This document shows, piece by piece, positions 1-64,000 of a stretch of 64,000 nt of DNA (its first letter is position 1; each line of letters opens with the position of its first letter). The stretch spans positions 768,001 to 832,000 of the forward strand of contig CAWFAK010000007.1 in the NCBI GenBank assembly GCA_963813715.1, given 5' to 3'. The translations under genes were made by a program, and so were the position numbers. Origin of the DNA: an uncultured Planctomycetaceae bacterium (GTDB taxonomy: Bacteria > Planctomycetota > Planctomycetia > Planctomycetales > Planctomycetaceae). The notes under the pieces were generated by a model that did no database searches, was not told the origin of the DNA, and saw only the letters and a list, made by a program, of their open reading frames with translations.

Positions 1-1
1 G

Positions 2-997
2 CAGGAAAAGTCCCCGCCCGAGCGGGTCTATTACAACCTGCTCAATCCGACCGGCGTGGCCATCCAGCCTGGCACCGACTACGTCTTCGTCTCTTCGCGA
101 TACGGCATCTATCGCTACGACCCCAATTACAAACAGCCCGCCGAGCACAAAGCGGGGATTGAAATCGACAGTTACCCGAAGACGGTCGACCAATTCGGCA
201 GCGGGCCGAAATTCGAGATCGGTCCCCTGGGCCTCGCGTTTCTGGATCGCACTCACCTCGTCGTGGGGGACGGCAGCCGCAAGAACGGGGAGGAGCTGGT
301 GCGGGTCTACAACCTGCCCACACCCCCGCCGCCCCCCGACCGCTGGATCAAAGAGGACGGGGCCGAGTTCACGCTTGGACCGATCAAGGCGGGAACCAAG
401 TCCTCGACAGGCGAGGGGGACTTCTTCGGCGTGGCCGTCGGTCACCACGCCATCTGGGTGACCTGCCACGGCGACGAGGCGAAGGGCTGGATCGCCAAGT
501 GCGAAGTCACCGACGGCAAGCCCGGCCCGCTCACGCCGTCAATCGCCACGCGGCCGGCAACGCAGGTCGCCGGCCCTGGCCCGCTCACGTTTACGCCAGA
601 CGGCAAGGAACTGGTCGTCGGGTTGACGGGAGACCTTAACTCCGAGGAACGGGACAGCGTGATCGCCTTCTTCGATCCGGCTGACGGGAGCCTCAAACGA
701 AAACTGAAGGCCGGTCTCTACGACGTTACGGGCCTGGCCTACAGCCCCAAGACCAAAAAACTCTACGCCACGGACTTCGCCTGGAAAAAGCCGCGCGACG
801 GGGGACTGTTCGAGCTGACGGTCGACGGCGACAAAATGAAGGCGACCCGCGTGGTCGCGCTCGATAAGCCGTGCGCCCTCGCCTTCGACCCCGCCGGGCA
901 TCTTTACGTCACCGTGTTCGACGTTCATCTCGAGGGGGGTGAAAAAGCTCGATCCACCGATCCCGGCGCGCTGCTCTACATCAAGCCGGGCCTTTGA
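2..997 (+). CDS. Beta-propeller (NHL/SMP-30-like) protein, 5'-truncated by the window edge
   Basis: Frame open from position 2 (QEKSPPERVYYNLLNPTGVAIQPG). Repeated blade motifs: PTGVAI, PLGLAF, PGPLTFTPDG, VTGLAYSP, PCALAFDPAGHLYV. Confidence 0.6.
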   Translation, partial: QEKSPPERVYYNLLNPTGVAIQPGTDYVFVSSRYGIYRYDPNYKQPAEHKAGIEIDSYPKTVDQFGSGPKFEIGPLGLAFLDRTHLVVGDGSRKNGEELVRVYNLPTPPPPPDRWIKEDGAEFTLGPIKAGTKSSTGEGDFFGVAVGHHAIWVTCHGDEAKGWIAKCEVTDGKPGPLTPSIATRPATQVAGPGPLTFTPDGKELVVGLTGDLNSEERDSVIAFFDPADGSLKRKLKAGLYDVTGLAYSPKTKKLYATDFAWKKPRDGGLFELTVDGDKMKATRVVALDKPCALAFDPAGHLYVTVFDVHLEGGEKARSTDPGALLYIKPGL

Positions 998-1081
998 AGG
1001 CTGATGTTCGCCGCAGACCTGCTTTGAGAACATCGGCAGACGGGCCGACGATCCCGCCATCTGGTCCGCCTTCCGGGCGGG

Positions 1082-1090
1082 TGCTAGCAT
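1082..1090 (+). promoter_or_regulatory. Extended -10 element (TGcTAGCAT), probable leaderless promoter of trpG/pabA
   Basis: TAGCAT at 1085-1090 preceded by TG-n, 6 nt before ATG 1097; no Shine-Dalgarno visible. Confidence 0.4.
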
Positions 1091-1096
1091 TGATTG

Positions 1097-1693
1097 ATGA
1101 TCTTCGTTCTGGATAACTACGACTCGTTCACCTACAACCTCGTCCAACGGCTGGGCGAGATTGACGCGGGTCTGGAAATCCGTGTCGCGCGCAACGATCA
1201 GATCACCGTCGAACAAATCGGGCAATTGCAGCCGGAGCGGATCATTATTTCGCCCGGGCCCTGCACGCCCAGCGAGGCGGGAATCTCCAAGCAGGTGATC
1301 GAAAGCTTCGGGCCACGGGTGCCCGTGCTCGGCGTTTGCCTGGGACATCAATGCATTGGCGAGACGTATCAGGGCCGAGTGCTGCGGGCCGATCGGCTAA
1401 TGCACGGCAAGGTCTCGAACATTCATCACGACGGGCGGGGACTGTTCGCGGGGTTGAAGAACCCGTTCTCCGCCACGCGTTATCACAGCCTGGCCATCCC
1501 GCTCGGCGCCGTGCCTGACGACCTCGAATTATGCGCGTGGACGGCCGACGACGATTTTCCCCGCGAAGTGATGGGCGTGCGGCACCGGCGGTTCCCCGTG
1601 CACGGCGTGCAGTTTCACCCGGAGAGCTTTCTTACGGACGGCGGCATCGACCTGTTGCGAAACTTCTTGCGATTGCGGGTCGACGGATGCTGA
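1097..1693 (+). CDS. trpG: Anthranilate/aminodeoxychorismate synthase component II (class I glutamine amidotransferase)
   Basis: LDNYDSFTYNL, IISPGPCTP, LGVCLGHQ (Cys nucleophile), RYHSL, GVQFHPES. trpG and pabA cannot be distinguished from sequence alone. Confidence 0.92.
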   Translation: MIFVLDNYDSFTYNLVQRLGEIDAGLEIRVARNDQITVEQIGQLQPERIIISPGPCTPSEAGISKQVIESFGPRVPVLGVCLGHQCIGETYQGRVLRADRLMHGKVSNIHHDGRGLFAGLKNPFSATRYHSLAIPLGAVPDDLELCAWTADDDFPREVMGVRHRRFPVHGVQFHPESFLTDGGIDLLRNFLRLRVDGC

Positions 1694-2974
1694 GCGTAGC
1701 CGAGGCTCTCGACGCGATTCTGAAAGAGACCAAGCCGGCTCCGCCAATCGCCGTCGATCTGGCCGATGCTCTCGGACTCGTGACGGCTGAAGCCGTCATC
1801 TCCGACGTCGACTCCCCCCCCTTCGACAAAGCGCTAATGGATGGTTTCGCCGTCCGCTCGGCCGACGTCGCCGCCCCCGAGGCCCGCCTGCGGATCATTG
1901 AGCATGTTATTGCCGGCATGATTCCCTCGCGGCCGGTGACCGCCGGCACCGCCACGCGAATCATGACCGGTGCGCCGCTCCCCGAAGGGGTTGACTGCGT
2001 GATCAAGGTGGAAGACACGCGCATCGAGCCGCCGCCTTCGCAGTCGTCTCCGACGGCAAATCCCACGGTCGTCGGCGGGACGGTCGTCATTCGAGGCACT
2101 GCGGCGGCAGGCGCCAATATCATTCGTCGCGGCACGTCCCTCAAGAACGGGCAGACCGTGCTGCCCGCTGGCAGACTGGTTCGGCCGCAAGAGGTGGGAG
2201 GCGCTGGCCGAGGTCGGCAAAGAACGATTGTCGGTCTATCCGCGGCCCACGGTAGGCATTCTGGCAACCGGGGACGAGCTGGTTCCGATGGCGGCCAAGC
2301 CAGGCCCGGGGCAGATCCGCAACTCGAACGAGGCCATGCTCGGTGCCCAGACACAGCGCGCGGGAGGGCGGCCAGTGCTCCTGGGAATCGCCCGGGACAA
2401 TCCAGCCGAGCTTCGCGAACGGATTGTCGTCGGCCTGAAAAACGACGTTTTGCTGCTGTCAGGTGGAGTTTCTGAGGGCACGCACGACCTGGTGCCTAAG
2501 GAACTGGCGGCCCTGGGCGTGCGGAATGTCTTTCATAAGGTGCTCATGCGGCCGGGGAAACCGCTCTGGTTTGGCGTTTGGGAGCGGCCAGACTCCCAGC
2601 CCGGCTCGTGGCGGACTTCTGTCTTCGGCTTGCCCGGCAATCCGGTCAGCAGCCTCGTCTGCTTCGAGGTGTTTGTTCGCTCCTGTTTGCAGCGGCTCAT
2701 GGGGCACGAACCCGCCGGGCCACGGCCGGTCCGTGCCCGCCTGACCCAAGATCACGTTGCCCGAGGAGAGCGTCCCACGTACAATCCCGCGCGACTCCGG
2801 TGGGATGCCGAGGGTCCCCAAGTTACCCCAGCGCGTTGGCACGGCTCGTCCGACCTGCAGGCAATGGTCGAGGCCAATGCGGTCGTCGTCTTTCCGGGCG
2901 GGGACGCGAGCTACGAGCGGGGCACTCTGATCGAAGTCATTCCCTTCGACCGATCAACCGACGGATCGGTGTAA
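1687..2974 (+). CDS. moeA: Molybdopterin molybdotransferase MoeA (one frameshift near 2200)
   Basis: PPFDKALMDGFAV and RIMTGAPLPEG in ORF 1531..2475; ATGDEL, IRNSN, SGGVS, MRPGKP, GLPGNPVS in ORF 2228..2974. Confidence 0.9.
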
Positions 2975-2981
2975 CGATCAA

Positions 2982-4933
2982 ATGAATACGAACCCAGGGA
3001 CGGGAGCCGATATTTTGCAGACTACACCCCTCACTCGTCCCCGTTCGATGTCAATGCCTCCCGCCTCAACCGAGCCGACCGTTCGTTCGATCATCCGCGC
3101 CGCTCGTTCGGTCAACGCCCCGGCCTCTTCGCGCCGCAGCTGGATTGCGGCCGGGTTGTCGGGTCTGTTGTTGTGGGCCAGCTTTTCGCCTCTCGACTGG
3201 GGTGCGCTCGGCTGGATCGCCCTGGTCCCTTTGTTGCTCTTGGTCCGGCCGGCCAAGCGCCCCCCCGCGCGGCGCTGGCAACGTTCGTCACCACATTTGT
3301 GTCGCAGATTTTCATCCTGCAGTGGCTCCGCTACGGCGACCCCAGCATGTACGTGGCCATGGTCGCCTGTGCATTCTATTTCGCCTGCTACTTTCCGACG
3401 TTTCTGCTGCTGTGCCGCGGCGCGGTGCATCGCCTGCGCGTGCCCCTGGTGATCGCCGCTCCCATCATCTGGGTCGGGTTGGAATATGCGCGGGCCTACA
3501 TGCTCACGGGAGCTTCGTGGTACTACATCGGCCACACGCAGTACCGCTGGCTCGAGATGATTCAAGTCAGCGATCTGGTCGGCGCATACGGCGTCAGCTT
3601 TGTCGTGATGACGGCGGCGGCCGCACTGGCTGGAATAGTGCCCGCCTGGTGGTTAGCGCCAAACGCGGTTCCGGCTCCCGGCACGTCCGCCAACGCGGAA
3701 TCCGAAGCGGCAATGAAGATGATGGTCGACGGCGCGACCGCGGCGAGTGCGTCGCCCGGCCGTGTGCGGTTCCGAGACGTGCTGGCCGTGGCCTATGCCC
3801 TCGTCGTGGTGGGCGGCTGCCTCACTTATGGGTATGTCCGCCGTGCCCAGGCTGAATTTCGCGAAGGTCCGCGAATCGCGCTCATTCAGGGGAACTTCAC
3901 CTCGGCCGTGAAGCACGATCCGAGCGAGGCGACATCGATCTTCAATCGGCACTATACGCTGACGGGGGCCGCCGTAAAGTTTCAGCCCGATCTGATTGTC
4001 TGGCCGGAAACCATGTATCGCGATCCGCTGTTTCTGGCCTCGCCGAACCTGTCCGACGCCGACTTGCAGCGGGCTGCGCCGCGAATTCCGCCCTACGCGT
4101 GGAAAACATCTCAGGCCCCCGAGCGGCTGCACGAACTGGCGCAGATGGCCGGCGCGGGAATGATCTTTGGTATCGACACGCTCGTCGCCCAGAAGGACTC
4201 GATGCAGCACTTCAACTCGGCCGTGCTGTCCGTGCCCGGCAATTCGAGCCTGCGCCGCTACGACAAAATTCACCGCATGATCTTTGGCGAGTACATCCCG
4301 CTTAAAGACTATCTGCCTTTCCTCAAGACGTTCGTGCCGTACGATTCGGGCTTCGGCATCGCGGCGGGCGACCGGGCCGTCGCCTTCGATTACAAAGATT
4401 GGCGAATCGCGCCGACGATTTGTTTCGAGGACACCGTGCCACAATTGATGCGAGACATCGTTGCCCGGCTCGATGCCCCGTCCGCCGGCAACAAGCCGGT
4501 CGATTGCCTGGTCAACGTCACGAACGACGGCTGGTTCCACGGGTCGGCGGGGCTCGACCAGCACTTGATCACCGCCCTGTTTCGCTGCGTCGAATTGCGG
4601 AAGCCCATGGTCCGTGCGGTCAACACGGGGATCTCGGCCATAATTGACGGCGACGGTTTGGTCATCGAGCCCGATGTGTACATCGATGCCGACGCCAAGC
4701 CACCCAGCAAGGGCCGGACGTCGATGCGCGATCCGAAGACGGGCAAGTGGAATCGGCTGCTGAATGCCGTGCTCGTCGATTCGGTGCCGCTCGACAACCG
4801 CAGCAGCTTCTATCTGCATCACGGCGACTGGTTCGCCGCCGGCTGCGGGGTACTGGCGGCACTCGCCGGTATTCTGGCTGTCTTGCCCGCCGCCTGGCCG
4901 CCACGCCGCTGGATTCGCGAAGTCCCGGCCTAG
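2982..4933 (+). CDS. lnt: Apolipoprotein N-acyltransferase (frameshift near the poly-C at ~3260)
   Basis: N-terminal TM helices (LLLWASFSPLDWGALGWIALVPLL); nitrilase triad motifs VWPET, YDKIH..FGEYIP, ICFED; NVTNDGWF; RAVNTGISAIID. Confidence 0.9.
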
Positions 4934-5116
4934 TTCGAGGACACCTCGTCGCGGGCCGCCGTTCGCCAGCGCCCGACGGTGTCGGTCTGTTCATCGCAAC
5001 CGCTCCTCGTCCCGCAGAAGGTCGCTGTTTTGTCTTGGACAACGCTTGGCGCGAGCGTTTAGCATGAAGAGAGGCATGTCCCCGGTGCTCTTCCTGCAAA
5101 TCGCTCGGCGCGACGT

Positions 5117-5368
5117 ATGTCCGAACTCTTCTTTGAACGCGGTCTCTTTGCGACGCTGGCGGCGGCCCTCGTCGTCCCCGAGTTGACGACGTTTCTGATC
5201 TTCGTCTTCGTGGCGCTCAGTCTCTCGGCTCTGCTCGCCCGCCAAATCTGGTCTTTCGTCCGCGTTCCGTCGACGCCGCGATTTCAACACGCCACCTCCG
5301 ATGCGCGGCCCCCCGATCCGACGAGCCTCAGGCTGTTCGCGGAGTCGCGCGGGCCGGTCGTCGATTAG
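5117..5368 (+). CDS. Small hypothetical membrane protein
   Basis: 83-aa ORF with a long hydrophobic stretch, co-oriented with its neighbours. Confidence 0.4.
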   Translation: MSELFFERGLFATLAAALVVPELTTFLIFVFVALSLSALLARQIWSFVRVPSTPRFQHATSDARPPDPTSLRLFAESRGPVVD

Positions 5369-5466
5369 CCGCTAGCGCGTCCCGTTTCGAGGGCTGCCTT
5401 TGCTTTTAGACGCCCCCGTCGACGGCTATACTGGGACGCATCACGATATGTTTATCTATCGAGGCC

Positions 5467-7880
5467 GTGGTCAGAATGCGCTGTTGCTCGCGGCTGCTTC
5501 TGCTGCTCTTTTTCGCCGGTTCGCCCACCGAACTCGCCCTCGCTGGTGCGAATCGCGCGACCGACGACCGCGAGACTCTTTTCGAGACGCGGATTCGTCC
5601 GGTTTTGGTGGCGCAGTGCGTCCGGTGCCACGGAGCGGAGAAGATCAATAACGGGCTGCGCGTCGATGCCCGGCAGTCGTTGATTCACGGTGGCGACTCG
5701 GGCGCTGCGATCGTTCCCGGGCACCCCGAGCAAAGCTTGCTGTTGCAAGCGATCCGTCAGGCGGGCGATTTGAAGATGCCGCCACCGCCCGCGCCGGCTG
5801 CCCGACTCCATAATTGCCGACTTCGAGGAATGGATTCAAGACGGCGCGACTTGGCCGAAGAATGACGACCGAGGCTCAGCGTGGCGACAGCCGGCGGCTC
5901 CAGCGGCGCAGACTCATTGGGCGTTTCGGCCCGTCGTCAAAGTGACGCCGCCTGCCGATCCAAGCGGTTGGTCGGCCAACGCCGTCGACCGGTTCATCTC
6001 ACAGAATCTCAGAGCGCGGGGCTCAAGCCCGTGCGTCCGGCGCCTAAGTCCGTTCTGCTGCGCCGGGCGTCGTTCGATCTGATCGGCTTGCCGCCGACTC
6101 CCGCCGACGTCCGGGCCTTCATGGCCGACAACTCACCCGACGCATTCGAAAAGGTGATCGACCGCCTGCTCGCGTCGCCTCAGTACGGTGAACGCTGGGG
6201 CCGTTACTGGATGGACGTCGCCCGCTACGCCGACACGGCCGGCGACAACGCCGACTATCCCGTCCCGGAAGCGCGACTGTATCGCGATTACATTATCGAC
6301 TCGTTCAACGCCGACAAACCTTACGATCAGTTCCTTCGCGAGCAGATCGCCGGCGACATTTTGGCCAAGGACGGAGCTGCCGGCCGCTACGCCGAGCAGG
6401 TAACCGCGACGGGCTTTCTCGCTCTCTCGCGCCGCTATGCCACCGCCCCTTACGAGCTGTGGCATCTGACACTGGAAGACACGATTGACACGGTGGGACG
6501 AGCCTGCCTGGGGATCACGCTCCGTTGGCGCGGTGCCACGATCACAAGTTCGATCCCGTGCCTACGGCCGACTACTACCGGCTGTACGGCATTTTCGCCA
6601 GCACTCGTTTCCCTTATGCCGGTTCCGAAGAACTGGTGTCGAAAAAATTCGGCCGCACCGGATTTGTTCCGCTCGTGCCGGAGGCGGCGGCCGCTCCGCG
6701 GCTGGTCGCCTACCGCCGCGAGATCGACACCGACCGCAACGAAATCGATCACCTGCAGGCCGGACATCCTCGACGGGGACCGGGGGCGAAGCAGCTCAAA
6801 TCGCTGCAGCGCCGGCTCAAGGTCCTCGAACGAAGCGGCAGTCCTGCGGAGTTGCCGGTGGCCTACGCGGTCAGCGAAGGGACCGTGACAGATGCGCACA
6901 TTCAACTGCACGGCGAGCCGAGCCAAGAAGGGGCTCTCGTGACGCGCGGCGTTCCCCAATTCCTCCCCGACTTCCCCGGGACGGTGCCGACCGCCAACGA
7001 AAGCGGGCGGCTCGAGCTGGCCGACTGGATCGCCTCGCCGCGCAATCCGCTCACCGCCCGCGTGATGGTCAACCGAGTTTGGCAGCATCACTTCGGCCGC
7101 GGCGTCGTCGGCACCCCCTCGAATTTCGGGACGCGTGGCAGCCCTCCGACCCACCCGGAGTTGCTCGATTGGCTCACCGCGTCTTTCATTGAGCACGGCT
7201 GGTCGATCAAGTGGCTGCACCGGGAAATCATGAACTCGCGGACCTATCAGCTTGCGTCGACGACAGACCCGCATAATGAAACAATCGACGAATCGAACAC
7301 GTGGCACTGGCGGTTCGACCGGCAGCGACTCGACGCCGAAGCCATCCGCGACGCGATGCTCGACGTGGCCGGCACGCTCGACCTCGCGCGGGCCGGGCGG
7401 CACCCATTTCCTGATATCGACGATTGGACGTGGACGCAGCACGTCCCCTTCAAGGCTGCCTACCCATCGAACCATCGCAGTGTCTACCTGATGACGCAGC
7501 GGCTCCATCGGCATCCGTTTCTCGGCTTGTTCGATGGCCCCGACACCAACACCACCACCGACGTCCGCTCTTCGTCCACCGTCCCGCTGCAGGCTCTCTT
7601 CTTGATGAATAGCCAGTTCATGCGGGACACAGCTGCGGCCTTTGCCCAGCGCGTCTGTCGCGACGCTTCCGCGCCCCGTGATCGCATTTCGCTTATGGAA
7701 GAGTTAGCCTACTGTCGTCCGCCTTCGCCAGCGGAAACCGCGAAGGCGGAAGAGTTCCTCACACAGTTTCGCACCCTTGCCTTGTCCTCCGGCCTGAATC
7801 CCTCCCGAGCTGATGCCGAAGCGTGGTTGAGCTACGCGCGCGTCATCCTCGCTGCCAACGAGTTTTTTTACGTCGACTGA
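5467..7880 (+). CDS. Planctomycete cytochrome c / DUF1549 / DUF1553 (PSD1) protein (several frameshifts)
   Basis: FETRIRPVL..CVRCHG (CxxCH), LLRRASFDLIGLPP, YGERWGRYWMDVARYAD, ARCHDHKFDP, NPLTARVMVNRVWQHHFGRG, RLDAEAIRDAML, PLQALFLMN. Confidence 0.9.
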
Positions 7881-7921
7881 ACAACTTCCGTCGGCGGCCC
7901 ACCGTTCCTAGTGAAATATCG

Positions 7922-7970
7922 GGCAGGCTTCGGGCCTGCCGAGAGAATGCAGGGCGGGCTTAGGCCCTGC
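7922..7970. repeat. Two adjacent GC-rich hairpins in the intergenic gap
   Basis: GGCAGGC-ttcgg-GCCTGCC and GCAGGGC-gggcttag-GCCCTGC. Confidence 0.45.
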
Positions 7971-8048
7971 CAAGAGCTTGAACCCTCGTCGATCTGCGAC
8001 AGCAGACCCGCCCTTAGGATTTTCGTTACCCCGTTGGAGCGGCCCAGC

Positions 8049-9447
8049 ATGCAGGGACCCGCGATTTCGCCACGTCGTGACTTCTTGAAGTCGGCCGGGC
8101 TCGGCCTGGCGGCGAGCAGTGCCGGCGTGTATCGAGCCCTCGCCCAGGCGGCCGAAGCCAAAAGCGGGCATCCGCTGGCTCCCCGGCGGTCGAACCATCC
8201 CGCACGGGCGAAGCATCTGATTTTCGTCTTTCTGACCGGCGGCTTTTCGCACGTCGACACCTTCGATCCCAAGCCTCAGCTCGCGGTCGACGCCGGCAAG
8301 AGCGTGTCGGCGATTCACCTCCGCGGCACCGACGTGCTGCCGCTGATGCCCAGCCCATTCCGCTTCACTCAGCACGGGCAATCGGGCCTGCCGATGAGTG
8401 AGCTGTTTCCTCACCTGAGAACGGTGGCCGACGAATTGTGCGTCGTGCGGAGCCTGCATACCGACATCATCGAACATTTTCAGTCCGTGCTGGCGATGCA
8501 CACGGGCTCGGCCACGGTCCCGCTCCCAAGCATTGGGGCGTGGGTCAGTTTTGGACTGGGCACCCTCAACGCGAACCTGCCTTCGTACGTCGTCTTCTGC
8601 GAGCATCCTCCCTACGGCGGCTCGCAGGTGTGGGACAGCAACTTTCTGCCCCCCGTGCATCAGGGCGTGCGGATTTTTCCCGGGCCAAACCCCCTGCCCG
8701 ACCTGGCCTCGCGTGCGCCGACGCTGTCGCTCCACGAGCTCGAGCAGCGGATGCTTCGCGACGCCAATGAACTGCACGCGGAGGCCCGCCCCGGCGACCT
8801 CAACCTGCGGGCGCGGCAGACTAGCTTCGACATTGCCCGGGGCATGATGCGAGTCGCCCCCGAGGTCTTCGACCTCGCCGGCGAGACGCGCGAAACGCTC
8901 GACCTGTACGGAGTCGACTCGGCAGACAAGACCTCGTTCGCCTGGCAGTGCCTGATGGCCCGCCGCATGGTCGAGCGCGGCGTCCGCACCGTCGAGCTGA
9001 TCGACACCGGTGCGAGCAACAACTGGGACGCGCACGGCAACATGCAGGACCATCGCCCCAAGGCGCTTCGCGTCGACCGGGCCCTGGCTGCGCTGATCCA
9101 AGAACATCAAACGGCGAGGTCTGCTCGACGAAACGCTGGTCGCCATCTGCACCGAGTTCGGCCGCACACCCTGGACCGACGCCCCGAACGGCAAGGGTCG
9201 GAATCATTACGCGGCCGCCTTCTCCTGCTTGCTGGCCGGCGCGGGTATAAAAGGGGGAACGACTTACGGGCAGACCGACGAACACGGGATCACCATCGCG
9301 GCCAACCCAGTCCACGTGCACGACTACCACGCGACGATCCTCCACGTCCTGGGCCTCGACCACGAGCATCTGACCTACCGCTATGCCGGCCGCGATTTTC
9401 GCCTCACCGACGTCCGTGCGCACGTCGTCCGGGACATCCTGGCCTGA
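8049..9447 (+). CDS. DUF1501 family protein with Tat signal (frameshift near 9100)
   Basis: SPRRDFLK, GGFSHVDTFDPKP, PSIGAWVSFGLG, CLMARRMVERGVR, WDAH, HVHDYHATILHVLGLDH..LTYRYAGRDFRLTDV; usual partner of PSD1 genes. Confidence 0.9.
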
Positions 9448-9460
9448 CGCCTCGCCTGCA

Positions 9461-10564
9461 TTGCGGCCGACTCCCGTAGGGCAGGCTGTGCCTGCCGCGA
9501 GCGCGAGTTCGGATGGTAAAGACGGCACGCACAGCCTGCCCTACGAGACCCTGGGGCTCCGATCCGGTTTCGCGCTCGTCGATCTCATTGCCGTCGCGTG
9601 CGCGGTCGCGCTGGTCACCGCACTCTGCATCTACTGGGTCCAACAGGCACGAATTCGCGCCCGCACGCTTGGCTGCCGCGACAACCTGCGGCAGATCGGT
9701 GCGGCCCTCGCTCAATACACGGACACGCAGCGCACGCTGCCGACCATTACACTGTCCGGTGCCGGCTATCGCCTGGCCCAAAGCCCGCTGGCTGTGCTGG
9801 TGCCGCTCTTGCCGCCGGTCGCCCGCGCGGAGGCGACCTACGACTCGGCGCAACCCTGGTTTCACCAGCAACCGGGCGTGGCGGCGGTGATCGTGCCGAC
9901 GTTCCGCTGCCCGGCGTCGACGCACCGTAATCCGATCGTTTCGATCGCCGCCGAGCGCACCCAGTGCCCCCTCGGGACGCTGCTGGCAACTACCGATTAT
10001 GTCGTCTGCAAAGGGCCCAACGATTCATGGTGCTTGGACCACGGCGTGTCCGAAGTCCCGCTCAAGGAACGCGGCGTGTTCGAGATTGGACGTCCGCTCC
10101 AGCCGGGCGACATTGCGGATGGACTGGCCCAAACGATTGTGGTGGGGGAAGGATCGGGAGGCCTATTGTCGCTGAAGGACCGCTTCCCGCTCACCCTGGT
10201 GGATCGCGCGACCATGCAGTCGCTGCCCGCACGCAACCACTGGTGCTGGCCCTTCCTCAACACCTCAGAGGAGCAACTGCGGACCCAGGTCGTGGCCGCC
10301 GGAGTCTTCGGCACGACCGCCGTCGACCTGAACCGACAGCCGACGATCGAAACGATTCTAAACACCGAGAAACTCCACGACTGCCGACCGCGCTACAAGG
10401 ACGGGTTTCACTCGGTCAGCAATTTCCGCAGCGAGCATCCGGGCGGGGCGTACTTTCTTTTCGCGGACGGAGCCAGCCACTTTGTTTCGGACGGCATCGT
10501 GCCCGACGTTTATCGTGCGCTCTCTTCCATCGCCGGCAGCGAGAGCGTCGACTACATCAACTGA
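9461..10564 (+). CDS. DUF1559 prepilin-like protein with degenerate N-terminal motif
   Basis: GFALVDLIAVA..VQQARIRARTLGCRDNLRQIG, FRCP, IADGLAQT, FRSEHPGGAYFLFADG (H-X9-DG). Start uncertain (TTG 9461 used). Confidence 0.85.
   Translation: MRPTPVGQAVPAASASSDGKDGTHSLPYETLGLRSGFALVDLIAVACAVALVTALCIYWVQQARIRARTLGCRDNLRQIGAALAQYTDTQRTLPTITLSGAGYRLAQSPLAVLVPLLPPVARAEATYDSAQPWFHQQPGVAAVIVPTFRCPASTHRNPIVSIAAERTQCPLGTLLATTDYVVCKGPNDSWCLDHGVSEVPLKERGVFEIGRPLQPGDIADGLAQTIVVGEGSGGLLSLKDRFPLTLVDRATMQSLPARNHWCWPFLNTSEEQLRTQVVAAGVFGTTAVDLNRQPTIETILNTEKLHDCRPRYKDGFHSVSNFRSEHPGGAYFLFADGASHFVSDGIVPDVYRALSSIAGSESVDYIN
9475..9545. repeat. GTAG-type REP doublet (inverted pair)
   Basis: cgtagggcaggctgtgcctgccg (9475-9497) and cggcacgcacagcctgccctacg (9523-9545); 22/23 complementary. 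Confidence 0.8.
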
Positions 10565-10980
10565 AGCCGTCACGAAATCAGACTTGATCTTTTCCTGAAA
10601 CGGCCGATTTGATAGCTTGCCGCCCCGCTCGTCCCCGCCTGCCTAATCTTTCGCACTCGCCACGTCGTCATGCTGTCTCCGCATCTTGTTGACACTCACA
10701 CAATTTCTCTGTCTTTCCAGTTCGCCCCGTTCTCCGCTTTCTGAAGACAGGCTTGGGTCGCCCTGGCCGTAGAAATGCTCAGCGCCCAAACCGACTCAAG
10801 TGAGCCTTCTCGGCATGACGACATGAGAATTTCGGAGGATTGTCCGGTCGTTGGACGGCAAGGCTGCCGGCCCACGCCCGGACCGTCTCAAAAGTGATCG
10901 CCGCCCAGAGTGTGCTGCCGAAAGTGTCCTTGAGAGCAAGGACCGGCGGACCCGGGCGGGGGGCCAAAAGGATTTGAGCC

Positions 10981-11583
10981 ATGCGGCTGCGAAAGCGACT
11001 CCTTCCCGTCTGCGGAATGTTGGTTCTAAGCTGTCTCTCCAACACCGGCTGCCAGACCACGGACAACAACAATGCCGTCGGCGGTGCCGTGGTCGGCACC
11101 GGTTTGGGCGCGCTGACCGGAGCCATCGTCGGCAGCGCGTTTGGTCGTCGCGACGCGGCGGCCGGTGCGTTGATCGGAGCGGCGGCTGGCGGCCTGGGTG
11201 GCGCCCTGGTCGGCCATGCCCAGGACGAGAAGAACCAGCAGACGCGTGATGCGATCCAGGCACAATATCAACAGGCTCAGGCCGCGGCCGAGCAGCGAGC
11301 CCTGCATAACGACGACGTCGTGTACATGGTCAAGACAGGCGTGAGCGACCAGGTGATCATCAACAGCATTCGCGAGCGGGGCGGACGCTTCGACACCAGC
11401 CCGCAGGATATCGTCAACCTGAAATCCAACGGCGTCGACGATGCCGTGGTCTACGCGATGCAGACGACTCCCCCGCCTAGCGCGATGGTGCCGCCGCCCG
11501 GAGGAGTCGTTTACGGCCCTCCGCCGGGACCGGCTGTCGGTGTCGTCGTCCGCCCGGCCTGGGGCTGGGGTTGGCACTATTAG
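10981..11583 (+). CDS. Glycine-zipper lipoprotein
   Basis: Lipobox-like NTGC, GAVVGTGLGALTGAIVG / GALIGAAAGGLGGALVG zipper, Pro-rich tail. Confidence 0.8.
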   Translation: MRLRKRLLPVCGMLVLSCLSNTGCQTTDNNNAVGGAVVGTGLGALTGAIVGSAFGRRDAAAGALIGAAAGGLGGALVGHAQDEKNQQTRDAIQAQYQQAQAAAEQRALHNDDVVYMVKTGVSDQVIINSIRERGGRFDTSPQDIVNLKSNGVDDAVVYAMQTTPPPSAMVPPPGGVVYGPPPGPAVGVVVRPAWGWGWHY

Positions 11584-11759
11584 TCGGCTGCCGACAACTT
11601 CAGTCGATCGGCCTCTCTGGGTTGCCGTTCGGGGCCGAGCCGCGGCAATCGCACTCGTGTGAAAGCGGCTACGGGACGCGTCGCCGGATCGGCGCCACTC
11701 GCTCAATTCGGGAGACGCGACAGCGGCCCGGCCGGTCGATTTCAGTCCGGCAAATTTCT

Positions 11760-14245
11760 TCAGGGGCTGGTGGCGGCCAGCGCCGGCCGTGCTGGTTCCT
11801 CGGATCTGGGAACGGGAGCCAGCGACAACAGTCGCTTGAACTCGACCATTAGGAAACGGACATCCATAAACGGCTCGAAGCTGACATCGCACCAGCGAAC
11901 GAGCCCCTGACCGTCGATCAAGTACGTTCCGTGCAGCGCGATGTGCTCGAAGTCGTCGTAAGCGCGGTATGACTGAAAGACGTTTAGCTTTGGATCGGCG
12001 AGCATCAGGAAGGGAAACGGCTCTGGCTTGTAACTCGCCAGCAGCTTCTGCACGCCGGTTGCATCGTCGGAGCTGACCGCGACGAGCTGCCAACCCAGCT
12101 CAGCCAGACGCGCGTGCTCCTTCACGAAGGCGGCCAGCTGAGCCTGACAGTGCGAACAGCCCGCCCCTAGAAAGAAGACCAGAATCACCGGTTTGCCGCG
12201 AAAATCGGCGAGCGAGTGTTCGCGGCCCTGCGCACACGGAGTTTCCAATCCGGGGCGATCCACGGTCGCCACATCCGCGGTCCCATCGCAGCGAGCGGCG
12301 GCCGACCAGCGAGGGTCTTCTGGATGTTGTCGGGCAGGCGCCAATCGGTCGGCCAGCCGAACGCGCGGGCGATCGGGTTCAGGCGAGCGAACGGCGGCGC
12401 GTCGAGGTCGGCCGTGCCAGCCAGCTCTCGGAGCGTTTGGAAACAAGCGCGGGCGTCCTGAATCCGGCCGTCGGCGTACAACGCCTCGGTCAAGTTGGCG
12501 AGGGGACGAACCTGCTGAGGCCGCTCGCTGGAATATTGCCGGGCGGACCGTACGGCAGCCGCCGTGTCGCCGACCTCGATCTGCTTCCGCGTGACGATGG
12601 CGAAGTCGACGTTGGTGCTTTCGTCGGCCATGTTGACGAGCGACCAATGCCCGTATCCCAACCAGGCCGCCGCGACAATGCCCGCCGTAACCGCCAAGAC
12701 CGCTTGCATCCAACGTCGACGAAGCAGCCACAGCCCCACGGCCTCGCCCGTCCCAATGGCAACGAGCCCCCAAATCAATTGAGTTCGACTGACGAAAAAG
12801 CCGGTGGCGATCCGCCGGTACGACTCCAACTCCGCCACGCGCCGCTGGATGCCGGCCAGAGGCCGGGCGAGCCGTCGCTCCGCCGCACGCAGCGCCGCGG
12901 TCCGCTGGTGCTCCGGCAACTGCTTCGCCTCGTCGATGGCCGCTTGCTGCGTGGCCAGTTGTTGATCGCGCAGCTCGCGCAAAGCCTGAAGTTCGGCGTC
13001 GCCCTGGGAATTCTCCCCTTTGCAGTAATAAGCAGCGCCGAGCGCAGCGTGCACCTTGGCTTGCTCGCTGGGGATGCGCGTGGGCTCGATCTCGCCGCTG
13101 CGGCATGCCTCGATCAGATCGCCCCAGTATTCGTATCGACGCAGGACTTGGATCAATCGTTCGCGGCCGTAATAGGCGCTCGAACCGTGCGCTTCCTTCG
13201 GCTTTTCCTTCTTTTCGTCCGTCGCCTGCTCCTGGTCGGGCGGCTCGAGCACGTTGAGCAGCGGATGCCGTGGCAGCGCGATCATCTGTTTGGCAATGTC
13301 GCGGGCGTCGTGGACGCGGCCCAACTGCATCAACGTCCGCACGAGCCATTCGTTGTTGTGGGCGTAGAGCTCGACCTGGTCGGGCAGAATGTGATCGCGC
13401 TCGATCCTTGCGTTTTCCGTGCGGAGGCAGGCCTCGAGCTGCCAGGCTGCTTCCGGATAGCGGCGCAGCGGGTAATAGATGTGGGTCGGCATGTGCCACA
13501 TGTGGCCGATCCCCGGGGCCGATTCGCCCGACTTGGCCGCCGACGTCAAACCTTGAGCCTGGTGATTCCCCTCGTCGACGAGGTGGATGACGGCATGATG
13601 GATCGGGTGCAGCGGGTCGACGGCCAGAATCTCGTGGGCAAGTGCCAGCGCTTCGGCCGCCTCGTTCCGCTCCGTCGGCCCCGACTCGAGGCGATGCCAG
13701 ATCCGCCAGACGGCGAAGGCCTTGGCTTCCAGGTCGTCGGGAAATTGTTGGATCAACGCCTTGTAGCCCGCATCGTTGCCCAGGGCGTCGATATACATCT
13801 GCTCGCGGGGCGAAAGCCCGGCCTTGTGAGCGGCTGCCTGTGCCGCAAACTCCCGGGCGCGGGTCGCGTTGCGCGGGTTCGCCAGCGACATGCCCCAATA
13901 AGCGATGCCGCAATTCGGATCGAACGCCGCCGCCTGCCGGAACGAACGCTCGGCCTCGTAATACGAGAAGCCGTGAAGTTGCCCGATCCCCTGTTCGATG
14001 TATTTCTGGACGCGGGGATCCTTCGACGTCACGGGAAAATGAATCTTCCCCGTGCCGGCGATCAGCCGTGCACTCTGTCGGGGGCCGCGGTCAAAGACTT
14101 CACCGGTGTGCGAGTGTCCGGGGAGAAATGAGCCATCGGCAGCGAGTGCCGGGGCCGACGCCGAGCCAACCAGGAGAACACCAAGCAGCAAGGCCTCTGG
14201 GAAAGCGCGACGCATCGAGAGCGGACCTGCGCGAGAATCGGACAC
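11760..14245 (-). CDS. His-rich TPR protein fused to a C-terminal redoxin (AhpC/TSA-like) domain (frameshift near 12235)
   Basis: Signal peptide; QLHGFSYYEAERSFRQAA, HPIHHAVIHL, GHMWHMPTHIY in ORF 12185..14245. SLADFRGKPVILVFFLGAGCSHC...HGTYLIDGQGLVRW at the end of ORF 11760..13913. Confidence 0.8.
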
Positions 14246-14413
14246 CGAAAGCAGCGGAGTCAGCGACCGCCGAGTCCGTTCTTCGGGTATAGCGAAGCCG
14301 TTTGACGAGTGTCAAACCGCTCACGCGTGGACAGCAACGGGGCCAGCCATCGCAGCATCGTCAACAGCCGGAACGTCAAAACGCGAACGCTGGCAGGACT
14401 TACTGAAGCCGTC

Positions 14414-14983
14414 CTAGGTCTCAATATGGGTCAACGCCTTTGGCCCGGGGGGCTTGGCCGACTCACCCGTTACCGACAGATTGAATTGGCAGTCGGTCTT
14501 GCCGGACGCTTCGAGGTTGATGGTGAACCCCTCCTTCTTCCCGTTGACGTCCGGATCGTTGTAGAGATTCTTCAACAGATCGGGACCGGTCATGCCCTGC
14601 TTCTTACGGCGCTCGAGAGCGGCGAACAGCAGCACGTATTTGCCCGGCGTCAGCCCTCCGTCCGGAAACTCGAACGCCCCATCAGCTTTGACGAGGACGT
14701 AGGCACCCGATGCGGGCGCGTCGGGCTTTGACGCGTCGTAGGCCATCACCACAAGCACCGTTTTTCGATTCTTGAAGGTGGGCGGCTCATTATCGATCGT
14801 CACGGTCCCCCCAAAGGAAAGACCGTGACGCGTTTCATCCCGCTGGCCTTATACGCCTCGTCGAGGCGCTGCGCCGCGGACGGCGTGTTGGTGCAACCGG
14901 CAGCGGCGAAGAGGCAAACCGCCGCCGCGGCTCCCGTGATGCGCGTGAAAAATGAACGACCGGACGGTCAAAGCGACCGACAT
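14414..14983 (-). CDS. DUF1559-associated lipoprotein (carboxypeptidase-regulatory-like fold), two frameshifts
   Basis: Reconstructed N-terminus ..AVCLFAAAGC (lipobox), then TVTIDNEPP, GLTPGKY, LKNLYNDPD; lies directly downstream of a DUF1559 gene. Confidence 0.75.
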
Positions 14984-15058
14984 CGTGAACTCCGCCAATC
15001 AAAAAGGCCTTCGCCCCGCTAAAAGCCCTCGTCACACAGAATGATGGTAGTAAAGAAC

Positions 15059-15098
15059 CGCAGCCGCGCTCAAGAACGCCGTTCCTGAGCGCGGCCGC
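15059..15098. terminator. Stem-loop downstream of the DUF1559 gene (terminator or mRNA-stabilising hairpin)
   Basis: gccgcgctcaagaac-gcc-gttcctgagcgcggc inverted repeat. Confidence 0.5.
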
Positions 15099-15130
15099 AA
15101 TCGGATGCTACGCCAACGATGAGCGTTCTT

Positions 15131-16330
15131 TTAGAAGTTGTCCGTCACGGCCTCGTGGCCGCGCGGTGTCGTCAGGTAGCCGAAGGTAATGATGGAGATG
15201 TTCTCGCTGACCATGTGTGCCGACCCATCGCACATGGCGACTCCGCCGGCGCCGGGATGGAAACTGAAAACTCCGTTGACGCCCTTTTCGTTTGAGCAGT
15301 TGAAGAAGCAGATGGGCGCGGCACAGGTTGTCGGGTTGGCGCAGTTCCCCTGGCTCATGCCGGTGAAGTCAGATCCGTTGAACTCCGCGTCGCCGATGTG
15401 CTCAGAGGTCCACGTGCCACCGACGTTGGGGTTGTAACCATGAATAATGGTCGGCAGCAGCTGCTTGCCAGCTCTGGTCCACCAGTCCGGACGACCGGCC
15501 GACTCGGTGCAGAAGATCGTCGTGGACGTGCCGTCGGTAATTTGATCGATCGTCAGCCCAACGTAAGCGTCGGAATAGATGGCTTGACGTTTGCAGTTCA
15601 GGGCGCAGTGATTCCCCGTCGCATAGCGATAATAATTCCAAAGGTTACCGCTCATCCGGCACCAACCCTGATAATCCATCGCGCCCGACAATCGCGTATA
15701 GCCGGGGGTGGTAAACGCGGGCAGACAGCAATTCCAGCACTGGTTCCTCTCCACGAACGGATTTTGCGAACGCGGCGCCGAAGGACAAACGTAACCGGGA
15801 ATCACTTGAGCAGTTGGACGCGACGCAGCGCACGGATCGATACAGGGGCAACCGGAATTCTTGTACGTGTACGACGTCGGACACGGAACGCTCGACAAGC
15901 AGATCGGCGAGAAGTTGGGCGCATTCATGCACATCTTGTTGTAGACGGTCGTGGCCTCCATGTAGACCAGCAACCGCTCCGGCCAGACGTGCATGTTGTA
16001 GTCGTTGCGGCCGGGCCCATAGAAAATGTGCTTGCTGCTGTTGGTACAGGCGCCGCCGTGTCCGCAGCCCCAACCCGTCTGGATCCCGCAGCTGCAGACG
16101 CAGCCGCAGCAGTTGTTGTAAATCACCGAGAGCCCGATCGGGAGCTGGCTGGCGACGTCGTGGTAGTTGTTGACCGCCAGCACAATCTGCTTGAGATTGT
16201 TGCGGCACTGGGTCCGTCGTGCCGCTTCGCGCGCCGCCTGCACAGCCGGAAGCAAGAGCGCAATTAGTACCGCGATAATTGCGATGACGACCAAAAGCTC
16301 GATCAGGGTAAATGCTGTCCGCCGCCTCAT
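15131..16330 (-). CDS. Cysteine-rich DUF1559 prepilin-type protein
   Basis: [72 protein letters not shown]. Confidence 0.95.
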
Positions 16331-16494
16331 CCTTCGTCCCTTTCAAAAAAATAAGATGGCACTCGCGCGTTTTGCGCGCGCAATCACCGACGGGAACATG
16401 AAACAAGAAGACCTTCGCCCTCGCCTTGTCCCCCAAGTTTGCCAAACTCGGGGCGAATTTCCATCAGCAATTCGTTATCTAAACCACGTTCTTT

Positions 16495-16516
16495 TTAAAA
16501 ATTGCGTAATTTTTAA
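16495..16516. promoter_or_regulatory. AT-rich palindrome, candidate operator in a divergent promoter
   Basis: TTAAAAATT-gcgt-AATTTTTAA, perfect 9-bp arms. Confidence 0.45.
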
Positions 16517-16714
16517 GACATGGAGAACAGTCGTATCCGTATGAACTTGAGCGCTTTAGGGGATCCGCCGTCGTTGAGCGTCGACGAGGAGCGGCAGTGC
16601 CGCAAGCGGCAGGAACGAGCGCCCATTCGAGGGCTGCGCGGGCCGCTTTACTCTCCCCTGGCGGGCATCTATGTTGAAGTTTCCCAGTCTTTCTTAGGCC
16701 GCAGTTGAGCAGAA

Positions 16715-19207
16715 ATGGCGTCTTCTCGAAAGGCCGTTTTTCTGACCGCGATGGTGGTCCTCGGCCTGATTGCCGTGGGTGCCTATGCTTGGTTTGGACG
16801 TGACCGGCCGAACAATGCGGGTGCGGAAGCGGCCGCGAAGTCCAAGCAATTTCGCGACACCCGAGAGGCGGAAATCCAGGTCGATTTGAAGAATTCGGCC
16901 ATCGCGGATCTCGAAAACGGTCAGCTCGCCCAGGCCGATCCTGTGCTGCTCAACTTGGCGACCGCCGGAATGCGTGAGCCGCTTGGGCGAAACTGGACCA
17001 TCGGACGGCTGTTGGCCATTCAAGGCCTCGACCTCAAGCGCGACCCCATCGCTTACGACGAGGCCGTCGAACGAGCCCAAACGGCTCTCAATCTGGAAAC
17101 GGCCCTCGAGTCCAAAACGGCCGTCCGCCATTACCTGGCCGCCAAACTTGCGGAGGCCCGCAACTCCTCCAAAGTGCGTGTCTTCGAGCAGCACATCGCG
17201 GCTGGAATGTCTCCAGGCGACGCCGTGCAATGGGCCGAACTCTATCAGGCTCAGACCAATTCCGGCACGGCGGCCGGCCGCGCCGACAGCCAGGGAACCC
17301 TCAAATCCCTCCAGTCGCTGGTCCCCGACAATCTGTACGCCCAGCTCGAGTGGCTGGGCGTCCAAGCCCGCACCAAAGACAAAGAGATCGCCGATACCTT
17401 GAGCCGGCTCGACGGCTTGCTCAGCCCCATCTTTGCATATCACGGTCCCGAGGCGGCCGCCCGTTTCCGCGGACTGGTGGACCAGGCACAAGCGGCGTTC
17501 AAAGCGGCGAACTGGCCGGCCGTCGGGGAGAAAGTGGCGGCCATCGACCAAATGGTTCGACCGCTCCCCGAAGTCGAGTCCGACCGGCATTGCATCCAGC
17601 GAGATCTTTCCTGGCACATCGTTTCCGATTACACGCATGCCTTCTACCAAAAGCATCGAATCGATCGGCGACTTCCATCGGCCGGCCACCCAGTGCAGTT
17701 TCGCGAGATTCAATTGTCGGGGCCGCTGGTCGAGATCGCTGACGCCCACGAGGCCCAGTTTGTCGAGGTCGATGCCGACGCCGGTCCCCGGCTCGACATT
17801 GCGGTCTTGCGGGACGAATCCTTCGCGTTGTTCCGTCGCGATGCGAAAGAGTCGAGCGGCAGAGCCTGGATCCGAACGGCCTCCGCTCCCCTGCCCCGCG
17901 GAGCCTACAGCCATTTCCTCTCGGCCGATCTCGGCGGCGATCCGAACGGCGCGACGAACCCGACGGAGTCTGCCAAGGGACCCGCATCGAAGACCGACCA
18001 GTCTCCGACCGACTTCGTGCTGTTTGGTCCGGCCGGTCTGTTGGTATTGGAGACGCGCGATGGCGCGGGCCCGGACTTGCTGACACTGCACGCCGTGCCT
18101 ACCCCGGCACTCGCAGAGGCCACTAAAGGCGCGACGTCGGTCGTCGCGATCGACCTCGACGGCGACGGCTTGAACGACCTGGTCGTCGCCTGCCGAAAGC
18201 CCGATGGGCCCGGCGCAACGCTCCGCGTCTTGCGAAACCAGGGAAACCGCACATTTCGCGACGCGACGGCTCGGTCCTGGATCAAAGACGTGCCGGTCGG
18301 CATCGGCTCGCTGGTCGCCGTCGACTGGGATAACGATCTCGACATCGATCTCCTCGCGCCGGGCTGGCTCCCAAGACCGGCGCAGTCCCAGCTCACCTTC
18401 CTGAAGGGGCGCGGCTTGGCGCGTTTCGGATCGCAGCGCTTCCCCGTCAAGGACAGCGACATCCAATCGGCGACAACTTTGGCCGTGCTTGATGCCGATT
18501 CCAATGGGTCCTGGGACCTGCTGGCCAGTGGCCCGCACGGCATGCAGTTGCTGCTCACTTCGACCATCGAACACGGCCGCGTCGACACGATCGGGGTGGA
18601 AGCCGTCTCCGATTTCCCTGCCGACGGGCTGCTGGTGTTCGATTACGACAACGACGGCTGCCCCGATTTGATCGCCTGGAATCGTGACGCCGTTCGGTGC
18701 TTCCATGGAAGCCCTGAAGGGCATTTCGAGCCGACGAACGACGTGTTGCCGGCAGGATTGGGCACAATCCTCTCCGCCGACTTCGGCGATCTCGATCAAG
18801 ACGGCGATAGCGATTTGCTCGTGGTGAAGTCCGAGCCGGGGAAAACTGTCGGCCGCGTGGCCCTGCTGCTGAACGAAGGTGGCAACGCGAACAACTGGAT
18901 CGACGTGCGGCTGGAGAACCGCCCGGCCGAGTCCAAAGCGGCCGACCGGATGGCAGGCGAAGCGACGGCGAAGACCGTGGGACAAACCCGCGTTCCGCCC
19001 AAAGGCCGCGGGGCAACGCTGTGCCTCAAGAATCGAGGGGTTTCTCAGATGCAAATGGTCACGAAGCCGGTGACGCACTTCGGCCTGGGCAGCCTGGATG
19101 CGGCCCAAGTGCTTCGTGTGCTGTGGAACACGGGCGTGCCGGTCAATGTGCCCCAGCCGGCCAAGAACACGACCTTGGTTCAAACGCCGCCGAACCGGAC
19201 GCCGTAA
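16715..19207 (+). CDS. FG-GAP/VCBS repeat protein with N-terminal anchor, helical region and ASPIC/UnbV-like C-terminus
   Basis: DLDGDGLNDL, DWDNDLDIDL, DADSNGSWDL, DYDNDGCPDL, DLDQDGDSDL; NEGGNANNWIDVRL...THFGLG...LRVLWNTG. Confidence 0.85.
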   Translation: MASSRKAVFLTAMVVLGLIAVGAYAWFGRDRPNNAGAEAAAKSKQFRDTREAEIQVDLKNSAIADLENGQLAQADPVLLNLATAGMREPLGRNWTIGRLLAIQGLDLKRDPIAYDEAVERAQTALNLETALESKTAVRHYLAAKLAEARNSSKVRVFEQHIAAGMSPGDAVQWAELYQAQTNSGTAAGRADSQGTLKSLQSLVPDNLYAQLEWLGVQARTKDKEIADTLSRLDGLLSPIFAYHGPEAAARFRGLVDQAQAAFKAANWPAVGEKVAAIDQMVRPLPEVESDRHCIQRDLSWHIVSDYTHAFYQKHRIDRRLPSAGHPVQFREIQLSGPLVEIADAHEAQFVEVDADAGPRLDIAVLRDESFALFRRDAKESSGRAWIRTASAPLPRGAYSHFLSADLGGDPNGATNPTESAKGPASKTDQSPTDFVLFGPAGLLVLETRDGAGPDLLTLHAVPTPALAEATKGATSVVAIDLDGDGLNDLVVACRKPDGPGATLRVLRNQGNRTFRDATARSWIKDVPVGIGSLVAVDWDNDLDIDLLAPGWLPRPAQSQLTFLKGRGLARFGSQRFPVKDSDIQSATTLAVLDADSNGSWDLLASGPHGMQLLLTSTIEHGRVDTIGVEAVSDFPADGLLVFDYDNDGCPDLIAWNRDAVRCFHGSPEGHFEPTNDVLPAGLGTILSADFGDLDQDGDSDLLVVKSEPGKTVGRVALLLNEGGNANNWIDVRLENRPAESKAADRMAGEATAKTVGQTRVPPKGRGATLCLKNRGVSQMQMVTKPVTHFGLGSLDAAQVLRVLWNTGVPVNVPQPAKNTTLVQTPPNRTP

Positions 19208-19369
19208 GTCGCAGGGGACAACAAGCGGTTGGGCGTCGGCCGCCTCACACGGAGCTGGCGGGTGGATTTGCCCCCGTGCGGCGCATACGGCTATTCTGGA
19301 ACGGACGACATTTCCGAGAGCGATCATCTCCGTCAATCTTCGCTGATTTTCAATTGGGGGCCCGGGTTC

Positions 19370-20218
19370 ATGTCTTGGCGTGTGGGTAGAGCGGCGACTT
19401 TGATTCTGGTGGCATGCGCGTCCGTCGGATCGGCCGCTGAGGAGTTTCACTACCCGCTCAAGCCGGCGGTGGCGGCAAACGGCTCGGTCTACGTGGCCGA
19501 TCTGAAGTTGCCGGGCATTGTCGTCGTCCAGAACGGGACGATCGAAAAGTTCTTCACGGCCGCGAAAAAAATTGGCACGCCCCTCTATCGCGTCCGCTGC
19601 GTGGCGGTCGATCGCAATGGCAAAGTCCTCGCCGGAGACTCCGCGACCCGCGAAGTCTACCGCTTCGACGAGCCCGGGAAGCCGACTCCGCTCACCAAGG
19701 GCGCCCAGGGCGGCATTGGGATCCCGATGGCCATCGCCGTCGACAGCAAGGGAAACATTTTCGTTGCTGATTTGGAAGTTCACGCCATCTGGAAGATTCC
19801 TCCCAAGGGGGGCGCGGCCGAGAAGTTCGCCGACGTGCCGGCGCCTTGTGGCATGGCCATCGACGACAAAGACGAGCTGTGGGTCGTCTCCCGCTCCAAG
19901 CGGCAGCTGTTCAAGGTCTCGCCCGAAGGCAAAGTGGAAGTCGCCGTCACCGATCGGCCCTTTCAATTTCCCAATGACGTCGCGCTCGACGGCAAGGGCA
20001 ACGTCTTCATCAGCGACGGTTACGCCAAAACGATCTGGAAGCTCACCAGCGGAGGCAAACCGACGAGCTGGATCGCCGATAAACAACTCATCAATCCGGT
20101 CGGCCTGGCTTGGCACGACGGCAGCCTGCTGATTGCCGATCCGAACCCGCAAGCGAAGACGGGCCAGGTCTACAAGGCCGACGCGGCGGGCAAGCTCTCT
20201 CCACTCGTGGGCAAATAG
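19370..20218 (+). CDS. Secreted NHL-repeat beta-propeller protein
   Basis: Signal peptide; PMAIAVDSKGNIFVAD, FPNDVALDGKGNVFISD, NPVGLAW. Confidence 0.85.
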   Translation: MSWRVGRAATLILVACASVGSAAEEFHYPLKPAVAANGSVYVADLKLPGIVVVQNGTIEKFFTAAKKIGTPLYRVRCVAVDRNGKVLAGDSATREVYRFDEPGKPTPLTKGAQGGIGIPMAIAVDSKGNIFVADLEVHAIWKIPPKGGAAEKFADVPAPCGMAIDDKDELWVVSRSKRQLFKVSPEGKVEVAVTDRPFQFPNDVALDGKGNVFISDGYAKTIWKLTSGGKPTSWIADKQLINPVGLAWHDGSLLIADPNPQAKTGQVYKADAAGKLSPLVGK

Positions 20219-20245
20219 CCGCGCGACCGGCCCACGCAAAGCCGC

Positions 20246-21055
20246 TCACAGGCAGCCGCCGATCGACCGCATGATCCAGCGATCGACCTGGCGCAACAGC
20301 GGTCGCGACGAAGGTCGCCCGCACGCCGACGTGCGAACGGAGACTTCGAGTCCCGCCGCGTACAGCAGCCGGCCGACTTGCTCGGCCTGGGCGTGGCTGG
20401 GCGCCTTCTGGTTATCCGCGACGATCAAGGCCTGCTTGCCGGAGAGCGCGCGGAACTGACGCAAGGGCCGGCGACCCCAGGGAAATCGCCCGCCCAGCAC
20501 GGCGACTCCCGCGAACCATTGCGGCCGCGTCAAAAACAGGTCCCAGGCCATCGTCCCGCCCTCACCCGCCCCGACCAGAAACACGCGCTCGGTGTGGATG
20601 TGGAAGTCGCGCCGCATCTGCCGCACGCTCGCGTAGAGGCGTTCCTCGAAATCCAGTCCCGCGTTGCGAGTCCGGCTCCAGCTGAAGGCGTCGGACGCAT
20701 CGCGGCTCGTGCGCGCGGTGCCGCGGAGGGCCAGGCCGATGTAATTCCGCATGCTGATCATCGGCAGCACTTCGACGATGTCGCGTTCGTTGCGTCCCGC
20801 GTCGTGCAACCAGACGACCAGCGGATAGGCGTAGTTCGGCTCGTAGTTTTCGGGGACGAACACGCCGCACGGATGCGCTTGCGGCGCAGGGAATTCGCGG
20901 TCGTCGTCGCAAACCCGCGTCGTCGTCTCGGACGAGAGGATGATCTCCGCGGGGGACGATGCGCAGCCCGACGTGTCGCCGCTGCCGGAGGAGTACTGGA
21001 ACTCCGACCCAGCGGCATCTGACCAGGAGGGCTGCGAAAAGCGTGACGACGTCAT
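20246..21055 (-). CDS. Alpha/beta-hydrolase-fold (phospholipase/carboxylesterase-like) protein
   Basis: FVPENYEPNYAYPLVVWLH, IHTERVFLVGAGEGGTMA, PQWFAGVAVLGG. Confidence 0.75.
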   Translation of the reverse strand: MTSSRFSQPSWSDAAGSEFQYSSGSGDTSGCASSPAEIILSSETTTRVCDDDREFPAPQAHPCGVFVPENYEPNYAYPLVVWLHDAGRNERDIVEVLPMISMRNYIGLALRGTARTSRDASDAFSWSRTRNAGLDFEERLYASVRQMRRDFHIHTERVFLVGAGEGGTMAWDLFLTRPQWFAGVAVLGGRFPWGRRPLRQFRALSGKQALIVADNQKAPSHAQAEQVGRLLYAAGLEVSVRTSACGRPSSRPLLRQVDRWIMRSIGGCL

Positions 21056-21926
21056 GGATGGTTCCTTTCCTCGGCGGCGACCGGCAACAGGCCGCCCCCG
21101 GACTCAACGGCGACCCCGGAGCGGGCATCCGTTGGATTGGCGACGGCCGGCAGGCGGCCGTCGGTTGGCGTTGCGGCGAGATGGAGATGCTCGTCGCGCG
21201 GCCTTGTTGCACCCAGCAGCGGGTCCGTGCGCCCTGGGCGATTTCGTCCATCGGGAAGTATTTTCCCGGACACGCAGTAGCCTTGATGTCGCTATGTCTG
21301 ATGATGTTGGGCGTCTCGATGCCGTAGCGCACCCGCAGCACGCGGATCAGGCGGCGGACCGAGGCGATCTGCGCCGGGCTGGGCGGTCCCAGGTCGAAGT
21401 TGCCCACGACCGCAATCCCGATGCCGTGTTTGTTGTGCTCGTCCTCGCCGGCGTGGGCTCCTTGCAACTGCTGACGCCAGCGGAAGGTCGGCTCGATTTC
21501 GCCGTCGCCCATGCCGTTGCCGTTACCCACGACGAAGTGATAGCCGATGCCCATCCAGTGATTGCCGTTCTTGTCGCGGCGCCGCAGGTGGGCCTCATTG
21601 ATGCTTTCGACGCTCCCGCGGGACGAGGCGGTGTGGTGCAAGACGATGTAAGTCCATTGCCGAGGAGGAACGTCGGGCCGCCAGGGGTCGATGGCCAAGG
21701 TCGGCGGCCCATACGGATCGATCCGGCCGCTGATCGCGGCCTGCGAGTCGGGCGCTGGCAACATGGGCGTGCGAGTGACCATGCGGGGATTTGCCGGTTC
21801 AACGTCGGATGGAAGCGTTGCCGACGGCATCCGTCCTGGCTGAAAGCAACCCACCATCACTGCGCATGGTGCCGCCGTCAGCCCAAGGATCCCTACCCCC
21901 CGAGCGCCAACGCCGTCTCCCCACCT
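21052..21926 (-). CDS. N-acetylmuramoyl-L-alanine amidase (Amidase_2/PGRP-like); frameshift near 21235, start approximate
   Basis: IVLHHTA, GIGYHFVVGNG, GAHAG, IGIAVVGNF, IRHSDIKATACPG (His/His/Cys Zn ligands). The shifted C-terminus ends in an ATGA overlap with the next gene. Confidence 0.85.
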
Positions 21927-22215
21927 TGGGATTCCTGCCGATCCATCGGACCCGCCGAAGTGCAATCCTTTGCCGCGACGGGCTAGGCGCTGGACTCTAC
22001 AGGGACCCGAAAACCGTGTCAACACGCACCCCCGTTCCCCGCAGCCTCAGCGCTTGATCCGAAATCCCCAAACACGAAAATTCCACGGGACCGGTCAAAC
22101 TTTACACAAGCGCCCAACGATGTGGCCCGATTATTCTACGCAGTCTGCCGACTCTTACTTTTTTCTCTCACGCGCCGCATTCGCCAAGCTTCAAAATGAC
22201 CGCCTTTGCTCGTGA

Positions 22216-23457
22216 TCATCGGATCACGATCGCGTCGCACCAGTCGGCCCAGTCATCGACGTCCGCCAGCTCGCCGTACTCCACGACCAGCGCGATCCGC
22301 TGCTTGCCGGACACATCGATCGGACCGACGCTCAGCGGCCGCGCGCCGCCCGTGACGAGGTCGCTTCGCCACAGTCGCGTGCCATCCGCTTCGATCGCGA
22401 AGCGCACGCTCCCTTTGCCGGCGGCAAAATCGTCGATCGCCGCCGTCGCTTGAAACAGTCGGTACTGTCCTGCCAATTCGTAAACGAGGCGACTCTGACT
22501 GCGCGTCCCCAATCCCTTGCCGCACGGCCGACCGCGGATAAGCAACGGACCGCCCGCGGCGTTCTGATCGCGGAGCGCGGCCGGCGCAATCGCCGAGCCG
22601 AAGTAGGGAGCCAGCCGGCTCTCGCTCGGCGTGAGGTCGGAAAGCCAGGTCGCCCGTCCGTCGAGAAAACGGATCCCGGCGACGTCGGCCAGCGGCAGCT
22701 CCAGCGTCGAAGCCAACACCGACGACAGGCGTAACAGGCCCCCCGGCTCGTAGCTCGCGTTCCAGCCCGTCAGCTGTGAGCCGTCCCCCAGGGTGACCAT
22801 CACCCGCGGCGAATGCGTCGGAGGCAAGCTGGTCAGCTCCGAGCTGAAGGCGATCCCACGGACGCGAGGCAGTTCGATCTGCAGCGGCTTGCCGGCCTGC
22901 GTCAGCTTGAGCGCAGCCTGATCGAAAGAAGCTAAATCGCCGGCCAGATGGTCGCCGTTGACCAACAGCACGGTGTCCGACTTTTCCCGCCGCCCGAAGA
23001 CCTGGCGGAACGCCCGCGTCTTCTCGGCCACGCTGTCGGGCACGTTCACCAGAATGCCCGCGACCGAGGCGGCCGGAATCTGCACAGGCGACAAATCGGG
23101 ATACGACTTCCACAGCGCGACGACCGACTCGTCCCCCATGCTCGACAGGCCGGCCACGATCTGATCGCCGTTGGCCAGGCGGATGAGCGAGCCCCGCGAG
23201 GGCATGACGGCGTGATGCGGAAACTCGAGCCGCACGACGTCTGCGGTGGCTAAGCGATCGGGCGCGTCGCGTCCCAGTCCCAGCTCGGCCGGTGCCAGCG
23301 AACGCACGACGGCCGCTCGATGGGAACCGTCGGCCAGGTAAACGATCGCCGACTCGGCATCCTCCGCGGCCCGCGCCACGCCCGCCAGCAGGACCACCAG
23401 CGCGCACCCAGCCGACCCCAAGCGGCTGCCGGCCCTCCCTCGCAACCAAAGCGTCAT
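22216..23457 (-). CDS. Secreted NPCBM/NEW2 domain protein
   Basis: Signal peptide; WLSDL, GKGLGTRSQSRLVYELAG, AAIDD..GSVRF, IDVSGKQRIALVV, ADWCDA. Confidence 0.85.
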   Translation of the reverse strand: MTLWLRGRAGSRLGSAGCALVVLLAGVARAAEDAESAIVYLADGSHRAAVVRSLAPAELGLGRDAPDRLATADVVRLEFPHHAVMPSRGSLIRLANGDQIVAGLSSMGDESVVALWKSYPDLSPVQIPAASVAGILVNVPDSVAEKTRAFRQVFGRREKSDTVLLVNGDHLAGDLASFDQAALKLTQAGKPLQIELPRVRGIAFSSELTSLPPTHSPRVMVTLGDGSQLTGWNASYEPGGLLRLSSVLASTLELPLADVAGIRFLDGRATWLSDLTPSESRLAPYFGSAIAPAALRDQNAAGGPLLIRGRPCGKGLGTRSQSRLVYELAGQYRLFQATAAIDDFAAGKGSVRFAIEADGTRLWRSDLVTGGARPLSVGPIDVSGKQRIALVVEYGELADVDDWADWCDAIVIR

Positions 23458-23561
23458 GGCCCTATTTTGCCAACTCGCGACCGCCGGGGGCTAGGAGCTC
23501 CGCATCTGCGGACAACTTTCGACCGCCGTGTGAGCCGGACCTGTAAGGTCTCCTTTCGCGA

Positions 23562-23955
23562 GAAAGTGTCCGGACCGGATTCAGACTTCGTCCGAACCCC
23601 AATCCGCTCCAATTGTTAACCCAGGTCCAAATCCGAATTGTGAAGATTAGACCGGACCAACCCGGAACTGTCGGGCTCTACCTCGCGACTCGGGGGCCAG
23701 GTTCGAGCAGGCCGGCTCGCCCGCCGATCCGAACCGCCGGTCTGCTCGGTTGCCTTGTTCCAACGAAAGTGTCCGGACCGGATTCAGACTTCGCCCTAAC
23801 CCGCATCCACCGCGATTGTTAACTCCGGTCTAAATCCGAATTGTGAAGGTTAGACCGGACCTGAACCGGCTCGATCGTTCCCACTTGTCGCCTGAGCCAA
23901 ACACCGGTCCGCGACTCATCGGTCTCCTAGGTCCGTGCAAGAGTGTCCGGACCGG
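23562..23955. repeat. Intergenic ~97-bp direct repeat, two copies plus a partial third
   Basis: Copies at 23562-23658 and 23765-23861 begin gaaagtgtccggaccggattcagacttcg and end aaatccgaattgtgaagRttagaccggacc; partial agtgtccggaccgg at 23942. Confidence 0.85.
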
Positions 23956-24188
23956 CAACGAAATTCCTGTCCGTCGCGAAGCGCACCCGCGGCCGCATCT
24001 CGTGCCCTGGCGCAGTCCGATCTCAGCCGTGGCGACGGGGCCCAATTCCATTCTGCCACAAATGGCCAACCGGCCAAGATCGGTTTTCTACGCCGGGCTT
24101 GGCGCTCGGTACCATGCCTTCGGGCGCGCCGCACCCCAGCACTCCACCCCGAGCCTCCGACGCGATTTTAATCGCTGGAAGGACGACC

Positions 24189-25330
24189 CTAACGCTGGAA
24201 GATCGGCAAGTAGTTGTTGGGCGTCTGCAAGATGATGAGGGCCATCGCGGTGCCGTAGTCGTCGCCGTAGGAGGACGGGTCGCGCCAGCCGCCGCCGGAG
24301 TTGTGGAATGGGAATGGGCCGCGGATCAGTTCGTCGCGGATTTCGCTGTACCACTGTTCGAAGCGCGGGCCGCCGGCGTGCCACATCGCCTGGGCCGCGT
24401 AGTAGTGGCTGTAGAAATAGTGGTTCGCCGGCTGGTGCATCGCGGCCGACGGGCGGTAGCGTTCGAGATACTGCAGGCCGAGCTCGACCGCCTTCCCGTC
24501 GTAGACGCCCGCGCTGTAGAGGGTAACGACGCCGGCCGACGTCAGTCCAAAGGTCACGGCCTGCCAGCTCGTCGTCAATTGGTAGCGAAAGCCGCCATCG
24601 GGCGTCTGGCACTTGCGGACGTACTCGGTGCAACGATCGATGGTCTGCTTGGGAACGTAGAGGCCGCTGTTGCGAGCCGCGCGGAGGGCCATGATTTCGC
24701 AGACGGTGACGGAGAGGTCGGCGTCTTTGGAATCGGGCTCGTACCGCCAGCCCCCTTCCTTGTTTTGCGAATTGACGATGAGTCGCACGGCCCGCTCGAG
24801 GCTGCTGCGGACTTGCGGGTTGCGGGTCATGCCGTAGACCTCGCCCAAAAAGAGCGTGGCGAAGCCGTGGTCGTACATCGGGCCGAAGTGTCCGCCGGTG
24901 TTCCCTTCGTCATAGATGAAGCCGTTGGGCTGGCAGCGCGTCAGCAGGAAATCGACGGCCCGCTGGACGTTGGCGCCGTACTTGCCGCGGCCCGGCGTGC
25001 TGCCGGACGACAAGAACGCCATCCCGGCAAGCGCCGTAATCGCCACGCGGCGCCGCGCGCTGGCGCTCGAGCCGAAGGACCCGTCCCGCGCCGCTTGCCG
25101 CGCGGCGAGAAACGCCAGGGCGCGATCGATAGCCGCCTGCGTGTCGGGGGTGATCAGCTTTTGAGCTTCGGCCTCGATCGAACGATCGATGTGCTGGGGC
25201 GGTTGCGCCGCGCCTGGTTGGGTGCGTCGACGAGCAGGCCGAACAGCAAGAGCCCGACGAGCCCGAACCGAATGCCGCGCGGAAGACGTCTTCGACAGAG
25301 ACGACGCGACGGGCGCGTTAGTGACAGATG
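24189..25330 (-). CDS. Prenyltransferase/squalene-hopene cyclase repeat protein (frameshift near 25210, start approximate)
   Basis: AIDRALAFLAARQ..DGSF, MYDHGFATLFLGE, SQNKEGGWRY, DADLSVT, CQTPDGGFRY, YFYSHYYAAQAMW, YGTAMALIILQ. Confidence 0.85.
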
Positions 25331-25332
25331 CG

Positions 25333-25770
25333 TTACTGGGGGACGGCGTCGGGATACATCTGGCTGGTGGGGCCGGGACCGATCGGTTGTCCCTGCGGCG
25401 GGACCATCGGTCCACCAGGACCGGGCACAGGTCCGCCAGGGACGATGGGAGCGCCGGGGCCGTTCGTGCCGCCTCCGCCGGGCGGCACACCGAGCATGCC
25501 TTGAGCAGCCCGCGTGCGGCGAGGCTCGCTCCAGTCCTGCATGAAGCCGGGCGGGCGCGCCCCCATATCGGGGCCGATGTCCGTTTCCGGCAAAGGATCG
25601 TGAACATTGAAGGACCGCGAATCGGAGTCGCCCGGACTGGGGTAAATCGAAGGCAGCCGAGTCGTCGGCGAGCACCCGCTCCCCGCCAGAACCAGCGCGA
25701 CGGACACGACGAACAGAGGCACCGTGAACGCCCGTATGGCGAAAACACAAGTGGCGCGACGGTCGACCAT
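25333..25770 (-). CDS. Small Pro-rich lipoprotein
   Basis: MVDRRAT..VALVLAGSGC lipobox, HDPLPETDIGP..RPPGF; forms the C-terminal part of track ORF 25333..28107. Confidence 0.7.
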   Translation of the reverse strand: MVDRRATCVFAIRAFTVPLFVVSVALVLAGSGCSPTTRLPSIYPSPGDSDSRSFNVHDPLPETDIGPDMGARPPGFMQDWSEPRRTRAAQGMLGVPPGGGGTNGPGAPIVPGGPVPGPGGPMVPPQGQPIGPGPTSQMYPDAVPQ

Positions 25771-25865
25771 TTCACGATCCTTCGTAACGGCCGGCAAGTG
25801 CCTGGCAGAAAAGCGACCGCCGCAGTCGGTCTTTGGCCTCCCCCTCCGTGGGTCCCGGAATGATT

Positions 25866-28201
25866 TTACCGGGGCTCGAAAATCGAGGACAGGCCGGTTT
25901 TGCCGCCTGCAAACGCGTTCGGGCCTTCGTGTTGGGTGAGAGTCGGCGGCAGGGCCTGCTTCTTCTGCAGCGGCAGACCAGCCGCGGGCCCGAAGACGAC
26001 CAGCCGCCGCGACTGCGCGATCGCCAGGTAGTCGCCGGCCAGCACGAGGTTGCCGCCGGACTCCACGTAACGGGCGAGAAGCGGAATTCGCCGCCGCACC
26101 CGGCCCGTCGCCTGATCGACCACGTAGATGTCTTCTCGCGTCGGCCAGTAGACGATGTCGCCGGCCAAAAGGCCCCGGCCGAAGCCGAACGAAGCCGGAT
26201 CGGTGAAACCCAGTTGCCACTCGATTCGCCCCGTCGCCAGGTCGAGCCCCCACAGACTCTGGCCGCTCACGATCAATGTGCCGTCCTTCGCCCCCAGCAA
26301 CTGATTGACGCCCCCCGACAACACGCGCCGCCAGAGCGGCGTGCCGGAGCGTGAATCGATCGCGAGCAGCGTCTTCGAGTCGCCGGGTGCGGCAACCACG
26401 ATGTTCTGCGCGAAGAGGCAGGGAGAATTCTCGCGGCGTTCCGGTTCGAGCGATGAACTGTCGCGGTCGCCGCTCTCGTACGTGACGATCCAGCGTAGGG
26501 CGCCGTCCTCGGCCTCGACCGCGGCGATGGCGCCCAGCCCCGTCGCCAAAAACAGGGCGTCGTCGCCGGCCGTCAGCAGTTGATGGCTCAGCAGGCTGGC
26601 GTTCTGTGCGACGTCTTCGACTGCCGCGCAAACCGTGCGGCTCCAGAGTCGGCGGCCGCTTTCGGCCTCGAGACAGAGGACCTCGGTCTGCATCCGCGGG
26701 CGGCCCTTGCGGACGGCCAAATAGGCGCGGCCGTGCGCGACGACGGGCGAGCCCTCGAACGCCGATTGCGGATCGAGAGACGACGCGTCGATCTTCCAGG
26801 CCAGTTTGCCTTCGCCCCGCTTCAAGTCGAGACACACGATGGAGCTGTCTGACTCGTGCAGCGTGCTCCGCGGACGGACGGTCGTGGGATCGCCCATCCG
26901 CGCATAGAGGCGGCCGTCGTCGATCGTCATCGTGTAGCGGGGCGTGCCGACGAGAAATGGCGGAGGAGAGGGGGCCGAGACGTCGGGCGTGCCCGAGTAG
27001 ATGGCCGGGTTCTCGCCGCGATCGTCGGCCCAGGCCGGCTTGCCCGTGCGCACGTCCCAAGCCAGGATCTGCTCGGCCGTGTTCACAATCAAGAAATGAT
27101 TGTAGACGACCGGGTAGGTGGGGAGCGGTTCGCGATCGCTGACCAGCGCGTGCACTGGCGCATAGAGATCCGCTGGCAGCTCGGTCGACCAGCGGGCCGC
27201 GCCGACTTCGATTTCCCGCGGCAACACGCCGTTTCGTGCCGCGTTGATGCCGAACGTGCCAACGGTCGTGTCGCGCGGCGGAAACGACCAGTCCCGCGCC
27301 CGCCCGGCGATCTCGGCAAGCAGATCGGCCAGAATTCCCTCGCGGTCGCCCAGGCGCCCACGGGCCTGGCCGAAGCGATGCCGGAATCCGGCCAGTTGAA
27401 AACGCGCGAGGTGCCAGTCGCCGGCGACGATGCTCGTCATCACCAGCCGCGCGGCGATCTCGGCCGGCTCGGTCTGCGGGTCGGGATAACGCAGCACCGT
27501 GTCGGCCGGTTCGGCGAGCGCCGCGTCGGGAAGAGGCAAGAGCTGCGACCAGTAGCCGCGTGCCGCCGTGAGATTGCCCGATTCCCACGCCCACTGGCCG
27601 AGCGTCAACAGGGCCGGCTCGGCGATATGGGCGACGAACATCTTGTGGACGAGCATGCGAAGGGCCGCCTCGTCCCGCTGAGCCACGGCGTCGTCGAACG
27701 CCGTTTTCGCCGAATCGTCGAGCGTCTTCCGCGCGACGGCCAACCCTTCGGCCGGCAGCGCGGCCATCAGCATCTGCCCGTAAAGGTCGACGCTGACGTA
27801 GCGGCCGGGGCCGATCGCAATCAGCGAACCAGACGCGTTGGCCGCGACCTGCCGGATCAGTTCGATCCCCTGGCTCCAGCGTTTTTCGGCCAGATACTGC
27901 CGGGCCAGTTCGAGCTGCCGCTGGGCCGTCAGGTTCGTCTCGATGGCGACCGACTCGCGAAACCAACGCTCGGCCGCGGAGTGCGCCGGCGCGGAGGCGA
28001 CGCGCGGGGGTCGCGCGGAGCCGATGCAGGTTGCGGCACCGCTGCTCGATTTGGCGCAGCGGGAGCCGGTTGCTGTCCGAGGGCCGGCGTGGCGACGAGC
28101 GCGACAAAGTCGAGGCAGAACGACAGCAGCACCGCGACAGGGAGCACCGTCCAGAGACGGTCGCCGGCTCGACGCTTCGCCCTCGCGACGCGTGCGCTCA
28201 A
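25866..28201 (-). CDS. PQQ-like (BamB-type) beta-propeller protein (frameshifts near 27780 and 28000)
   Basis: AWDVRTGKPAW, FEGSPVV, CLEAESGRRLW, AIDSRSGTPLW, GLDLATGRIEW; signal peptide in ORF 27929..28231. Confidence 0.8.
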
Positions 28202-28205
28202 CAGG

Positions 28206-28370
28206 CTAACCCTCGCGCAGGCGGTGACCAACGTAGAAGATCACGATTCCGACCACCGTCACGGCCGGCATGGCGAACAGCGGAATGCCGAAATCCAACT
28301 GCCACAAGATCAGCATCGGCAGCAGCGTTAACGCCACAATCTGCAACAGAACGCCAATTTGCCAACGCAT
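28206..28370 (-). CDS. Small 54-aa membrane protein, absent from the ORF track
   Basis: Manual translation MRWQIGVLLQIVALTLLPMLILWQLDFGIPLFAMPAVTVVGIVIFYVGHRLREG*; fills the gap between co-oriented genes. Confidence 0.7.
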   Translation of the reverse strand: MRWQIGVLLQIVALTLLPMLILWQLDFGIPLFAMPAVTVVGIVIFYVGHRLREG

Positions 28371-28407
28371 AGCAACTCGAAACAATGACGAAGCACGTTC
28401 TTAACGT

Positions 28408-29202
28408 TTACTTTTTCTCGAAGTTCGCCGCGGGAACGGAGATGGAGGCGGCGTTGCCCAGTTGGGTGGTCTTGCCCGCCTCGACGGTGACGGGGATCGA
28501 TCGTTTGTCCGCGCCAAACACATAACCGGACCGCTCGTGCCAGATCAAGAACTTGTGTTCACCGGCGGGCACGTTCTCGATTTTGAACTTCCCATCCTTG
28601 TCGGTGATGGCCGCGTAGGGATGATCGATAATCAGCCAGTTTGCCGACATCCAGGCGTGGATGTCGCAATTCACCTTGATGGGCAGTCTCTCAGGAACCG
28701 TGAACTCCCACTTTACGCTCCCCGAGCGGTCATTCGGCGACAGCACCTGGTTCTTGCCGTCCTGGCGAATCGGGTTGACGTGCGTGTTGTGGGAAATCGG
28801 GTCGTCCGAAAGAACTTCGATCGATTGGTCAGTGCGCAGGATCAGAGCGTGCGGAATGAACCGGCAGTTGTGCTGGTCGAACTTCACGACCTTGTCCTTG
28901 CTCTCTTTCAAATCGGCGGGCATGCCGGCGGGCGGCTTTTGCAGGTAGACGAAGATGTTGGCGATCCCCTTGCTCGACGGGTCGACGATCAGCGACTCGT
29001 CCGGGACGGCCTGCTTCGCGCAAACCTCGGCGTTCTTGACGTTCCCATCACCCTCTTTGACCAGCGGCGCCAACTTCGGAACTTCTCCGTCGAAAACAAA
29101 CTGTCCCGCGACGGTGCCCCCGCCGTCCGCATGCGCGCGATCGACGCACCACGGCGCGACTGACAGGGCGACGACAGCCAAACTCTTCGCAAGCATTCTC
29201 AT
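28408..29202 (-). CDS. Secreted cupredoxin-like / carboxypeptidase-regulatory-like protein
   Basis: Signal peptide; DQHNCRFIPH, SHNTH, CDIHAWM (His...Cys-x2-His-x2-Met), HPYAAITDKDGKFKIENVPAG. Confidence 0.75.
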   Translation of the reverse strand: MRMLAKSLAVVALSVAPWCVDRAHADGGGTVAGQFVFDGEVPKLAPLVKEGDGNVKNAEVCAKQAVPDESLIVDPSSKGIANIFVYLQKPPAGMPADLKESKDKVVKFDQHNCRFIPHALILRTDQSIEVLSDDPISHNTHVNPIRQDGKNQVLSPNDRSGSVKWEFTVPERLPIKVNCDIHAWMSANWLIIDHPYAAITDKDGKFKIENVPAGEHKFLIWHERSGYVFGADKRSIPVTVEAGKTTQLGNAASISVPAANFEKK

Positions 29203-29282
29203 GATGTTCCTTTCGAAGTCGGACCGGCCAGCGAAACCGATCCGATCCAGGTGCAGCCAGCGTCGATCTTAGCGAGCGGCCG

Positions 29283-30398
29283 TCAAAACCCCCAGTCGTA
29301 GCGGTCGATGTTGTCCTTGGTGAACTTGAGCGGTTCGGGCGACATGATGACCGTCGTCGCTTCCCGCGGACTGAAGGTCAGGGCGGGCGAACCGTTGATC
29401 GATTGCCCCGCCTTAGGTGACTTCCCCTCGACGAGGGCCACGGCCAAGCGCACCGTGAGATCGCCCAGTTGCCGCGGGTCCCACAGGTAAAAGCTTTCGA
29501 GCACGCCGTCTTTGAGATATTGCTTCATCGGCGCGGGAGTGGTGTTGCCGCATAGGGCCACTTTGCCCGCTTTGCCGGTCCGCTTGAGCGCCTCGGCCGC
29601 GCCGGGAACGGAATTGGAATCGAAGGCGATCATCCCCTTGAGATTGGGATGCACGTTGAGCAACGTTTCGACGAGCTTGCGCGACTTGTCGACGTCCTCC
29701 TCGGTCACGACCGTGTCGACCTTCACCAGCTTGGGATATTTTTCGGTGGCCCGCGCTTCGGCATACCGCCGCCAGGTGTTGAGGTTGTCGGCATTTAGGC
29801 TGGCGATGACGACGGCCCACTCCCCTTCCTCGTGCATCTGGCGGGCGATCTCGTCCATCAAGGATTCGCCGAGCCGCTTGTCATCGATCTGATTGACCAT
29901 CAGATCGCGGCCACTGTCGGGCGCGTCGCTATCCCAGGTGAGCACTTTGATGCCGTGCGACTGCGCCTGCTGCACCAGGCGTTTGATCGCCTTGGGTTCG
30001 TTGGGAGCGATGCAGATCGCGTCGACGCCCTGACGGATCCAAGCTTCGATGAACTTGTTCTGATCGCTGGCACTGGGATCGGTCGGGCCGTCGTAGACCA
30101 GTCGCACGCCCAGTTCGCCCGCCGCCTTCTGGGCTCCCTCCTGGCACGCGCGAAAGTAGGCGATGTTCGTCAGCTTGGGCAGCATGGCGATCGTGATCTG
30201 ATCGCGAGACTTGGCGGCGCCGCCTGCCTGACCCGTGCCGGTGCTCGGCGGCTCTTGCCCACAGCCGGCTAACGCCGCGAGCACGAGAACAGCCGGGCCC
30301 CAACGAACCGGCAAACCGCCGCCATGAGCGGTCCGGCATTTTCGAGCGAGATGAGACGTGCCACCAGTCGGGGGATCAAGCGCGCTGATCATGACCAT
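29283..30398 (-). CDS. Sugar ABC transporter substrate-binding lipoprotein (RhaS/LsrB-like)
   Basis: Lipobox LAGC; MLPKLTNIAYF, GVDAICIAPN, VLTWDSD, LWDPRQLG, FTKDNIDRYDW. Confidence 0.85.
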   Translation of the reverse strand: MVMISALDPPTGGTSHLARKCRTAHGGGLPVRWGPAVLVLAALAGCGQEPPSTGTGQAGGAAKSRDQITIAMLPKLTNIAYFRACQEGAQKAAGELGVRLVYDGPTDPSASDQNKFIEAWIRQGVDAICIAPNEPKAIKRLVQQAQSHGIKVLTWDSDAPDSGRDLMVNQIDDKRLGESLMDEIARQMHEEGEWAVVIASLNADNLNTWRRYAEARATEKYPKLVKVDTVVTEEDVDKSRKLVETLLNVHPNLKGMIAFDSNSVPGAAEALKRTGKAGKVALCGNTTPAPMKQYLKDGVLESFYLWDPRQLGDLTVRLAVALVEGKSPKAGQSINGSPALTFSPREATTVIMSPEPLKFTKDNIDRYDWGF

Positions 30399-30503
30399 AC
30401 CGTACAACGTGAGTACGGCTGGCGACAACGATTCGAAGTCGAGAGACGATGCGTGCCCGAGACGCAGTTCGAGCAAAAAGTAAGAAGGGCAAAACCGGCG
30501 GGC

Positions 30504-31487
30504 TTATCCGCCGCGGGCGGACCGCTCGCCGGGGCGGCGCGTGTTGAGCCAGACGCCGACGACCAGGAGCGTTCCCAACAGCACGAATCGCAGGTTGCCG
30601 AACCTGAACGGCAAATGTTGCTTGATCCAGAAATCCGATCCGCCGGCCTGCAATCCCTCGACCAGGACCGAGACGAGCAGCACGCCCAGGATCGAGCCGC
30701 CCAGCGTGCCGCGGCCGCCCGTCACTGCCGTTCCCCCTAACACCACCGCGACGATCACCTGCAGTTCGAGCCCTACGTATGACGCCTGGCTGGCCGACCC
30801 GTCGTGGGCGGTGAAGCAAATCGCCGCGAGCGCCGCCAGGATGCCGCTGAGCGTGTAGACCTCGATCAGCCGACGGCCGACCGGAATGGCCGCGTAGCGG
30901 GCGGCCACGCGGTTGCCGCCGATCATCAGGATCTCACGCCGCCAGCGCGACGCGCGAAACCAGCCGCCGCCCAAGATCAGCACGGCTCCGACCAGGGCCA
31001 GCGAACCGGGCAGTTCGCCCAGCCGCGCGTAGCCCGGAACGTCGAAGAACGGGTTGTACTTCGCCCCCTTGAGCACGGCCTCGCACAAGCCGCGATAAAG
31101 AAAGAGCGTGCCGAGCGTGGCGATGATCGGCGGCACGTCGCAGGCCGCCACCAACAGCCCGTTCGCCAACCCCAAGCCGGCTCCGAGCGCGAGGCCGATC
31201 GGCACGGCGGTCACCCAGAACTTCGGCCCCGGCTCGAACGTCGAAAGCACGCAGGCCACAAGTGCCGTCATCGACGCAACGGACAGATCGATGCCGCCGG
31301 AGATCAACACGACCGTCATCCCCAGCGACAGCAACAGGACCGGAGCCGCTTCGATCAACAGGTCGTTGGCATAGGCCTCGAACGTCGGCAGAAAATGCGA
31401 CCAGCGGACGCCGGACAACGGCGCCAAGAGCACGATCTCGATCAGCAAGAGTGTTGGCAGGATCAAACGGGGAGCGATGCGAGTCAT
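30504..31487 (-). CDS. Sugar ABC transporter permease 2
   Basis: GMTVVLISGGIDLSV, PPIIATLGT, IGGNRVAARYAAI, LELQVIVAVVLGGT; ATG overlaps the stop of permease 1. Confidence 0.88.
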   Translation of the reverse strand: MTRIAPRLILPTLLLIEIVLLAPLSGVRWSHFLPTFEAYANDLLIEAAPVLLLSLGMTVVLISGGIDLSVASMTALVACVLSTFEPGPKFWVTAVPIGLALGAGLGLANGLLVAACDVPPIIATLGTLFLYRGLCEAVLKGAKYNPFFDVPGYARLGELPGSLALVGAVLILGGGWFRASRWRREILMIGGNRVAARYAAIPVGRRLIEVYTLSGILAALAAICFTAHDGSASQASYVGLELQVIVAVVLGGTAVTGGRGTLGGSILGVLLVSVLVEGLQAGGSDFWIKQHLPFRFGNLRFVLLGTLLVVGVWLNTRRPGERSARGG

Positions 31488-32468
31488 CGCAGCTCCTCCA
31501 TCAACTGGCGGCGGCGGTTCAGCGCGCAGTCGATGCCGATCACCGCGAGGATGGCCGCTCCTTGCACGGCCGTCCGCCAATACTCGCCGACTCCTGCGTA
31601 GAGCATGGCCGGACCGAGCAAGTACAAAAAGAGTCCGCCGAGCGCCGTTCCCGCTGCACTCCCCTGCCCGCCAAAAATGCTCGTGCCGCCCAGTACGTTG
31701 GCGGCAATCACGTTCAGCTCGAAGCCTGTGCCCAGGCGGGCCGGTTCGATCGTGTTGTGATTGGTGACGTCGACCAGGGCCGACAGCCCCAGAAAAACTC
31801 CGCCGACGAGCAAACGCGCTGAACAGAATTCGGTCGGGGGCGAGCCCACTCAGCCGGCAAGCCGTCTCCGAGTTGCCCAGCGCAAGCCACGTGCGGGGCG
31901 TTTTACCGAAACACTCGCCCCACAAAGCGAAGACGATCGCGGCCAGCAGGATCCAGCCGGCATAAACCAGCCCAGGCTGATGGTAGGCGTCGCCCGTGAT
32001 GGTGAATTGCTCGCCGAAGCCGCGCGAGGCGACCTCGGCCAGGATCAGCGCCAGTCCTCGGTAAAACGCCAATCCGGCGAGCGTGACAATGATCGCCGGG
32101 ATTCGCAGCACGCGAATCAACAGGCCGTTGTAGGCCGACAGTCCGAAGGCGGTGAGGAAGCAGGCGGCAAAGCAGCCATAAGGGCCGACGCCCCGCGCGT
32201 AGAGCACGCCGAAGACGGTCCCCGCCACACCCAGGATTGAGCCCACCGACAGATCCATCGCGCCGCAGCAGATGATGCCCGTTTGCCCGAGCGCGGCCAG
32301 AATCGTGGGGGCAACGTTGGGCGCGATGTGCCGCGCTTCGTCGGCAAACGAGGCCCCAGTCACGGTCGCCCGCCACCAGATGAAGCCCAGCAAAAGCGCA
32401 TCGGCCGCGACGAGAAACACGATCCGCCGCCGCACCGATTTCGGCATCCGCCGCCAGAAGGAGCGCAT
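31484..32468 (-). CDS. Sugar ABC transporter permease 1 (frameshift near 31815)
   Basis: GAMDLSVGS, IPAIIVTL, ALGNSETACRLSG, then GFELNVIAANVLGGTSIFGG in ORF 31484..31849. Confidence 0.85.
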
Positions 32469-32499
32469 CAGTTCGCCCCCGGTGGGATGCTAATTGAAT

Positions 32500-32583
32500 G
32501 GGTGGCACTGGCGGCTTGTCCGCCAGTGGTCTTTTTCGTGCGCCAAGACGAAGACACTGGCGGACAAGCCGCCAGTGCCACCC
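32500..32583. repeat. REP-like inverted doublet, perfect 29-bp arms
   Basis: gggtggcactggcggcttgtccgccagtg (32500-32528) and its exact reverse complement (32555-32583); each arm is itself a hairpin. Confidence 0.88.
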
Positions 32584-32634
32584 GGAAGAAGCGTGCCACC
32601 CGAATCGGCGCGTGTGCTGTTAACGACGCGATGC

Positions 32635-34172
32635 TCATGATCGACGCGCCTGCACCGCGCCTTCCGCGCCGCGCGAATAGAGGCCGGAAGCCGCGAGGAT
32701 CACGTTGTGCGCCGTCATGGCCGGGCCGCTGAGCTCGGTCTCGATGGTGCCGCGATTCATCACCAGGATGCGGTCGCTCATGCCGACGACTTCGCCTAGA
32801 TCGCTGGAGATGAACAGAATGGCTTTGCCGCGGGCGGCCAGCTGATCGATGAGAGCGTGAATCTGCGCCTTGGCGCCGACGTCGACGCCGCGCGTTGGCT
32901 CGTCGAGGATCACCACACGAGGATCGCGTTCGAGCCAGCGGGCCAGAAGCGCCTTCTGCTGATTGCCGCCGCTAAGGGTGGCAATCGGTTGCTGTGGGCC
33001 CGTCGCGCGAATGGCATATCGCTCGATGACCTCGCGAACACGGGCTCGCTCCAGTCGCCTCTGGATCATGCCCCAGCGGGTGAGCTGATCGGAGAAGCCG
33101 ATGCCAATCGCGCTTTCCAGGGAGTGGTCGAGCACGAAGCCTTGCCGCTTGCGCTCTTCGGGAATGTAGACCAGGCCCTGCTCAAGAGCATCGCGCGAGC
33201 GGCGCGGCGACCAAGGCTCACCGGCGACGGTCATGCGACCGCCATCGAGCGAATAGAGCCCATAAACGGCGCGGGCCAGTTCGGAGCGGCCGGCGCCAAC
33301 CAGTCCCGCCAGGCCGACGATTTCTCCCGCGCGCACCGACAGACTCGACGTCGTGAAACAGGCCACGATGCGAAACGCCTTCCAGTTCGAGCAGCGGCGA
33401 TCCGAGCGTGCGGCCGCGCGTCCGTGGATACACCTGCTCGAGCGGCCGGCCGACCATGTCGAGCACGAGCCGGCCGGCGTCGATGTCCGCCGTGCGATGC
33501 ACGGCCACGAGCGCGCCGTCTCGCAGTACGGCGATGCGGTCGGTCAGCTCGAAGATCTCGTCCATGCGATGCGACACGTACAGAATGGCGACCCCTTGCT
33601 CTCGCAGACGTCGCAGATGCGTGAAGAGTCGCCGCACTTCCGGCTCGCTGAGGCTGGCCGTCGGCTCGTCGAGAATGAGGAGCCGGGCCCGCCGCGCGAC
33701 GGCGCCCGCGATGCCGATTTCCTGCTTCTCGGCCGCGGTCAGCTCCTCGACCATGCGGTGGGATTCGATGGCGACGCCGAACTGCGTCAGGCGACGACTG
33801 GCCTCGGCATGCAGGGCCCGCCAATCGACACCGCCCCAAGCTCGCCGGGGCCAGCGCTCGCCGAGCATCAGGTTCTCGGCAACCGACAAGTGCGGAAAGC
33901 ACTCCAACTCCTGCTGCACGGCCGCGATGCCAGCTCCCAGCGCGTCGCGCGGGGAAGCGAACGAGACCGCTGCTCCGTTCAGACAGATGGTTCCCGCGTC
34001 GGGCGATTGGACGCCGCTGAGCAACTTGATCAGCGTCGACTTGCCCGCTCCGTTCTCGCCGACGAGCCCCAGGATCTCGCCTGCCTCGAGCGTCAGGTCG
34101 ATGCCCTTGAGCGCGGCCACGCCGGCGAATGATTTGGCGAGACCCGAAAGCCTGAATTAGGGAATCGGCCAT
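32635..34172 (-). CDS. Sugar ABC transporter ATP-binding protein, RbsA/MglA-like (frameshifts near 34150 and 33350)
   Basis: GENGAGKSTL, LILDEPTASL, YVSHRMDE; second domain GLVGAGRSE, LSGGNQQK, ILDEPTRGVDVGAK. Confidence 0.9.
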
Positions 34173-34174
34173 GG

Positions 34175-35195
34175 TCAGTCTGGATCAATCCGCGGTCGCC
34201 TGGGGGACTTCTGCCGCGGGGAATCGTTCACGAACCCCGCAACTTGGAGCGATCGGCCGCCATGGCCACGGCTCCGTGCACCACGACCTCCTCGCCCAGG
34301 CGCGGGGCGAGGATTTCGTACGAATCGCGAAGCGGTCGAAAGACGTAAGTGTGAGCGTAGCGACGCACGCGGCTCGAAAAAGAGGGCTTCGCCCGCCAGC
34401 GACACGCCGCCGCCCACGATCACCGCTTCGACGGCCGTGAACGTGATAACCTGCGCGATGGCCCAGCCGAGTGCGCGGCACGCGAGATCCATCGCCCCGA
34501 CGGCCAGCGTGTTGCCGGCGGCCGCTTCCTCGGCGACGACCTTCGCGGTGAGCCGCTGGAAATCGCCCGCGCAGCGCGCTGAGCAGCCGGGCCGCGTGGG
34601 GATCGTCACCAGGCGCGGCTGCCAATGCGGTGCGGATCGACGCTTCGATGCCCGGACCGCTGGCGAGCGATTCCACGGTCTGGCTCGGCTCGGTCGCGTC
34701 GAGGCCGGGCCGCAGGTGACCGATCTCGGCGATGGCCGGGCGATCGGAGCCGTAAAGCGTGCCGCCCAACACCAGGCCGCCGCCGACGCCCGTGCCGACC
34801 GTCACGTAAAAGACGCTCCGCTTGTCGCGGCCCGCGCCGAAGCGGGCTTCCGCCAGCGCGGCCATGTCGCAGTCGTTGCCCAAATACGTCGGCACGCCAA
34901 ATTGCTCGCGTGCACCAGGCGGCCAGCGGAAAGTTGTCCCACCCCTCGACCTGGTGGCTCGTCGTCACGATGCCGGCCGACGCGTTGATCGGGCCGCCGA
35001 AGCCGAACCCGATCGCCTGAATGGGGAACTCGGCGAACAACTGTCGCCCCGTCTCGCGCGATTTGCTCGCGGATGGCCTTGCGCCCCGCGGCGGGCGTCG
35101 ACGTCGAGGCGGCGAAAGCCGGCGAACGGAGGCCCCGTGCCGTCGCCCACGCCCAACTGCAGCTTCGTCCCGCCGATTTCGATTCCGAGAAACAT
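34175..35195 (-). CDS. ROK family sugar kinase (several frameshifts)
   Basis: LGIEIGGTKL, IGFGFGGP, GNDCDMAALAEARFGAG, VGTGVGGG, EIGHL, VIVGGGVS. Confidence 0.85.
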
Positions 35196-35298
35196 CGTCC
35201 GGTGTGCGCTTGGAGTCTGGAGAAAAGTGAGAAAACATAGAGCGAAACAAGAATCGAAGAACCGGCGGGCTGATCCGCCGCAGCGGACCGCTCGCCCG

Positions 35299-35835
35299 TC
35301 AGGTCTCGCCCGCGTAATGCAGCAGCGAAAAGACCTCGACCGGAGCCAGGCGTTCGCGGGCTTTGAGGAAGTCGAGCTCGATGATGAACGCGGCCCCGAC
35401 GACCACGCCGCCGACCTGCTCGACGATTTTGATGCAGGCCTCCATCGTGCCGCCGGTGGCCAGCAAGTCGTCGACCATCAGCACCCGCTCGCCGCGCGAG
35501 ATGGCGTCGCTGTGCATTTCGAGCGCGTCGGTGCCGTATTCCAACTCGTAGCGAAACGACAGCGTGTCGAAGGGCAGCTTGCCCGGCTTGCGTATCGGGA
35601 TGAACCGGGCCTGCAGGCGCAAAGCCAGCGGAGCGGCGAAGATGAACCCCCGCGCCTCGGCTGCCAGCACCGAATGGATGCGTGCGTCGCGATAGTGGTC
35701 GGCCAACGCGTCGATCGCGTGTTGAAACGCCTCGGGGGCAGCCAACAGCGGCGTGATGTCGCGAAACAAAATCCCCGGCTTGGGAAAATCGGGAATGGAC
35801 CGGATGTAGCTTTTCAGATCGAGGGCCGCGTTCAT
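35299..35835 (-). CDS. apt: Adenine phosphoribosyltransferase
   Basis: [49 protein letters not shown]. Confidence 0.95.
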
Positions 35836-37520
35836 GGACTCCCTTGGCCGGACGGTTTGGAAGCAGCCGGTTTCGACGCGGGCGCCGGCGTCGCATTCGG
35901 CTGCGTTAAATTCGAGTGCGTCGAATTCACGTTCGTCAGATGGTGGCGGGCCCGCTCGACGTCGGCCGCGGCGTGCGGGTCGTCCGCGTAGAGGGCAATC
36001 ACGCCGTTCCAGATACTCTGGGCTTCGGGCAGTTTGCCGTCGGCCGCCAGCTTGTCGGCCCGGTCCAATGCGTCGTCGACGAACGACAAGTCCCGCGGAT
36101 GTTGTTCGTTCCGCGCCCGCAGCTGGTCCAGCAGCTTTTCGACGCGCGTACGTTCGGGGCTGTCGTCGGGCAGCAAGGCGGCAAAGGCGGCCAGCGTCCG
36201 TTCGGCTCCCGGCATGTCGCCGTCGTCGTGCTGATGGCGGGCCAGCGTGATCACGCGCTCGACCTCCGAGCGCGGCTCGCGTCGCCAGGCGCTCAGCTCC
36301 CCGCTCGCTTCCTCGCCCTGCTCGACGCTGCGGAGGCGAGCATTCACCACTCCGTAGACGATGATGAAGAGCGCGACTGCGAACAGGCCCAGGAGCACCC
36401 ACGTGTTCTCAAGCAGCCGCCGCAGAATGCCGCGTCGCTGCTCGCCTTCGATCTCGGCGCGAAACAGATCGCGCATCAGCGTGCCGTGGCCGCCCGACGC
36501 GGCCGAGCGGCCGGAACCCGATTGGCCGGCGGCGTTGAAGGTCGAGGCGTCCTCCTGCACGCCGTGCCCCATCGTCAGCTCGCCGGAGGAGACTTCGACC
36601 TTGCGGATGACCTCCTGCAGGCGGCGATTGACGACGAAGGCGTCGGCCGGCCGCTTTTCGGGATCTTTCTCCAAGAGCTGGCAGACAATGTCGTCGAGCC
36701 AGTAGGGAATGTCGGGGACGATGGTCCGCGGCCGGTCGAACTGGCTGTACTTGTGCTTGTGGATGACGTCGAGCGTCGTTTTGCCCGTGAAGGGCGGTCG
36801 CCCCGTGAGCATCACGTACATCACCGCGCCGAGCGAGTAGAGATCGCTGCGCCTGGTGATCCGCCGACCCTGCCCCTGCTCGGGAGACATGTACTCGGCC
36901 GTGCCGATGATGCCGCCGGTGACCGTCAGCTTCGAGCCGGCAAAGACCTGCGCGACGCCGAAGTCAGTGAGCTTGATGTCTCCGTCGGGCGTCAGCAGCA
37001 GGTTCGAGGGCTTGAGATCGCGGTGAATGATCCCCGCGTCGTGCGCGCTTTCGAGCGCCAGGCAGATCTGGATCGACAAGTCGATCACTTCCCGCCACGG
37101 AATCCGCTTCTCGCGCCGCAGCCGGGCGGTGAGCGTCTCGCCCGGCACGTATTCCATCGCGTAGTAGTACATCTCGCCGTCGACGCCGTGGTCGAACAGC
37201 TCGACGACGTGCGGGTTCTTCAGCTTCTGCAGCGCGTCGATCTCCCGCATGAAGCGGGCGACCAGCCCCTCCTCGCGGGCCAGCGACGGCGACAGCAGCT
37301 TGAGCGCGACGATCCGGCCGGTCTGCTCGTGACTGGCCAGGTAGACCGTCCCCATGCCGCCCGCGCCGAGCTTGCGCTCGACCAGATACGGCCCGATTCG
37401 GCTCGGTTCGGTGCCGACAGGAGTGGGGGAGGACACGCGGTTTGTGCCTGGCTTGAGGGTGGGCGAAACGCGAATCTCGCCGGCCGGCAGGCACAGCCTG
37501 CCAACGCGGACAGCGCACAA
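35832..37520 (-). CDS. Membrane Ser/Thr protein kinase (Hanks type), start uncertain
   Basis: [38 protein letters not shown]; one TM helix, then a helical extracytoplasmic tail. Confidence 0.93.
37485..37506. repeat. Solo copy of the REP seen at 9475-9545
   Basis: cggcaggcacagcctgccaacg versus cggcacgcacagcctgccctacg. Confidence 0.6.
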
Positions 37521-37677
37521 AGCGGTCCGGTGCTGGTCGAGCTTCGTCCATGATGCCAGAATTGGAGGGGGTTGTCACATCCCGACGAGTTTCCGCCGCA
37601 GTCCCCGCTGAGTGTTTCGAGGTGGCGTTTTCCGCGCTGGCGTTTCCGAGGTGGAGTTTCCCGTGCGACGCGAATCA

Positions 37678-38070
37678 ATGCCCGAGCCTACGCCGGCAGA
37701 AAAGACCGCCGCGCTGCTCATCGCCCACGGCAGCCGCCGTCCCGAGGCCAACCGCGACCTGGTCGACCTAGCCGTAGCGATTCGCGGCCGCACGCACTAC
37801 CCGATCGTCGAAGTGGCCTATCTCGAAGTCGTCGAGCCGACGATTCCGCAAGGTGCCCGCCGGTGCGTCGAGCAGGGAGCCAGTCGCGTGTTGATGCTCC
37901 CCTACTTCCTTTCGGCCGGAGCGCACGTGGTGGAGGACTTGGAGCGGATTCGCGCGGACCTCGCGCTCGAATTTCCCGCGGTGCAATTCGCCCTCTGCCA
38001 GCCGCTGTCGCTGCATCCGCTGCTGATCGAGATTGTCGTTGAGCGATTGAAGGAAGCCGAGTTGCAGTAA
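37678..38070 (+). CDS. Sirohydrochlorin chelatase, short CbiX/SirB type
   Basis: LLIAHGSR, AYLE, PYFLSAGAHVVEDL, PLSLHP. Confidence 0.88.
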   Translation: MPEPTPAEKTAALLIAHGSRRPEANRDLVDLAVAIRGRTHYPIVEVAYLEVVEPTIPQGARRCVEQGASRVLMLPYFLSAGAHVVEDLERIRADLALEFPAVQFALCQPLSLHPLLIEIVVERLKEAELQ

Positions 38071-38439
38071 TTGCCGGGGGTGGTGCTGCTGGCTGGAGTC
38101 GGCGTCCGCGTGTCCCAGGAAGCCCGCATCGGGCGCGGGGAGTACGCCGCCCCAACTACCTAACCGGCAACCGCGCGGGCGACGAAAAACGCGCGTCACT
38201 GGGCGGCAGAAACACCCCTCCCAACGCGGACAGCGCCCGAAGCGTCGCGCGCCTGAAATTCGCGGAGGCTGCGGAAGCTGGATAAACAGGTCTTATTGGG
38301 TAAGGGCTCCGGCCCTTTGACTGCAGGGATTTTCGAAAAAAAACGTTTACGCACCCAACTTTCTCGTTCAGGCGCGAACGATTGGTAGCCGAAGGAGAGC
38401 GATAGGGTCCTCATCGTCGGCTCATTCGGACGCGGAAAT

Positions 38440-39027
38440 ATGAACGTGCACTGGTCGGAATCAGACATCGCTACCTACCGGATCGAAACCGTTCAGGCCA
38501 AGCCTGCGGAAATCATCTCCGATATCTTGCGGTCGGCTCATCGCATCCGCGGCGTGCTCGCGGCTCACTTCGCCGAGTTCGGGCTGAGCAACGCGCGGTT
38601 CGCCGTGCTGCAGATCGTGCGCGACGCGTTGCCGCGTGGCTGCACGCAGACGGAGCTGGCCGAACGCCTGCAGCAATCCGAGTCGAGCGTCAGCACGCTG
38701 GTGGACCGCATGCGGGCCGCCGACTTGCTGTATCGCCTCCGCTCGAAGTCGGACCGTCGCAAGTGTCTGCTCGTGCTCACCGATCACGCCCGTGAGACGC
38801 TCGATAAACTCGAGGTCTGTCATCACGAGCGGATGGCCGAGCTGTTGAGCTGTTACAAGACCGAGCAGCTCCGCGATCTGACCGTGCTGCTGAAGATTTT
38901 GGACAGCGAGCTGACGCGACGCGAGCTGGCCGGCACCGATCCGCCCACGCCGGTCGCCTCCGCCGTCATTCCCCATCCTCGACTCACGGTCGAGTCCGCG
39001 GAGCAGACGCTGCGTCCCACCGGTTGA
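38440..39027 (+). CDS. MarR family transcriptional regulator
   Basis: GLSNARFAVL, TQTELAERL..SESSVSTLVDRM, DRR..L.LT. Confidence 0.85.
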   Translation: MNVHWSESDIATYRIETVQAKPAEIISDILRSAHRIRGVLAAHFAEFGLSNARFAVLQIVRDALPRGCTQTELAERLQQSESSVSTLVDRMRAADLLYRLRSKSDRRKCLLVLTDHARETLDKLEVCHHERMAELLSCYKTEQLRDLTVLLKILDSELTRRELAGTDPPTPVASAVIPHPRLTVESAEQTLRPTG

Positions 39028-39037
39028 GCGAGACTGC

Positions 39038-39078
39038 AAAAAAAGCGAAGCCGCGGCACTTACGCCGCGGCTTTTTTT
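39038..39078. terminator. Intrinsic terminator, probably bidirectional, between marR and csrA
   Basis: A-tract, aagccgcggc-acttac-gccgcggctt, T-tract, between convergent genes. Confidence 0.75.
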
Positions 39079-39233
39079 ATTGTCGACTCAGCCAATCCGC
39101 CAGCGACAAAAAACGAGCGAGCACGGCGGAGACAGCAGTCACATCCCGAGCGAACCGCCACGTCCAATTGGGTGATTGACGCGAACCAAGTCGCAGATCA
39201 CCGTAGCCTTGAGCGAGTCTCCCCAACGCCTCG

Positions 39234-39434
39234 TTATTGAGCGTCGATGGAGATGTCCCGCTTCTCGACCTGTTCCCGCTTGATGGCGTCGTAGACTTCC
39301 TGGCGGTGGACGGTAATCTCTTTCGGCGCTTCGATGCCCAAACGCACCTTGTCACCGCGGATCTCGATCACCATAACGGTGATGTTGTCACCGATGATGA
39401 TCTTTTCGTCCTTCTTGCGGCTGAGTACCAGCAT
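39234..39434 (-). CDS. csrA: Carbon storage regulator CsrA
   Basis: [48 protein letters not shown]. Confidence 0.96.
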
Positions 39435-39728
39435 TGCTTTTCCCTGCAATCGGCGAAAACGTGGCGAAACGTGTTGATCAATTTCAACTCCACCAAGCAT
39501 AAACGATGAATTAGGGCATTTGGGGAAGCCGGAGCGGTTTTCCGCCAGCCGCCCCCGACCGGCTGCAAGATATGCGGCTTGTTCCGGGCGTGCCCAAGGG
39601 TCCGGTCGTGGCAAAGCTCGGCAAGTTGCGGGCGGCAGCCGGGACTTTGCTCTGAGAGCTTAAGTCATGCTCGCGAATAGAGATAAGAACGAGTCGATGC
39701 TCGCAGGCGGCCATGCGAGAGTCCCCGC

Positions 39729-40440
39729 ATGAGCCCGGATTTTGCCTTGGGGATCGACTTTTGTGGCCGCCTACCTTGTCGGCTCCCTCCCGTTCGGGCT
39801 GTTGATCGCCCGCTACGTGGCGGGGGTCGATATCCGCCAAAGCGGCAGCGGCAACATCGGGGCAACGAACGTCGCCCGGGTGCTGGGCAAGGGATTGGGG
39901 CTCACCGTGCTGGTTCTGGATTGCTTGAAAGGCGCGCTGCCGACCCTCGTCCTCCCCTGGCTTCTGGCCGACGCGGGCGTCCCTCGGCTGCATCTGGCCG
40001 TGCTCGCCGGCACGGCTGCGATCCTCGGCCACATGTTCCCGTGCTGGCTCAAGTTCCGCGGCGGAAAAGGGGTAGCCACCGCGCTGGGAGTGGCACTCGC
40101 CCTGGGACCGATCGCGACGGCCGTCGCCTTCGCCCTCTTCGTCCTGTGCATCGCCCTCACGCGGATCGTGTCGCTCTCTTCGATGCTGGCCGCCTGCACG
40201 TTTTGCGGCGTCGAGCTCTGGCTCTTGCGGCCGACCCCCTTTAACCACGAAACCTGGAGCCTGGCCGCCTTCAGCACGTTGGCTCCGGCGCTGATCATCG
40301 TGCGTCACCGCGCGAACCTGGTTCGGTTGCTGCGGGGAACGGAACCCAGGTTCACGTTCGGCGGGAAAGACAAGGCAGCCGACTCGAAGTCATCCGAGAG
40401 CGACCCACCGCCCAGGCGTCCTGGCGAGCCCTCAGCGTGA
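39729..40440 (+). CDS. plsY: Glycerol-3-phosphate acyltransferase PlsY (frameshift near 39750)
   Basis: YLVGSLPFG, DIRQSGSGNIGATNVAR, DCLKG, GHMFP..FRGGKGVAT, RHRANLVRL..GTE. Confidence 0.93.
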
Positions 40441-40630
40441 GCTCGCGGATGTTTCCTCTTCGTATTGGCGTTCCGGCAGCGCACTCTTCGAAAGAGAAAA
40501 AAACACCATCGGGCTGACGCCCGACGCTCGCCGGGGCTCACGTGCGAAGTGGCCGACTGCGAGATTATCGTCCGCCACTGAAAACGCGGAAGCGCTCCCG
40601 AGCGACGCACCAACAGCAGCAGTCTCGCGC

Positions 40631-40864
40631 TCAGCTCACGACGATATCGTTCGTCAGCGTCGTGAATCGGCCGGCCAGGTCGAGTGCGGCGTGGGTGGCC
40701 AGTTGCTTGAGATAGTACGTCGTCGTGCGGCCCGAAATTGTGACGTCGGCCCCGGCCACCGCCACGTTCAACCCGTCAATCCGACCGCCGGTCTTCGATT
40801 GCACCAAACGAGCGATCTGCTCGGCGAGCGATTCCGTCAACCCGCCCCTTACAGAAACGGCCAT
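40631..40864 (-). CDS. Small BON-like domain protein
   Basis: TGGRIDGLNV..VTISGRTTTYYLKQLATHAA..NDIVVS; GGAGGA Shine-Dalgarno upstream. Confidence 0.7.
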   Translation of the reverse strand: MAVSVRGGLTESLAEQIARLVQSKTGGRIDGLNVAVAGADVTISGRTTTYYLKQLATHAALDLAGRFTTLTNDIVVS

Positions 40865-41323
40865 CGTCCTTCCTCCATGTGTTGGACGCGCAATCTCGCC
40901 GCTCCTGCGGCAATCCGCGGCCACTTCTCTCTCGCTTGACTCTGCGTAATTCACGATCGACCCGCTAAAAATTCGCCAAGGGCTCTGGGGCAGAAGCTCA
41001 ACGAGATGTGAGCCGCTTTCGAGCGGGAGACAGAACGCTCTGCGGGGACTTGGCAACCGGCTTGGAACTTAAAAACCCGGCAGGCAATCGGCCGGCAATG
41101 ATCGCACTGGCGGTCCGGCAGACGAAGTTCAATCCCTCCGATGGCAATCGTCTCGGCGTCCACAGGTTGTGGGTCCGCGGCAGGTGTCCACAAACTTTAA
41201 TGACCCCGCCCCCCGTCCGTCAAATCGAACGGCCTCGTTCACCATTTTTGATACCTTCCACACGCAACCCGGGATTCACGACCGCTCGCTATAATCCGGC
41301 TTTCCCAGAGCCCAGGAGCCGCC

Positions 41324-42382
41324 ATGGATCAGCCGTCGCTCGAGTTCCTCAAAGCCCTGCTGCATTCGCCCAGCCCCTCCGGCTACGAGCGGCCCATTCA
41401 GGACGTCGTCCGCAAATTCGTCGAGCCGTTCGCCGCCACCGTCAACACCGACTGGCACGGCAATGTGATCGCCGCCGTCAACCCGGACGGCCGTCCGCGG
41501 ATCATGCTGGCCGGGCACTGCGACCAGATCGGCCTGATGGTCAAGCACATCGATGACAAGGGTTTCATCCGCGTGACGGCGATCGGCGGCTGGGACATGC
41601 AGATGCTCATCGGGCAGACGCTGCACATCTGGACGGCCAAGGGACCCGTCGTCGGGGTCATCGCCCGCAAGCCCATTCACCTCTTGCCGCAGGAGGAGCG
41701 GAAATCGGTGCCCGAGATCAAAGACCTGTGGATCGACATCGGAGCGACCGGCGCGGACGAAGCGCGGGAACTCGTGGCGGTCGGCGATCCGGTCACGCTC
41801 GAGCTGGGCTTCGACACGCTCCGCAACGACATCGTCGCCGGCCCGGGCATGGACAACCGCGTCGGCGTGTGGGTGGTGATGCAGGCGCTCAAGCGGGTCG
41901 CGGCGGCCAAGCCGCAAGCCGCCGTCTTCGGCGTCTCGACCGTCCAGGAAGAAATCGGCCTGCGCGGGGCACAGACCAGCGCGTTCACCGTCGAGCCGCA
42001 GATCGCGATCGCCGTCGACGTCACGCACGCGACCGACTGCCCGACGATCGACGAAAACCAGTTCGGCCGCGTGAAGCTCGGCAAGGGCCCGGTCATCTAC
42101 CGCGGCCCGAACGTCAACCCAATCGTCTTCCAGCGCCTGACCGAGCTGGCCAAACAGCACGAGATTCCCATTCAACCCAACGGCATCTCAGTCCCCGCCA
42201 GCAACGACGCCAACGTGCTGCAACTGACCCGCGGCGGCACGGCCGCCGGCATCGTGGCCATCCCCAACCGCTATATGCACAGCCCGGTGGAGATGGTGTC
42301 CCTGCCCGACCTCGAGCACGCCGCGGCGCTGCTCGCCCATTTTTGCCTCTCGGTAACGCCGACGAGCGATTTCACGCCCTGA
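41324..42382 (+). CDS. M42 family metallopeptidase (TET/FrvX-like)
   Basis: SPSGYE, AGHCDQIG, IDIGA, MDNRVG, VQEEIGLRGA, AVDVTH, PNRYMHSPVE; TATAAT at 41289 and AGGAG upstream. Confidence 0.93.
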   Translation: MDQPSLEFLKALLHSPSPSGYERPIQDVVRKFVEPFAATVNTDWHGNVIAAVNPDGRPRIMLAGHCDQIGLMVKHIDDKGFIRVTAIGGWDMQMLIGQTLHIWTAKGPVVGVIARKPIHLLPQEERKSVPEIKDLWIDIGATGADEARELVAVGDPVTLELGFDTLRNDIVAGPGMDNRVGVWVVMQALKRVAAAKPQAAVFGVSTVQEEIGLRGAQTSAFTVEPQIAIAVDVTHATDCPTIDENQFGRVKLGKGPVIYRGPNVNPIVFQRLTELAKQHEIPIQPNGISVPASNDANVLQLTRGGTAAGIVAIPNRYMHSPVEMVSLPDLEHAAALLAHFCLSVTPTSDFTP

Positions 42383-43806
42383 TGATCCCGCGACCGCCCC
42401 GCACCGGAGGCGTGGACTTTTTCGACACTCATCAAAACACGTCGGGCCGCATGGGACGACAATAATTGTGGACACGCCCGACCACATGAAGAGGTAAGAC
42501 AGCTCGTCATCCAGTAAGACGAACGCCAGGCGCATCTGGGCGTTCAATTGGGTCGGATATTCCTCAAGCGTCGAAATCCTCGCGGAATTCTGCTTTTGCT
42601 TGAGAAGTTTGTTTAAGAGCTTCCCCGTCTCATAGAGCACGTAACGCGCCGCGTTGATTTCATGATCGCCCCCCGCAAGCGCAGGGCGTCCCTTGCGGAG
42701 CCGGAAGTAGTCGTGAGTAGTGCCTTCGAGCGTGACTCCGTAAGAATTCGCCGTGATTCGCTCTTCGAGCGGCCCGAGCTCGATTCCCACGGACGCAAGC
42801 AAGGGCCGCACCGCCGCGATGGCGTAGCGGCCTCGCTCCTCTGCAAGGCGGGCGGTATCGAGGTCAACGACCCGGCCAGAATTTGGATTGAGCAACACGG
42901 CGCCGGGTGAGGCAAACGGCCCCTCGACCGGCTGCCATTTGCTATCAGCAAATGCCTGAGAGACCGCATAGAAATCTCGAAGCATGCTCGCCCGGACGTC
43001 GTCCGAAACGAAGTTGAAAAAGCCCAGCTTTTGCAACTCGTCGATAAACTGTCGGCTGTCCATGATCGGGTTTTCCGGCGGCTTGGCCAGATTCCGAGTT
43101 CGAGATCGCCGCGCGGCCGGCAGCGGATGGGCCGCAAGAAATGCTTCAAACTTTTCCTCCATCAGCCGCTGGAATGACTCGTAACATTCAGCGCCGGGCA
43201 CCCAGAACGCAAAGAAAGCGGCCTGCCACTCGTGGGCCTGCGGCTTAATGAGAGGATTGAGCAAATATCTGCCGTCGTTGTCCTCGCTGATTTGAACGAC
43301 GGACGAGAGATGGGAATCGGGCAGTTCGCCCGGATTGGCGTCGGCCTCAGGCTGAGCGGATCCGGTAGACCAAATGGCGGGAGTTTCGGGATCGACCTCG
43401 GCCAGCAGTCGGATTTCTTCGACAGGCCATAATCGCGTCGGACCGACAGTGCCCTCCAACCACCATCCATTGCTGACTTTCAAAAACTGCCGATAAGAGT
43501 CCGGCAGTTGCAGCTTCAGCCTGTGCTCTGCCTGGGCGATCGCGGTTTCACTGGCTGGAGGAAAGCCTGCCCACTTGTGCGTCGCGCCGTCCGCAGCCAG
43601 GAGATGCGAATACTCGCCCGATGCGATCATCGCATCGCTCCACTGCTTCAGAACTTTTCGCCAATCAAACTTCGGCACGTTCGCTCGCCATGGAACGCGT
43701 GTTCGGAGCGACAGCCATTCTGTCGGAGACTCATTGCCAATGGTAGACCCGGGCGGGTGGCCGGGACTCACGAGGAACTGGGTGACGCCGACGAGCGATT
43801 TCACGC
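42352..43806 (+). mobile_element. ~1.4-kb insert bounded by a 26-bp direct repeat of the M42 gene 3' end (att-like)
   Basis: ggtaacgccgacgagcgatttcacgc (42352-42377) and ggtgacgccgacgagcgatttcacgc (43781-43806), 25/26 identical. Confidence 0.75.
42432..43678 (-). CDS. SMI1/KNR4 (SUKH) family protein with an uncharacterised C-terminal half
   Basis: PPASETAIAQAEHRLKLQLPDSYRQFLKVSNGW, LWPVEEI, YLLNP, EW.A..F..W.PGA..YESF. The stop is inferred via a frameshift near 42470; otherwise the ORF overlaps the M42 gene. Confidence 0.85.
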
Positions 43807-43947
43807 TGGTAATGCCCAGGTGAAATTGGGTCAATCTGGATCCCCTATATCAAGTTGGAGCGTACCGACCCGATTTTGATCCTTGCGCCCTCGGTTGGAC
43901 TCGCCAGCACGAGCCGGCGCGTCCCGTCCCAGCCGCGGAAAGGATTC

Positions 43948-44032
43948 TGAACAGGAGGAAACAGAGGTAACGGAGGGGGTGACGCAATACAGCATTTCTC
44001 CCAACTCTGTTACCTCTGTTTCCTCCTGTTCA
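43948..44032. repeat. 28-bp purine/pyrimidine-skewed inverted repeat (REP-like)
   Basis: tgaacaggaggaaacagaggtaacggag (43948-43975) and ctctgttacctctgtttcctcctgttca (44005-44032), 27/28 complementary. Confidence 0.85.
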
Positions 44033-44339
44033 AATCCTCTGAGCCGGATCCTCGGTCTTCGTGCCCAGTCCCATGCTTTCGGCGTTGCCGGGGATCTTTG
44101 CTCCCCCTTAGTGAATTCTCGGACCCCGTTTTTCGCAACTCTTTGTCCTTCCGCAATTTATTGGCTAAGGCCTTTCATCGCGAGGACTTAGGCCTGTCTG
44201 GTTGCAGCTCGTCATTCCCCGTTGTTACCCGTTATGAAGGCAATCGACCGGGACAAATCCGGGACACGTGCTGGGGTGGGGCTGCCTCATTCGGCGTGTG
44301 GATTCTGGTGATTCTTGGCGGCATTGCTGCTGCAGTTAT

Positions 44340-46330
44340 CGCACCCGATCCGCCTCGCGACGGTCGGTCACGCTGCCGCTCCGAGATCGATGCCGATCGT
44401 CGCGTGCGCTACGAAAACGCAAGCCGAGAAATCGACGCAGCGGTCAGCGAAGCGCACCAAAAACTCCCCCGCAGTCCTGCGACAGCCGGCGGCGCCGTTT
44501 ACGCGCGCTTTAGTAGTTGGTCGCAGAACAGCACCGAGGATCAAGTGCGACAGATGCTTAAGTTCGCCGTTGAAAACGGAATCTTCGTGCCCCGCGAGCA
44601 CGTCTATTTCGACTTGGCCGTGAAGGGCTACAAGAATAATCGCCAAGGCCTCAACGCACTTCGTGATCTGCTCCGCGAAAAGAAGGTGAAGGTTCTTTTG
44701 CTTTTTGCGACTAACCGGCTTTTTCGCAAGGTCTATCGCACACTGGAGTTCGTCGAGCAGGTCGTCACGGAGCACGGAATACGCTGCGTGTTTGTTAAGA
44801 GTGCCATCGACACCGCCAGCAAGGGCAGATGCTGCTGCACATGCGGGCGATGATGGACGAGTTCCAGGTTAAGGTCAACGTGGAGCACATCCGCGCGGCA
44901 CTCGAAGGTCTGTTTCTGGAGGGATATGTCCGGGGCACTCTGGCGCTCGGTTACCGCGGAGAACCGGTGCCGGGCAAACTGACGAAGCGCGGCCTGCCTC
45001 GCCTTCGAATCGTCATCGACGCGGATGAGTTAAAAATTGTCACCCTCATCTTCGAGTGGTTTGTCCACGAGCGGAAATCGCTCGTCGGGATTGCTCAGAA
45101 ACTGAATGCTATGCCGGGCGTCCCGCAGCCACGCAAGTCGAATGGCAATGGGTGGAATCGGAACTCCGTGAGGGCGGTTCTCAGGCGGGCGGCATATCGG
45201 GGCCTTTGGACATTCTCGACGACAGAGAAGATTTTCCTGCCCTCGAAGGACTACGCTCGACAACTCCCGCGTGAAAAGCCGCTCAACGAGGTTACTTTCG
45301 AGAACCTGCGGATCGTCTCCGACGCATTGTGGTTCGCGGCACAGAAGCGACTGGCACAAAACACGTGTATTCGGGGCCGCAAGTCCAAGAAAGAGGACGC
45401 TGATCAATCGCTCCGTATCCTGAGCGGCCTCTGCTGGTGCCCGGAGCACGATCGTCCGCTGCGGGCAGACAGTGCGTACGGAAAGTACATGGGCTGTCCC
45501 ATTTGCGCGACATTGGAGCCGGGGACACGGCTTCTGTTTTCCAAACCGCGTCGGAAGGACGTGCTGCGGCTTCTCTGCGAGAAGTTGGCCGAGCTGATTC
45601 GCCAGGACGAGAATCTGGTCGAACGGATCATTTCGGCTGCTCAATCGCAAGCCGCTGCCGTTCAACGCCCCGATGAGTCAGAAGTCAAAGGGCTCGAAAA
45701 ATCCGTTGCCGAGCTGACCCGCAAAATTGACTTCAACATGCGGAATCCGGGTGAAACCGAGGAGGACGAGCAGGAGATTGCGGGGACGCTTCGCAATCTG
45801 CGTCGGGACCGGCAAAACATCAAGAATCAACTCGGCTTCCTTAAATCGGCCGCTACCGAACCGGTGCGTGTGCCGACGCGGGATGAGGCTCAACAGTTGC
45901 TTGACCGCTTCGACGACATTCTTCGTCGAGCCGCCGCTGGCCAGCTCCGGGACGATCAAGACGTGGCACGTGACATCCTGGAAACGTTAACCGGCGGCCG
46001 GATCGACATGTATCAGCAAGGCGAGCGGCGGCCCATGCACGGATGGCTTCAAGGCCGGTTCGCCGTAAGACTACTTGATGTTCTTGTCGAGAAGCTCGCG
46101 GGCGTGAGGCGGCACGGACAGTGGTGAAGGGCTCAAGATCTTCATCGATTTCAAACGCACGCGAAAAACCGATATCGACGCCGACAAGGCGATTCGGCAA
46201 TTGCTTGACGGACGGATGAACAAGGAGATCGCGGACAACCTGGAATGCGTCCCGAGCTATGTGACTCGTCTACTAAACATCGGTGCTCGACGCTTGGGTA
46301 CGACCGTGGAGGCGTTGCGAGCCCAACGCT
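44340..46330 (+). mobile_element. Large serine recombinase gene, frameshifted (~44828, ~46110) and apparently 3'-truncated; start approximate
   Basis: AVYARFSS (catalytic Ser), STEDQ, RQGL..L, ATNRLFR; recombinase domain IAQKLN..WNRNSVRAVL, LRIVSDALWFAAQKRL; Zn ribbon LSGLCWCPEH..CPIC; coiled coil; C-terminal HTH-like KEIADNLECVPSYVTRLL. Confidence 0.85.
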
Positions 46331-46557
46331 GCCGCCGCGGTGCTCAACGCGGCCGACAAGTCCGCCTCGGCAGGAAATCAAACCGCCGCCGAGGCCAACC
46401 GGGCCATGGCTTGGCTCAAGCAATCCATCGCCGCAGGCTACAAGGACGCGGCGCACATGAAGACGGACAACGACCTCGGCTTTCTTCGCGCGAGGACTTC
46501 AAGAAGCTGGTGTTGGAGCTAGAGCGAGTCCCAAATACAGCAAAGGCGCAGCTGTGA
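46330..46557 (+). pseudogene. Orphan C-terminal tail of a TPR Ser/Thr kinase
   Basis: ANRAMAWLKQSIAAGYKDAAHMKTDNDLGFLR/REDFKKLV aligns by eye with ADQAMAVLDKAVGAGFRNLDQISKDPNFDSLRPRDDFKKLL at ~55025-55150. Confidence 0.7.
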
Positions 46558-46652
46558 ATCGTCGCCGTGCCAGCCGAAAACCGAACGCCCTCGGTAGAAT
46601 GCTGCAACGCGCGCCCCCAGTCGGCTGCTGTGATGATTCAGGAATTTGGCAG

Positions 46653-47213
46653 ATGAGTGGCGATTACCTCTTGCGGACTTCCTGGCCCCTGGGCTTACTG
46701 GTCACCGCAATCGCTTTTTGCGGATGCGGCAGCCGCGCCGCGATTAAAGAGGCGATCAAGGAACAGTTAGCCGAAACCAAGGGAACCCAGGTCGAGGTCG
46801 CGAAATTCTCCGGCAATGTCACGATCGACGGCCAACCCCCCTCGGTTTCACCCGAGCACGTCCTGGTGCTCATCTTGTATAGCGCCATGGACGCACAACC
46901 CGGTCACGAGACGCTCTATCACACGACCTGCGATAAGGATGGTCGCTTCGAGTTCACGCGCTATACGAAAGGGGATGGCGTGCCGCCCGGTTCCTACACC
47001 GTGTTGTTCGACGAACTGATACGTCGCCGCGGCTCGCAGTTTATTGGCGCGGACGAGCTCAAGAATCTTTACAACGATCCGGACAATTCACCGTTTCACG
47101 TCGAAATCGCACCGCCCGGAAAGACCGACTGGGAATTCAATCTGGAGATTGCCGGTAAAGACCCCGTCGCCACGCCCGCATCGCATGCGATCACTCGCAT
47201 AATGAGGCGATGA
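46653..47213 (+). CDS. Lipoprotein, paralog of 14414-14983
   Basis: Lipobox FCGC; VTIDGQPP, GVPPGSY, LKNLYNDPD, GKTDWEFNL. Confidence 0.8.
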   Translation: MSGDYLLRTSWPLGLLVTAIAFCGCGSRAAIKEAIKEQLAETKGTQVEVAKFSGNVTIDGQPPSVSPEHVLVLILYSAMDAQPGHETLYHTTCDKDGRFEFTRYTKGDGVPPGSYTVLFDELIRRRGSQFIGADELKNLYNDPDNSPFHVEIAPPGKTDWEFNLEIAGKDPVATPASHAITRIMRR

Positions 47214-47620
47214 CGTAGACCGTGAAGTCGGCGGCGGCGCCTTAGCACCGCCCGCCCACGAGCGGCTCCGGAGTTGGGACAACGCCGCCTACCGACGGAG
47301 TACCGATCCAACGCGGCGGAACCCCGCGGGTATTCGACCACTTTGGCTTGTTCACTGACGGGTCCCCCCCGGCGCAGGGTGCGCAGCGCCGCCGCAATCC
47401 CGAAATCTCAACCCTTTTCCGGGAACACCATCTATGGACCGATAAGTGCGGACGCGACAGGCACCCGAAACTCATCCGTTTTGCGGCACGCTGTTCCGTG
47501 CACCAGATTGCCATACGCTTTGGCGGAATCCGGCCTCTCGCTGCGAGAGCGGATCAAACGCCCGGAAATCAGTGGCAGGATTCGAACGTTTTCCGGCGTG
47601 GCACTGTCAATGGAGCTTGG

Positions 47621-48501
47621 TTACAGCGAGTTGGCGGTCGAGGTCGCGAGACGGTAGTTTTTCAGAATCTCTGCGGCTGTGAGACAGCGCGGATAGATTG
47701 CTACCTCATCCAGCCCGCCTCTCAAAAAACTCGTGAGGTCGCGACTGCCGAGTCGCAGTGGCGCCGTTCCGGCTCGGGGAGTTACGCGATACGAGCGATA
47801 CAGCGTGGGGGAACTGGGAGGGCCGTTCCTGAGCACTCCGTCGCGATAGATGAAGACGCCCGCGTTGTTGCCCGGCGGTTGATACACGGCCACGACATTG
47901 ATCCACTTGCCAGCAACGATCGGATCCTCGAAATGCGCTCCGGCCCCTTCCGCTCCGTGGGGATTCCAGATGTACGCTGAGATGCGATTGGGGCGGCTCG
48001 AGTCTTTCCTGTAAAACCGAAAGCCCCATTCGAATGCGCCCGCCTCCCCCTTGCCGAGCCAGTGGATATATTCCGAGTTGCGCTGGCAAGGGAAAGTCAG
48101 CGCGTCTGGACGCAACCAGGCCTGCACGGTTAAGCCCATGGTGCCGACGCTGAAATCGCTCTGGGTGGGAATCTCGACGTAGGATCGGCCGTCAAGGCCG
48201 ACGGCCGTGTTGGCGTCACGCCGAATCGCCCCGGGCTCGCCGAGCGCGGCGCTCCATGGTAGACGCCGCTATTCTGAAAGCCGGACGAGTCAAGGGCCGT
48301 GGGTGTGTTTCTCTCGCCCAAGCGCCAATATCCGGCTGGCCTGAGGGAAATCACATGCTGGCTGTAGGCCGAGTTGGCGACGGGCGCTGCGGGCCGCCGA
48401 CCGCCTGCCACAATCGCCCGACGGTTCGTCAGCTCCACGCTGGCTAAGCCGGCTAGAGCGAGCTTCAGCCACTCGCGCCGAGTGAGATCAGATGCGTTCA
48501 T
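47621..48501 (-). CDS. Tat-exported LamG/concanavalin A-like domain protein (frameshifts near 48230 and 48140)
   Basis: LTRREWLK, PAGYWRLGE..ALDSSG, LTVQAW, GKWINVVAVY, IYRDG, LRLGSR..GGLDEVAIYPRCLTAAEI. Confidence 0.85.
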
Positions 48502-48684
48502 GAGCTGTTCCTTCCTGAGCCCCGTTTGAATCTGCAGAGCGCCGATTCTTGTCAGGTCCCCGCGGGCCGCGCAAACGAAGGATTGCGATTCGATCACTTT
48601 GGCTCTCGGGCACCGGAGGACTGTGACTTTTGATCGGGAAAACGCACTCGATCGAGCTTCGCGGACGATGAAACAGGTGCATCG

Positions 48685-49467
48685 CTAGCGACGAGCATTG
48701 GTGCTGTTCTCAGGATGTTCAGTTCTAGTTTGCGGGTGGATCGCGCGCTTGTTCGCTGTGTGCGTCTCGGCTCGCCTTTCGACGACGCTGGGCGCGTGAG
48801 CCGGAATGGCATTGCGGACAAGATTGTTCCTCAGAATTGCTTCTCCCCGCGGACTTCGGAAGAACGTGTGGACTCGCTCGAGGAACGGGCGATTAAGCTG
48901 CGCCAGCTGAAGCAACCGCGGTAGCTCGACGACCTGCGCGAAGGTCATGTTTACCTGCAGGATTCGCGGAACCGGCTCAAAGATCGTCAGGCTTCGAGGA
49001 ATCGTCACGAATCCACTGGGGTTGGCGACGAGCACGTACTCGCCTGAACCGGCGACGAAGAGGAGGTCCTGCACGGTGCCAATCGCAACGCCACCGGCCA
49101 GGATTGCCCTCGAGCCGATGATATGGCTGCCGCGAATCAGACTCAGACTCGGGACCCCGGCAACAGGAACCGCTTGCTCTCCGGCCGCCGGGACCGGTTG
49201 GACCGGGGCTGCTGGGAGCGGTTGGGCCGCCGCGGATGGGCCCGGTACGGCGGGAAGCGCTTGGACTGGGGCCACGGGAACCGGTTGGGCGCCGGCTGCC
49301 GGAAGCGGCTGGGCTGGGGCTGCCGGGACTGGAACCGCCGGGGTCGGTTCTGGAACCTGGACAGGTGGATCGGCGCTGGCCGGCGCTTGGCCGAACGAAA
49401 CTTCAGTTGCCGACAGGGCGAGGCAGCCAACGAGAGCAATCACGGCACAGCAACGGATGGTGTTCAT
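48685..49467 (-). CDS. Secreted protein with Pro/Ala 8-aa repeats and a PRC-barrel-like domain
   Basis: Signal peptide; QPLPAAGA/QPVPVAPV/QPLPAAPV/QPVPAAGE repeats; RGSHIIGS..IGTVQDLL..EYVLV..FVTIP. Confidence 0.6.
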   Translation of the reverse strand: MNTIRCCAVIALVGCLALSATEVSFGQAPASADPPVQVPEPTPAVPVPAAPAQPLPAAGAQPVPVAPVQALPAVPGPSAAAQPLPAAPVQPVPAAGEQAVPVAGVPSLSLIRGSHIIGSRAILAGGVAIGTVQDLLFVAGSGEYVLVANPSGFVTIPRSLTIFEPVPRILQVNMTFAQVVELPRLLQLAQLNRPFLERVHTFFRSPRGEAILRNNLVRNAIPAHAPSVVERRAETHTANKRAIHPQTRTEHPENSTNARR

Positions 49468-49675
49468 TGGGATTCCTTATATTTTGCGTCGCGTCAAGTC
49501 CCTTGGTGGAAGGGCGCGACCATTATCGTTTGGAGGCATTACAGGCAGATTCGAAAGGTTTACGTCTGCGACACAGCGACTTGATTTCGGCCGCAAAGCC
49601 AATGCGCCCCGGGGACCAGACAGCGATCCCCGAGGCGTGACGACCATTGGACCAAAGCCATGGAGCCGGCGTCGG

Positions 49676-50736
49676 TCAGCGGCCAGTCCGGGCTTTTCTG
49701 GCGACGGCCGGAGACGCGGGCGCTGACGGCGAGGGGCTGGCTCCGCCTCGCGTCAGTTTGACGAACAGCTGGTAGCTGCCGGCATTGTCTGTGAAGACCG
49801 AATCCCAGGCCAAGATGTAAGCGACTCCGCCGGTTGAGCAGGTACCCACGTTGGGAACGTTGTGGCCCAGGAAGAAAAACGGAGGGTTGTTACTCATCGA
49901 TTGGTAGACCGACGGCAGAGTTCGCGCCTGCCCAATGGCGCGCGGCATGGTTGCCCATAGAGTGCGGTGGCTCCCATCGCCACTGTAATAGGTGCCTTCA
50001 CCTTGAGGCAGACAAACAACCACACCCCCCTGTTCGCACGAAATACCCCCCGAAGAAGGTTCCACTCCGAAGGGATCGCGGAACATTTCTGCAGCGCCTC
50101 CCTTAAGGAAGCCCTGAGCAAATTGCGCCGCGTCCGTAATCGCCGAATTGGCACTCGTGCTGCCAGTCTCTGCATCGACGACGGCCTCGGTGCCGTCGGC
50201 GACGAGGCCGATGATGCTCGAGAGAGTCGGATCGCCCGAGCTCTTGGAAAAGGAGCAGATCCCGAGGCGCTCATGATCTGGATGGTGTCTCCTGCCTGGA
50301 GTCCTGTAATCGACACGCCAAGGGGATCGGCCACGTTGATAAAGACCGCGACGAGACACGACGGCTGCGAGCGGTCCCAATCGAATTCTTTGCCGAATCC
50401 CGACGGTGCGGTGCCTACGGTGACGACGGTCGAAGTGCTCGATTGATTCGTGGCGCGGCTTACGGCCCGCAGACGTTGAGGCGTTGCCTTGTGCAGCGAT
50501 CCCGCGAGCTTGAGGTAGGAACTGTTGACGCCGCCGGTAGAGCCGGCAGCGTTCTTCGCCGCCCCACTGGTCTGCGTCGCGGGCGTGCCCCCGAACGGAA
50601 TCCGGCCGTTCTTCTTAATTGCGGCCTCGATAGCCGCGATGGCTTGTTTACTATCGGCGCGAACGTGCGTTGTGGCGAGTGTTAGCGCAACCGCCAACCC
50701 GACCGTCGTAAGCCGACCGAAACGAATGCGTGTCAT
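49676..50736 (-). CDS. Secreted hypothetical protein, divergent from the ECF sigma (frameshift near 50260)
   Basis: MTRIRFGRLTTVGLAVALTLATTHVRA signal; globular C-terminal part ending ILAWDSVFTDNAGSYQLFVKL. Confidence 0.65.
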
Positions 50737-50818
50737 GGGGATCCGCTCGCTTTCTGGGACGTTGTCCTGTTTGAAAATGGGTTCCGAAATCCCGGCCTCG
50801 ATTGAGCCCTCTTCCACT

Positions 50819-50849
50819 AGTGCGAAATCGCTTATCGATCTGCCGAAAA
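50819..50849 (-). promoter_or_regulatory. ECF-type promoter motif copy C
   Basis: Minus strand ttttcggcagatcgataagcgatttcgcact, upstream of ATG 50736. Confidence 0.65.
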
Positions 50850-50949
50850 AAAATGACAATTCTTCAAACCGCGATGGGAGATTAGGCGCGATGCGACGAA
50901 CATCGATGGGTCGTCGGTAATTCTTTCGAGCCCGATGTGCCGAAGCCGG

Positions 50950-50955
50950 TATACT
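50950..50955 (+). promoter_or_regulatory. Sigma70-type -10 (TATACT), probable leaderless promoter of the ECF gene
   Basis: TATACT 7 nt before ATG 50963; no Shine-Dalgarno. Confidence 0.5.
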
Positions 50956-50962
50956 CGATTGA

Positions 50963-51511
50963 ATGAGCGACGTGACGCGAATTCTCAACGCGATCGAACA
51001 GGGCGATTCTGAGGCGTCGGAGCAGCTCTTGCCGCTCGTTTATGACGCACTCCGCAGGCTCGCCGCTCATCGGATGGCGCAGGAGCGGCCCGGACAGACA
51101 CTCGACGCGACGGCTCTGGTGCACGAAGCCTATCTGCGGCTTGTCGAAGTTCCCGAGGTCGGGCAGTGGCACGGACGCGGGCACTTCTTTGCGGCCGCGG
51201 CCGAGGCGATGCGGCGGATCCTGGTCGACAATGCCCGCCGCAAGAGTTCCGTGAAACATGGCGGGCAGCGGCAGAGAGTTCCCGTAACGGACATCGCCGA
51301 CGAGAACGATGAGGGCCCGTTATTGGCGTTGGACGCCGCGTTGACCCGGCTTGCGGCTGAGGATCGTGTGGCTGCGAAAATCGTCGAAATGCATCATTTC
51401 GGCGGCTTGAGCCACGAGGTGATTGCCGATTCGCTGGGGCTGACGGTCTACCGGGTTCGCCAGAAATGGACCTACGCCCAGGTTTGGCTGCGGGACGCCA
51501 TCGAACGCTGA
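50963..51511 (+). CDS. ECF sigma factor, kinase-associated type (TIGR02999 / Sigma70_ECF-like)
   Basis: MSDVTRIL..GD..ASEQLLPLVYDALRRLA, GQTLDATALVHEAYLRL, HFFAAAAEAMRRILVDNARRK. Confidence 0.95.
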   Translation: MSDVTRILNAIEQGDSEASEQLLPLVYDALRRLAAHRMAQERPGQTLDATALVHEAYLRLVEVPEVGQWHGRGHFFAAAAEAMRRILVDNARRKSSVKHGGQRQRVPVTDIADENDEGPLLALDAALTRLAAEDRVAAKIVEMHHFGGLSHEVIADSLGLTVYRVRQKWTYAQVWLRDAIER

Positions 51512-51533
51512 ACTCAGCATCATCGGTGTTTTT

Positions 51534-51566
51534 TTTTCGACAGATCGGTCAGCGGATTTCGCATGA
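51534..51566 (+). promoter_or_regulatory. ECF-type promoter motif copy A
   Basis: ttttcgacagatcggtcagcggatttcgcatga, between the sigma stop and the kinase ATG. Confidence 0.7.
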
Positions 51567-51592
51567 ATAAAGGAAGCGCCTAAGGATCCTTC

Positions 51593-54500
51593 ATGCCGCT
51601 CGACCCCGATCGTGTCCAGGCTATCTTTCTAGCTGCCGTCGAAGCTGAGGATCTGGCGCAGCGCCTCCGAAGTCCTAAATGCCCAATGCGCTGACGACGC
51701 GCAACTGCGCGCCCGTGTCGAGGCGCTCCTGCGGCTGCATGATCAATCGCGCGAACTGCCCGAAGTCGGGACTCTCAACATCGCGCGGGAACGGGAGGCG
51801 CCGGCAATGGAGCCATCAGCCGCGAGTGCCGGCAAAATCATCGCGGGCCGCTACCGGTTGCTGGAAGAAATCGGCGAAGGAGGAATGGGAACCGTTTGGG
51901 TCGCCGAACAGATTCAACCGGTTCGGCGCCGCGTGGCGATCAAGCTCATCAAGTTGGGAATGGACACCCGTCAGGTCCTCTCGCGCTTCGAGCTCGAGCG
52001 CCAAGCGCTGGCCGTCATGGATCATCCGAACATCGCCAAAGTGCTTGACGGCGGAGTGACCGACCAGGGGTGTCCGTTCTTCGCGATGGAGTACGTCAAA
52101 GGCGTGCCCATCACCGAGTATTGCGATCAGGCCAGAGTCAGCGTCGAGGCCCGGCTTCGACTTTTTGTGCAGGTCTGTCAGGCCGTGCAGCACGCGCACC
52201 AAAAGGGAATTATTCACCGCGATTTAAAGCCCTCCAACATTCTGGTCTGCCCCTATGACGGTCGGCCAGTTCCCAAAGTCATCGACTTTGGCCTGGCCAA
52301 GGCGATCAACCAGCCGCTCACGGAAAACACGCTGTATACAGCGCACGGCGTCATGGTTGGGACGCCCTTGTACATGAGTCCCGAGCAGGCGGAGTTCAAT
52401 AACCTCGACGTCGATACTCGCTCCGACATTTATTCGTTGGGCGTCATTCTCTACGAACTCTTGACCGGAACGACACCCCTCGACCGGAAGCGGTTCAAGG
52501 ATGCGGCCTGGCAGGAAATCGTCAGGTTGATCAAGGAGGAGGAACCGAGCAAGCCGAGCACCAAGCTCAGCGGGTCGGGCTCATTGCCTGCCGTTGCCGC
52601 CCAGGCGCAGTTTGGAGCCGGCACAATTGACCCGCTTGGTGCGCGGCGATCTCGACTGGATCGTCATGAAAGCGCTCGACAAAGATCGCTCCCGCCGATA
52701 CGAGACGGCCAACGGCTTGGCGCGAGACCTCGAGCGATATTTGGCCGACGAAGTGGTCGAGGCCCGGCCCCCTTCGGCCGGCTACCGGCTCCTCAAGTTC
52801 GTTCGTCGCAACCGACGAGTCGTGGCTGCCGTGGGGCTGATTGCGCTGACCCTCGTCGCCGGCATCATCGGCACGACGTGGGGAATGTTGAGCGCGGTAC
52901 AAGCTCAAAAGGCTGAAGCTATCCGCGCGGAGGGGGAACGACTCGCCAAGCTTGACGCGGACGAACAGAAATCGAAAGCGATCGCAGCCAACGGACGGGC
53001 GCAAAAGTCGCGCGATCGGGCTGAGCGGCGATTCGAGCTCGCTGTCGAAGCGATCGAGAATTTCCGCTCCGTCGTCGACCGGAATCTCGACGTCAAAAAC
53101 CGACCGGAAAACGAAGCGTTGCGCAAGGCGCTGTTGCAGGCCCCTCTCGGCTACTACCAGAAGTTGCGGGACGATTTGAATGCCGGCGGGGACGCCAGCC
53201 CTGAGACGCGGACGCAACTTGGCGACGCGTATCTCAAGGTGGGCTCGCTCAACTACGACATCGGCTCGCAGGCCGACGCGCTCAAGGAGCTCGACGAGGC
53301 GGCGAACCTTTATGAGCGATTATTTCGGGAGGCACCGGCCGAACAAAAGCCCAAATACCGTGCCCGGCTCGCCCGGACGCTCGCCGAGCGCGGGGAACTC
53401 CAATCCTCCAGCTCGAATATGAACGCGCAGGCATTCGAATCGCTCCATCGCAGCCGGGAGCTGCAGGAAGCCTGCCTCCGCGACAACCCAGCAGACGTGA
53501 GTGCGCAGAACACTGGCCCGGGTGCTCTACAGTCTGGCCGGGCTCGAAGGCCGCAAAGGAAAGCTCGACTGGCGCTCAACACACTGAAAGCGAGCCAAGC
53601 GTCACTGGAAGAAGGTTGCCGACAAGCGCCGGACGATGTGGGGTTACAGACCTTGCTCGCCGGAGTGCATTTAAGGAGAAGCGAGCTTCTTTCCGAGCAG
53701 CGAGGCCGACTGGCGGACGCCCAGGATGCTGCGCAAACGGCGCTGCAATTCATCGAGGGACTCGTCCGCTCGCATCCCGATTCGGTGGAATGCAAACAGG
53801 AGTTGGCTCGGGCCTATTCGCGCCTGGGAATCATCAACCAGCGCCAAGGCGCCCAGGATCGGGCGCTCGAGCTTTTCAGCAAACAGGCCAGCACGTTCGA
53901 AGAGATGGTCCGCCTGCAGCCGACGCGCAACCATCTCAAGCTCGATCATGCTCTTGCGCTGGGCGGTCTGGCATCTGCCCAGTACCACCTCGGGCGGAAT
54001 GAAGAGGGACTGGCCAATCTGCAACGAGGGCGCGACCTCGCGGCGGCGCTCGTTCGCGAAAATCCGACGAATCTGACCTTTAAACGAGCGCTCAGCACTT
54101 TGGACAGCCGCAGGGTTTTTCCGCTTCATTCGATGGGACGCGTGGCGGAGGCGTTGGCGGCCGCGGAGTCCAGCACGACCTTTCTGGAGGAGGTCAACCG
54201 GGCCGAACCTGACGATTTGGGAGCGCTCAAGGATTTAGCGGGGGCTCACTATAACTGCGCACTTCTCAGCAGAGAATTGGGGCGCATCGACGCAGCGGAG
54301 GCGGAGTACAAGAAGGCTCTCGTCCTCCGGGAGCGTCTCGCGCAAAAGCACCCCGACGATCCTTCAATCATCGACACCATTGCGACAACGTTGGGGAACA
54401 TCGGCGTCTGTCAGGAAGACCGCGAGCATTTTGCCGAGGCGAAGGTGTCGTATCAGGGCGCCGTGGACTCCTTACAGAAGCTGTGCGCCGCCCATCCCGA

Positions 54501-55231
54501 CAGTGCTGCCGCTCAAAACCACTTTGCGCGGGCCCGACAGAATCTCGGCAACGTGCTGGCCAGGCTGGGTAAACCGGAGGAGGCGCTTGTCCCCCTCCTG
54601 CGCGGCTCAAGAAGCGAGCGAACGCCTCGCCCGGGAGCATCCGGGCGTTGTGGAATACCAGGACGACGTGGCCCGGGGCTTCCAATACCTCGCCGCGGCC
54701 CTGGCTCGATTGGGCCACGTCCGTGATGCCGAGAAATACTACTCCGAGGCAATTCGCGTCCGCGAGCAAACTCTTCAATCACATCCGACTGATTCCCAAA
54801 ACCTCGCCAGGCTCTTCACACTGTTCAACGAACGAGGAGACTTCGAGCTTGCGAGCCATCAGGCTGCGGCCGCCGTCGCCTCTTACCGAAACGCGGTCAA
54901 ACTGATCGAAGGCCAACCGCACGCGACAAGCGAGCAGCTCTACGACCTTGCGGCCGTCCATGCCAAGCTCGCAAGGAACGGCAGCAAAAGCGGCTTAGGG
55001 TTGAAAGCCGACGAGACGCGCGTCGCCGCCGACCAGGCGATGGCAGTGCTCGACAAGGCAGTCGGAGCCGGTTTCCGCAACCTCGACCAGATCAGCAAGG
55101 ACCCGAATTTCGACAGCTTGCGCCCGCGTGACGATTTCAAGAAGCTGCTCGAACGCTTAGGTCCCCGCTCAAAGCCCGCATCCGGTTCTGGAGGCTCGGG
55201 CGACGCAAACGGCCACGTGAGCGGAAGATAG
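51593..55231 (+). CDS. Ser/Thr protein kinase with TM helix and TPR sensor region (several frameshifts)
   Basis: [88 protein letters not shown], followed by TPRs. Confidence 0.92.
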
Positions 55232-55347
55232 TCCGGCGAGAATGTCGGCGCCGCGCCCAGTCATTGCGGCCGTAGGCACGCAATCGGAGGGCCGCCCCAA
55301 CGCCTCGGTGGGACAATCTTGACACTCGATCACGAATTTTTCATTTC

Positions 55348-55379
55348 TTTTCGACAGATCGACGGCGGATTTCGCATGA
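55348..55379 (+). promoter_or_regulatory. ECF-type promoter motif copy B
   Basis: ttttcgacagatcgacggcggatttcgcatga, upstream of GTG 55451. Confidence 0.7.
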
Positions 55380-55450
55380 CAGGTGGACGGGTCAATGCAA
55401 CCCGAAGATCCCTCGAACCGGAACCACCAACTCCAAGTAGGAGGCCAGTC

Positions 55451-56620
55451 GTGCGCCTTTCCAAACCGCCACTTCTTCTAATGACAGTGATCAGCCTAAC
55501 GTCTGCTTCGACGCCCATTCTAGCCCGCGGGCCGAGCGGGCAGTCGAAAAAGGGATCGACCCAAGCGAGCAAGGCCGCACAGGGGACGTCTCACCACCAG
55601 GCCAATTCGTCTTCCACTTCGACTTCGACAAAGGCTGGTTCAATCACAATTCTGAACACCGGCAAGGGACGCAGTGGCTTTGTCCCTGTCAGCCATTTGG
55701 AGAACACCCCTGTCGGTACCAGCGGCCAAGCTGGTGGCACGACGGGCACGGGTGGAACTCGCGGCACGACTGGAACCGGTGGCACGACAGGCACGGGCGG
55801 AACCGAAGGCAATACGGGAAAGGGCGGCGGCACGCTACTCAACGGCATCAACGGCATCTTTGGCGGCACGGCTGGGACCGGCACAACGGGTTCCGGCAAG
55901 GGTGGAACCGGCACTACGGGAACGGGTGGAACCGGTACCACGGGTGGGACGGGGGGCACGACGGGCACGGGTGGAACTGGAGGCACTACGATTGGAACCG
56001 GGGGTAAGGGCGGAGACGGCACCCTCGGCGGTACGACCAACGCAAACCCCAACGGCGGCAACCCCGGAGGGGGCTCGAGCGGCACTGGCACTAGCGGGAC
56101 CGGCACTGGCACTGGTGGGACCGGGACCGGCACGACGGGAACTGGCACGGGCGGCACCGGTACGACTGGCACTGGCACAACCGGAACCGGCACGACCGGA
56201 ACTGGCACGACCAATCGTCCTCCGATGCACTCCGGCAATGGCTATCCGGTTGGATGGGGAGTTCCGGCTCCTGTCGGCGCGACTTCGACTGCCGGCGTTG
56301 TCTCGACCACAGCCGATCCAGTCGCTGTTCCCGCCAATACGGCGGTTGCCGATGACGCGGCCAGCCTGACGACCGTGCCTGCAGGCGCGACCATCAAGGT
56401 GGACGCTCAGAATCTCGGCTCGCAGCCCGGCCGCGTTAGCATCGTGGTGGGCAACTTGGCGCTTCCCGGCGTCGTCGCGAACTGGAGCGACAATGCAGTC
56501 AACATCACGTTGCCCTCCGTCGAAGTGAGCGGACCGGTGCGAGCCAAAATCGTCGTGCGGCGTGCCGATGGCTCCGTCGCTATCGAGACGCCGTTCGAAT
56601 TGGCGGCCGACACTCACTGA
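55451..56620 (+). CDS. Secreted Gly/Thr-rich repeat protein with a C-terminal beta-sandwich-like domain
   Basis: AGGAGG Shine-Dalgarno, signal peptide, long (GGT/TGT)n tract, C-terminal VPAGATIKV..LGSQPGRV..WSDNAVNITLP..IVVRRADG. Confidence 0.75.
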   Translation: MRLSKPPLLLMTVISLTSASTPILARGPSGQSKKGSTQASKAAQGTSHHQANSSSTSTSTKAGSITILNTGKGRSGFVPVSHLENTPVGTSGQAGGTTGTGGTRGTTGTGGTTGTGGTEGNTGKGGGTLLNGINGIFGGTAGTGTTGSGKGGTGTTGTGGTGTTGGTGGTTGTGGTGGTTIGTGGKGGDGTLGGTTNANPNGGNPGGGSSGTGTSGTGTGTGGTGTGTTGTGTGGTGTTGTGTTGTGTTGTGTTNRPPMHSGNGYPVGWGVPAPVGATSTAGVVSTTADPVAVPANTAVADDAASLTTVPAGATIKVDAQNLGSQPGRVSIVVGNLALPGVVANWSDNAVNITLPSVEVSGPVRAKIVVRRADGSVAIETPFELAADTH

Positions 56621-56664
56621 GAATCTCGACCGTGACGAGCCTTGCTCGCCCGACCAAAGTCATC

Positions 56665-56707
56665 ACGGCTGAGAGGTCCAACCGGGGCCTCTCGGCCGTT
56701 CGTTTTT
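56665..56707 (+). terminator. Intrinsic terminator
   Basis: acggctgagaggtcc...gggcctctcggccgt followed by tcgttttt. Confidence 0.65.
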
Positions 56708-56762
56708 CTCCATTCGTGGCAATCTCGCAACCGCAACCGCCGAGCCGGAAATCTATGATTTT

Positions 56763-56795
56763 TTTTCAACAGGTTGTGCCGCCGGCGTCGCATGG
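56763..56795 (+). promoter_or_regulatory. ECF-type promoter motif copy D (degenerate)
   Basis: ttttcaacaggttgtgccgccggcgtcgcatgg, same spacing as copy A, upstream of ATG 56889. Confidence 0.5.
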
Positions 56796-56888
56796 CAGAG
56801 GGTGACTCTGGCAGACTTTGTGCAGATCGAAGCCCGGCTGCCCGGTCCGATCGTCGCGGGTCATGTCCTCCGCAGCAGGAGATCGGCA

Positions 56889-59452
56889 ATGCGTTTCAAT
56901 CCACTCGAACGGTGGTACCGGCAGGTCATTTCCCGACAACGCAAATCAGCAAAGCGATTGCGGCGGGCGACACTCGGCCAGCAGCTCGAACGTTTGGAGG
57001 ATCGCGCGCTGCTTTCCGCTATCACTCCGGCGGAAATGCGTCAGGCGTACGGCATCGACCAGGTGAAGTTTGGCGCCGCAGGGATCCCGGGCAACGGAGC
57101 CGGGCAAACAATCGGCATTATCGAGATCGGCACTGACGCTTCGCTCGTCTCGGATCTGCAATATTTCGACCAGCAACTCTTTGGTGCGGGGGCAACTGGC
57201 GCAGTTGCTCGACACCTTCGGCAGTTATGCTGGCCCAGTGTCCGGATCGACGAAGCCCTGGTTCGACACGATTCAGGACCCGAGTTTTCCCCCGTCGGTG
57301 GGAACGGCCAAACAGGATCTGGAGGCCGCGCTCGACGTCGAATGGGCGCATGTCATCGCACCGATGGCCAACATCGTGGTGGTGCAGACCGCCAGCAATC
57401 AGTCGGGCGCCGCGTACGTCGCTTCTCAAACGCAGCTCGGCGTCTCCACCGTGGCGAGCAGCTACTATCTCTTTCCCAATCTGAATCCGGCGAATTACTC
57501 GCAGCCGAACGTGGCCTTCGTCGGGATCACGGGAGACACGGGCACGTCGATCAATTCGCAGCAGGTGGGCTTCACGCTCAACAATTTCCCAGCATCCTCG
57601 CCCGCCATTATTGCCGTGGGTGGCACGACGCTGACCCTCAACGCGGATGGCTCGTATGGTTCCGAAACCGGCTGGGGCTTCGCCGGACCGGACCGATTCC
57701 TCACGGCCGATCAGGCGTATATCGCGCCCGGATATTGGAACGCCGTCTCGGGCGGCTTTAGTGGCACCTATTACACGTCGCCCGGACCCAGCGGCAGCAC
57801 CTCCACCGTCTGGTCAACGACGATCACATCCAGCGATGTGTTGGGGAAGAACGACAGCGGCCTCGAGCTTTCAGCGACCTGGACCCCCAGCCCGAGTAAC
57901 GCCGACAACGCCCAATACGAGATCTATGACGACGGCACGCTTGTCGACACGGTCACGGTCAATCAGCAACTGGCGCCAAACGGAACGCCCGGCACGCTCA
58001 ACTCACGTACCGCAACGTTTCAGGAGTTGGCCGCCCTCACGAAGGTCTCCGTGGGCGACACGATCCAGATCGTCGTACCCGCGCAGAATGCCGATGGCTC
58101 CGTGGTCATCGACGCGATCGGGCTCGGCCCCGACGACGCCAGCGGCGGCGGGCTGTCTAACAATCCTCAACCCAGCTTTCAAAACGGCCTCGTGATTCAC
58201 GACGGCAACACCGTCATTTCCAGCAACGGCACGCGGGCCACGCCCGACGTCGCCTTCGACGGCGACTACGTCAACAGCCCGGTGGAGATTTACAACCAGG
58301 GCGCGGTCCAACTCGGCGCCGGCACAAGCTTGGGAGCACCCGCTTGGGCAGCGTTGCTCGCCATCGCTGACCAGGGATTGGCTCTGTCCGGCCAACCGGC
58401 GATGAGCACGGCAACTGCGCTCGCCGGGCTCTACAGCCTGCCGTCCTCCGATTTCCACGACGAGACCAGTGGCTACAACGGCTATTCGGCCGGACCGGGC
58501 TATGACCTCGTTACAGGTTTGGGAAGTCCGGTCGCTAATCGGCTCATCCCCGACCTGGACAACGCGGCGTTAAACATCCATTCGCCAGCGATTACCAACA
58601 CACCCGCGACCTCACCCGCGATTCTCGATACGCCTTACTCGTTTCAATATATGACCACTGGTTCACCCGCGCCGACGTTCACGCTCGTGCCGGGGAGTCG
58701 CACTGCCCAGTGGATTCACGCTCAGCTCGGCGGGCCTTTTGTCCGGGGAAGACACAAACTTGGCCGATATTGGCCGGACCTTCACCGGCTCGGTCGATGC
58801 GGGCAACGGCATCGGCAACGACGCGATTCAGGCCTACAGCATCACGGTCAATGCGCCGGCGTCCCACCCGAGCGTGAAGATCGTGGCGCCGCTATCGGTC
58901 GTCCTGCCAGTGGAACCCGTCCCACTCCTCCTCTTGGCGAGCGACACGAACGCGACGGCTCGGGTCGCGTCCTTTCGCTTCGATATTTCGTACGGGGACG
59001 GCACAACGAACAAGGTGACGTCGAAGAGCCCGCTGCTGATCGCTCACATCTTCAAACACCCGGGCACTTACACGGTGACAGTCACGGCGAGCGACGAATA
59101 CTGCCACGTGAGCGCGCCGACGCGTGTGACGATAAAAGTGCTCTACCTGCCCTTTGGCCCGATTCCGTTCGACCCGAATCAACCCGCCATGATTGTAGGA
59201 GAAACGTCGAGCAGCCAGACGGCCACATTCTCGACCGCGGGATCGAGCGGGATCACCGTGACTTTGGCGGCCGAAGCCGGAACCGGCCAAACTGTCCCGC
59301 TCGTCGATTACGAGCAGGGAGTCAGCCCAGGACTCACCGCCGCGGCCGACCTGTTGGAGAACCCAATGGCCGACAATCCCCAATTCGAGCCAAATAGCGA
59401 CGCGATTCAGTGGGCTGCAGTGTCAGCCGCGGTGAATTTGCTTGCCATGTGA
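56889..59452 (+). CDS. Secreted S53 (sedolisin/kumamolisin) peptidase with LEDR leader, internal insert and Ig/PKD domains (frameshifts near 57195 and 58700)
   Basis: LERLEDRALLS, GAGQTIGII, EAALDVEWAH, TGDTG, PASSP.IIAVGGTTL, PDVAFD, GTSLGAPAWA, GYDLVTGLGSP; PKD-like YGDG..HIFKHPGTYTVTVTASD. Confidence 0.9.
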
Positions 59453-59727
59453 CTTGGTAATGGGTGGTGGGTGCGAGTTGCGTTGCTAGGCGGCCGACTT
59501 CTCCCAATCCATGTGGAGTAAAACGACAATTATCCCAACGAGGACAGATGAGTTCGAGCGCGCCTGGCATTGCCGCGCGGGGCTCACGTTCGCGACGCGC
59601 TGGTACTGAGAGCGGCAGTGCCGAGACCCACTGCCGCTAATCCAATCCCGGTCCGCGGGACTCCGAATCAGAGCCCCGCTGGACCGCCACATCATCAAGT
59701 GACCCGATCGGTCCTCGCGTGCCGCCG

Positions 59728-60795
59728 TCACAAAGCCGAGCCTGCCAGCGCCGACTCGCTTCGACGTAAATTGACCGCACGGTCCGGTGCCGATAAGAAG
59801 TCCACGGCCATCGTCGACGCGGCGTGCGTCTCGACCGGCGGGAGCGGCCTCTGCCGCCGTAGCAGCGAGATGACGGCGGGAAGGCCGATCAGGCCCATCA
59901 CGACAATCACTCCTAGGGCGAACACCGCGATCGTGTCCGGGCTGACGTCCGACGGCAGGACTTTCGCGAGAGACGCATAGCCCACGACCGTCGCATTGTG
60001 AATCCCGTGCACCAGCATGCCCGGCTTGATCGAATTCGTTCGGTAGGCAAGTAACCCGGTGATCACACCCAGGGGCACCACCCCGAACATGTGGTGCACG
60101 GAGTCGAAATGCAGGAGCGCGAACAGCAGCGTCGAGACGCCGATGGCAACGGCCGGAGACCACCGTTGGAGAAGCCTCCGCTGCAAGTAACCGCGAAACA
60201 GGGCTTCTTCCACGAGTGCCGGCAGAATGCTCACGAGGATGCTCAGCAGGGTCACGGTGCGCCAAGAACCGTCGTTGATGGCGGCGCCGATCACGTTTTG
60301 CGTCGGAGCGGCGCGAGTCAGCAGGTGCGACAAGACCAAGAAGACCAACGAGGCCGAGAAGGTGAAGGCCGCCAGCGTGACGAGCTTGAGGCGCCCAAAG
60401 ACGCGGCCTGTTTGGGGCAGGAAGCCGAGTCGTTGTTTGATCGGCTCCTTCGAGCGCCGCGCGGCATACAGAAGGCCGGCGGCCATTCCGAGCTGAGCGG
60501 GGATCAAGCAAAGTAGCAGGGCCGGCACCGGCTGCTGAAGAATCTCTTGGATCCGCGTTTGAATCTGATCGCCGCCGGCCCCCTGCGCTCCCAGGACGAT
60601 GCCCATCCCGACCGCCACCGCCAGCAGCATTAGGATTGAGGCCATCTGGCCGGAGATCACGGCGAAAACCAGACCGGCAAAGGTCGTCCACACGCGCGGC
60701 TTGCCAATCTTCGGGCTAACGGCTGGCTCCGATTCACGAACGGGTTCACAAGTGTCGAAAACTCGGACCGGTTCAGAGGCGATTGTCGAGATCAT
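59728..60795 (-). CDS. CPBP (CAAX/Abi) intramembrane glutamic peptidase
   Basis: EEALFRG, FALLH, HGIHN; multiple TM helices. Confidence 0.9.
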   Translation of the reverse strand: MISTIASEPVRVFDTCEPVRESEPAVSPKIGKPRVWTTFAGLVFAVISGQMASILMLLAVAVGMGIVLGAQGAGGDQIQTRIQEILQQPVPALLLCLIPAQLGMAAGLLYAARRSKEPIKQRLGFLPQTGRVFGRLKLVTLAAFTFSASLVFLVLSHLLTRAAPTQNVIGAAINDGSWRTVTLLSILVSILPALVEEALFRGYLQRRLLQRWSPAVAIGVSTLLFALLHFDSVHHMFGVVPLGVITGLLAYRTNSIKPGMLVHGIHNATVVGYASLAKVLPSDVSPDTIAVFALGVIVVMGLIGLPAVISLLRRQRPLPPVETHAASTMAVDFLSAPDRAVNLRRSESALAGSAL

Positions 60796-60877
60796 CGCAG
60801 GGGCTCCAGGAAAGTGTTTGGGTCGATCGCAGTCACAGCTACAAGGGATGGCTGCAATGTGCCTCCCGGCAGTCCCC

Positions 60878-60903
60878 TAGCGCACGAATCGCGCGTTTGT
60901 TAC
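60878..60903 (-). promoter_or_regulatory. Second ECF-like promoter motif, copy 1
   Basis: Minus strand gtaacaaac-gcgcgattcgtg-cgcta. Confidence 0.55.
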
Positions 60904-60998
60904 GGAAACTCTTTGAAAAATCCCCAACAGTGCAGAAACGCCAAAGAGCGAGCCGCAGCTCTCGGCCGCGACTCGCTCCCGGGATCTTTGCCCTTGGC

Positions 60999-62999
60999 TT
61001 ACCCCTGCGCACGCACCAGTGCGACGTCGACTCCCAGGCTGGCAAAGAAGAGGGTCAGCTGGCTGTCTTTCATCTCGTACGGGAAGTAGGACACGCCCCC
61101 CTCATTCGACAAGACCAGGCTGCGGTCTCGGACCTTCCATTGTCCGGCTCCCTGCGTTTTCCGACTTTCCCCGGTCGCGGCTTGCACTTCAAACTCGAAT
61201 GTCATCGTGCCGTTCGCCTGAAGGTTTAGCGAGGCTCGAAGCGTTCGCCCATCTGGGCTCGCGTGACTTCCTTTCCAGCTTCCCACGAATGCCCAGGGGA
61301 CGGATCCTTCGCTAGATGATTCGTGCGAGTCCGTTGCGGCCGCGGCCCCTTTGTCTGGCTTGGCGGAGGCCGGAGCGGCCGGCTTTGCGACGGGCGCCGG
61401 CTTCGTGAACTGATAGCCCAAATCGGTCAAGTACGTGTCCGAGACTTTCGGCAGATCGATCGGCTGGATTCCGTTGCGACGCATCTGCAGCACGTCGACA
61501 AACGTCGCCAGGTCGGGCCGGTCTTTCAGTTGCTCGACCTCCTTCGTGCCGTACCTCACGGCTTCTTCAAAGCTCATGCCGACGATCCCCGTCGCCTCGA
61601 TCGCCAGAATCCCCCCTTGCGGCAATCGGACAACGGGGAAACAGTGACCCTTGGTGATGACCAGCGCCGTCTGCAAGTTCACCGACTCACAAGCGCTGGC
61701 AAAGAAAATCGCCAGATCGATGCACGTTCCCGAATGATTCCGCAGAACGTCACGAGCGTATTTGATGTGCTGGCCGTTGGTGGCGCCGTTCACATAGGAC
61801 GGAGGAGTCTGGTAAGCGATGTGATTGGCAACCATCCAGTCGTAAAGCGTCTTGGCGAACTCGCTGGCACTTTCATTGCTGCCGGCGGCATTGTTGGCTC
61901 CGTTGGTGACGAGCCCGCTCACGCGGCCGACCAGCTGCTGCACGACCGGGTCGTTGGGACTGGTGAATGACGCCAGCACATAAGGGATGAACTCCGAAGC
62001 CTCCTGGAAGCTCGTGATTTCGCCCGGAGCGAGTCCCGTGAAGATCGTTTCGTTGTAACCCAACAGCTGCAGTTTCTTGGTGTCGGTTTCGACGACCAAC
62101 TGACCGTCGGCCTTCTTGTATTGATATTCGCACTCGAGACTCACCGTCCGCGATCCGGTCAACAGCCCGAGCTTTTCCAGGTCGAGCACCGGATAGAAGG
62201 GGTCGACGACGGTCTGCCCGGGATAGACCTTCGCGCTGTGCCGCCACGTGCTCCAATCGCTGAAGCCGGCGATGCGGAAGCGTGCGCGGTAATCGGTGAG
62301 CGTCGAATTTCCCGTGTTGTCGAAGCGGCTCTTGCCGACCCACAAAACGTCGAACGCCTCGTTGCTGTAGCATTTCGCGAGGCAGCCCATGATGGTGTCT
62401 TTGGCCTCGAGCTCGAACGTCGTGTCGGTCCGGCTGCCGTCAGTGACCTTCGGCGCGAAGTCGTAGCAGAAGGAGCTGCACTGCGCGTTGGTCTTCAAAT
62501 GACTGCCTCCCTCGGGCAGGACGACGCGTTCGATGAGATTCACGATGATTCCGGACGAGTTGATCGTCCCCTGAAAGATGGCCGAGCGATCGTGCGACTC
62601 GAGCATCTCGAGTGAGGCGTCTTTGTCCACCGGCACCATCCAGCGGTTTCCTTGTTCGACGCGGGCAAACCCGCGGACGTTGTACGTGATCTCCACGCGA
62701 TTTTTGACGTCGTTGAATTTTGCATCGGCATTTTCCAGGACTTCCCAGCCGCGCCCGACGCCAAACTTGCGGAGCATCAGAGCGACGTTGGGTGTATTGG
62801 TCTTCATCGCCGTATACACCACGGTCGGCGCGGTCATCGTCGAGTGAACCGTCGCGTTGCCGATCGAATCGATCTCGGTGGTTTCATCCACTTTGAGAAC
62901 GGCGGCGCTTTCTGCCTTGGCGGCGGCGCGCAAACACGTTCCCGTAATCACCAGCGTCAACGCGAGCAGCCAGCGGGCAGTAACGGATCGAGAAGCCAT
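60999..62999 (-). CDS. Secreted multidomain protein with a transglutaminase-like core
   Basis: Signal peptide; LASFTSPNDP, IAYQTPP, GQHIKYARDVL..SGTCIDLAIFFASACE..GHCFP..AIEAT. Confidence 0.75.
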   Translation of the reverse strand: MASRSVTARWLLALTLVITGTCLRAAAKAESAAVLKVDETTEIDSIGNATVHSTMTAPTVVYTAMKTNTPNVALMLRKFGVGRGWEVLENADAKFNDVKNRVEITYNVRGFARVEQGNRWMVPVDKDASLEMLESHDRSAIFQGTINSSGIIVNLIERVVLPEGGSHLKTNAQCSSFCYDFAPKVTDGSRTDTTFELEAKDTIMGCLAKCYSNEAFDVLWVGKSRFDNTGNSTLTDYRARFRIAGFSDWSTWRHSAKVYPGQTVVDPFYPVLDLEKLGLLTGSRTVSLECEYQYKKADGQLVVETDTKKLQLLGYNETIFTGLAPGEITSFQEASEFIPYVLASFTSPNDPVVQQLVGRVSGLVTNGANNAAGSNESASEFAKTLYDWMVANHIAYQTPPSYVNGATNGQHIKYARDVLRNHSGTCIDLAIFFASACESVNLQTALVITKGHCFPVVRLPQGGILAIEATGIVGMSFEEAVRYGTKEVEQLKDRPDLATFVDVLQMRRNGIQPIDLPKVSDTYLTDLGYQFTKPAPVAKPAAPASAKPDKGAAAATDSHESSSEGSVPWAFVGSWKGSHASPDGRTLRASLNLQANGTMTFEFEVQAATGESRKTQGAGQWKVRDRSLVLSNEGGVSYFPYEMKDSQLTLFFASLGVDVALVRAQG

Positions 63000-63084
63000 A
63001 GAAGTGAACCTTTCCGATTGAGTGAGGCTTTGGGCCGGCAAAGGGTTTCTGTGATTGAGGCACGGTGGCCCGATCTGAAACGCC

Positions 63085-63110
63085 AAGCGTTGTCCGCGCC
63101 GGTTTGTTAC
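63085..63110 (-). promoter_or_regulatory. Second ECF-like promoter motif, copy 2
   Basis: Minus strand gtaacaaac-cggcgcggacaa-cgctt. Confidence 0.55.
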
Positions 63111-63399
63111 AGCCCGCCCGCAAACTTTTTTTGGATTCGGCTTTGGGTCGTGAATTACAGGCGCAGGTTAAACCTGCTTTTCGGTTCGCAAACCCAGTGT
63201 CTTCAAGGACTTGGCGCGCAATCGGCCGTTTCAGTCTTTGAGCCGAACTGGCGAAGCGTCGAACGCCCGTGGTGATGGGAATACTGCATCGACGAGTCGC
63301 CTTCTGGCCTCGACGCCTTCGCGGAGCCGTCATGCGCTCGGCGTTGCCTACGTCACCGGCACCTCCAAAAGCGTCAGTGACTCTTGGCTGCGACCCACC

Positions 63400-63805
63400 T
63401 TCGAGTAGCACAGCCTCGACGACCGGAACCACCTTGTCCTCTCTCAGCTTGTCCAAGATGTTGACCGGCCGGGCTTTGGCTGCCGATCCGTCAAAGCTCG
63501 AAAACTGGGTCCCTCCCTTTTTCAAATTTGCGAAGGGGCTTTTGGCGTATCGGCAGGGCCGCTTCAGCGAATCGGCGGACATCATGAAGGGCGATGCTGC
63601 CGGCGCTTTTGATCCAGCTCCGGGTCTAGTGCTCGCCATGGATCAGTTCTACATGGGCCAAAAGAGCGAAGCCCGAAAGAGCTTCGACAAAGCCCTCAAG
63701 AAATTCGATTGGCAACCGACCAAAGCTGATTTCCGCGAACCCTGGATGTATCACATCCTTCGACGCGAGGCGGGACGGCTTATCAAGCCGGGCGCGGTGC
63801 CGTAA
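63400..63805 (+). pseudogene. Probable orphan C-terminal TPR fragment of a kinase-type protein
   Basis: FAKGLLAYRQGRF..APGLVLAM....GQKSEARKSFDKAL..W..HILRREA resembles planctomycete kinase tails; no credible start or upstream domain. Confidence 0.5.
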
Positions 63806-64000
63806 CACCGCGGCGGATGGTCAAACTCGCTCCACTTTCGCGACCAGAGACGCCGGACGATTCTTTTGCTCGCCTTGGCGGAGGCGTTTCACCGAGGAGA
63901 TGATCCGCCGGTGGTCGAATCACTCAGCCTTGCCGCGGCCCTTTGATAGCAGCGAACCTTCATCACACGAACTCCTCCCGATCCCCGACCAGCGCGGCCT

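Follow-up and report, generated by a model that had tools for sequence, protein, structure and literature searches.

The locus examined here raises the question of which promoters are read by a kinase-linked ECF sigma factor, and with what output. Planctomycetes have many kinase-linked ECF sigmas. The sigma gene (50963..51511, plus strand) lies in a window of 64 kb, by which we mean the whole stretch of DNA that was analyzed, and encodes a 182-aa protein matching PF07638 over residues 1-180 (9.9e-55) and TIGR02999 (186.7 bits; cut-off, 126.15), a single Sigma70_ECF domain rather than separate sigma-2 and sigma-4 Pfam hits. In region 2.2, where other sigmas carry DAED, it has D48-A49-T50-A51 immediately before LVHEAY, and Q/D-A-T-A was found at that position in 6/6 PF07638 paralogues of the genome. 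The gene for a Ser/Thr kinase of ~1210 aa (51593..55231, plus strand) begins 81 nt past the sigma stop. Its product combines Pkinase (8.5e-42) with TPR families in Pfam and is laid out as an N-terminal extension, the Pkinase domain, one hydrophobic segment, from which we read the membrane helix by eye, and a long TPR region; an intact orthologue of 1206 aa (L014:6028-9648) has the same domains. Frameshifts in the window are assembly errors, and the single-base errors in the kinase gene (51664, 52604, 53502/53570, and 54599) were each corrected in Illumina contigs. Pfam and NCBIfam revealed no anti-sigma gene adjoining the sigma gene, whose neighbors are the kinase gene and a gene for a lectin-like protein. 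The kinase-linked type proposed in the first-pass annotation was thus borne out by PF07638, TIGR02999, and D-A-T-A in place of DAED: by domains, neighbor, and motif, the sigma is ECF43-like, the ECF43 group of ECF classification 2.0 itself being listed as Proteobacteria only (Casas-Pastor et al. 2021).

Published descriptions of ECF43 systems give this arrangement a precedent. As characterized in that work, the group combines a Sigma70_ECF domain, S/T in place of DAED, and a +1 kinase that has tetratricopeptide repeats and a single membrane helix (Casas-Pastor et al. 2021), all of which are also seen here. Thr at this DAED position is described as the phosphosite of EcfP and EcfK (PMC8999054, PMC13147305), and phosphorylation of the EcfP Thr as restoring polymerase binding (PMC8999054, PMC8103513). 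As described, EcfP/PknT of Vibrio parahaemolyticus (ECF43) likewise consists of a PF07638-type sigma, whose former DAED has Thr as its third residue, and a Ser/Thr kinase encoded directly downstream, with no anti-sigma gene. However, EcfP has STTA, whereas the first Asp is kept in our D-A-T-A; its reported output is a polymyxin-resistance regulon rather than three predicted secreted proteins, the host here is a planctomycete, and the promoter here precedes the kinase gene, not the sigma gene. EcfK/PknS of Xanthomonas citri (ECF43) is similarly reported as a sigma-kinase pair with a transmembrane Hanks-type kinase, and its QATE also keeps one acidic residue (PMC13147305). T51 in region 2.2 of EcfK corresponds by position to T50 here; the register follows how the motif is described in PMC8999054 and PMC13147305 rather than an alignment to the EcfP or EcfK sequence. 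EcfK differs in controlling a type VI secretion system and in having extra phosphosites in the linker, according to the same account (PMC13147305).

We searched for the motif TTTTCRRCAG-N{15,16}-CGCA and found exactly four matches in the window, while shuffled sequences gave a mean of 0.02 and 0/100 reached four. With start codons assigned from signal peptides, ribosome-binding sites, and orthologues (ATG 50736, minus strand; ATG 51593, GTG 55451, and ATG 56889, plus strand), we confirmed the proposal of four intergenic copies each aimed into a gene, at 29-96 nt from the start codon. Copy A (T8-CGGCAG-N15-CGCAC; 50820..50854, minus strand, pattern match from 50849 to 50821) points into the lectin-like gene, and copy B (T9-CGACAG-N16-CGCAT; 51529..51564, plus strand, match 51534-51563) lies in the 81-nt sigma-kinase spacer. 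The T-run of copy B is probably T7 rather than T9, because two of four Illumina runs omit 2 bases at 51526 and orthologues carry T7. Copy C (T-rich-CGACAG-N15-CGCAT; 55343..55377, plus strand, match 55348-55376) precedes a gene for a Gly/Thr-rich protein, and copy D (T8-CAACAG-N16-CGCAT; 56758..56793, plus strand, match 56763-56792) a gene for a putative S53 peptidase. Two details of the first-pass annotation had to be corrected. The exact strings it ascribed to copies A and B are long identical strings common to copies B and C, the kinase and Gly/Thr copies, and the minus-strand copy A differs, reading TTTTCGGCAGATCG and GCGATTTCGCAC. The peptidase copy, called degenerate, scored 42.9 bits with a two-block weight matrix built from 26 sites, all from relatives and none from the host genome; the weakest was copy A (38.8 bits), because it has CGCAC where copies B, C, and D have CGCAT.

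The motif was confined to this locus in the host genome, and none was found there in coding or wrong-orientation positions. Across the whole assembly (7,488,327 bases), the pattern matched five times, four of which were the window copies; the fifth (C12:262848) scored <18 bits with the matrix and looks like a chance match. A matrix scan of the genome likewise yielded five hits above 18 bits, namely, copies B (53.2), C (45.2), D (42.9), and A, followed by a hit at the end of a contig that matched in the left half only (18.2). The locus had also been called self-contained, which held for this assembly but not for relatives, where the motif also occurs at a distance of 27-34 kb (G003) or, in G009 and G006, on a separate contig. 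As for boundaries, terminator-like hairpins were found 3' of the lectin-like gene (49605..49637, minus strand; 14-pair stem with 10 G-C pairs, then a T-rich tail) and between the Gly/Thr gene and copy D (56665..56699, plus strand; 15-pair stem with 10 G-C pairs, then a T-run), and the hairpin scan of the locus detected no strong hairpin between the sigma and kinase genes. Contigs from two metatranscriptome runs cover all 11 kb, with the intergenic DNA, at depths similar to those of the DNA runs and are not evidence of transcription or of start sites.

Apart from the kinase, the genes downstream of the copies are predicted to encode secreted proteins. The lectin-like gene (49676..50736, minus strand) encodes a protein with a signal peptide; its frame break at 50263 disappears with a T inserted by the Illumina contigs of 4/4 runs, and an intact orthologue (L015:8289-9362) has 357 aa. 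The family (46 clusters) is without a Pfam domain, but its AF2 model (pLDDT 82.7) gave VIA-align Z scores of 8.9/8.6/7.4 to the PllA, EclA, and PA-IL lectins, after which scores dropped to 6.3; the best alignment (Z 8.9) covered 117/121 residues with an rmsd of 2.7 and 24% identity. Foldseek gave only a weak match (E 0.15), and the atlas, as a lead, assigned PA-IL to 12% of the third-ranked cluster (score 0.86). The model thus suggests a PA-IL/PllA-like fold, and we refer to the protein as lectin-like. The Gly/Thr-rich protein (55451..56620, plus strand) has no family match in Pfam or NCBIfam; its C-terminal domain of ~110 aa shows 47-77% identity in relatives, among which the linker varies from Gly/Thr-rich to Pro-rich. 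The third secreted protein (56889..59452, plus strand) resembles sedolisin/kumamolisin-like S53 peptidases of solved structure, matching kumamolisin in two stretches (5.6e-14) and sedolisin (1.3e-10), and its GTS aligns with the GTS catalytic-serine motif of kumamolisin, while no Pfam peptidase family matched at E up to 1. Besides an inserted domain, it contains Ig-like and PKD (3.3e-11) domains, and its frame breaks at 57198 and 58698 were both corrected by Illumina contigs of 3/4 runs.

Orthologous and paralogous loci of the genus keep the motif before the same four gene families, extending the first-pass reading beyond this genome. We aligned 36 sites, the four window copies and 32 from same-genus relatives, 29 of them with a 16-nt spacer and 7 with a 15-nt spacer; matrix scores of the relatives' own sites are circular. 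Information peaked at the T-run, CGACAG-nTCG, and TCGCATG and was low in the spacer center and flanks, and orientation toward the downstream gene was fixed (36/36 sites). Related loci kept copy A in position and orientation (six loci), copy B before the kinase gene (11), copy C before the Gly/Thr orthologue (five), and copy D before the S53 orthologue (six). With the window copies included, the motif preceded kinase (n=12), lectin-like (n=7), Gly/Thr (n=6), and S53 (n=7) genes, counts that are not independent because the loci are kin. At three of seven remaining sites, we read a downstream open frame of at least 100 aa; these three encode other proteins with secretion-type N-termini. In G003, 7/7 strict matches had a PF07638 sigma match no more than 34 kb away, and in five further same-genus genomes 8/9 matches were beside a PF07638 sigma, with 0 for reversed-pattern controls. 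Outside the genus, 60 other genera of the family gave 19 scattered single matches versus 5 for the reversed control, and one Gemmataceae locus (L074) had the same two-promoter layout, divergent copy included.

The sigma gene itself appears to be under different control. No motif copy precedes it (best sense-strand matrix score, -17.1). Instead, a TATACT box (50950..50955, plus strand) lies 7 nt 5' of the sigma ATG and is invariant in 7/7 aligned loci, as are GGTATACTCG and the 7-nt gap to the ATG, while 4 bases in between vary. This box is a candidate housekeeping -10 element, and at that distance from the ATG the sigma mRNA would probably be leaderless. Classical autoregulated ECF promoters (e.g., ECF41 TGTCACA-N16-CGTC, ECF42 TGTCGAT-CGTC) are, as presented in the source, similarly two-part with ~16 bp spacing and a CG-containing -10 (PMC7826278), but here no copy lies before the sigma gene, and feedback would pass through the kinase gene. 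The in-silico motif given for proteobacterial ECF43 members, "GTC in -35 and CAG in -10," comes from a search of the DNA ahead of the sigma (PMC7826278) and, in that form, shows no obvious match to T-run-CGACAG-N15/16-TCGCAT, which lies downstream of the sigma gene here.

Evidence on which sigma reads the motif came from comparing promoter halves with sigma domains. In an alignment of 13 motif-linked sigmas with 8 motif-less paralogues, sigma-2 was near-identical and the sigma-4.2 helices differed; across paralogues, the -35 class tracked the sigma-4.2 helix class, while the -10 box (CGCAT) and sigma-2 were constant. CGCAT occurred within 70 nt past the sigma stop at 10/22 paralogue junctions (reverse strand, 0; shuffles, mean 1.4 and maximum 6) and within 80 nt at 17/57 junctions phylum-wide (reverse strand, 3; shuffles, mean 3.5 and maximum 10). 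Two Gemmataceae loci, one of them L074, combine CGACAG or CGACAA with the helix TVYQARQKW.

We consider it likely that the four copies are cognate promoters of the adjacent ECF43-like sigma, although three other readings deserve attention. The motif could be a promoter read by one or more of the five other PF07638 paralogues, the locus then being an output of a wider network. The six paralogues do share almost the same sigma-2 and a -10-like box, and in two relatives (G009:C57 and G006:C22) the motif is retained ahead of the S53 orthologue, whose neighboring sigma is another paralogue (55-57%) with no motif in its own kinase spacer, so adjacency is an imperfect guide to which sigma reads the motif. 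This reading is nonetheless unlikely: in the host genome the motif is restricted to the vicinity of this sigma, the kinase spacers of the other paralogues carry different -35 boxes matching their different sigma-4.2 helices, and the CGACAG class pairs with a TVY(R/Q)xRQKW helix even in Gemmataceae.

A regulator other than a sigma might instead use the motif as an operator, e.g., as a dimer on TCGACAG/TCGCATG two helical turns apart, perhaps over an ordinary promoter. Both halves share TCG-CA, and conservation extends over ~45 bp, plus a G 9 nt past CGCAT in 35/36 sites, which exceeds what contacts by a sigma would require and leaves room for binding by a second factor. Yet no regulator gene besides those for the sigma and kinase accompanies the motif, a simple scan found no housekeeping-type promoter under the copies, and the fixed orientation, the 15/16-nt spacing of the half-sites, and the -10 common to paralogues fit reading by a two-domain sigma, which leaves the operator reading slightly less probable still. 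Least credible, at a very low probability, is a reading in which the copies have nothing to do with the sigma and are either leftovers from duplication of a DNA cassette or a variant promoter of the housekeeping type. TCGACA is one base off TTGACA, and the strings common to copies B and C would suit a duplication, but both boxes persist before lectin-like targets that have fallen to 40-50% protein identity, in contrast to the diverged spacers and flanks, and the motif is absent elsewhere in the 7.49 Mb and gives only scattered single matches in 60 other genera of the family. Housekeeping -10 boxes need A at position 2, which TCGCAT does not have.

Under the preferred reading, in which the adjacent sigma reads the copies, the sigma would be made constitutively from the conserved TATACT promoter, and we propose that it is inactive when made because region 2.2 has D-A-T-A rather than the acidic, RNA polymerase-binding DAED. 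The membrane kinase, its TPR region presumably beyond the membrane segment, would first be made by read-through from the sigma gene and, on a putative signal, would phosphorylate Thr50, by analogy with published ECF43 work. The active sigma is predicted to read T-run-CGACAG as -35 through its sigma-4.2 helix TVYRVRQKW and TCGCAT as -10 through sigma-2, 15-16 bp apart. We infer that transcription starts at the copies in dependence on this sigma, with four units as output: the kinase gene and those for the lectin-like, Gly/Thr-rich, and S53 peptidase secreted proteins. Positive feedback would thus act via the kinase, the activator, and not via the sigma. That the sigma drives its own kinase and three secreted proteins, as first suggested, is supported at the sequence level by the locus-confined motif, the conserved targets, and the covariation of -35 with sigma-4.2. 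All of the computational checks put forward with that suggestion turned out in its favor.

The locus is a well-supported candidate example of an already known kind of switch, in which the sigma-kinase pair most likely turns on the kinase gene and three genes for secreted proteins. In our literature search, no planctomycete kinase-linked ECF sigma turned up with a defined target promoter or regulon, and the sole printed ECF43 motif it found was the two-triplet in-silico prediction for proteobacterial members. Against this background, the locus yields concrete predictions: a promoter, four transcription units, and Thr50 as the phosphosite. The predicted outputs (lectin-like, mucin-like Gly/Thr, and S53 proteins, joined in relatives by beta-helix proteins) suggest that this soil planctomycete responds to a signal by altering its cell surface or its use of extracellular protein. 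A broader proposal, which we hold only tentatively and rate a little short of probable, is that planctomycete ECF43-like sigma/kinase pairs form a set of mutually insulated switches under one rule: a constitutive, probably leaderless sigma, a sigma-dependent promoter in the sigma-kinase spacer, which would make feedback act on the activator, a shared TCGCAT -10 that a near-identical sigma-2 would read, and a class-specific -35. Within this rule, a few helix residues may set the -35, in the pairs CGACAG-TVYRxRQKW, GTGAG-SxATAxRxW, and TGGCACA-RTANR or RSTHR. The link between sigma-4.2 helix and -35 suggests that targets of paralogous sigmas could be assigned from sequence alone, and if the rule is true, those of the phylum's many uncharacterized kinase-linked sigmas would become readable in the same way.

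The pattern TTTTCRRCAG-N15/16-CGCA, which the first-pass annotation had read as the promoter of a local ECF sigma regulon, has four matches in the window, where 0.02 would be expected, and five in the whole assembly (7.49 Mb, 18 contigs, 63% G+C), four of the latter being copies A to D of this locus. Copy A (50854-50820, minus strand) points into target 1, a secreted protein gene (50736-49676, minus); copy B (51529-51564) lies between the sigma gene (50963-51511, plus) and the kinase gene (51593-55231, about 1210 codons); copy C (55343-55377) precedes target 3, encoding a Gly/Thr-rich secreted protein (55451-56620), and copy D (56758-56793) precedes target 4, an S53 peptidase gene (56889-59452). 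Terminator hairpins follow target 1 (49637-49605, minus) and separate target 3 from copy D (56665-56699). A two-block weight matrix, built from 26 sites of relatives only, was run over both strands of all 18 contigs; its scores for the relatives' own sites are circular. The four copies scored 53.2, 45.2, 42.9 and 38.8 bits and the next best site 18.2 bits, a gap that leaves the motif absent from coding DNA and from wrong-orientation positions anywhere in the assembly. Two details needed correction: the two identical strings assigned to copies A and B are shared by the kinase and Gly/Thr copies, and it is the minus-strand copy (CGCAC), rather than the peptidase copy, that scores lowest. The 18.2-bit site, 442 bases from a contig end (G000:C5:442), consists of a left half, T-rich-CGGCAGATCGGTC, with no -10 box.

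Several genes around the locus carry no copy. A CAAX-type (Rce1-like) membrane protease gene (59728-60795, minus; PF02517, 3.6e-21) is convergent to the S53 gene and lacks the motif, as does a Pro/Ala-rich secreted protein gene (48685-49467, minus) just beyond the target 1 terminator; the latter is syntenic, also following the target 1 orthologue in a related genome (G010; L015:7241-8083). About 14 kb upstream (36765-37427, minus), with no motif copy nearby, a second Ser/Thr kinase domain is encoded, which shares 35.6% identity with the orthologous kinase.

Related loci, fourteen at first and more later, supplied 32 sites that align with the four of the window, 36 in all. They share, in this order, a run of 7-9 T, then CGACAG and nTCG and, after a variable centre, GGAT(G/T)-TCGCATG(G/A), with a spacer of 16 nt at 29 sites and 15 nt at seven, and per-column information is 1.1-2.4 bits in the conserved blocks versus 0.1-0.6 bits in the flanks. 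A G within a purine-rich stretch stands nine bases past CGCAT in 35 of the 36 sites, and phylum-wide junctions carry GTGGA or ATAGA at roughly the same offset; this G may mark start-site context or a second contact. Twelve sites precede the kinase gene, seven the gene of the lectin-like protein (with protein identity as low as 40-50%), six that of the Gly/Thr protein and seven that of the S53 peptidase; as these genomes are kin, such counts overstate independence. At the seven remaining sites, three open frames of at least 100 aa were read, and the others include frames reaching contig ends. Each of the three frames has a secretion-type N-terminus; two encode Gly/Ala/Thr-rich repeat proteins of 911 and 713 aa, and the third a Tyr-rich protein of 191 aa. 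We read the two repeat proteins, from their sequences, as probably beta-helix-like, and Pfam and NCBIfam returned no match for them.

In a complete-looking related genome (G003), all seven strict matches have a PF07638 sigma match no more than 34 kb away, and in five more genomes of the same genus eight of nine matches adjoin such a sigma, with none for a reversed-pattern control. Six of 11 matches in two further genomes (G009 and G005) are next to a PF07638 sigma, and the other five are on contigs, or at places, with none nearby among the sigma matches listed. Across the family's other genera, 60 genomes gave 0-2 scattered matches each and no clusters, with 19 matches in total versus five for the reversed control. 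A Gemmataceae locus (L074) has a kinase copy and a divergent copy in a weaker form (20.8 and 24.9 bits). Two further copies occur 27-34 kb from the orthologous locus of G003 (L039, G003:C1:1296500-1312500), at 7537 (plus) and 14272 (plus); one scores 47.6 bits and stands before a gene, and the other, weaker at 22.4 bits and with CGCAG, stands before the gene of a second kinase (87.5% identical) that lacks a sigma gene in front. In two other relatives (L037, G009:C57, position 5560; L038, G006:C22, position 2823), the S53 orthologue keeps its motif beside a 55-57% identical paralogue sigma, and in G009:C57 the spacer before that paralogue's own kinase has no motif; the S53 gene would there belong to the regulon but be served by a sigma encoded at another place in the genome.

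The sigma factor, whose closest relatives (92-94% protein identity) are in uncultured Planctomycetaceae MAGs, matches PF07638 (9.9e-55) and TIGR02999 (186.7 bits). No anti-sigma gene lies beside it, and the kinase gene, which starts 81 nt after it, encodes a Pkinase domain, a single hydrophobic segment and TPR repeats, an arrangement that agrees with the published description of group ECF43 (PMC7826278 supplement, part 13). In place of the DAED of ordinary sigmas, its region 2.2 has D48-A-T50-A; the Thr at this place in EcfP (STTA) and EcfK (QATE) is the phosphosite that restores RNA polymerase binding (PMC8999054, PMC8103513, PMC13147305). All six such paralogues in the genome carry Q/D-A-T-A, and only the sigma studied here has the motif nearby.

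Comparison of 13 motif-linked sigmas with eight motif-free paralogues revealed an almost identical sigma-2 and a sharply contrasting sigma-4.2 helix, TVYRVRQKW versus SxATAxRxW. CGCAT occurs within 70 nt past the sigma stop at 10 of 22 paralogue junctions (reverse strand, 0; 2000 shuffles, mean 1.4, maximum 6; sigma end located in 22 of 28 loci) and within 80 nt at 17 of 57 phylum-wide junctions (reverse strand, 3; shuffles, mean 3.5, maximum 10; sigma end located for 57 of the 75 loci). The -35 box changes with the helix: CGACAG or CGACAA goes with TVY(R/Q)xRQKW, also in two Gemmataceae loci (60-61% identity), GTGAG-like boxes go with ISxATAxRxW, and TGGCACA goes with RTANR or RSTHR, some of the junctions compared being orthologues of one another. 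A -10 box shared along with sigma-2 and a -35 box varying with sigma-4.2 are what reading by a two-domain sigma predicts. A sigma-54 reading was rejected: the copies have no GG and GC elements spaced by 10 bp, and the TGGCACA class has its second box at a distance of 16 nt. A simple scan for housekeeping promoters gave one site in 10.3 kb, at none of the copies.

The predicted output proteins are secreted. Target 4 aligns with kumamolisin (5.6e-14) and also sedolisin over two stretches, one on each side of an inserted domain; the GTS serine motif is matched in the alignment, and the protein has PKD and Ig-like domains. Pfam found no peptidase domain in it. Neither target 1 nor target 3 matched Pfam or NCBIfam. 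The target 1 family comprises 46 clusters with no Pfam domain, and an atlas lead placed PA-IL on 12% of its third-ranked cluster. A model of target 1 (pLDDT 82.7) gave, against lectins, Z scores of 8.9 with PllA, 8.6 with EclA-N and 7.4 with PA-IL, the next row being 6.3, and Foldseek against the PDB gave no match at E <= 0.001 and weak agreement at E 0.15; we treat the protein as having a lectin-like fold, with no function implied. In target 3 the N-terminal part and a C-terminal domain of about 110 aa are conserved, and the low-complexity linker varies.

In the window, the kinase, peptidase and lectin-like genes each occupy between two and four frames, as decaying pseudogenes might. Alignment with two orthologous loci located single-base differences in the kinase at 51664, 52604, 53499/53571 and 54597. 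We compared contigs over 49000-60000 from four independent public short-read (Illumina) runs, two of soil DNA and two metatranscriptomes, and the breaks proved to be single- or two-base indels at eight places; the frame is restored in all four runs at 50263, 52604, 53570 and 54599, and in three of four at 51664, 53502, 57198 and 58698. These restored frames, together with a marker completeness of 82.6% for just 18 contigs, point to long-read-type indel errors of the assembly and not to decay; protein analyses were therefore made on intact orthologues or separate unbroken pieces. Homopolymer lengths are likewise unreliable: the copy B T-run (51526-51533) is T9 in the window, the two orthologous loci compared have T7, and two bases are missing there in two of the four short-read runs. 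RNA contigs of the metatranscriptome runs X4 and X14 also span intergenic parts, at depths like those of the DNA runs. Around copy A they stop at 50831 (X4) or begin at 50853 (X14) or 50940 (X4), where DNA contigs bridge the region; these ends were rejected as a transcription start because, among the contigs listed (156 pieces lie beyond the listing), they do not coincide.

The sense strand before the sigma gene has no motif (best matrix score, -17.1). Instead, GGTATACTCG is invariant in all seven aligned loci, with TATACT exactly 7 nt ahead of the sigma ATG (50950-50965), varying bases in between and no ribosome-binding site, which suggests a -10 box of housekeeping type and a sigma mRNA that is leaderless and constitutive; the promoter scan gave no complete housekeeping promoter at this place. 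As no hairpin separates sigma from kinase, the kinase could have basal expression by read-through from sigma, which copy B would raise. The original observation was right, and to it are added the conservation of motif and targets, the restriction to one locus of the genome, and the covariation of sigma domain and promoter box. That the neighbouring sigma reads the motif and drives the local module is the best-supported reading, still a prediction, under which feedback would run through the kinase gene and not the sigma gene.
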